Source: Bacillus subtilis subsp. subtilis str. 168
Lineage (GTDB): Bacteria > Bacillota > Bacilli > Bacillales > Bacillaceae
NCBI RefSeq assembly: GCF_000009045.1
Contig: NC_000964.3
Location: 2,460,001-2,492,000 of the forward strand
Length of the DNA stretch: 32,000 nt
Direction of reading: 5' to 3'
Under the pieces are notes generated by a model. That model had not been told where the DNA came from, did not search any database, and saw nothing but the letters and a program-made list of their open reading frames with translations. The translations under genes were made by a program, and so were the position numbers. Shown here piece by piece: positions 1-32,000 of this stretch; position 1 is the first letter of the stretch; the number at the start of each line of letters is the position of its first letter.

Positions 1-246
1 TTCGAGGAACTGACAAATGCCCGTAAGGCAATGGAGGAAGTGGCTCCCGATCTTTCCATGACAGAAAAGTCGCTGCAGTATCTGCTAGCACAGCCGGCTG
101 TCGCTTCAGTGATTACAGGCGCCAGTAAGATTGAGCAGTTACGGGAAAATATTCAGGCAGCAAATGCACGGCGTTTAACCGAAGAGGAAATCAAAGCGCT
201 CCAATCTCATACGAAACAAGACATTTACAAAGCTCATCGCTCATAG
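1..246 (+). CDS. yqkF: 3' end of an aldo/keto reductase gene (5' part lies outside the window)
   Basis: Frame 1 is open from base 1 to TAG 244-246. The C-terminal sequence is AKR-like (QPAVASVITGASKIEQLRENIQA). A hairpin terminator follows. Symbol from remembered gene order. Confidence 0.8.
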   Translation, partial: FEELTNARKAMEEVAPDLSMTEKSLQYLLAQPAVASVITGASKIEQLRENIQAANARRLTEEEIKALQSHTKQDIYKAHRS

Positions 247-250
247 CAGA

Positions 251-285
251 AAAACCAGCACCTGTACGGGTGCTGGTTTATTTAT
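251..285. terminator. Bidirectional intrinsic terminator between convergent yqkF and yqkE
   Basis: Stem ACCAGCACC (254-262) pairs with GGTGCTGGT (269-277). An A-run lies 5' and TTTATTTAT lies 3', so U-tracts are available on both strands. Confidence 0.7.
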
Positions 286-502
286 ATTGATGCCAATCCA
301 TTTGGCTTTCATTTAGGAGTTCTTCAAAGCTCTTATTTTTTTCGATCTCTTTTTTCTTTCTAATCTGTTCTGCTTTTTCTCTTTTCTGCCTCTTTTCATC
401 CTCTTCCTTCAATTGGCTCTTCATCTCCATAAGCTTTGCTTTGATATCGGATTGAAGGCCGTCTTTTAGCTGGTGTTTGTCAATGGATTTTTGTTTTTTC
501 AT
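278..502 (-). CDS. yqkE: Small, highly charged Lys/Glu-rich protein of unknown function (74 aa)
   Basis: The track ORF is 278-625. I trimmed it to ATG 502 because GGGGGAAG (508-516 on the + strand as CTTCCCCC) sits 5 nt upstream. The upstream extension has no SD. Confidence 0.7.
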   Translation of the reverse strand: MKKQKSIDKHQLKDGLQSDIKAKLMEMKSQLKEEDEKRQKREKAEQIRKKKEIEKNKSFEELLNESQMDWHQYK

Positions 503-584
503 GCAGACTTCCCCCATGTTTTGTTTTGAAGCCAGTTTATCACGGAGCATATAAACTGAACAAGCAGACTCTCTTCTGATCACT

Positions 585-613
585 TTCTCAGCGTAGCAGT
601 GTTTAGGTATAAT
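585..613 (+). promoter_or_regulatory. Candidate sigma-A promoter for yqkD
   Basis: TTCTCA (585-590), 17 nt spacer, TATAAT (608-613), about 50 nt upstream of the yqkD start. Confidence 0.45.
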
Positions 614-663
614 GATCTTAAACACGAATTGCCTATATATTTCGTTGAAAGGTGCTGTGACTT

Positions 664-1581
664 TTGAAGAAAATCCTTTTGGCCATTGGCGCGCTCGTAA
701 CAGCTGTCATCGCAATCGGAATTGTTTTTTCACATATGATTCTATTCATCAAGAAAAAAACGGATGAAGACATTATCAAAAGAGAGACAGACAACGGACA
801 TGATGTGTTTGAATCATTTGAACAAATGGAGAAAACCGCTTTTGTGATACCCTCCGCTTACGGGTACGACATAAAAGGATACCATGTCGCACCGCATGAC
901 ACACCAAATACCATCATCATCTGCCACGGGGTGACGATGAATGTACTGAATTCTCTTAAGTATATGCATTTATTTCTAGATCTCGGCTGGAATGTGCTCA
1001 TTTATGACCATCGCCGGCATGGCCAAAGCGGCGGAAAGACGACCAGCTACGGGTTTTACGAAAAGGATGATCTCAATAAGGTTGTCAGCTTGCTCAAAAA
1101 CAAAACAAATCATCGCGGATTGATCGGAATTCATGGTGAGTCGATGGGGGCCGTGACCGCCCTGCTTTATGCTGGTGCACACTGCAGCGATGGCGCTGAT
1201 TTTTATATTGCCGATTGTCCGTTCGCATGTTTTGATGAACAGCTTGCCTATCGGCTGAGAGCGGAATACAGGCTCCCGTCTTGGCCCCTGCTTCCTATCG
1301 CCGACTTCTTTTTGAAGCTGAGGGGAGGCTATCGCGCACGTGAAGTATCTCCGCTTGCTGTCATTGATAAAATTGAAAAGCCGGTCCTCTTTATTCACAG
1401 TAAGGATGATGACTACATTCCTGTTTCTTCAACCGAGCGGCTTTATGAAAAGAAACGCGGTCCGAAAGCGCTGTACATTGCCGAGAACGGTGAACACGCC
1501 ATGTCATATACCAAAAATCGGCATACGTACCGAAAAACAGTGCAGGAGTTTTTAGACAACATGAATGATTCAACAGAATAA
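664..1581 (+). CDS. yqkD: Membrane-anchored alpha/beta-hydrolase (serine esterase or peptidase fold)
   Basis: TTG start with SD GAAAGGTG at 647-654. There is an N-terminal TM helix, a GESMG nucleophile elbow, and late Asp/His residues typical of the fold. Confidence 0.9.
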   Translation: MKKILLAIGALVTAVIAIGIVFSHMILFIKKKTDEDIIKRETDNGHDVFESFEQMEKTAFVIPSAYGYDIKGYHVAPHDTPNTIIICHGVTMNVLNSLKYMHLFLDLGWNVLIYDHRRHGQSGGKTTSYGFYEKDDLNKVVSLLKNKTNHRGLIGIHGESMGAVTALLYAGAHCSDGADFYIADCPFACFDEQLAYRLRAEYRLPSWPLLPIADFFLKLRGGYRAREVSPLAVIDKIEKPVLFIHSKDDDYIPVSSTERLYEKKRGPKALYIAENGEHAMSYTKNRHTYRKTVQEFLDNMNDSTE

Positions 1582-1618
1582 AAAAGCGAAAGGCCTCTTC
1601 GGCTCTTTCGCTTTTTTA
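1582..1618. terminator. Bidirectional intrinsic terminator between yqkD and yqkC
   Basis: AAAAAGCGAAAG (1581-1592) pairs with CTTTCGCTTTTT (1605-1616), with loop GCCTCTTCGGCT. A/T runs lie on both sides. Confidence 0.8.
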
Positions 1619-1620
1619 TG

Positions 1621-1860
1621 TTACAGAACGTCGGTAATGCCATCCATATTTTCTCTGATCCATTCAATCGCAAGATCTATCGTTGTAAACTCCTGCGTCT
1701 CGAAGGTCATTTCATCCTGCAATAGCCAGACATCTTTCTTGATGGACTCTGCTCCTCCGATTGACCAGTGAAGCAAGGTATAAGGATGGTTTTGATTCAG
1801 GAAGGATACCCACGTTTTATTTTGTGCTGTGTTCTTCATTGCCTTCAGCTTTTGTTCCAC
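1621..1860 (-). CDS. yqkC: Small protein of unknown function (79 aa), last gene of the yqjY-yqkC cluster
   Basis: GTG start at 1860. The SD AGGAGA (1869-1874) overlaps the yqkB stop codon. The terminator lies directly downstream. Confidence 0.75.
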
Positions 1861-1872
1861 GTTTCGCGTCTC

Positions 1873-2196
1873 CTACTTTACTAATATGCTCATTCTGGGG
1901 CTGAGCATTTCAGCCGGGCTTTTCAGCGCCAATGTTTTGGCTTTTTCATTGTAATCGATCGTCATTTGATCGTCAAAAAACACTTTTTGCGACGATTGGA
2001 TATACAGCGGAATGCCGTTCGTTTCCAGCTGCTCGCACTGTCCCGTTAATTCTTCTGCCAGCCAGATTGTCGGGACACCGCTTACCGCGCAGCCGCATCC
2101 TTCTGCATCGTAACGAAGCTGGGCTTTTTTTCCCGGGTTGGCGTCAAACGCCTGCTGCAGTGCCTGTTTTGCTGCATCTGTCACATGTATGTTCAT
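1873..2196 (-). CDS. yqkB: HesB/IscA-fold protein (Fe-S cluster insertion-like domain, lacking the C-terminal CGC motif)
   Basis: 107-aa ORF. Its ATG overlaps the yqkA stop (ATGA, 2193-2196). Internal EGCGC motif. Confidence 0.85.
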   Translation of the reverse strand: MNIHVTDAAKQALQQAFDANPGKKAQLRYDAEGCGCAVSGVPTIWLAEELTGQCEQLETNGIPLYIQSSQKVFFDDQMTIDYNEKAKTLALKSPAEMLSPRMSILVK

Positions 2197-3224
2197 AAGG
2201 TGAAACCCCCGTTTTCATCATTTTCGCTATTGTAGCATACAATACTGCCATTCGCATTGTTTCTGCCTTTTTTCCACCGCTTCGCATTTTCTTCTGCAGT
2301 CTTGATCCACTCATCTTTCCCTTGTATATACTGATTGATGCTGTCAGGGTGCTGGGCCGCCAGCTGTTTTTTGAGAACGGCGTATTCTTTCGCTATGTTT
2401 GGATGAGCTCTGAGATAATCTCTGAATAACAGATGCCTTTCAATAGCAGGGTTTCCCTGTTCGTACATATGGACATGATGAGTGCGTTTATTTCCGCCCT
2501 TTTGGAAATAACGCCTGCCCGCTATACCGTTCTCACCTTTTGGTGTATAGCCGTTGGCCTTCATTTGTTCATCAAATTGGCTCACGGCTTCAATGCTTCT
2601 GACTTCAATTAACATATCAATGATTGGCTTCGCTGCCATGTTAGGTATTGATGTGCTTCCGATGTGATGAATAGCGATAATCTCCGGCCCGAACACAAGT
2701 TTCAGCCGTTCTTTTTCTTCATCGAAACATTCTGCCCATTTTTCGTTGTAGAGAATGATCTCAACTTTTCTTTTCGGATACAAATGAAAGACCGACAGCA
2801 ATAGACCCTGCGCTGCTTTGACGGTTTCTGCCTTTTGGAATCCGGCCTGTGTATAGAGTGACACAGCCGGGGTATTGTTCTCGGCTGTGACTACTTCGAT
2901 TTTCTCAGCGTCTTCATTATGATCAATGACAAATTGCAGAAGCGCTCGTCCAATTCCTTTTCTGAAACCGTCAGGATGCACAACAAGCCTGCAAATGGTG
3001 AGATAATGCATGTTTTTCTCATATGAAATGACACCGATCAGCTTGCCGTTTTTCCGATATCCCGCAAACCGTTCATGGGATGCTTGAATATCCTTTACCT
3101 TCTCTTGTAAAGCGGGAATACCGTCAAAACCGATAATCTCTGTTTCCTTTATGTAGGCGGGGATCTGTACGGCTAAAATCTCACGCGCTATAGTGGCTTC
3201 CTTATGCTGGAGAAATTCAATCAT
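2193..3224 (-). CDS. yqkA: Two-domain protein: N-terminal GNAT acetyltransferase fused to a C-terminal GrpB/UPF0157 (nucleotidyltransferase-fold) domain
   Basis: The track ORF is 2193-3404. I trimmed it to ATG 3224 (343 aa) because AGGAGA (3231-3236) lies 6 nt upstream and the longer form would overlap yqjZ by 188 nt. GNAT motif RKGIGRALL; GrpB-like HHIGSTSIP...KPIIDM. Confidence 0.85.
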   Translation of the reverse strand: MIEFLQHKEATIAREILAVQIPAYIKETEIIGFDGIPALQEKVKDIQASHERFAGYRKNGKLIGVISYEKNMHYLTICRLVVHPDGFRKGIGRALLQFVIDHNEDAEKIEVVTAENNTPAVSLYTQAGFQKAETVKAAQGLLLSVFHLYPKRKVEIILYNEKWAECFDEEKERLKLVFGPEIIAIHHIGSTSIPNMAAKPIIDMLIEVRSIEAVSQFDEQMKANGYTPKGENGIAGRRYFQKGGNKRTHHVHMYEQGNPAIERHLLFRDYLRAHPNIAKEYAVLKKQLAAQHPDSINQYIQGKDEWIKTAEENAKRWKKGRNNANGSIVCYNSENDENGGFTL

Positions 3225-3561
3225 TCGTGTTCTCCTGAAACAGCCGCTGTCTGTCGACTTTTGCGACGCGGACTGCATACGACTCGTACCAAACGCTTCT
3301 TCCTTTTTCTTTTGCTGCTTGATGTTCAGTGTGATGCCTCCAATGGTTAATTGCGTCCATACTGTCCCAATAGGAAACTGTGATGCCCCTTCCATCCGCT
3401 TCACGTACGCTTTCCACGCCTAAAAATCCAGGCTGATCCGCCGCAAGTGATACCATCCGCTCCGCTGTTTCTCCATATCCTGTGTCATTTTCGCTTTTGA
3501 CAGAAGAAAAAATGACTGCATAGTAAGGAGGCTCAGGTGTTTTTGATAAAAAATCCATCAT
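3217..3561 (-). CDS. yqjZ: ABM-type (antibiotic biosynthesis monooxygenase-like) small protein
   Basis: 114-aa ORF. The SD GAGGGGG overlaps the yqjY stop. The stop overlaps the yqkA start (ATGATTGA). ABM-like pattern YWDSMDAINHWRHHTEHQ. Confidence 0.8.
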   Translation of the reverse strand: MMDFLSKTPEPPYYAVIFSSVKSENDTGYGETAERMVSLAADQPGFLGVESVREADGRGITVSYWDSMDAINHWRHHTEHQAAKEKGRSVWYESYAVRVAKVDRQRLFQENTND

Positions 3562-3570
3562 ATTTCCCCC

Positions 3571-4041
3571 TCATATGTTTTTGACAAATAGTACCCTGTC
3601 TTGGCCCGGGCCATCATAGTTTGCAAACACTGAGATGCCATTTACCGTTTTGGTGCCCTTTTCAATATCAAACCCCAATTTTGTGTGATATGCGATTGAT
3701 ACCTTATTCACAGGTGAAGTGACACACTTCACCCGGGTGCAGCCCCTTTGTTTTACTGTTTCGATAAATACATCATACAATTGTTTCCCAATTTGCATTT
3801 TTCTGAAATCCGGATGCACACCGGAAAAATGAATGTACGCCGTTTCAGGATCGGATTGCGATTGAAATCCGATTAAAAATCCCGTCATGCTGTTATGTTC
3901 GGATGTAATAAAGCTTGTGTCCTGAAAATGCTCAAAAAATAGTCTCGGCAATTTTTCTTTCAGCTGTCTGCCGCCCCACCATTCATTCAGTACAGACGTT
4001 ACCATTTCATAATCTGAAGACGTGATTGTTCGAATATCCAT
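3571..4041 (-). CDS. yqjY: GNAT-family N-acetyltransferase
   Basis: 156-aa ORF with SD GGAGGGAG upstream. GNAT core [12 protein letters not shown]. Confidence 0.9.
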
Positions 4042-4103
4042 TACGATTTGATCTCCCTCCGTCTGGCAAAACGAATGTCAGCTCTTTTTCTCACAATATA
4101 AAA

Positions 4104-4131
4104 ATTATATTTTGCCTGGCTGGAATTGTAA
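4104..4131 (-). promoter_or_regulatory. Candidate sigma-A promoter of the yqjY-yqjZ-yqkA-yqkB-yqkC cluster
   Basis: On the minus strand: TTACAA (4131-4126), 16 nt spacer, TATAAT (4109-4104). An AT-rich 7-3-7 palindrome AATATAA-AAA-TTATATT (4095-4111) overlaps the -10. Confidence 0.5.
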
Positions 4132-4226
4132 ATGCCTTCTTTCCTGTATCATACGTTTCCAGACTGCCGAGGGAACAATGTTTGATCATTTTACGCCTAT
4201 TTCTCCCCCAAACAGGAGGAGAGACT

Positions 4227-4565
4227 TTACAGCACAATATCAAGCACTTGATCAAGTTTCAGCTTATAAAGCTGATCCTCGTCTCCTTTTATCCATACTG
4301 CTTTTTCAAACTCTTCATACCGGCAGATTTTCCCGGTGCAGCAGACAATCTCACCGTCCTGAAAGCAGCTGACAGTGATATCCTGAGCAAACTCCATCGC
4401 GGCGCAAAGCGTTTGATTCATCTCTTCCAGCTTATCGGGGTCAAGGATCGGCTTTTGCAGCTTCTGTTTAAGTCGCTTTCTCTCCAGCAGGCTTTGCTTA
4501 TGTTCCGGCAGAAACATCCTGCTCCCTTCCCACAGCAGGTTGCCCCTTTTTAAATGGTCGTTCAT
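4227..4565 (-). CDS. yqjX: YolD-like protein, accessory gene of the Y-family polymerase operon
   Basis: 112-aa ORF. Its ATG overlaps the polY2 stop (ATGA, 4562-4565), indicating translational coupling. Confidence 0.85.
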   Translation of the reverse strand: MNDHLKRGNLLWEGSRMFLPEHKQSLLERKRLKQKLQKPILDPDKLEEMNQTLCAAMEFAQDITVSCFQDGEIVCCTGKICRYEEFEKAVWIKGDEDQLYKLKLDQVLDIVL

Positions 4566-5800
4566 TTATAATGCCCCCCTATTTTAGCCGCACGTTCAAA
4601 TGCCTGGCCTGCCGCTGTCAGTGACGCCGCCCTGATGATTGCTGTATCGCCGAATCGATTTTTAATGCCATCCATCACATAGCCTAGGCTCATTTTCTTT
4701 GCATAATCCTGAAATAAATTGAGCTGCCATATGTCATCAGATGAGAGCTGAGACAGATTGACACCGAGGCGGCGGACGGGTTTCCCGTCCCAAAATGTAA
4801 GAAACAGCCGTCGTACAGCCTCATATACATCCTGCGTAGAATTAGTCGGCTCTGCCAGCTTCACTTGCCGGTTGAAGCCCGTCGGCCAATCAAAATCAGC
4901 ACCCCGGCAGCTCACTGACACTGTCTGCCCCATGACCCCGGCGTTTCGGCTTCGCCTGCACACCTCTTCACTCAGCTCAAGCAATACGACCTTGATTTCT
5001 TTGTCAAAGTGTTCGTAGTCTCTCGGGAGAGTCATTCCATGACCTATCGCCTTTTGCCCGTCCAGAGACGAAGTTGACACAGGGGAATAGTCGATTCCGT
5101 TTGCCGTCATCCACAGCACGTGGCCGTTAATGCCCCATTTCTTTTTTAAAAGATCGAGCGGAAAAGCCGCGAGCCCGCCGATCGTGCTGATGCCCATTCG
5201 ATTTAAATGATGCTTCATGCGGCTCCCGACGCCAAACATGCTGCCCACCGGGAGCGGCCACATTTCGGTTTTCATATTTTCTTTCGTTAAGGTAAAAATA
5301 CCGTTCTTATTCTTTTTGGCAAAATTGTCACACGCAATTTTGGCCAGCGCTTTGTTAGGGCCGATTCCGACCCGTGCATAAACGCCGATCTCCCGCATGA
5401 TTCTGCCCTGAATGCTTTTCGCGATCTCCATCGGCGTCCCAAACAGCTTCTGGCTGCCTGTAATGTCCATGAACTGTTCATCGATGGAATACGGCTCCAC
5501 AAGGTCTGTATACTCCTCGAGAATGGCCGTAATTTGCAGTGATACATCAATATACCGCTGCATACGCGGCCGGAGCACAACAGCCTCAGGACACTTTTCC
5601 TGCGCCTCCCACAGCCGTGAAGCATTCACCACACCCTTTTGTTTCGCCAGCGGGCAGGCAGCCAATACGACTCCGCCCCTTTTTTCAGGGTCACCCGAAA
5701 CAATGACGGGCCTATTTTTCAAATGTGGATTTTCCGCTTTCTCTACAGATGCATAAAACGATTGCATGTCAACGAGAAAAATCACTTTTTCTTTCATCAT
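4562..5800 (-). CDS. polY2: Y-family translesion DNA polymerase (UmuC/DinB-like)
   Basis: The track ORF is 4562-6010. I trimmed it to ATG 5800 (412 aa; ATG 5797 is equally possible) because SD AGAGGTG lies at 5804-5810. Motifs DMQSFYASVE and SIDEQF. The LexA boxes lie inside the rejected extension. Confidence 0.9.
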   Translation of the reverse strand: MMKEKVIFLVDMQSFYASVEKAENPHLKNRPVIVSGDPEKRGGVVLAACPLAKQKGVVNASRLWEAQEKCPEAVVLRPRMQRYIDVSLQITAILEEYTDLVEPYSIDEQFMDITGSQKLFGTPMEIAKSIQGRIMREIGVYARVGIGPNKALAKIACDNFAKKNKNGIFTLTKENMKTEMWPLPVGSMFGVGSRMKHHLNRMGISTIGGLAAFPLDLLKKKWGINGHVLWMTANGIDYSPVSTSSLDGQKAIGHGMTLPRDYEHFDKEIKVVLLELSEEVCRRSRNAGVMGQTVSVSCRGADFDWPTGFNRQVKLAEPTNSTQDVYEAVRRLFLTFWDGKPVRRLGVNLSQLSSDDIWQLNLFQDYAKKMSLGYVMDGIKNRFGDTAIIRAASLTAAGQAFERAAKIGGHYK

Positions 5801-5814
5801 ACACACCTCTAAAA

Positions 5815-5828
5815 AGAACTTATGTTCG
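5815..5828. promoter_or_regulatory. LexA (SOS/Cheo) box 1
   Basis: AGAAC-TTAT-GTTCG fits GAAC-N4-GTTC exactly. It lies between the -10 and the polY2 SD. Confidence 0.8.
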
Positions 5829-5834
5829 CTTTTC

Positions 5835-5840
5835 ATTATA
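5835..5840 (-). promoter_or_regulatory. -10 hexamer of the polY2-yqjX promoter
   Basis: TATAAT on the minus strand, flanked on both sides by the LexA boxes. The -35 region is poor (TATAAA). Confidence 0.5.
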
Positions 5841-5842
5841 TG

Positions 5843-5856
5843 CGAAAGTATGTTCG
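5843..5856. promoter_or_regulatory. LexA (SOS/Cheo) box 2
   Basis: CGAAA-GTAT-GTTCG has one mismatch to CGAAC-N4-GTTCG. It occupies the spacer/-35 region of the polY2 promoter. Confidence 0.7.
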
Positions 5857-5906
5857 TTTTATACTGGTAAATGATTCTTGTCTGACAGAAAATATGATCC
5901 AAGGGT

Positions 5907-5934
5907 TTGAGAGAAGAAAAACATTTAGTAGAAT
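5907..5934 (+). promoter_or_regulatory. Candidate sigma-A promoter for yqzH
   Basis: TTGAGA (5907-5912), 16 nt spacer, TAGAAT (5929-5934), about 30 nt upstream of the yqzH start. Confidence 0.35.
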
Positions 5935-5965
5935 AAAAGCGAAGCATAAGGATAGGAGAGTCATG

Positions 5966-6172
5966 ATGGAGAAATTTGTCGAAAAAATGCTGGGACAGGC
6001 ATTGCGGCAATACGGCAGAAACGTTGCTATAGATCCGTTAAGCCCGTATGAAAAACAAAGCCTGAAAGCGGCTCTACAAGAGAGACGGAATGAAGAACCA
6101 GATGAGGATTTGCATGCGCATATAGAAGATATCATTTATGACTATGTCACAAACCAAGGCCTGTTCTCTTAA
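5966..6172 (+). CDS. yqzH: Small acidic protein of unknown function (68 aa), divergent from polY2
   Basis: The track ORF is 5822-6172. I trimmed it to ATG 5966 (or 5963) because SD GGAGAG lies at 5955-5960. The longer form would start inside LexA box 1. Confidence 0.6.
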   Translation: MEKFVEKMLGQALRQYGRNVAIDPLSPYEKQSLKAALQERRNEEPDEDLHAHIEDIIYDYVTNQGLFS

Positions 6173-6720
6173 ACGCATGACTGTCAGTTCTTTCAGCCGC
6201 TGATGCGGCTTCCCTTTGAAAACACCGCCTGAAACAAATAAACAGTCTCAGGCTTACAGAAAAAAAGCAGGATTTTCTCACGCTCCATAGATTCATATGG
6301 CCTGGCGTAAAATTCCCCTCAATGCTCGCGCAAAACGGAATAAGCTGTCCATGATCACGCGTATACACTTTTTCGAAGAGATGTGCTCTCTTGTTCTGTC
6401 ATGCGGTCCATGCCGGTTTTCAGCGTACATCTTGATCTCATAGCCGGTTTCACTGCCGATATGATCCACGTTCTGGCGGCTTAAACTAACACACCCTCAC
6501 TGACCAATCGCTTTGCTTTTCATCGGACATCCCGTCATTTTCCTTCTTTCAAGATGTAAACTCCGTCAGCCACACGCATCCTCAACGCATAGTATATTGC
6601 CATCCATACAATCAGGCATACTACATGTCAATAACGAAATATTTTGAACGATCTATTGGAGAAGGAAATTTTTTCATATATGATAGAGAAAGATCATACA
6701 TACAGGAGAGAATATAATTC

Positions 6721-7953
6721 ATGAAGAAATGGAAAGATATCCACCCGATCAGCTGGACAATTATAATCGGAACCATTTTCGGCAGAATGGCAACATCGAT
6801 GAGCATTCCTTTTTTAGCGATTTATTTGACAGCCGTCCAAGGCGCATCAGCTTCCTATGCAGGGCTGGTCATCGCCGCGAGCTCATCAGTCGGCATCCTC
6901 GCAAGCTTTTACGGCGGATATATCTCAGATAAATTCGGCAGAAAAAACATGATGCTTGTATCGATTTTCGGATGGATGCTGGTATTTGCAGGCTTTGCGG
7001 CAGCATCTAATCTCTGGGTGTTTTTTGTAGTAAACGCATTAAACGGTCTTTGCAAATCACTGTTTGAGCCCGCTTCAAAGGCCTTGTTGTCTGATATGAC
7101 AGAAGAAAAAACGAGACTGCTAGTTTTTAATTTACGCTATGCGGCTATTAATATCGGCGTTGTCTTCGGACCTGTGCTTGGCCTATATTTCGGCTCATCG
7201 CAATCGACTACGCCCTTTTTGGTGCCTGCAGTCATTTACGGACTATACGGAATTGTGCTTGCCCTCCAATTTAAAAAACATCCATCCTTATCAGCACCAG
7301 CCCAGTCCCGAAATATGAGCGTGCGGGAAGCGTTTATGGTCACGCAAAAGGATTATCTTTTTACCATTGCTTTGGTCGGCATTACGCTATGCACCTTCGG
7401 CTACTCACAATTCAGTTCCACATTCCCTCAGTATATGGCGCAGAACCCCTTGATCGGCAATGGAACGAAGCTGTATGGGCTGATGCTGACATTAAACGCA
7501 ATCGTTGTGTTGGCGACGCAATTTCCCATTGTCCATTTTGCAAAACGGTTTTCGCCGCTTTGTTCTCTGATGCTCGGTAATGTGATGGTTAGCATCAGCA
7601 TGGCCATTTTCACCGTATCACACGGTGTTCCATCAATTGTGATGATTGTCATCACATTTACAATCGGCGAAGTGCTTTTATTCTCTATGATGGATTTGTA
7701 TGTAGACCAGATTGCAAAACCAGGATTAAAAGGCACTTATTTCGGGGCAATCGGTTTTTCACAGCTCGGAAACGTCATCGGCCCTTGGGTCGGGGGGATA
7801 TGTATAGACCTGTTTGGCGCTGGCCGGCCGATTTATATTTTTTCTGTCCTGAGCGGCATTACCCTGCTCGGCCTGCCATTTTTAGCGTTCGCCTATCGGC
7901 AAATGAAAATGGAGACCACAAAACACCGTTCCCGTCTGGAAAAGCCGCTTTAA
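6721..7953 (+). CDS. yqjV: Major facilitator superfamily transporter (12 predicted TM segments, drug:H+ antiporter-like)
   Basis: 410-aa hydrophobic ORF with SD AGGAGAG at 6704-6710. MFS loop motif DKFGRK after TM2. Confidence 0.9.
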   Translation: MKKWKDIHPISWTIIIGTIFGRMATSMSIPFLAIYLTAVQGASASYAGLVIAASSSVGILASFYGGYISDKFGRKNMMLVSIFGWMLVFAGFAAASNLWVFFVVNALNGLCKSLFEPASKALLSDMTEEKTRLLVFNLRYAAINIGVVFGPVLGLYFGSSQSTTPFLVPAVIYGLYGIVLALQFKKHPSLSAPAQSRNMSVREAFMVTQKDYLFTIALVGITLCTFGYSQFSSTFPQYMAQNPLIGNGTKLYGLMLTLNAIVVLATQFPIVHFAKRFSPLCSLMLGNVMVSISMAIFTVSHGVPSIVMIVITFTIGEVLLFSMMDLYVDQIAKPGLKGTYFGAIGFSQLGNVIGPWVGGICIDLFGAGRPIYIFSVLSGITLLGLPFLAFAYRQMKMETTKHRSRLEKPL

Positions 7954-8003
7954 ATAAAAAACGGAAGAGAATGAATCTCTCCCGCAAACATGAGGTGAAG
8001 AAC

Positions 8004-8162
8004 ATGAATATAGGTGATGTGATGTTTCAGCTGTTTGTATTTATTATATTTGCCGCTGTCGTCTTTGCGGCTGTTACAGGCTTCAAGTATGCGAAAAACC
8101 GAAAAGCGCAGCTGGATCGCATTGAGAAAAAGCTGAACAGCCTGTCCGAAGATCACGATTAA
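8004..8162 (+). CDS. yqjU: Small single-pass membrane protein (52 aa)
   Basis: The track ORF is 7785-8162. I trimmed it to ATG 8004, with SD GAGGTGA at 7992-7998 and 5 nt spacing. ATG 7971 (63 aa) is an alternative with a poor SD. One TM helix is followed by a charged tail. Confidence 0.55.
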   Translation: MNIGDVMFQLFVFIIFAAVVFAAVTGFKYAKNRKAQLDRIEKKLNSLSEDHD

Positions 8163-8545
8163 CAGCTTGGGGCAACGAGCTCTACCTTAATCCGGTCTGG
8201 ATCCTCACAAAAGACTGCATAATGCCCGTCTCCTCCGGCAAAAGGATGCCTGTCTCGGTACAACACACGATAGCCTTTTGCCGTCAATTTTTCAGTCATC
8301 TGATCGACTTGAAGCTTGGATTCAGCATGAAATGCGAGATGGTTCAGACCGACTCGGCATCTATGGTATTCCGGCTCTAGAAATGGCTCTTTCGCCTGCA
8401 CAATCACTAGGTAAAAACGATCTTTCTTCCAGCTGATGCCTGAGCTCCATTTTTGATACTCTTTATAACCAAGTTCTTTTAAGAACCAGCCCCAAAACCG
8501 CCTAGACGCCTCCAAATCAGAGACATACAGTTCAATATGATGCAC
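8159..8545 (-). CDS. yqjT: Glyoxalase/bleomycin-resistance/dioxygenase (VOC) family protein
   Basis: 128-aa ORF with a GTG start. The SD AAGGAGGG lies inside the 3' end of coaA, 3 nt after the coaA stop. Confidence 0.85.
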   Translation of the reverse strand: MHHIELYVSDLEASRRFWGWFLKELGYKEYQKWSSGISWKKDRFYLVIVQAKEPFLEPEYHRCRVGLNHLAFHAESKLQVDQMTEKLTAKGYRVLYRDRHPFAGGDGHYAVFCEDPDRIKVELVAPSC

Positions 8546-8548
8546 ATT

Positions 8549-9508
8549 TCATACCCTCCTTACCAACACTTCCTCGACCTTATGCCCGTCTCCCTTACGC
8601 AAAATGAGATCTGACCTGAATTTAGTTGGCAAAATATTTTCATATAAATTCGGCCGGTTGACACTCTCCCAAATCGAGGCTGCCATCTCGTCAGCCTCCT
8701 GATCGGACAAGTCTTTAAATTTATGAAAATATGAATCAGGATTTTGAAAAGCTGTTTCCCGAAGCAGGCGAAAACGCTCTAAATACCAAGTGAAAATCCG
8801 GCTTTCCTCCGCATCCACATAAATCGAAAAATCAAAGAAATCGGAAACAAAAATACGCGGGTTTTCCCGGTCATCCTCCAAGGTGGGCGACTGAAGAACA
8901 TTAATGCCTTCAATAATCACAATATCCGCCTGTTCTACAACCTCGAACACACCTTCCTCGCGGTCATAGGTTAGATGGGAATACACCGGGGCCTTTACGC
9001 TGTCCTTTCCTGATTTTAAGTCATTCAAAAATTCGAGCAGCGCCTTTACATCATAGCTTTCAGGAAATCCTTTTCTTGACATCATATTTTTCTTTTTCAG
9101 CTCGGCAGTAGGAAATAAAAAACCATCTGTCGTGATAAGGCTCACTTTTGGACGGTCAGGCAAACGCGAAAGCAGCTTCTGCAAGATCCGCGCCGTCGTG
9201 CTTTTTCCGACTGCGACACTGCCGGCAATGCCGATAATAAACGGAATTTTGGCTGAATGTGGGTGCTTCAAAAAAACATTGACATGCTTATTGCGTTCAG
9301 CCGCAGACTTGACATGTAAATGAAGCAAGCGAACAAGCGGAATATAGATCGTCTCCACTTCTTCAACAGATAGATAATCATTCAATCCTTCCACAGCTTT
9401 TGCCTCTTCTTCAGATACAGCAATCGACAAATGCCCCCCAAAACCAGACCAAGACTCCCGATTGTGCTGTGTATATAAAGTATGTAGGTTAAGTTCTTTA
9501 TTTTTCAC
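8549..9508 (-). CDS. coaA: Type I pantothenate kinase
   Basis: 319 aa with a GTG start and SD AGGTG. P-loop GIAGSVAVGKST and overall PanK-I architecture. Confidence 0.95.
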   Translation of the reverse strand: MKNKELNLHTLYTQHNRESWSGFGGHLSIAVSEEEAKAVEGLNDYLSVEEVETIYIPLVRLLHLHVKSAAERNKHVNVFLKHPHSAKIPFIIGIAGSVAVGKSTTARILQKLLSRLPDRPKVSLITTDGFLFPTAELKKKNMMSRKGFPESYDVKALLEFLNDLKSGKDSVKAPVYSHLTYDREEGVFEVVEQADIVIIEGINVLQSPTLEDDRENPRIFVSDFFDFSIYVDAEESRIFTWYLERFRLLRETAFQNPDSYFHKFKDLSDQEADEMAASIWESVNRPNLYENILPTKFRSDLILRKGDGHKVEEVLVRRV

Positions 9509-9579
9509 TGTTTACACCTGACTCTCTGTAGGTTAAAACCCTTACAAAGATTGTAACGGAAAACCTTTTCACTGTCTGC

Positions 9580-10926
9580 TTATTTTTCATTTCGTTTTTT
9601 TAGCAAATCAGCACCGATTCGGTTATACGCAGCCATTTCATCTTTTGGAACCATGCTTCCTCCCGTTCCCCAGACGACATGTACGGCATGTTCCATCTTA
9701 TATTTCTGAGCATAGCGCCTTCCCTCTTCTGTCGAAAAAAGCTGAACCGGCCCGAACATGCCAGCAAGAGCAGAGGGCTCTAAATATTTATCTTCAGATA
9801 CAGCCAGCATATGAAGCAAAGTATAAAGCGTATTGTCCTCTACCGTATAACAGCCGCTCAGAAGCGGTTCAATCAGCTTGCCGACAAATCCTGACGGCCT
9901 CCCTACGGCAAGTCCGTCAGCAGCCGTCTGATTATCCAGGCCGATATCCTGGACGGAGATCTTCTCGTGAAGTCCTGAATAAAGCCCTAACAGCATACAA
10001 GGTGAATGAGTTGGTTCTGCGAAAAACACATGAACATCATCTCCGTATAAAAGCTTCAGCCCAAATGCTACACCGCCCGGTCCTCCGCCGACTCCGCACG
10101 GCAGATACACAAACAAGGGCGTCTCAAGACTTGGCTTTATATTCATACAGTCAAGCTGTGTTTTTAATCGGCTTGCAGCAACAGCATATCCTAAGAACAG
10201 CTGACGAGAATGTTCATCATCAATAAAATAACAGAATGGATCTTGTTCCGCCTGCCGTCTCCCTTCGTTCACCGCTTCACTGTAATCTGTTTCGTACTCC
10301 ATAACAGTGACTCCCTTTTGGCGGAGGAGATCCTTTTTCCACTGCTTAGCATCGGCGGACATATGCACTGTCACGCGAAACCCGAGTGCCGCGCCGATGA
10401 TGCCGATGCTTAAACCTAGATTTCCTGTCGAACCGACAGCAATCGAATAGCGGGAGAAAAACCCGGTAAACCGCTCTTCCTGTAAGATGCGGTAATCATC
10501 GGTTTCCTGAAGCATTCCTTCTTGAAGCGCGAGATTTTCAGCATACTTTAACACTTCATAAATCCCGCCCCTCGCTTTAATCGATCCTGAAATCGGAAGC
10601 TCATGGTCGCACTTTAAAAGCCATCTTCCGGGAAATGGCTGCTGATATGCCGCTTCCAGCTTTCCCTTCATATGCTGCACCTCAAAAAGCGGAGACTCGA
10701 TGATTCCTTTAGCGCCTTTCGTCTCAGGAAACACCTCGGCAATGTAAGGTGCAAACCGCTGCATTCTTTTTTCCGCTTCCGCTATCTCGGTTGCCCACTC
10801 ATCTGCACGGGGTAATGGCCCCTCTTTCTTGCCTGAATTTGCCCAGAATACAGGCTCTGCATCAATCAGTTTCTGAATAAACGGATCTTTAAGCAGAGCA
10901 TGAAGGACTTCTGAATGAACTGACAT
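9580..10926 (-). CDS. dsdA: D-serine ammonia-lyase (D-serine dehydratase), PLP-dependent
   Basis: 448 aa. PLP-lysine motif SGSIKARGG and the Gly-rich loop CGVGGGPGG typical of DsdA. Confidence 0.95.
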
Positions 10927-10950
10927 TCAACAATCTCTCCCTTCCACTAT

Positions 10951-10995
10951 CAAAAACTGCCCCGTGAGAAACAAGCCACTCCACCACAGGCAGTT
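10951..10995 (-). terminator. Probable intrinsic terminator downstream of yqjQ
   Basis: In minus-strand RNA, AACUGCC...GGCAGUU closes an imperfect long hairpin and is followed by UUUUUG. Confidence 0.5.
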
Positions 10996-11001
10996 CTATC
11001 A

Positions 11002-11781
11002 TTATTTTTTCATGAGCGCGCGTCCTGCCAGCTTTTCTACAAGAGCTGGAAACAGCTGATACAGCTTAGTGCCGGCATTCATTAAACGCGGAAGATTGAT
11101 CTCCCGCTTTTTCGTAAAAATTGCAGCTGTAATTTGAGCTGCCACGTCATCAGGATCAAGCATCCAGCGGCCGACATTTTTGGCGTAGTCCCCGCCTTTA
11201 TCAGCAATGGAAAAAAAGTCCGTCTGAATCGGGCCCGGGTTGACTGTTGTCACATAAATGCCGGTTCCCGAAAGCTCCATCCGCAAAGCGTTTGAGTAAC
11301 CTAACACGGCATGTTTGGTCGCGGAATACAGGCTAGACTTCGGTGTGGCGATTTTCCCCGCTTGAGAGGCGATATTGATGATATGTCCCTTTTTTTGCTC
11401 AAGCATTTGCGGAAGCACCGCTTTTGTACAGGCGATCAGGCCGAAGACATTCACATCAAACATCGCTTTCATGTCATCCAATGTAGAGTCTAAAACCGTT
11501 TCAAATATACCGAAGCCTGCATTGTTAATCAGTACATCAATCGAGCCGATCTGATCGCGGACCCGGGCGATATCCTCTAGGCGGCCGACATCCAGAGGAA
11601 AAATCTCACACTGTCCGCTCCATTCCTCGGTTATTTTCCTTTTGATTTCTATCAAACGATCCTCGCGTCTAGCCGACAGCAGGACATGGGCTCCTTCAGC
11701 CGCGCATAAGTATGCGATTCTTTCTCCAAGCCCTCCTGAAGCGCCGGTTATCCAAATCCTTTTTCCCGCTATATGTTTCAC
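11002..11781 (-). CDS. yqjQ: Short-chain dehydrogenase/reductase (SDR)
   Basis: The track ORF starts at 11790. I moved the start to GTG 11781 (259 aa) because the SD AAGAGGTGA overlaps the yqjP stop and the 11790 codon itself. Motifs TGASGGLG and YSATK. Confidence 0.85.
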
Positions 11782-11786
11782 CCATT

Positions 11787-12746
11787 TCACCTCTTCATTG
11801 TTTTAAAGTATACGGTATTTCCTTCCCAATATGACGTGATGGCTTCTTCAGCCTCCAACACATCAAGGTGACCTGCCGTTTCTGACATCGTTAAAAACAA
11901 TTCCTTTTCATATACAGCAGGAAAAAGCTGCTGACAGACCTGAAAAGCGGTCATCGGCTTTTCATCCAGCATGCGACGCACATCCTCCGTCCTGTTCCTC
12001 TGCTTGTCAAAACGCTTCTCAATCAGCGCTTGTACACTGGTGATAGGCTCGCCGTGACCAGGAAATACGATTGTTGGATCAAGTTGAGACAGCCTTCGCA
12101 ATGACCGCTGATAATCCACTAAAGGCTTTGACCTGACGTCTCCCGCTTTCGGCGCTTCCAAAATCGGATTAGACGAGCTGTTTGCCAGCAGTAGATCGCC
12201 GCCAAGCATCCTTCCGCTTTTTTCATGGAACAGAACAATATGCGATTCAGCATGTCCAGGCATCTCCAACACAGACCAGCCCTCAAGCCCATCTATGCCC
12301 ATACCTTCTCTGATTGATTTTGTCAGAGATCTCGTACAGGAAAATGCGTACGCTGATCGAATCAGCTTTTCCGCCTTCCCCGTATCAAATGGAACGCCTA
12401 ATTCAGGCAGCAGCTTTTGAAAAAAACGTTTTTGCCAATCCATAAAGGCTTGATTTTGGCTGATATAAGGTTCGTTGAATGTATGCCCAATCACTTCGAT
12501 TTCATCTGAAAAGACATCAAGCAAGCCTGCATGATCAGCATGATGGTGAGTCAGTACAACCTGCTCGATATCTGACAATTTCACATTTACAGCGGCAAGC
12601 TGCTCTTGTAAGGCTCTGGCAGCCTCTTTTGTATTCGGCCCGGCATCGATAAGTGTCAGCGCATCACCTTTTACGAGGTAAACGATAACATCGCCGACAG
12701 CAAACGGTGTCGGGACGCGGATCGCAATTACATCTTCAGTTGTCAT
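11787..12746 (-). CDS. yqjP: Metallo-beta-lactamase-fold hydrolase
   Basis: The track ORF reaches 12767. I trimmed it to ATG 12746 (319 aa), with SD AAGGAG (12754-12759) at 7 nt spacing. Motif HHHADHAG. Confidence 0.85.
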
Positions 12747-12778
12747 CCTTTCGCTCCTTGTCTTCATTCATTATTCAT

Positions 12779-12807
12779 ATTTTAGCTTTTTCTCGGTCTT
12801 GTGTCAT
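12779..12807 (-). promoter_or_regulatory. Candidate sigma-A promoter for yqjP-yqjQ
   Basis: On the minus strand: ATGACA (12807-12802), 17 nt spacer, TAAAAT (12784-12779). Confidence 0.4.
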
Positions 12808-12844
12808 TATTGCAGAATGAGAACAAACCTTTTTGAAAAAGCTA

Positions 12845-12874
12845 TTGACATTAGCTTGTCCGCCATTGCATAAT
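12845..12874 (+). promoter_or_regulatory. Sigma-A promoter of the proI leader
   Basis: TTGACA (12845-12850), 18 nt spacer, CATAAT (12869-12874), with TG at 12867-12868 (extended -10). Confidence 0.6.
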
Positions 12875-12880
12875 GAACAA

Positions 12881-13127
12881 CAAACTAAAACGAGAACCAT
12901 TGGAACGCTATGACGAGGAATAGTATACAAGGCAATGGCCTAAGAGAGCGATACCCCCGGCTGAAAGGTGTTGCGGCCCGCTTGTTTGTAGAACCTGCCC
13001 TCAAGTCGCGGTTAGGAAAACCTAAACGTTTCCCGCGTTACGGGGATTTGAGCTGAGCACAATTTGTGCTAATGAGGGTGGTACCGCGAACCTTTTCGTC
13101 CTTTACGTGATGAAAAGGTTTTTTGTT
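12881..13127 (+). promoter_or_regulatory. T-box riboswitch leader (proline specifier CCU) with terminator/antiterminator
   Basis: AG-bay AGAGAG at 12943-12948. Specifier context GAA-CCU-G with CCT at 12994-12996. Conserved T-box AATGAGGGTGGTACCGCG at 13071-13088, with the UGGU acceptor-pairing bases at 13079-13082. Terminator AACCTTTTC (13089-13097) pairs with GAAAAGGTT (13112-13120), followed by TTTTT. Confidence 0.85.
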
Positions 13128-13150
13128 GTTCTAATAGAAGGAGGATATCA

Positions 13151-13987
13151 ATGAAAAAGATAGGATTTGTCGGCGCCGGGTCAATGGCAGAAGCAATGAT
13201 CAACGGCATTTTGCAAAGCGGCATCACAAAACCAGAACATATCTATATTACAAATCGCTCAAATGACGAGCGTCTGATTGAATTAAAGGAAACGTACAGC
13301 GTGCGTCCATGCAGAGATAAAAATGAGTTTTTCACTCACACCGATATCATTATCCTCGCTTTCAAACCGAAAGACGCGGCGGAAAGCATCGACAGCATCC
13401 GGCCGTATATCAAGGACCAGCTTGTCATTTCAGTACTTGCAGGCCTTACCATCGAAACCATTCAGCATTATTTTGGCAGAAAGCTCGCGGTCATTCGCGT
13501 CATGCCTAATACATCAGCGGCAATCAGAAAATCAGCAACCGGATTTTCCGTAAGCACGGAAGCAAGCAAGAATGATATTATTGCCGCAAAAGCTCTATTG
13601 GAAACAATCGGTGATGCAACACTGGTTGAGGAGCGGCATCTTGACGCTGTCACTGCAATCGCAGGCAGCGGCCCGGCCTATGTGTATCGTTATATTGAGG
13701 CGATGGAAAAAGCAGCACAAAAAGTAGGATTAGATAAAGAAACGGCAAAAGCACTCATTTTGCAGACAATGGCAGGGGCAACAGATATGCTCCTCCAAAG
13801 CGGCAAACAGCCGGAAAAGCTGCGTAAAGAAATCACCAGTCCTGGGGGCACTACAGAGGCAGGTCTTCGCGCTTTACAGGACTCCCGCTTTGAAGAAGCA
13901 ATTATTCACTGTATTGAAGAAACAGCTAAACGGAGCGCAGAAATCAAAGAACAGTTTGCCGGTGCCGCCTTAGAGAGACATTCTTAG
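13151..13987 (+). CDS. proI: Pyrroline-5-carboxylate reductase
   Basis: 278 aa with SD GAAGGAGG. NADP fingerprint GFVGAGSMAEA and the C-terminal SPGGTTEAG motif of P5CR. Confidence 0.95.
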   Translation: MKKIGFVGAGSMAEAMINGILQSGITKPEHIYITNRSNDERLIELKETYSVRPCRDKNEFFTHTDIIILAFKPKDAAESIDSIRPYIKDQLVISVLAGLTIETIQHYFGRKLAVIRVMPNTSAAIRKSATGFSVSTEASKNDIIAAKALLETIGDATLVEERHLDAVTAIAGSGPAYVYRYIEAMEKAAQKVGLDKETAKALILQTMAGATDMLLQSGKQPEKLRKEITSPGGTTEAGLRALQDSRFEEAIIHCIEETAKRSAEIKEQFAGAALERHS

Positions 13988-13997
13988 ATGTAAGGAC

Positions 13998-14029
13998 AAA
14001 AACAGAAGGCACAGTGCCTTCTGTTTTTT
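13998..14029. terminator. Bidirectional intrinsic terminator between proI and yqjN
   Basis: AAAAACAGAAGGCA pairs with TGCCTTCTGTTTTT, a perfect 13-14 bp stem. It overlaps the yqjN stop codon. Confidence 0.85.
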
Positions 14030-15671
14030 ATTTTTCCCGCAGCAGCTGGCCGGCAGATTCTGATTGCTTTAATAGCGCGGAGATCGTAAATGAAAGCAAA
14101 TCGGGAAGCACTTCAAAGGAATAAGGCATATACAATCTTTCCGTCCATTTATGCGGGTCTTTACCAGCCGGACCGACATTTAAAACTGGGACATATAAAG
14201 CCTGATTTTTACCGCTTGGCAATGAATACCCTCTGTTAAAGAGCGGCATATTGCTTGTGTATGCATCAACCTCCTGTTTTTCCAGCTGAAGATAACTCAA
14301 GTCCGAAAGTCCGGGGAAGTACTGAACCTCCCGTAATGCAATGCCGTATCGCTCAGCCGCATAATGCTTTATCTGATCTGCTGTATTTCTGATCAATTGA
14401 TCATCCTTTGAAGAAACAGCTGGATAAAGCGGCGGACTATAAAACAGAACGATGAGCGGCGCATCCTCCTTACAAAGCGAAGCAAGCTCAGAAACAATTT
14501 TCGTCGAAAAATCCCTGTCTCCAAGCTCCCCCCTGTTAGCAAAGGCATAATTTAGAGCCCGCTCTGTTTCCGAGATCCCCGCACGCTTTTTTGCACGCGA
14601 GACCAGCTCATCAAATGTCAAAACAGTGACGTCCCGCTCAATCGGCTGAAATGGCTCAAATTGTTGAAAATCCTGTGTTTTCTTCCGAACGTTCGACATG
14701 ATTTCCTCCGCCGCCTGTTCTGCTGTTTTAAGCAGCATCTGATGCAGCTCACTAGCTGAGCGTTTCATTGACAGCACATTAAATAATGTGACGGCTGTAT
14801 GCGGTGTCTGGACTGAATATGCCTCTTTCAAGTCCTTTTGCATTAAGTTTACCGGCGGCGGAGTGACCTCGCCATCAACCTTTTCGCAATAATCAGCATT
14901 CAGTTCAAGCAAACGGTTAATCTCAGATACCATTAAATTTGCGTTTAGACCTGAAAACGGCTCTCCAACATGTGTCTCAATCCCCTTGCAGAAAAAACCC
15001 GCAAGCACCTTGCCAATGCTTCCTGTATAAAAATATTGCTGCTGATCGCCGGGAAATTTTTCAAACATCGGTTCGGCATTCAGGCAAGCGGTTAATGTGA
15101 TATCATGCTTTTTCTCCATCTCCTTCAATGCAGGAACCGCTTCAATCATGCCTCTTGAATTCACTTCCTCGTCCGGAACCGTTATCAACAGCAGATTGCC
15201 CTCAAAATGCCCGTTCATTGCCCTCTCCAGCATCGACAGTTGAATACAAAGCCCCGCTTTCATATCCATCGTCCCTCTTCCGAACAGCCAGTCTCCGCTT
15301 TCGGCATCTCTTCTCACACGTTCCGGGAGCAGCTCTTTTTTCTCTAAAAAGGAGCTCAAAAGCTCAGCAGGCTTGCAAGCCATATGTTTAAATTCGCCGT
15401 AATCTTCTATGTCAACGACATCAAAATGACTCAGCAGAAGCACTGTCTTTTTGACATTCTTCTTTTTGACTAGAGCCGTAAGAAAAGATCTGCCATCGTC
15501 CATCGGATGAAGTGTTACATCATCAGGGTGCTTTTGAAAATAGGGCTTGTCCTTCAAAATAAAATAAAGATACTCTGCAAGCGCTACCTCGCCCTTTGAA
15601 CCGGTGATGCTTTCGTATTGCACAAGAGAAGTTAAAAGTGCCAGCAATTCGTCCTTCGTCTGCCAATTCAT
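14028..15671 (-). CDS. yqjN: M20-family metallopeptidase/amidohydrolase (RocB-like)
   Basis: The track ORF reaches 15767. I trimmed it to ATG 15671 (547 aa), with SD AGGAGGGG at 15681-15688. Motifs SHFDVV and GRGTMDMK. Confidence 0.85.
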   Translation of the reverse strand: MNWQTKDELLALLTSLVQYESITGSKGEVALAEYLYFILKDKPYFQKHPDDVTLHPMDDGRSFLTALVKKKNVKKTVLLLSHFDVVDIEDYGEFKHMACKPAELLSSFLEKKELLPERVRRDAESGDWLFGRGTMDMKAGLCIQLSMLERAMNGHFEGNLLLITVPDEEVNSRGMIEAVPALKEMEKKHDITLTACLNAEPMFEKFPGDQQQYFYTGSIGKVLAGFFCKGIETHVGEPFSGLNANLMVSEINRLLELNADYCEKVDGEVTPPPVNLMQKDLKEAYSVQTPHTAVTLFNVLSMKRSASELHQMLLKTAEQAAEEIMSNVRKKTQDFQQFEPFQPIERDVTVLTFDELVSRAKKRAGISETERALNYAFANRGELGDRDFSTKIVSELASLCKEDAPLIVLFYSPPLYPAVSSKDDQLIRNTADQIKHYAAERYGIALREVQYFPGLSDLSYLQLEKQEVDAYTSNMPLFNRGYSLPSGKNQALYVPVLNVGPAGKDPHKWTERLYMPYSFEVLPDLLSFTISALLKQSESAGQLLREK

Positions 15672-15780
15672 TGATTCCGCCCCTCCTATGAATAAAAATG
15701 CTTCTATACTGAAAAATAAACTGATTTCTCGTCTATTATACAGAAATGTTTGACAAAAGCGGTTCATTTGAGCAGTTTAT

Positions 15781-15809
15781 ATGACGGGAAAGAAATGACT
15801 TGATATAAT
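15781..15809 (+). promoter_or_regulatory. Candidate sigma-A promoter for namA
   Basis: ATGACG (15781-15786), 17 nt spacer, TATAAT (15804-15809), preceded by TG (extended -10). Confidence 0.45.
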
Positions 15810-15842
15810 CAATCTCTAAAAACCTTACGGGAGGCGAAAGAA

Positions 15843-16859
15843 ATGGCCAGAAAATTATTTACACCTATTACAATTAAAGATATGACGTTAAAAAACCGCA
15901 TTGTCATGTCGCCAATGTGCATGTATTCTTCTCATGAAAAGGACGGAAAATTAACACCGTTCCACATGGCACATTACATATCGCGCGCAATCGGCCAGGT
16001 CGGACTGATTATTGTAGAGGCGTCAGCGGTTAACCCTCAAGGACGAATCACTGACCAAGACTTAGGCATTTGGAGCGACGAGCATATTGAAGGCTTTGCA
16101 AAACTGACTGAGCAGGTCAAAGAACAAGGTTCAAAAATCGGCATTCAGCTTGCCCATGCCGGACGTAAAGCTGAGCTTGAAGGAGATATCTTCGCTCCAT
16201 CGGCGATTGCGTTTGACGAACAATCAGCAACACCTGTAGAAATGTCAGCAGAAAAAGTAAAAGAAACGGTCCAGGAGTTCAAGCAAGCGGCTGCCCGCGC
16301 AAAAGAAGCCGGCTTTGATGTGATTGAAATTCATGCGGCGCACGGATATTTAATTCATGAATTTTTGTCTCCGCTTTCCAACCATCGAACAGATGAATAT
16401 GGCGGCTCACCTGAAAACCGCTATCGTTTCTTGAGAGAGATCATTGATGAAGTCAAACAAGTATGGGACGGTCCTTTATTTGTCCGTGTATCTGCTTCTG
16501 ACTACACTGATAAAGGCTTAGACATTGCCGATCACATCGGTTTTGCAAAATGGATGAAGGAGCAGGGTGTTGACTTAATTGACTGCAGCTCAGGCGCCCT
16601 TGTTCACGCAGACATTAACGTATTCCCTGGCTATCAGGTCAGCTTCGCTGAGAAAATCCGTGAACAGGCGGACATGGCTACTGGTGCCGTCGGCATGATT
16701 ACAGACGGTTCAATGGCTGAAGAAATTCTGCAAAACGGACGTGCCGACCTCATCTTTATCGGCAGAGAGCTTTTGCGGGATCCATTTTTTGCAAGAACTG
16801 CTGCGAAACAGCTCAATACAGAGATTCCGGCCCCTGTTCAATACGAAAGAGGCTGGTAA
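15843..16859 (+). CDS. namA: NADPH dehydrogenase, Old Yellow Enzyme family (FMN oxidoreductase)
   Basis: 338 aa with SD GGGAGG. OYE signatures SPMCMY, HAAHGYL and RTDEYGGS. Confidence 0.95.
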
Positions 16860-16866
16860 TGCCCAT

Positions 16867-16900
16867 AAGAGATATCCTGTAGAGGATATCTCTTTTTTTA
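16867..16900 (+). terminator. Intrinsic terminator of namA
   Basis: AAGAGATATCCT (16867-16878) pairs with AGGATATCTCTT (16883-16894), followed by TTTTT. Confidence 0.85.
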
Positions 16901-16968
16901 TTTTTAGAGAAACGATCGGCTAAGGTTCTCCGTCTCCCTAGTAGAACCAATTAGAGGAGATGACTCCA

Positions 16969-17730
16969 ATGAAATCAGCTTGGATGGAAAAGACATATAC
17001 AATTGACGGATGTGCGTTTCATACACAGCACCGGAAAGGATCAAGCGGTGTAACGATTGTCTTTGAGGCCGGCTATGGTACTTCTTCTGAGACGTGGAAA
17101 CCATTAATGGCGGACATTGATGATGAATTTGGCATTTTCACATATGATCGGGCAGGCATAGGAAAAAGCGGGCAAAGCAGAGCTAAACGAACAGCTGATC
17201 AACAAGTGAAAGAATTGGAGAGTTTGCTTAAAGCAGCTGATGTAAAACCTCCTTATTTGGCTGTTTCACACTCATACGGAGCTGTCATCACCGGTTTATG
17301 GGCCTGCAAAAACAAGCATGATATTATCGGCATGGTCCTTCTTGACCCAGCTTTAGGCGATTGCGCCAGCTTTACCTTTATACCCGAAGAAATGCACAAA
17401 TCACATACGAGAAAGATGATGCTTGAGGGCACACATGCAGAGTTTTCAAAAAGTCTGCAGGAGCTCAAAAAGCGGCAAGTCCACTTAGGAAACATGCCTC
17501 TTCTTGTGTTGTCATCAGGAGAACGGACTGAGAAATTCGCTGCTGAACAGGAGTGGCAAAACTTGCACAGCAGCATATTGTCTCTATCTAACCAAAGCGG
17601 CTGGATTCAAGCTAAAAACAGCTCCCACAACATCCATCATGATGAACCTCATATCGTTCACTTGGCTATTTATGACGTATGGTGCGCAGCGTGCCAGCAG
17701 GCCGCTCCTCTTTACCAGGCAGTCAATTAA
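16969..17730 (+). CDS. yqjL: Alpha/beta-hydrolase fold protein
   Basis: The track ORF starts at 16960. I moved the start to ATG 16969 (253 aa) because SD AGAGGAG (16953-16959) abuts the first ATG. Nucleophile elbow SHSYG. Confidence 0.85.
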   Translation: MKSAWMEKTYTIDGCAFHTQHRKGSSGVTIVFEAGYGTSSETWKPLMADIDDEFGIFTYDRAGIGKSGQSRAKRTADQQVKELESLLKAADVKPPYLAVSHSYGAVITGLWACKNKHDIIGMVLLDPALGDCASFTFIPEEMHKSHTRKMMLEGTHAEFSKSLQELKKRQVHLGNMPLLVLSSGERTEKFAAEQEWQNLHSSILSLSNQSGWIQAKNSSHNIHHDEPHIVHLAIYDVWCAACQQAAPLYQAVN

Positions 17731-17734
17731 CGTA

Positions 17735-17775
17735 AAAAAAGACCGGGCCGTAAGGGATTCCCGGTCTTTTATATT
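17735..17775. terminator. Bidirectional intrinsic terminator shared by yqjL and the rpmGC pseudogene
   Basis: AAAAGACCGGG (17737-17747) pairs with CCCGGTCTTTT (17760-17770), with A/T runs on both sides. Confidence 0.8.
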
Positions 17776-17924
17776 ATTTTGTTTCACGGTGAAGGGTATA
17801 TTTCTTTAAACGCGGTGAATATTTTTTCAGCTCCAAACGGTCTGGATTGGTGCGTTTATTTTTTGTTGTGATGTAATTTCGGTCTCCCGTTTCAGTGCAA
17901 AGCTAAAGTAACATTTACTCTCAT
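17774..17924 (-). pseudogene. rpmGC: Frameshifted gene for a zinc-independent (C-minus) ribosomal protein L33 paralogue
   Basis: Hand translation: ATG 17924 gives [10 protein letters not shown]-stop (TGA 17892-17894). Dropping one base of the A3 run at 17899-17901 gives [49 protein letters not shown]-stop (TAA 17774-17776), a 49-aa L33. SD AAGGAG lies at 17934-17939. Confidence 0.85.
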
Positions 17925-17939
17925 AATTAACATCTCCTT

Positions 17940-17964
17940 ATAAAACGTAATGATTACGTTTTAT
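17940..17964. promoter_or_regulatory. Zur box (zinc uptake repressor operator)
   Basis: Perfect 12-1-12 palindrome ATAAAACGTAAT-G-ATTACGTTTTAT. The core CGTAATGATTACG matches the remembered Zur consensus TCGTAATNATTACGA. It overlaps the -10. Confidence 0.8.
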
Positions 17965-17990
17965 TATACAACGTCATCACAAATTGTCAA
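17963..17990 (-). promoter_or_regulatory. Consensus sigma-A promoter of rpmGC
   Basis: On the minus strand: TTGACA (17990-17985), 16 nt spacer, TATAAT (17968-17963). Confidence 0.7.
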
Positions 17991-18005
17991 ATAAGAGCTC
18001 CGCCT

Positions 18006-18929
18006 TCAGCCTCGCGGGACGTTTACCTCTAAGAAATCATATGCCGCCACGCTATTGGGGAAAACGTCAACCGCTTCTTTTTGAAGCTCCAAAGAAGCAT
18101 CTCCCTGATATCTTGCGCTGATATGGGTTAAAATGAGCTGCTTCGCTCTTGCTTCTTTCGCTGTTACAGCCGCTTGTTCCGTTGTACTGTGATAATAATC
18201 ATAAGCAAGTTTACGGTCTTCCTTAGCAAAGGTTGCTTCATGAACAAGCACATCACAATCCCTCGCAAGCTCTTTTAGTTTGTCACTTACTCTCGTATCA
18301 CCGGAGAACACAACAGATCTTCCCTTTTTAGGAGGCTCCAGAAAATCATTCCCATTGATGATTCGTCCGTCTTCAAGCGTTACCGTTTCGCCTTTTTTGA
18401 TTTTCTGATATACAGGTCCGGGCGGGATGTTCATTTCTTTTAATACGTCAGCCTTCAAGGAACCCGGTACGTCTTTTTCCTGCACACGGTACCCGAAGGC
18501 TTCCACTCCATGAATAACAGATACCGCTGTGACAATAAACTGATCGTCCTCAAACACGATTCCTTCTTCAATTTCCTGGATCGCAAGCGGATATGTCAAA
18601 TGGGTTTTCGTGACGGCAAGGCTTGTTTCAATAAACGCCTTGATCCCTTTAGGTCCGTACACTGTCAGCTCGTCCTCTCCGCCTTGAAAGGAACGGCTCC
18701 CCAGAAGCCCCGGAAGTCCGTATACATGATCGCCGTGCATGTGTGTAATAAAGATTTTCTCTATTTTACGAGGTTTAATCGTTGTATGTAAAATTTGATG
18801 CTGTGTGGCTTCCCCGCAGTCAAAAAGCCATACCGAACGCCTTTCTTCAAGCAATTTTAATGCCACCGACGTTACATTTCTCGCCTTGGCGGGGATGCCG
18901 GCTCCCGTCCCTAAAAAAAGTAATTCCAC
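18006..18929 (-). CDS. rnz: Ribonuclease Z (tRNA 3' endonuclease), metallo-beta-lactamase fold
   Basis: 307 aa with a GTG start and SD AGGAGGAAGG. Motif HMHGDH. The N-terminus [13 protein letters not shown] is typical of RNase Z. Confidence 0.95.
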
Positions 18930-19155
18930 GTTTCCTTCCTCCTACTAGAACCAGATACCTACAAGAATACAGGATCAAGCGGAAAATGTGAATCTTGCCT
19001 CTGAAAAGAACAATCCTTTCGTGCTAGAAACATTTTTTCAGCATTCTGCTTAAAAAAGGGCTTAAATGTTTGCTTTCGTTGAATTTTAGATTTAAAATGA
19101 AGGAAATATACGGGGTGTACTAAAATAAAGCTTCGAATAAAGTGAGGTACTTTTA

Positions 19156-20625
19156 GTGAAAACAAACCAACAACCAAAAGCAGTAATTGTCATATTCGGT
19201 GCAACTGGAGATTTAGCAAAACGAAAATTGTATCCGTCTATTCACCGTTTATATCAAAACGGACAAATCGGAGAAGAGTTTGCAGTGGTAGGAGTTGGAA
19301 GAAGACCTTGGTCTAATGAGGATCTTCGCCAAACTGTTAAAACATCCATTTCCTCATCTGCAGATAAGCATATAGATGATTTCACGTCTCATTTTTACTA
19401 TCACCCGTTTGACGTGACAAACCCTGGTTCTTATCAAGAGCTAAACGTATTGCTTAACCAGCTGGAAGATACATATCAAATTCCTAACAACAGAATGTTC
19501 TACTTGGCAATGGCTCCTGAATTCTTCGGAACGATTGCAAAAACATTAAAATCAGAGGGTGTAACAGCTACAACCGGCTGGTCCCGCCTTGTCATCGAAA
19601 AACCGTTCGGCCATGATCTGCCAAGCGCACAGGCATTGAATAAAGAAATCCGCGAAGCATTTACGGAAGATCAAATTTACAGAATCGACCATTATCTAGG
19701 CAAACAAATGGTTCAGAACATTGAAGTGATTCGATTTGCCAATGCGATTTTCGAACCGCTTTGGACAAACCGCTACATTTCAAACATTCAAATCACATCT
19801 AGCGAATCACTAGGCGTTGAAGACCGCGCAAGATATTACGAAAAATCAGGCGCCCTTCGCGACATGGTGCAAAACCATATTATGCAGATGGTTGCCCTTC
19901 TTGCAATGGAGCCGCCTATCAAATTGAACACAGAAGAAATCCGCAGCGAGAAAGTGAAGGTGCTGAGAGCACTGCGTCCTATTGCAAAAGACGAAGTGGA
20001 TGAATACTTTGTGCGCGGACAATATCATGCTGGTGAAATTGACGGTGTACCGGTTCCTGCTTATACAGATGAAGATAATGTCGCTCCTGACTCCAATACA
20101 GAAACCTTTGTTGCCGGCAAGCTCTTGATCGACAACTTCAGATGGGCTGGTGTTCCATTCTACATCAGAACCGGAAAACGAATGAAAGAAAAGTCCACAA
20201 AAATTGTCGTTCAATTTAAGGACATTCCGATGAACCTGTACTACGGTAATGAAAACAACATGAATCCGAACTTGCTTGTCATTCATATTCAGCCTGACGA
20301 AGGCATTACGCTTTACTTAAATGCTAAAAAGCTTGGCGGAGCAGCACACGCACAGCCAATCAAACTCGATTATTGCAGCAATTGCAATGACGAGTTGAAC
20401 ACCCCTGAAGCATATGAAAAACTAATTCACGACTGTCTTCTTGGCGATGCAACAAACTTTGCACACTGGGATGAAGTTGCCCTTTCTTGGAGCTTTGTCG
20501 ACTCTATTTCTGAAACATGGGCAGCAAACAAAACCTTATCTCCTAACTACGAATCAGGCTCAATGGGACCGAAAGAATCTGATGATCTTTTGGTGAAAGA
20601 CGGCTTACACTGGTGGAACATATAA
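19156..20625 (+). CDS. zwf: Glucose-6-phosphate 1-dehydrogenase
   Basis: 489 aa with a GTG start. NADP site GATGDLAKRKL and the active-site motif RIDHYLGK. Confidence 0.95.
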   Translation: MKTNQQPKAVIVIFGATGDLAKRKLYPSIHRLYQNGQIGEEFAVVGVGRRPWSNEDLRQTVKTSISSSADKHIDDFTSHFYYHPFDVTNPGSYQELNVLLNQLEDTYQIPNNRMFYLAMAPEFFGTIAKTLKSEGVTATTGWSRLVIEKPFGHDLPSAQALNKEIREAFTEDQIYRIDHYLGKQMVQNIEVIRFANAIFEPLWTNRYISNIQITSSESLGVEDRARYYEKSGALRDMVQNHIMQMVALLAMEPPIKLNTEEIRSEKVKVLRALRPIAKDEVDEYFVRGQYHAGEIDGVPVPAYTDEDNVAPDSNTETFVAGKLLIDNFRWAGVPFYIRTGKRMKEKSTKIVVQFKDIPMNLYYGNENNMNPNLLVIHIQPDEGITLYLNAKKLGGAAHAQPIKLDYCSNCNDELNTPEAYEKLIHDCLLGDATNFAHWDEVALSWSFVDSISETWAANKTLSPNYESGSMGPKESDDLLVKDGLHWWNI

Positions 20626-20636
20626 TAAGAAGAAAA

Positions 20637-20675
20637 AAGCCGAAATAGTTTACTAAGCATTTTCGGTCTTTTTTA
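20637..20675 (+). terminator. Weak candidate terminator after zwf
   Basis: GCCGAAA pairs with TTTCGGT (one G-U pair) across a 15-nt loop, followed by CTTTTTT. Confidence 0.45.
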
Positions 20676-20702
20676 CGCTGAACAAAGGTATAACAATCTC
20701 CT

Positions 20703-20742
20703 TAATAACAAAACCCCCAAAGCTTAAGAGCTTCGGGGGTTT
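20703..20742 (-). terminator. Intrinsic terminator of gndA (also usable on the + strand behind zwf)
   Basis: In minus-strand RNA, AAACCCCCGAAGC-UCUUAA-GCUUUGGGGGUUU forms a 13-bp stem followed by UGUUAUU. Confidence 0.8.
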
Positions 20743-20749
20743 CTATTGA

Positions 20750-22159
20750 TTACTTCATCCATTCAGTATGGAAGATGCCTTCTTTGTCAGTACGCTCATA
20801 AGTATGAGCGCCAAAGTAGTCGCGCTGTGCTTGGATTAAGTTTGCAGGCAGTACGGCTGTGCGGTAGCTGTCATAGTAGGCTAATGCGCTTGAGAATGAT
20901 GGCACCGGCACACCTTGGGCAACTGCAAGTGAAATCACTTGGCGAAGCGCTCCTTGATAGCTTTCTACAATATTCTTGAAATAGCTGTCAAGAAGCAGGT
21001 TGTCAAGCTCAGGCTCGCGATCGTAAGCTTCTTTGATCTTCTGAAGGAATGCCGCGCGAATGATGCAACCACCGCGGAAGATCATAGCGATTTCACCATA
21101 TTTCAGATCCCAGTTGTATTCTTCAGAAGCAGCTTTCATTTGGGCAAATCCTTGCGCGTATGAACAGATTTTACTCATGAACAACGCTTTTCTGACCGCT
21201 TCAATCAGCTCTTCTTTATTTTCTGTAACAGGCTTCACTTCTGGTCCTGAAAGAAGTCCGCTCGCTTTTACACGCTCTTCCTTCATAGCTGAGATAAAGC
21301 GTGCGAATACAGATTCAGTAATAATCGGAAGCGGAACGCCTAAGTCAAGTGCGCTTTGGCTTGTCCATTTTCCTGTTCCTTTTTGGCCTGCTTTATCAAG
21401 AATCACATCAACAAGCGGTTTGCCTGTTTCTTCGTCTTTTTTTGTGAAGATGTCAGCCGTAATCTCAATCAGGTAGCTATCAAGCTCACCTTTATTCCAT
21501 TCAGCGAAAACTTCATGAAGCTCATCAGCAGAAAGGCCCAGCACCTGTTTCAGAATGAAATATGATTCAGAGATCAGCTGCATATCTCCGTATTCAATTC
21601 CGTTGTGCACCATTTTTACGTAATGGCCGGCGCCGTCCGGACCGATATATGTCGTACAAGGTTCTCCGTCAACTTTTGCAGAAATGGCTTCAAGAATCGG
21701 TTTTACAAGCTCATGTGCTTCTTTTTGTCCGCCAGGCATGATAGAAGGTCCTTTAAGCGCTCCTTCTTCTCCGCCGGAAACGCCTGTTCCGATAAAATGA
21801 ATGCCGCTTTCAGCGAGTTCTTTGTTACGGCGCTGTGTATCTTTATAGTATGTATTACCGCCGTCAATTAAAATATCATCCTTCTCTAGATGAGGAAGAA
21901 GAGATTGAATTGTCGCATCTGTTGCAGTTCCCGCTTTAACCATTAATAAGATTTTGCGCGGTGTTTCCAAGGATTGGACAAATTCTTCAATGCTGTAAGT
22001 GCCAACAACATTTTTTCCTTTTGCCTCCTGTAAAAACTCCTCAGTTTTACTGCTTGATCTGTTGTAAACAGAAACAGAAAATCCCCGGCTTTCGATATTT
22101 AAAGCCAGATTTTTACCCATGACCGCAAGTCCGATAACGCCGATTTGTTGTTTTGACAT
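20750..22159 (-). CDS. gndA: 6-phosphogluconate dehydrogenase, NADP-dependent, decarboxylating
   Basis: 469 aa. N-terminal [15 protein letters not shown] Rossmann motif and full-length 6PGDH architecture. Confidence 0.95.
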
Positions 22160-22268
22160 ATTCTAACGTCCCTTCTGCAAACGTTTAATCATTTTAAAAT
22201 TTAAATTAAAATAAAATGATATTTATAATAAAGAAATTACCATACATTCACCCTTTTTTTCAAGCGAT

Positions 22269-23513
22269 TCAGCTTTTCTTTTCATCTTGAAAAAAATCTT
22301 TATTAAAGCTTGTTCCCTTTGTTTTGCTCTCCTCTTTTTTTAACGTTGCCCCTTTTCTGATCAGTTTGGTACCGTACTTTTTATTCAGCTTTTCCATCAT
22401 CTGCTGAATGGGCTCATCCTTCGCATCTTCATTAAAGCTGAACAAATCGAGCTGTTTATAGGCCTGCTCTTTTTCTACTAAATCCGTTCCGGTAATGCCA
22501 AGCAGCCTGACAGGATTTTTATTCCAATGTTTAAAAAAGAGGTGCTCCGCTTCTTTCAAAATGTCATTTTTTTGATCAATCGGGTTTCTCAGCGTAGTGC
22601 TTCTTGTGATGGTTCTCCAATCCGCATATCTAATCATAATAAAAAGCTTCGAAGCCATGACTTCCTTGCGCTGTAAACGGTCACTCACAGAAGCGGCAAG
22701 CTTTCTAAAAACGCCTAACAGCTCTTCTTCATCACTGGAATCATGGGAAAGTGTCGATGAGTTGCCGACGCTTTTAAATTCGTAAATGCGCTCCGGGTCA
22801 ACCGGCGCATGGTGAATGCCATTTGCTTTATTTTTAAGGCGCGGACCGTTGATGCCAAGCAGGCGCTTCAGCGAGTGTTCATCAGCTGCAGCTAGCTCTC
22901 CGATTGTATGGATGCCGAGTCCCTTCAGTTTTTCCGCTGTCTTTTTGCCGACTCCGTGCATCTCTCCAACAGGAAGCGGCCACAGGATATCGGGCACTTG
23001 CCTCTTTCTTAAGATCGTAATTCCAAGCGGTTTTTTCATATCAGACGCCATCTTAGCGAGAAATTTATTCGGTGCAATCCCTATGCTTGACGGGAGCAGC
23101 AGCTCTTTTTGCAGCCTGCTTTGGATTTCTTTTGCCGTCTCTAGAGCGCGGCTGCTGTATGGTGTATCGGTCATGTCCATATAGCCTTCGTCGATGGAGA
23201 CAGGCTCCACTAGGTCAGTATATTCACGAAGAATGGTAAACATCGCTCGTGAAGAGTTTCTATAGCGGTCAAAGTTCGGCGGAAGAACGATGAGCTCAGG
23301 ACAATGGCGCTTCGCTTGCCAAACCGGCATCGTTGTTTTGACGCCGCGCGCTCTTGCTTCGTAGCTGCATGTTACCACAATGCCCTTTCGCTCCTTTACG
23401 TTTCCGGCAACTGCGACCGGCTTTCCCCGGAGAGCCGGATCATATGCCATTTCAACCGACGCATAAAAGCTATTCATATCAATATGGAAAATAATTCGGC
23501 TCTTTCCCGGCAT
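22269..23513 (-). CDS. polY1: Y-family DNA polymerase IV (DinB-like)
   Basis: The track ORF reaches 23555. I trimmed it to ATG 23513 (414 aa), with SD AAAGGAGA at 23521-23528. Motifs DMNSFYASVE and SIDEGY. No GAAC-N4-GTTC box upstream. Confidence 0.9.
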   Translation of the reverse strand: MPGKSRIIFHIDMNSFYASVEMAYDPALRGKPVAVAGNVKERKGIVVTCSYEARARGVKTTMPVWQAKRHCPELIVLPPNFDRYRNSSRAMFTILREYTDLVEPVSIDEGYMDMTDTPYSSRALETAKEIQSRLQKELLLPSSIGIAPNKFLAKMASDMKKPLGITILRKRQVPDILWPLPVGEMHGVGKKTAEKLKGLGIHTIGELAAADEHSLKRLLGINGPRLKNKANGIHHAPVDPERIYEFKSVGNSSTLSHDSSDEEELLGVFRKLAASVSDRLQRKEVMASKLFIMIRYADWRTITRSTTLRNPIDQKNDILKEAEHLFFKHWNKNPVRLLGITGTDLVEKEQAYKQLDLFSFNEDAKDEPIQQMMEKLNKKYGTKLIRKGATLKKEESKTKGTSFNKDFFQDEKKS

Positions 23514-23536
23514 AAACAAATCTCCTTTTCGGTCAT

Positions 23537-23565
23537 TAGACAACAGCTTGTACATATAGTAAAAT
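23537..23565 (+). promoter_or_regulatory. Candidate sigma-A promoter for mifM-yidC2
   Basis: TAGACA (23537-23542), 17 nt spacer, TAAAAT (23560-23565). Confidence 0.5.
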
Positions 23566-23585
23566 GAAGCTATTGAATGGATGTG

Positions 23586-23873
23586 ATGACAATGTTTGTG
23601 GAATCGATAAATGACGTTTTATTCTTAGTCGATTTTTTCACAATTATTCTTCCTGCTCTAACGGCAATCGGGATTGCATTCCTCTTACGGGAGTGCCGTG
23701 CGGGCGAGCAATGGAAATCAAAACGAACAGATGAACATCAGACGGTCTTTCACATTAACCGAACAGACTTTCTTATTATTATATATCATCGCATTACAAC
23801 TTGGATACGTAAAGTCTTCCGCATGAATTCGCCTGTGAACGATGAGGAAGACGCCGGTTCTCTTCTTTTATAA
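23586..23873 (+). CDS. mifM: Membrane-insertion-sensing translation-arrest leader protein
   Basis: ORF 23577-23873. N-terminal TM helix VLFLVDFFTIILPALTAIGIAFLL. The C-terminal RITTWIRKVFRMNSPVNDEEDAGS is recognised as the MifM arrest segment. Start set at ATG 23586 (95 aa) from memory; ATG 23577 and 23592 are alternatives. Confidence 0.8.
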   Translation: MTMFVESINDVLFLVDFFTIILPALTAIGIAFLLRECRAGEQWKSKRTDEHQTVFHINRTDFLIIIYHRITTWIRKVFRMNSPVNDEEDAGSLLL

Positions 23874-23899
23874 ACCGCATTTATAAAAAGGAGGAGAAC
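23857..23899 (+). promoter_or_regulatory. SD-sequestering hairpin controlling yidC2 translation
   Basis: GTTCTCTTCTTTTATAAA (23857-23874, the last mifM codons plus the stop) pairs with TTTATAAAAAGGAGGAGAAC (23880-23899, containing the yidC2 SD). One bulged A, two G-U pairs, loop CCGCA. Confidence 0.75.
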
Positions 23900-23903
23900 A
23901 AAA

Positions 23904-24731
23904 TTGTTAAAAACATATCAAAAACTTTTGGCTATGGGTATCTTTTTGATCGTATTATGCTCGGGCAATGCTGCATTTGCAGCGACTAATCAGGTGGGAG
24001 GCCTCAGCAACGTAGGTTTTTTCCACGATTATTTAATCGAACCGTTTTCCGCTCTGCTTAAGGGTGTTGCCGGGCTGTTTCACGGAGAATACGGACTCTC
24101 TATTATCCTCGTAACCATTATTGTGCGTATAGTTGTATTGCCTTTGTTTGTCAATCAGTTCAAAAAACAGCGCATCTTCCAAGAGAAAATGGCCGTTATT
24201 AAACCTCAGGTTGACAGTATCCAGGTTAAGTTGAAAAAGACGAAGGACCCGGAAAAGCAAAAAGAGCTGCAAATGGAAATGATGAAGCTGTATCAGGAGC
24301 ATAATATCAACCCGCTTGCGATGGGCTGTCTTCCAATGCTGATTCAGTCTCCGATTATGATTGGGCTTTATTACGCGATTCGCTCAACACCTGAAATTGC
24401 GTCACACTCGTTTCTATGGTTCAGTTTAGGGCAATCTGATATTCTCATGTCCCTTAGTGCAGGGATTATGTATTTTGTCCAAGCCTATATCGCTCAAAAA
24501 CTGAGCGCGAAATATTCCGCTGTCCCGCAAAACCCTGCAGCGCAGCAATCCGCAAAATTGATGGTGTTCATCTTCCCTGTGATGATGACGATTTTCTCGC
24601 TTAATGTGCCGGCAGCCCTTCCGCTGTACTGGTTTACAAGCGGACTGTTTTTGACAGTGCAAAACATCGTCCTTCAGATGACGCATCATAAAAGTAAAAA
24701 AACAGCCGCTCTTACTGAGTCGGTGAAATAA
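23904..24731 (+). CDS. yidC2: YidC/Oxa1-family membrane protein insertase, lipoprotein paralogue 2
   Basis: 275 aa with a TTG start and SD AAAGGAGGAG. Lipobox LIVLCSG. Five-TM YidC core with a conserved Arg in TM1 (IIVRIVVLPL). Confidence 0.92.
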   Translation: MLKTYQKLLAMGIFLIVLCSGNAAFAATNQVGGLSNVGFFHDYLIEPFSALLKGVAGLFHGEYGLSIILVTIIVRIVVLPLFVNQFKKQRIFQEKMAVIKPQVDSIQVKLKKTKDPEKQKELQMEMMKLYQEHNINPLAMGCLPMLIQSPIMIGLYYAIRSTPEIASHSFLWFSLGQSDILMSLSAGIMYFVQAYIAQKLSAKYSAVPQNPAAQQSAKLMVFIFPVMMTIFSLNVPAALPLYWFTSGLFLTVQNIVLQMTHHKSKKTAALTESVK

Positions 24732-24736
24732 AAAAG

Positions 24737-24768
24737 CAACCCCGTGCAAAAAGCCGGGGTTGTTTTTT
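24737..24768 (+). terminator. Intrinsic terminator of yidC2
   Basis: CAACCCCG (24737-24744) pairs with CGGGGTTG (24755-24762), followed by TTTTTT. Confidence 0.85.
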
Positions 24769-24849
24769 GTTACTTGCAAAGTACCGCGCCAAACAGTCTT
24801 GTTTATCATGGCTGAAGCAGAAATGGCCATCCTAAAAAATAGCCGTATC

Positions 24850-24874
24850 GTTTAAAAAGAAGGAAATCGGGAAT
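24850..24874 (+). promoter_or_regulatory. Sigma-B-type promoter candidate for yqjF
   Basis: GTTTAA (24850-24855), 13 nt spacer, GGGAAT (24869-24874), about 37 nt upstream of the yqjF TTG start. Confidence 0.45.
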
Positions 24875-24910
24875 ACCTTTACTCACCTCCAACCGAAAGG
24901 AGCCTATACG

Positions 24911-25639
24911 TTGACGGAACGCTTTCAGCAAAAAAATATTTCTGTACCTGATGGAATCTGGATCATGAGACAAACCTGGAATGATGTCTTATTTGCTCAC
25001 TGGCCTGTTGATGTTTCTATCCTTCGCGCTTTGGTACCGTCCGTTTTAGAATTAGATACATATAACGGGCAAGCTTGGATCAGCATGCTTCCCTTTATGC
25101 TCACGAACCTGAGGGCGCGTTATCTCCCTGTCATTCCCGGTGCGCGTGCATTTCCTGAGCTTAACCTCCGCACCTATGTCACGTATAAAGGCAAGCCCGG
25201 CATTTATTTTTTTAGCTTAGATGCCGATCATCGTCTGGCGGTCCTTGGCGCTCGCACATTCTTTCATCTGCCTTATTTTTACGCGGATATGAAGTCCGAA
25301 AAAAACGGTGATGCCATTGACTATGTCAGCAAGCGGAAAAATGACAAAGAAGCAGCATTCCACGCCGCATACCGGCCAATTTCAGCGCCTTTTACAGCAG
25401 AAAAGGATTCGCTCGATTACTGGCTGACAGAACGATACAGGCTCTACACCACTTATCGCAATAAGCTCTATTACGAAGACATCCATCATCATCCGTGGCT
25501 GCTGCAAAACGCCGAAGCAGAAATTTCAGTCAATACGGTGACTGATGCTCACGGTATTACATTGCCGGAGTCAGACCCCTTGCTTCATTATGCTAAAAAA
25601 CAGGATGTGTTATTTTGGCCGCTTAGGAAATGGAGCTAA
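24911..25639 (+). CDS. yqjF: Conserved protein of unknown function (DUF2071-like)
   Basis: 242 aa with a TTG start and SD GAAAGGAG at 24895-24902. Confidence 0.8.
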   Translation: MTERFQQKNISVPDGIWIMRQTWNDVLFAHWPVDVSILRALVPSVLELDTYNGQAWISMLPFMLTNLRARYLPVIPGARAFPELNLRTYVTYKGKPGIYFFSLDADHRLAVLGARTFFHLPYFYADMKSEKNGDAIDYVSKRKNDKEAAFHAAYRPISAPFTAEKDSLDYWLTERYRLYTTYRNKLYYEDIHHHPWLLQNAEAEISVNTVTDAHGITLPESDPLLHYAKKQDVLFWPLRKWS

Positions 25640-25640
25640 A

Positions 25641-25680
25641 AAAACCCGATGCGGGAAATCGCACTCGGGTTTTCTTTTTT
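25641..25680. terminator. Bidirectional intrinsic terminator between yqjF and yqjE
   Basis: AAAACCCGATGCG pairs with CGCA(C)TCGGGTTTT, followed by CTTTTTTT. An A-run lies on the other side. Confidence 0.85.
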
Positions 25681-26795
25681 TATTTTGCCGCCTCTTCAAT
25701 AATGGCAACAACCATTTCTGCCGTTTTAACGAGCTCTTCGATCGGCATTTTTTCATTTTTTGTATGGATTTGCTCATAACCGACAGCAAGATTGACCGTC
25801 GGGATGCCATGACCAGCGATTACGTTCGCGTCGCTTCCGCCGCCGCTCGTTTGCAGCTCGCTTGGACGTCCGATTTTAGCAGCCGCTTTTTTCGCGATTT
25901 CAACAACTTGGTCGCCGTCTTGATATTTAAAGCCCGGATACATAACCTCAATTTCGACTTCTGCGCGTCCGCCCATATCAGCAGCTGCCTCTTCAAAAGC
26001 AGCTTTCATTTTTTGAACCTGAGCTTCCATTTTCTCAGGAACTAAAGAGCGCGCTTCAGCAAGAATATGAACTTCGTCGCACACAATGTTTGTTTGTGTG
26101 CCGCCTTCAAACCGGCCGATATTAGCTGTTGTTTCTTCATCGATACGGCCCAATGGCATTTTTGAGATGGCTTTGCTAGCGATTGTAATCGCTGAAATGC
26201 CTTTTTCAGGTTCAACCCCGGCGTGAGCGGTTTTCCCGAAAATTGCCGCTCTTACCTTCGCCTGTGTCGGCGCGGCCACAATGATATTTCCGACTTTTCC
26301 GTCTGAATCAAGAGCATAGCCGTAGGATGCAGTGATCATAGAACGGTCAAGCGCCTTCGCTCCGATCAGACCCGATTCTTCCCCTACTGTGATGATGAAT
26401 TCAATCGTGCCGTGTTCAATATTTTCTTCTTTCAGCACCTTAATCGCCTCAAACATTGCAGCCAATCCCGCTTTATCATCAGCACCTAAAATCGTCGTGC
26501 CGTCAGTTTTGACGTAACCGTTCTCTACAACTGGTTTTACGCCGTTTCCGGGTACAACTGTGTCCATATGAGATGTAAAATAGATCGTATCTGTTTGTTT
26601 TGTCCCTTTTAGCGTGCAAATCAGGTTACCGGCTCCGTGGCCCGTGATATCCATTGTATCGTCTTCTTTAACGTCCACACCTAAATCAGAAAATTTTCGT
26701 TTCAGCACTTTGCAGATTTCAGCTTCGTGCTTTGTTTCTGAGTCAATTTGGACAAGCTCTAAAAATTCTTCCAGCAGGCGTTTTTCATTCACCAT
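25680..26795 (-). CDS. yqjE: M20-family peptidase (tripeptidase/PepT-like)
   Basis: 371 aa with SD GGAGGGA. Metal-binding motifs SHMDTV, GADDKAG and GEESG. Confidence 0.9.
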   Translation of the reverse strand: MVNEKRLLEEFLELVQIDSETKHEAEICKVLKRKFSDLGVDVKEDDTMDITGHGAGNLICTLKGTKQTDTIYFTSHMDTVVPGNGVKPVVENGYVKTDGTTILGADDKAGLAAMFEAIKVLKEENIEHGTIEFIITVGEESGLIGAKALDRSMITASYGYALDSDGKVGNIIVAAPTQAKVRAAIFGKTAHAGVEPEKGISAITIASKAISKMPLGRIDEETTANIGRFEGGTQTNIVCDEVHILAEARSLVPEKMEAQVQKMKAAFEEAAADMGGRAEVEIEVMYPGFKYQDGDQVVEIAKKAAAKIGRPSELQTSGGGSDANVIAGHGIPTVNLAVGYEQIHTKNEKMPIEELVKTAEMVVAIIEEAAK

Positions 26796-26812
26796 TTGTA
26801 AGTCCCTCCATA

Positions 26813-28342
26813 TTAAAGCGGTATGTTACCGTGCTTTTTTTTCGGTCTCTCTTCTGTCTTATGTGTAAGCATATGAAAAGCTTGAATCAGTCTTCCCCTT
26901 GATTCTTCCGGCAAAATGATGTCATCGACCATTCCACAAGCGGCCGCTTTGTATGGGCCGGCGTTTTGCTTTTTGTATTCAGCAGTTTTTTCGCGTTTCG
27001 TCTTTTGCGGGTCAGCTGAAGCTTTGATTTCCTTTTCATACAAAATCGATGCCGCACCTTCTGGACCCATCACTGCGATTTCAGCATTCGGCCATGCAAA
27101 CACAAGGTCCGCTCCGATCGCTTTGCTGTTCATGGCCACATAGGCGCCGCCGTACGCTTTTCTAATGATGAGTGTGACTTTTGGGACAGTCGCTTCAGCA
27201 TAAGCAAACAATAATTTTGCTCCATGCCTGATGATTCCGTTGTGCTCTTGCTGAATACCCGGCAGAAACCCCGGGACATCTTCGACAGTCAACAGCGGGA
27301 TATCAAATGCGTCACAAAAACGGATGAACCTTGCTGCTTTATCAGCAGCGTCAATCGTCAGGCTTCCCGCCAGATGCTTCGGCTGGCTCGCCACGATGCC
27401 GATTGCTTTTTCACCCAGCCTTGCAAACCCAATGACAATGTTCTTCGCAAAAAATGGCTGAATCTCAAAAAAAGACTGCGGGTCAGCCAGCTCCCTAATC
27501 ACCTTCCGAACATCATAAGGCTTTGTCGTATCAGCAGGGACAAGACGGTTTAATAACGGTCTGGACGCCTCTTTCTCTGGCTTCGGCTCTGTTGTCCGGC
27601 CATTCAGCGGCAAATAAGACAGTAGTTTTCTCACCCCTGTCAGAACCTCCTTCTCCGTATGCCCGGAAAAGTGGGCGTTTCCGCTGACGGCATTATGTAT
27701 CCCCGCTCCGCCTAAGCTCTCCGCATCAACCTGTTCCCCTGTCACTTTTTCAATCACCTTCGGGCCGGTAATAAACATCCGGCCAGTCTGTTCAGCCATA
27801 AATATAAAATCTGTGAGTGCCGGAGAATATACAGCGCCTCCAGCGCACGGCCCTAAAATAACCGATATTTGCGGAATGACTCCGGAATATAAGACGTTTC
27901 GGTAAAATATGTGACCGTATCCATCTAATGATAACACACCCTCTTGAATTCTCGCACCACCTGAGTCATTCAGCCCGATAATCGGCGCCTTATTTTTTGC
28001 TGCCAGATCCATCAAAGCGCAGATTTTCCTGGCATGGGTTTCGCCAAGCGCCCCTCCGTACACTGTGAAGTCTTGCGCAAATACATAAACTGAGCGACCG
28101 TCAATTGTGCCGTACCCTGTCACGACCCCATCCCCTAACATGCGCTGTTCTCTTGTTAACACTTGACTTTCCATGAAGGGGTGTAATTCGATAAAGCTGT
28201 CCTGATCTAGAAGAAATATGATCCTTTCCCGAGCAGTGAGCTTGCCCTTTTGCCGCTGCTGAGCCAGCTTTTCCCGTCCTCCGCCTTCTTCTGCCTGCTT
28301 GCGTTTCGTGTAAAAATGATCCATGTGCTCATTCATGCTCAT
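26813..28342 (-). CDS. yqjD: Acyl-CoA carboxyltransferase (propionyl-CoA carboxylase beta chain / methylmalonyl-CoA decarboxylase alpha-like)
   Basis: The track ORF reaches 28366. I trimmed it to ATG 28342 (509 aa; ATG 28336 is an alternative), with SD AAAGGAGA (28351-28358) at 8 nt spacing. Full-length carboxyl-transferase N and C domains. Confidence 0.9.
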   Translation of the reverse strand: MSMNEHMDHFYTKRKQAEEGGGREKLAQQRQKGKLTARERIIFLLDQDSFIELHPFMESQVLTREQRMLGDGVVTGYGTIDGRSVYVFAQDFTVYGGALGETHARKICALMDLAAKNKAPIIGLNDSGGARIQEGVLSLDGYGHIFYRNVLYSGVIPQISVILGPCAGGAVYSPALTDFIFMAEQTGRMFITGPKVIEKVTGEQVDAESLGGAGIHNAVSGNAHFSGHTEKEVLTGVRKLLSYLPLNGRTTEPKPEKEASRPLLNRLVPADTTKPYDVRKVIRELADPQSFFEIQPFFAKNIVIGFARLGEKAIGIVASQPKHLAGSLTIDAADKAARFIRFCDAFDIPLLTVEDVPGFLPGIQQEHNGIIRHGAKLLFAYAEATVPKVTLIIRKAYGGAYVAMNSKAIGADLVFAWPNAEIAVMGPEGAASILYEKEIKASADPQKTKREKTAEYKKQNAGPYKAAACGMVDDIILPEESRGRLIQAFHMLTHKTEERPKKKHGNIPL

Positions 28343-28751
28343 TGTGTTGGTCTCCTTTCGGTTCACAAAGCTCTACAAGAACACCGTTTGTTTCCCGAGG
28401 GGAAATAAACGCGATCTTTTTCCCGTTCGCTCCCTGTCTTGGAAACCTGTCAATCAATTGAACATGCTGATCAGACAATGCTTGAAGCTGTTCAGATAGG
28501 CAGTTGCACAAAAACGCAATATGATGCAGTCCCTGCCCTTTCTTCTCCAAAAATAAATGGACGGGGCTGTCAGCTGTCAACGGCTCTATCAGCTCAAGTT
28601 TGACGCTACCAGCTTGAAAAAAAGCAACATTCACCTTTTGCTCTTCAACCGTTTCTTGATGAAGAAATGCAAGCCCCAATACATTTTCATAAAAGCTTCT
28701 TGCATCTTTTATCGAAAAAACGGCTATCCCGATATGGTCAAGCCTGTTCAT
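28329..28751 (-). CDS. yqjC: VOC-family methylmalonyl-CoA epimerase-like protein
   Basis: Track ORF is 28329-28757. The second ATG at 28751 (140 aa) has better spacing to CAGGG. N-terminus RLDHIGIAV is typical of epimerases. The 3' end overlaps the yqjD start by 14 nt. Confidence 0.8.
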   Translation of the reverse strand: MNRLDHIGIAVFSIKDARSFYENVLGLAFLHQETVEEQKVNVAFFQAGSVKLELIEPLTADSPVHLFLEKKGQGLHHIAFLCNCLSEQLQALSDQHVQLIDRFPRQGANGKKIAFISPRETNGVLVELCEPKGDQHNEHE

Positions 28752-28782
28752 TTTCATCCCTGCTTTCGCTAATAGATATCGC

Positions 28783-28811
28783 TTGTCCGCCCATTCAAAA
28801 CACGCTAAAAT
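28783..28811 (+). promoter_or_regulatory. Candidate sigma-A promoter for the 30-aa micro-ORF
   Basis: TTGTCC (28783-28788), 17 nt spacer, TAAAAT (28806-28811). Confidence 0.45.
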
Positions 28812-28840
28812 ATAGACAGATTGTTTAAGGAGTGAAAATC

Positions 28841-28933
28841 ATGTCTCAAAAACTGATGAAAAGCGTTTTGATCGTGATTTTGGGAGTTTTTATTCTTTCA
28901 ACTGTACTCTCAGGAATCGTCATGTTTCTATAA
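28841..28933 (+). CDS. Candidate 30-aa hydrophobic micro-protein (single TM helix)
   Basis: Not in the ORF track because it is under 60 aa. ATG 28841 is preceded by AAGGAG (28827-28832) at 8 nt. Translation: MSQKLMKSVLIVILGVFILSTVLSGIVMFL-stop. It has its own promoter-like hexamers and a downstream hairpin. Confidence 0.5.
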   Translation: MSQKLMKSVLIVILGVFILSTVLSGIVMFL

Positions 28934-28936
28934 CGA

Positions 28937-28980
28937 TAAAAAAGCAGGCGCCTTATTCAATGGGAATATCCTGCTTTTTT
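28937..28980. terminator. Interrupted hairpin terminator shared by the micro-ORF and yqjB
   Basis: AAAAAAGCAGG (28938-28948) pairs with CCTGCTTTTTT (28970-28980). An inner stem pairs TATTC with GAATA. The yqjB stop codon lies in the internal loop. Confidence 0.55.
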
Positions 28981-29483
28981 ATCAGAGCTTTATGCTCGAT
29001 GGCAATCTCCTCAAAAGAGCGGTTGTCGTCCGTGATCAGCACTCTCGTTCCTACTGGTATCGTTTGAAACAAATGAACAACCTCATCGTTATGCATACGT
29101 ATACAGCCGTTAGACACAAATTTTCCTACTGATTCCTCTCGGTTTGTCCCATGAATTCCATAAATCCGCCCGTCCGTTCCTTTCGCGTCAAATCCGATCC
29201 ATCTTGCCCCAAGCGGGTTATCAGGAGATCCCCCTTCAATATTTTTCTTTCTGTAGTAAGGATTTTCCGCTTTTACCGTTACCGAAAACTCTCCTTCAGG
29301 CGTCAAATCATCTGTTTTTCCAGTCGCCACACTATACACGCCTTCTACTTTGTTGTCGAGGATAACAGCAAGTTCATTTGTTCGCTTGTTGACAATAACA
29401 TACGGATCACCCGGCAGCGGATTTTCGCCGAGCGGCCAAATCGGTGAAATCATCATGAAAATCGAACATAAGAAAAAACGCAT
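28953..29483 (-). CDS. yqjB: Secreted L,D-transpeptidase (YkuD-fold)
   Basis: The track ORF reaches 29513. I trimmed it to ATG 29483 (176 aa), with SD AAAGGAGGAG at 29487-29496. N-terminal signal sequence. Catalytic motif HGT...SNGCIRM. Confidence 0.85.
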   Translation of the reverse strand: MRFFLCSIFMMISPIWPLGENPLPGDPYVIVNKRTNELAVILDNKVEGVYSVATGKTDDLTPEGEFSVTVKAENPYYRKKNIEGGSPDNPLGARWIGFDAKGTDGRIYGIHGTNREESVGKFVSNGCIRMHNDEVVHLFQTIPVGTRVLITDDNRSFEEIAIEHKALIKKQDIPIE

Positions 29484-29534
29484 AAGCTCCTCCTTTTTCA
29501 TTAGGTTGACCAATGAAGGAAGAGCTCATGCGAA

Positions 29535-30503
29535 TCATCCGAGTGATTTTTGCGCTTTTATTCCTTTAAAATAACTTTTAATCACTAAATATTGTTCCAT
29601 TTCGCCGAGAAGATGGAAGAGAGCGGCCCTCGCTTCAAATTCCTCTCTAGTCGCAGGAAGCGGCATCTCCTCAAATTCTTTTCTCATGTCAGCAAGTCTT
29701 TTCAGAAATTTGTATGCTGTATTCCCAGGGTGTATCGCCTCCCGCAAATCATGAATAAATTCAGCGATCATTTTTCCCTGATCTACCGTGATGGAGATCG
29801 ATGTCACTTTAGGGAGAAGGCGTTCGATAATTTCAAATTGCTTTTCTCTCATTTTAAAATAATGATAATGCAGATTTTCATAACGCAAAATGTGGTTTTG
29901 CACATCTCGATATGCCAGGTTTTTAGCCTCCGTAATGAGCTGGTGCGTTTCCGGAATTTCTTTTCCTGACCAATCTTGCTCACCAGTTAACAAATACCGT
30001 TCGATTTCTGCAAAAATGACAGCAAAGTTATCCTCTATCTTTTTGCGGTAGGCAATCAGTTTCCGGTCAAGACTAGGCATATACAAGTTCATCAATAGAG
30101 CGACGCCGATGCCAACCGTAATCAGCTGAACTTCATTCCAGATGAAAGTAGGCGTAATGCCGCCGGACATGTATAAATGAAGGATAATAACAGAACTGGT
30201 GACGATACCCTCGTTAATTTTTAACAGAACCGTTATCGGAATGAATATCAAAAGAAGCGCTCCGATCACAAACGGGTGGTAGCCAATAAGCTCGAAAAAG
30301 AGATAAGAAAAAGCAATTGCCAGACAGCATGCCGAAAAGCGGGCCCATGAGGCCTGAAGCGACCGTTTTTGTGTGATTTGTATGCACAAAATGGTGATGA
30401 TTCCTGCTGATGCGAAGTTTTGCAAATGCAATAACTGGCTTATATAAATAGCCAAAGCTGTTCCAAGCGCGGTCTTTATTGTGCGGTAACCAATTTTAAA
30501 CAT
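29535..30503 (-). CDS. yqjA: Integral membrane protein, aromatic-acid-exporter/FUSC-like (UPF0421) family
   Basis: The track ORF reaches 30533. I trimmed it to ATG 30503 (322 aa) with weak SD TGGAG. The N-terminal half has about 5 TM helices and the C-terminal half is a soluble helical domain. Confidence 0.8.
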   Translation of the reverse strand: MFKIGYRTIKTALGTALAIYISQLLHLQNFASAGIITILCIQITQKRSLQASWARFSACCLAIAFSYLFFELIGYHPFVIGALLLIFIPITVLLKINEGIVTSSVIILHLYMSGGITPTFIWNEVQLITVGIGVALLMNLYMPSLDRKLIAYRKKIEDNFAVIFAEIERYLLTGEQDWSGKEIPETHQLITEAKNLAYRDVQNHILRYENLHYHYFKMREKQFEIIERLLPKVTSISITVDQGKMIAEFIHDLREAIHPGNTAYKFLKRLADMRKEFEEMPLPATREEFEARAALFHLLGEMEQYLVIKSYFKGIKAQKSLG

Positions 30504-30534
30504 GTCGGACTCCATTTCTATTTGTTTCTTCAAT

Positions 30535-30568
30535 AAAAAAGAAGAGGCGGCCAGCCTTCTTCTTTTTT
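30535..30568. terminator. Intrinsic terminator after artM
   Basis: AAAAAAGAAGAGGC pairs with GCCTTCTTCTTTTTT (one bulged T, loop GGCCA), with U-tracts on both strands. Confidence 0.8.
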
Positions 30569-30573
30569 ATATT

Positions 30574-31296
30574 CTATAATATTTTCTCTAAAAAGTCCTG
30601 CGCTCTTTTGGATTTTGGCGACATAAAAAATTCCTTCGGATTGCCGTCTTCGACAATCATTCCTTGGTCCATAAACAGCACACGGTCTGCCACTTCTTTT
30701 GCGAAGCCCATTTCATGTGTGACAATCACCATGGTCATGCCGGTTTCGACCAGCTCTTTCATCACCTGTAGCACTTCTTTGACCATCTCTGGATCAAGGG
30801 CGGAGGTCGGCTCGTCAAACAGCATGATGTCCGGATTCATCGCAAGAGCCCTGGCAATCGCGACACGCTGTTTTTGTCCGCCAGACAAACGGTTTGGATA
30901 GTCATTTCGCTTTTCAAACAAACCGACTTTGCGGAGCAGGTCCTCAGCTTTCTCCTGTGCAGCCTGTTTTGATTCTTTTTTTACATTGACAGGCGCGTAC
31001 ATGATGTTTTCGAGAACCGTTTTGTGCGGAAAGAGATGAAAATGCTGAAAAACCATCCCGATGTTTTCCCGGACCTTTAATGTGTTGGTTTTCGGCTTCG
31101 TAATCTCTGTGTCTTTTATTGTAATGGTTCCGCCGTTAGGCTTTTCCAACAGGTTTAAACAGCGTAAGAACGTTGATTTGCCTGAGCCTGAAGGACCGAT
31201 CACGGCAACAACCTCACCCTCAGCGATTGTTGTTGAAATGTTTTTTAATACTTCGTGTTTCCCAAATGATTTTGACAGCTTTTCAACCTTAATCAT
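30574..31296 (-). CDS. artM: Polar amino acid (arginine) ABC transporter, ATP-binding protein
   Basis: 240 aa. Walker [10 protein letters not shown], signature LSGGQKQR and Walker [13 protein letters not shown]. The start overlaps the artQ stop (ATGATTAA). Confidence 0.95.
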
Positions 31297-31948
31297 TGGA
31301 TTTCAGCTTCCTTTCTACAGCCTTGCCGATAAACGTTAAAATCAGGACAAGCACATAATAAATCAATCCCGCGATAATGAGCGGCTCAAGGTAATTGTAA
31401 GTGGCGGCGCCAGCTTGATATGCGCGTCTCATGACATCACCAAGCCCGATGACGGTGACGATCGCCGATTCTTTTGTTAACGTAATTAATTCATTCACAA
31501 TTGCAGGTGATATATTTTTGAAGGCCTGCGGCAGCAGCAGATCCTTCATCATTTTTCCATACGGGACACCGAGTGCAACAGCAGCTTCTTTTTGCCCTTT
31601 ATCAATGGCATTGATTCCGGCTCTGATAATTTCCGATACATAAGCGGCGGAATTCAAAGACAATGCGACAACCGCAGCCCAAAACTGGTCAATTTGAAAT
31701 CCGAGCAGCTGAGGAAGGCCAAAATAGACAATCATAAGCTGCAGCACTAAAGGCGTGCCTCGGAACACTGATGTATAAAAATCAGCGATCCAGATAAACG
31801 GGCGGAATGTGCTGATCTTGCATAAGCTTAGCACAATACCGAGTATAAGTCCGATAATAGCAGATACAACAACAATTTTTAATGTAATTGCCAAGCCTTC
31901 TAATATAAAAGGAATTTGGGGGATCGTTGCTGAAAAATCCAAATTCAT
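31289..31948 (-). CDS. artQ: Polar amino acid (arginine) ABC transporter, permease
   Basis: 219 aa in the His/Glu/Gln/Arg permease family. EAA-like loop [24 protein letters not shown] upstream. Confidence 0.95.
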
Positions 31949-31984
31949 AGCCTTTGTCTCCTTTTCTTACAGGAAAAAAGTTTC

Positions 31985-32000
31985 CTATTCAATAAAAAGG
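31985..32000 (-). CDS. artP: Possible last codons of the upstream substrate-binding protein gene
   Basis: The minus-strand frame ends LFIE-TAG at 31985-31987. Only about 16 nt are visible, so the call rests on the remembered artP-artQ-artM order. Another frame ends at TGA 31989-31991. Confidence 0.25.

Follow-up and report, generated by a model that had tools for sequence, protein, structure and literature searches.

The minus-strand unit at positions 17774-17990 of the window (the whole 32,000-nucleotide stretch of Bacillus subtilis 168 DNA analysed here) is almost certainly rpmGC, the gene for the Zur-repressed, zinc-independent (C-minus) bL33 paralogue L33*, in the frameshifted pseudogene form of B. 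subtilis 168. This pseudogene is already documented. The first-pass annotation, which had proposed a Zur-box-controlled C-minus L33 paralogue broken by a net +1 frameshift, is supported by both sequence tests and publications; it was correct, and the identification is no new finding. What is added here is that the lesion, set against the nearest intact alleles, is a C->TT change, and that the same allele is present in strain TR21 on a shared block of 7.7 kb.

The literature on this gene is explicit. rpmGC has been described as a "pseudogene in B. subtilis 168 due to a frameshift mutation" whose "expression is still regulated by Zur" (PMC5007448), and the passage on rpmGC in that paper credits the regulation to Gabriel & Helmann 2009. 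The gene is induced by the chelator TPEN, with a timing between the early and the middle Zur-regulated genes (PMC5007448). ChIP-on-chip has located a Zur peak in vivo, together with a Zur box, upstream of S903/rpmGC (PMC4324032). Its status as a pseudogene has since been restated (PMC10221552, PMC11339384), in one case with the frameshift ascribed to the "168 lineage" (PMC11339384), and a frameshift-corrected rpmGC+ allele made in the Helmann laboratory yields functional L33* (bioRxiv 10.1101/594382). The first-pass annotation was thus right in placing an rpmGC frameshift in this lineage (PMC5007448, PMC4324032, PMC10221552, PMC11339384, bioRxiv 10.1101/594382). The unit in the window is the same object as the published rpmGC of B. 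subtilis 168 (L33*, transcript segment S903): the gene order zwf-rnz-rpmGC-yqjL-yqjM agrees, and the Zur box and frameshift are as published (PMC5007448, PMC4324032, PMC10221552), with no differences. Since its identity is already in the literature, its novelty is nil, and no evidence contradicting the identification was found. Zur binding, Zur- and zinc-dependent transcription and the function of the repaired allele are taken from these publications. The sequence signals, the L33 homology of the repaired frame, the retention of just one zinc ligand out of four, the intact relatives and the restriction of the lesion to one haplotype were observed directly. The features of the locus are as follows.

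17985..17990, minus strand: -35 hexamer TTGACA, part of a 12/12 promoter match, unchanged in all five related species aligned.
17963..17968, minus strand: -10 hexamer TATAAT, part of the same 12/12 match, with a 16-nt spacer.
17940..17964, in minus-strand reading: Zur box ATAAAACGTAAT-C-ATTACGTTTTAT, a perfect 12+1+12 palindrome with arms 100% complementary.
17934..17939, minus strand: Shine-Dalgarno sequence AAGGAG, 9 nt ahead of the ATG at 17924-17922.
17892..17924, minus strand: truncated open reading frame, 10 codons and then TGA, by translation of the sequence as it stands.
17899..17901, minus strand: frameshift site TTT; where the window has TT at 17900-17901, intact alleles of B. subtilis show a C (GCC TGC), and farther relatives have GCT TGC.
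17774..17898, minus strand: rest of the L33* coding sequence in the +1 frame, by translation (CTETGDRNY...HRETK, stop codon TAA at 17776-17774).
17734..17770, both strands: bidirectional intrinsic terminator common to rpmGC (minus) and yqjL (plus), from folding and T-runs on both strands.
18006..18929, minus strand: rnz, RNase Z-type metallo-beta-lactamase of 307 aa, the upstream neighbour, with its stop codon 15 nt ahead of the -35 hexamer.
16960..17730, plus strand: yqjL, alpha/beta hydrolase, the convergent downstream neighbour, in the conserved gene order zwf-rnz-rpmGC-yqjL-yqjM.

The sigma-A promoter TTGACA-16-TATAAT lies on the minus strand at 17990-17985 and 17968-17963, as first annotated, and is the sole 12/12 match within 17500-18300. 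The Zur box is interlaced with it. Its arms (17940-17951 and 17953-17964) are separated by one base, it shares its first two bases with the end of the -10 hexamer, and it also covers the predicted transcription start. When up to one mismatch is allowed, the 32-kb window has a single copy of the core CGTAATNATTACG against an expectation of 0.07, and the core CGTAA..ATTACG is invariant across species in the nucleotide alignment with five relatives. rpmGC therefore has, at its promoter, the Zur-box palindrome that marks a member of the Zur regulon. The operator had been annotated as a 25-bp palindrome overlapping the -10, which is indeed perfect; the central G given for it is correct for the plus strand only, the coding (minus) strand having C. 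The AAGGAG at 17939-17934 does precede the ATG at 17924 by 9 nt.

Translated as it stands, the frame reads MRVNVTLA and two further codons before TGA (17924-17892), in agreement with the early stop reported from the sequence. A functional bL33 gene needs an uninterrupted frame; here the frame closes after 10 codons and the remaining L33 lies in the +1 frame, so the locus is a pseudogene of the bL33 family. Removal of one T from the TTT at 17901-17899 gives the 49-aa product ending in HRETK, with TAA at 17776-17774, which bears out the proposed single-base repair. The repaired product is a full-length member of the bL33 family that scores above curated cutoffs. It matches the Pfam profile PF00471, named beforehand as the profile to check, at 81.7 bits (cutoff 25) over positions 1-47 of 47. 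Three L33 models of NCBIfam were also matched, including NF001860 (88.5 bits, cutoff 50) and TIGR01023 (67.5 bits, cutoff 23.95). It is identical to protein P0121, which is found on at least 1000 contigs.

Alignment of the repaired product with S. aureus bL33 reveals the replacements C12->T and C36->S, with Cys9 kept. Zinc-ligand positions 12, 36 and 39 hold Thr, Ser and Leu, leaving one of the four canonical cysteines, and the CxxC...CxxC ligands of the zinc ribbon are thereby lost, which defines the C-minus form. The replacement of the cysteine pairs had been recognised beforehand. CTET and the C-minus assignment were right, but the second motif, given as YSPR, was one residue out of register and is in fact S36-P-R-L39. 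The C-plus bL33 proteins of solved ribosomes (S. aureus 5ngm_A1, B. subtilis 3j9w_B5 and the Thermus chain family) share the fold family and length of L33* and are nearly identical in alignment to its repaired form outside the ligand positions, the best match to ribosome-bound bL33 chains in the PDB having E = 2.8e-25. However, C-plus bL33 keeps Cys 12 and 36 (CTEC...CPRL in S. aureus), where L33* has Thr and Ser. The zinc-ribbon C-plus protein is expressed constitutively and is not known to be controlled by Zur.

These signals suggest how the unit would operate. When zinc is sufficient, a zinc-loaded Zur dimer on the palindrome would cover the -10 and the transcription start and so block RNA polymerase; when zinc is depleted, Zur would be released and the strong sigma-A promoter would fire. 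An intact allele would then produce the 49-aa L33*, which according to the literature drives zinc-bearing L33 off the ribosome surface, so that zinc is freed. In the window allele, the C->TT change after codon 8 would stop translation after 10 codons, giving a Zur-controlled transcript and no L33*. Two related systems, RpmEB (YtiA, L31*) and RpsNB (YhzA, S14*), likewise pair a C-minus paralogue with a sigma-A promoter covered by a Zur box; both are induced on zinc depletion and replace or displace the zinc-binding ribosomal protein (PMC5007448). They are encoded elsewhere in the genome, belong to the bL31 and uS14 families and, unlike rpmGC, are intact in function in 168. Because 168 is without the L33 arm of ribosomal zinc mobilisation, its zinc-starvation phenotypes over-weight the L31/L31* arm, a caution that has already been raised (bioRxiv 10.1101/594382).

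A scan of species-representative genomes returned 80 loci, and every one encodes an uninterrupted 49-aa protein. In eight of them the Zur-box core, with 0-1 mismatch, precedes the start codon by 32-39 nt; these come from B. mojavensis, B. atrophaeus, B. australimaris, B. glycinifermentans, B. pumilus, B. songklensis and two further Bacillus strains. In the nucleotide alignment with five of these species, the only gap is one column wide and falls exactly at the frameshift site, so that the window sequence differs by an indel from otherwise collinear intact orthologues, the pattern of a frameshift pseudogene. The intact rpmGC/bL33C proteins (P0121; B. mojavensis L001, B. atrophaeus L005, B. pumilus L011) are 92-100% identical to the repaired product. 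Intact rpmGC of relatives in the B. subtilis group has its promoter and Zur box at the equivalent position, and in B. mojavensis and B. subtilis strains it has the same neighbours, the order rnz-rpmGC-yqjL-yqjM in B. mojavensis being that of the window. Unlike the window, these relatives have an unbroken frame (GCC TGC or GCT TGC), and most B. subtilis strains have C at 17945, which leaves one mismatch in the palindrome.

Many other genera of Bacillales (Fictibacillus, Halobacillus, Oceanobacillus, Jeotgalibacillus and others) also contributed to the 80 loci. The closest relatives there are single-cysteine L33 proteins, with the Zur box absent upstream. Judged from sequence, C-minus L33 in these genera appears not to be under Zur-box control at that position, and it may be the housekeeping copy.

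Within B. subtilis and its near relatives, 31 loci were classified, anchored on the intact protein, on the exact Rnz of the window or on its YqjL. This strain sample is not an unbiased one, as the loci were drawn from the 24 blocks with the longest contigs. The exact intact L33* protein occurs in 4755 index blocks of the protein collection. Among the 31 loci fetched, the GC[TT]TGC allele is confined to those 99.92-100% identical to the window, GC[C]TGC is found in 16 of 16 B. subtilis loci at 99.1-99.83% identity, and farther relatives have GCC or GCT. Given that all 16 intact B. subtilis loci read GCC TGC, the lesion relative to the nearest intact alleles is a C->TT change (GCC TGC -> GCT T TGC, net +1) and not an extra T in an existing TT run. 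The first-pass annotation had expected isolates to differ in run length at 17899-17901; the frameshift is indeed absent from intact relatives, but the change is not one of T-run length. A metagenome scan for GTTACTTTAGCTT(N0-1)GCACTGAAAC, a pattern that left out the common GCC allele, gave no matches.

The rest of the unit is nearly untouched. Over the 281 nt from promoter to terminator, only the frameshift site and base 17945 set the closest intact alleles apart from the window, and the lack of other lesions fits a recent inactivation. The earlier suggestion that the inactivation was recent is supported in this respect: in most strains, a single base of the Zur box is the only difference besides the frameshift site. 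That base, 17945 in the right arm, is polymorphic among strains. Most intact B. subtilis strains have C there (ACGCTTTAT), giving one palindrome mismatch, and three others (L088, L094, L103) combine the T of the window with an intact frame, so the perfect palindrome is an ordinary polymorphism.

The 168-like assemblies L092, L104-L108, L110 and L111 have loci 100% identical to the window. Another genome, CP116833.1 (L112, with a chromosome of 2,868,058 bp), is 99.98% identical over 20.9 kb, and its 2 mismatches and 2 small indels all fall in the short gap downstream of zwf, at 20646-20667 of the window. It is presumably a genome-reduced derivative of 168.

Could the extra base be a sequencing or assembly error in a gene that is actually intact? 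Indels in homopolymers are frequent assembly errors, and L091 has a different apparent frameshift in rpmGC that is clearly such an artefact. The identical TT allele, however, recurs in independent assemblies (two NCBI genomes and the eight read-set assemblies L104-L111), C->TT is not a simple run-length error, and the frameshift has been documented experimentally (PMC5007448, bioRxiv 10.1101/594382). As the same complex change is found in independent assemblies, this explanation is rejected, with a likelihood close to nil.

The artefact in L091 (GCA_003932815.1, CP024921.1) was itself considered as a candidate, since its product P0064 would have been a second, independent frameshift at the 3' end of the gene. 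The source genome is broadly fragmented, with zwf, rnz, rpmGC, yqjL and yqjM all split by indels and 16 gap openings in 4 kb. Because the neighbouring genes are all split, the P0064 frameshift was set aside as an assembly artefact. L091 is probably an uncorrected long-read assembly and the source of a spurious 64-aa 'L33', P0064.

A real frameshift could in principle be bypassed, by programmed +1 (or -2) ribosomal frameshifting or by transcriptional slippage on the T run, so that L33* would still be made. In keeping with such recoding, the promoter, operator, ribosome-binding site, terminator and entire downstream frame are undamaged, and an in-frame TGA does stand three codons past the shift. 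Nevertheless, the +1 allele occurs in one haplotype and is absent from the 80 species loci and the 16 intact strain loci; a +1 arrangement confined to one haplotype is not a conserved recoding site. The local sequence GCU UUG CAC UGA offers no slippery re-pairing for the P-site tRNA, and neither a slippery codon of the CUU-UGA type nor an upstream SD-like element, as in a prfB-like +1 site, was found at the site. Transcriptional slippage would need a run much longer than three T. In addition, functional L33* was obtained only from the frameshift-corrected allele, rpmGC+ (bioRxiv 10.1101/594382). Bypass is thus highly improbable, and the reading of the locus as a pseudogene stands.

Where the null allele came from is a separate matter, on which strain TR21 (CP046592.1, 4,105,857 bp; loci L095/L115) is informative. 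TR21 carries the identical C->TT allele, yet over 20.9 kb (8007-28927 of the window) 107 SNPs and 6 indels separate the two sequences, which are 99.46% identical. This divergence is like that of L114, an isolate with the intact allele (99.52% identity). The differences are unevenly spread. A block of 7,712 bp containing rpmGC, at 12238-19949 of the window, has zero differences, while its flanks have 10-21 differences per kb. At the three SNPs closest to the block (19950, 20028 and 20125, in zwf), TR21 has alleles that are also present in strains with an intact gene. This mosaic of an identical block within diverged flanks means that the TR21 genome is not a 168 derivative. The sequence pattern indicates that the block is a shared haplotype, which has probably recombined.

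The alternative is that the frameshift is a laboratory lesion, from the X-ray/UV mutagenesis that yielded 168 or from later propagation. Three points would agree with such an origin: among the loci fetched, the TT allele is restricted to DNA 99.92-100% identical to the window; the "168 lineage" is the term used in the literature (PMC11339384); and C->TT is a complex change. An exact copy of the allele in a genome with 107 SNPs and 6 indels over 20.9 kb speaks against it, as do three further contigs with the same local haplotype over 1.5-kb flanks. Presence of the allele in a non-168 genome argues against an origin in laboratory domestication, which is accordingly considered unlikely. The first-pass description of the inactivation as possibly domestication-related is contradicted by the identical TR21 allele, with its flanks about 1-2% diverged. 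We infer that the frameshift allele arose naturally, before domestication, and is shared with other strains through the recombined block of about 7.7 kb.

A variant of this natural origin is that the frameshift is a naturally circulating null on the recombined block of about 7.7 kb, whose S903 transcript keeps a residual role, as a zinc-responsive RNA, through the 10-aa peptide or through a trace of +1 product. A residual role would explain why promoter, operator, ribosome-binding site and terminator have not decayed, but it is regarded as very unlikely. The presence of the identical allele in TR21 points to a natural polymorphism, rather than domestication, behind the loss of L33*. If this is true, it would matter modestly to the population genetics of B. 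subtilis and when a 'wild-type' is chosen for work on zinc homeostasis.

At the downstream end, the shared terminator that had been placed at 17735-17775 was confirmed by folding. The hairpin has arms at 17737-17747 and 17760-17770 and a predicted energy of -17.2 kcal/mol on the minus strand (z -3.2) and -19.0 kcal/mol on the plus strand (z -3.7). It was missed by an automatic scan because its loop is 12 nt long and the scan was limited to loops of 8 nt. No Rfam family reached its gathering score anywhere in the 32-kb window; sub-threshold hits to STnc240 and L20_leader over the terminator (E = 0.2-0.6) are at chance level.

At the upstream end, neither the scan nor folding found a terminator-like structure at the 3' end of rnz or before the rpmGC promoter (z -0.15). 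Judging from this arrangement, transcription of rnz may read through into rpmGC, a weaker statement than the likely read-through of the first-pass annotation, and operator-bound Zur might halt such transcription. In L084 (GCA_038007585.1), about 93% identical to the window, a gene for an IS-type transposase (396 aa, rve/HTH_21) lies at 2252-3441, between an intact rpmGC and yqjL. The Rnz product has a precomputed match to Pfam PF23023 (Anti-Pycsar_Apyc1) beside those to Lactamase_B families, a match most probably due to the metallo-beta-lactamase fold that they have in common rather than to a role in anti-defence.

Follow-up and report, generated by a model that had tools for sequence, protein, structure and literature searches.

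Introduction

The monitoring-substrate system formed by MifM and YidC2 in Bacillus subtilis was reportedly described by Chiba, Lamsa and Pogliano in 2009, by Chiba and Ito in 2012 and by Sohmen et al. in 2015. In this system, insertase activity is gauged via the pulling force exerted on a nascent chain, and the backup insertase is then topped up. The yidC2 ribosome-binding site is hidden in a stem-loop that ribosome stalling on mifM holds open, and SpoIIIJ is thought to pull on the transmembrane (TM) segment of MifM and so relieve the arrest (PMC4423224); the model is restated in PMC13183943.

Several other nascent-chain sensors share parts of this design. [quoted passage not shown] SecM, however, monitors Sec export whereas MifM monitors YidC insertion, and the SecM arrest motif, FxxxxWIxxxxGIRAGP, is unrelated to that of MifM. 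The two also differ in how the ribosome halts: SecM has a single stall site, with proline in the A site, whereas for MifM there are four stall codons in a row, and the arrest of MifM, unlike that of SecM, shows specificity for the ribosome of B. subtilis (PMC4423224, PMC7897499). Vibrio VemP-secDF2 likewise combines a force-sensitive arrest peptide with stem-loop control of a gene for the localisation machinery, but VemP monitors Sec/SecDF and, unlike MifM, has a nascent chain that folds into compact helices within the tunnel (PMC10987492, PMC7897499). The spacer between localisation signal and arrest site is also longer in VemP, the median being 133 residues as compared with 54 in MifM (PMC10987492). 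Clostridial CliM-yidC2 and actinomycete ApcA-yidC also have, ahead of a yidC paralogue, a gene for an arrest peptide that bears a TM segment at its N terminus, and mRNA structure represses the downstream yidC in these systems too (PMC13183943). Neither has sequence similarity to MifM, however, and their arrest chemistry is different: CliM obstructs the A site with the side chain of its penultimate residue, and in some homologues arrest takes place at the stop codon (PMC13183943). CliM and ApcA probably evolved independently of MifM (PMC13183943).

Here we examine a 32,000-nucleotide stretch of the B. subtilis chromosome (hereafter the window), at one place in which a preliminary description, made by reading the raw sequence alone, had pointed to an arrest-peptide uORF ahead of a gene for a YidC-family insertase. 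We are nearly certain that this locus, the mifM-yidC2 (yqzJ-yqjG) operon of B. subtilis, is a translation-arrest feedback switch. It has the same proteins, SD stem-loop, arrest motif and stall codons as the described MifM (YqzJ)-YidC2 (YqjG) system and is in fact that locus; the sole nuance concerns the mifM start codon, for which we find ATG 23592 conserved as against the annotated ATG 23586. The switch is already known in B. subtilis, including the atomic structure of the stalled complex, and is not new: finding again a system that was described in 2009 and whose structure has been solved adds no new biology. What the exercise provides is a positive control, in that a textbook nascent-chain sensor was recovered, at base-accurate coordinates, by reading nothing but the raw sequence. 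Our own analysis supplies the protein identities, the hairpin with the SD hidden in it, and both the improbability of the pairing by chance and its conservation, while stalling and its positions, the dependence on SpoIIIJ/YidC and the induction of yidC2 are taken from the literature on the identical sequence.

Results and Discussion

The locus encodes MifM and YidC2

The mifM (yqzJ) reading frame occupies 23586..23873 on the + strand and consists of 95 codons followed by TAA (23871-23873). Its product is identical over 95/95 residues to chain AZ of PDB entry 3J9W, named there as MifM or YqzJ (E = 3.7e-61), and to its counterpart in 7QGU. An exact-sequence look-up likewise returned 'membrane protein insertion/folding monitor MifM' of Bacillus subtilis. 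Searches of MifM against NCBIfam and Pfam gave no matching model, and so its identity is drawn from the PDB and from the exact-sequence look-up.

The second gene, yidC2 (yqjG), lies at 23904..24731 on the same strand, 30 nt separating the mifM TAA from its TTG start at 23904. This is the start codon that the preliminary description had chosen, and it does open a reading frame of 275 aa for a YidC/Oxa1-family insertase whose product, by exact-sequence look-up, is 'Membrane protein insertase MisCB' (MISCB_BACSU). Residues 63-258 match the YidC/Oxa1 core model TIGR03592 with 171.7 bits (cut-off 84.3). Against the SpoIIIJ equivalog model the protein scores 189, under the cut-off of 377, which is consistent with YidC2 being the paralogue.

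To follow these features across species, one genome per species was scanned, yielding 15 related loci (L001-L015), all from the B. subtilis group; a protein homologue search of MifM similarly returned B. subtilis-group relatives only. The TTG start of yidC2 is kept in all relatives compared. The two genes have a single promoter-like site upstream and a single terminator downstream. The former is a candidate sigma-A-like promoter (TAGACA-17-TAAAAT; 23537..23565, +) found by a consensus scan with 10/12 matches, both hexamers of which are kept in the 15 related loci, the exception being one base in B. atrophaeus. The latter, an intrinsic terminator marking the end of the operon, is a G+C-rich stem followed by a U-run at 24731..24768 (+), with a folding energy of -24.3 kcal/mol.

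MifM carries a single TM segment and a complete arrest motif

MifM has one hydrophobic segment, with Kyte-Doolittle averages over 19-residue windows of up to 2.24 and values above 2.0 over residues 10-35. The published prediction places the TM segment at codons 10-34 (PMC6037786), and from hydropathy together with that report we locate the N-terminal TM segment, the part inserted by YidC, at residues ~10-34 (23613..23687, +). The one TM helix claimed for the uORF in the preliminary description is therefore present.

Translation of 23790-23873 gives RITTWIRKVFRMNSPVNDEEDAGSLLL followed by the stop codon. Within it, residues 69-89, RITTWIRKVFRMNSPVNDEED (23790..23852, +), are an exact fit to the MifM arrest motif RIxxWIxxxxxMNxxxxDEED (PMC7897499), and the residues that stalling needs have been identified as R69, I70, W73, I74, M80, N81 and the DEED at 86-89 (PMC4423224). 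Four consecutive stall codons, with Asp89, Ala90, Gly91 and Ser92 in the P site, fall at 23850..23861 (+) when the published stall sites (PMC4423224, PMC6037786) are placed on the sequence. The arrest peptide had earlier been assigned to 23790-23861 and its Asp-Ala-Gly-Ser codons to 23850-23861, and by translation both assignments are exact. With the TM segment ending at residue ~34 and the first arrest codon being 89, the spacer in MifM here is ~55 residues; for the MifM family the reported median distance from TM segment to arrest site is ~54 residues (PMC10987492). The C-terminal 27 residues, with the full arrest motif, are kept in 15 species. For the identical sequence, stalling at codons 89-92 and its release by YidC-dependent insertion are documented by cryo-EM (3J9W), toeprints and lacZ fusions (PMC4423224, PMC6037786, PMC13183943). 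The published yidC2-lacZ fusions include mutants of the arrest motif and deletions of the TM segment, each in spoIIIJ+ and ΔspoIIIJ cells.

The arrest codons also contain the sole other SD-like motif nearby, GAGGA at 23844-23848 (codons Glu87-Glu88), which may correspond to the helix of SD-antiSD type that structure 3J9W shows behind the P site. In relatives, DDED is encoded by GAUGAUGAAGA, without GAGGA; the motif is therefore not conserved.

The end of mifM folds onto the yidC2 SD

The minimum free energy (MFE) fold of 23840-23915 returns a hairpin spanning exactly 23857-23899 with 18 bp (10 + 8), in agreement with the stem of roughly 18 bp that the preliminary description had drawn by hand. 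The same hairpin is recovered in a 181-nt context, and the MFE and centroid structures agree in the two contexts. Folded alone, it has an energy of -15.1 kcal/mol, its pairs being 12 A-U, 4 G-C and 2 G-U. The 5' arm lies at 23857..23874 (+) and takes in two thirds of the Gly91 codon, Ser92, Leu93-95, the TAA and one further nucleotide. These are the limits proposed earlier, but the accompanying description of the arm as the last five sense codons and stop is slightly off, as it starts at the second base of Gly91 and ends one base past the stop. A 5-nt loop, CCGCA, follows at 23875..23879 (+) in the MFE fold. The 3' arm, at 23880..23899 (+), contains the yidC2 SD, AAAGGAGGAG (23887-23896), with a 2-nt bulge at 23888-23889. 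Across the ensemble of structures for the B. subtilis locus, the GGAGG core is paired to the 3' codons of mifM with P = 0.97. Between the mifM stop and TTG 23904 there is no second SD-like tetramer, AAAGGAGGAG being the only one, and the earlier statement that the 3' arm holds the sole SD ahead of this start thus stands. A scan of the whole window at Rfam gathering thresholds found no family; the hairpin thus does not correspond to any curated RNA family.

A stable intergenic stem-loop, here with -15.1 kcal/mol, is also what would be expected of a transcription attenuator or terminator acting between mifM and yidC2, in place of a translational occluder. The stem, however, is followed by AACAAAAUUG, without a U-run, and its 3' arm is the SD itself. 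The terminator scan, moreover, did not flag the hairpin, and the classic terminator of the operon sits at 24731-24768. We therefore regard attenuation as exceedingly improbable and treat the hairpin as an occluder of the SD.

A different question is whether the pairing could arise by chance complementarity, with U-rich Leu/Ser codons happening to lie beside a purine-rich SD and having no regulatory meaning. Pyrimidine-rich codons readily pair with any GGAGG. The 76-nt fold (23840-23915) stands out from shuffled sequences to a modest degree only, with a z-score of -2.5 and 4/200 shuffles as stable. High predicted SD pairing is also found elsewhere in the window, local folds giving values of at least 0.95 at 29487-29496 (-), 16956 (+), 10683 (-) and 19144 (+). 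One of these control sites is a second exact AAAGGAGGAG, located ahead of a YkuD-domain gene. Pairing probability was dropped as a discriminator, several ordinary genes in the window scoring at least 0.95. We thus count both the shuffle z-score and SD pairing as weak evidence, because the former is only -2.5 and other genes in the window score alike on the latter. The strength of the specific duplex tells against chance, however. Between the 5' arm and the SD arm it amounts to -16.2 kcal/mol, which is equalled by just 14/21,322 random 18-nt windows drawn from the same 32 kb (0.07%), and the real 5' arm directly adjoins the SD arm.

Occlusion of the SD is conserved in the B. subtilis group

Comparison across species bears on the same question. 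In 15/15 related loci the final codons of mifM are predicted to pair with the SD (P of at least 0.97). MAFFT puts the hairpins of the B. amyloliquefaciens clade out of register, and we used the variability of stem, loop and flank together with per-species folds instead. Among the 12 closest species, those of the B. subtilis clade, 2/38 stem positions are variable, as against 63/262 positions in the upstream part of mifM (44/87 at third-codon positions) and 4/5 positions in the loop (Fisher p = 0.006 for the stems against the upstream mifM flank and 0.0006 for the stems against the loop). The 3' arm is invariant in these 12 species. There is no compensatory covariation to cite, the SD arm never changing among the species compared. 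The B. amyloliquefaciens clade (L012-L015) lacks the A-U upper stem and has a loop of ~17 nt; its lower stem, CCUCCUUUU/AAAAGGAGG, shows perfect complementarity and is retained, even improved.

Judged from these alignments and folds, the conserved feature is the predicted occlusion of the SD. The Leu-Leu-Leu tail that follows the arrest sequence (23859-23873 region), invariant in 16/16 species, is probably constrained by RNA structure and not by protein function, because its codons CUU/CUC CUU UUA complement the SD. Chance complementarity does not account for stems that are far more conserved than adjacent synonymous sites when the loop is free to vary, nor for a lower stem that the B. amyloliquefaciens clade keeps, and even improves, although its loop has been rebuilt, and published genetics also favour a regulatory role for the hairpin (PMC4423224, PMC6037786, PMC13183943). 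Taking these observations together with the rarity of equally strong pairing in the window, we give chance next to no credence as an explanation and take the hairpin to be a regulatory structure.

Proposed mechanism of the switch

In the mechanism that we consider nearly certain, and against which we found nothing, mifM and yidC2 are transcribed together. In the repressed state the mRNA is free, the last mifM codons, GUUCUCUUCUUUUAUAAA, pair with the yidC2 SD region, UUUAUAAAAAGGAGGAGAAC, and few ribosomes start at TTG 23904. In the induced state, MifM residues 69-89 bind the exit tunnel and elongation halts while the P site holds one of codons 89-92 (23850-23861). The parked ribosome would cover ~12-15 nt downstream, leaving the 5' arm single-stranded and the SD free, such that YidC2 is made. 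From the geometry of the ribosomal footprint we infer that a ribosome at 23850-23861 shields 23862-23876, in the 5' arm, while its front does not extend as far as the SD at 23887-23896, and a 30S subunit could therefore load. A pull on MifM ends the arrest; the ribosome then goes on to terminate, and the hairpin forms again.

That the uORF matches the published MifM mechanism, as the preliminary description stated, is borne out by the 95/95 identity and by papers that set out the mechanism at this very locus (PMC4423224, PMC6037786, PMC13183943). Two of its statements on function need to be relaxed. Insertase activity is indeed monitored, but not that of SpoIIIJ/YidC1 alone, as MifM senses total YidC activity. 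Similarly, a ribosome at the end of the uORF does favour translation of yidC2, but the claim that its translation depends entirely on a ribosome at that position is too strict, given that the papers speak of down-regulation and that a terminating ribosome also melts the stem briefly.

Another way to view the arrangement is as plain translational coupling, in which any ribosome reaching the mifM stop would open the hairpin and yidC2 would track mifM translation with no role for arrest. The layout of the locus lends itself to this, with a stop codon (23871-23873) inside the 5' arm, so that every terminating ribosome melts the stem momentarily, and with a 30-nt gap that is short enough for re-initiation. 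Coupling of this kind, however, leaves no part for the full, experimentally defined arrest motif that the C-terminal 27 residues maintain in 15 species, and PDB entry 3J9W shows the identical peptide in a stalled state on the B. subtilis ribosome. Arrest-deficient mutations are also reported to suppress yidC2 induction, and refolding of the stem is rapid after termination (PMC4423224, PMC13183943). Induction is reportedly lost in point mutants of the arrest motif that still translate mifM normally (PMC4423224, PMC6037786, PMC13183943), and yidC2-lacZ levels are likewise reported to respond to mutations that break the hairpin and to compensatory ones that restore it. Thus, we consider it very unlikely that yidC2 merely follows mifM translation, and favour a switch that depends on arrest.

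A predicted long-range helix

The folds contain a further predicted duplex, between the mifM arrest codons (~23832-23858, codons 83-91) and yidC2 codons 10-21 (~23931-23966). Most of the 16 species have it in their MFE folds, and the SD hairpin and TTG start would both lie inside it. Among random windows, 1.5% pair at least as strongly here, as do 0.4-36% in relatives. We do not claim this long-range helix, its energy not being beyond chance; the duplex probably reflects acidic codons pairing by chance with U-rich hydrophobic codons.

The mifM start codon

Three in-frame start candidates are available to mifM: ATG 23577, given in the ORF listing, ATG 23586, which is the annotated start and that of the PDB entry, and ATG 23592. 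The frame from ATG 23577 meets a stop codon in B. atrophaeus, and ATG 23586 is replaced by ATT or ATA in 14/15 related loci; ATG 23592 is kept in all 16 sequences. An SD-like element read from the sequence, GGATGTGAT (consensus GGAGGTGAT; 23579..23587, +), is invariant in 16/16 and stands 8 nt ahead of ATG 23592 and 2 nt ahead of ATG 23586. On this pattern of conservation, the functional start of MifM may be ATG 23592, giving a protein of 93 aa and not the annotated 95, and if this is true the published residue numbering moves by 2. A broader reading would add a second layer to the switch, the long-range helix being melted by the same stalled ribosome, and would separately have MifM start at ATG 23592 (93 aa); we think this combination unlikely.

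Flanking genes

The neighbours of the operon fit the yqj region of B. subtilis. Upstream, the divergent neighbour on the minus strand is the gene for DNA polymerase IV (polY1), beyond which lie genes for 6-phosphogluconate dehydrogenase, glucose-6-phosphate dehydrogenase and a metallo-beta-lactamase-fold (tRNase Z-like) protein. Downstream are genes for a DUF2071 protein, an M20 peptidase, a carboxyltransferase and a glyoxalase-fold protein. The gap between polY1, whose real start is at ~23513, and mifM measures only ~72 nt (23514-23585), and the promoter-like site of mifM at 23537-23565 is just upstream of the polY1 start. On the polY1 side, a search of the minus strand within 23400-24950 gave no sigma-A-like promoter. 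Further downstream, the carboxyltransferase ORF (26813-28366, -) and the glyoxalase-fold ORF (28329-28757, -) overlap as listed by 38 nt (28329-28366), an overlap that is probably not real and stems from an over-extended GTG start of the downstream gene.
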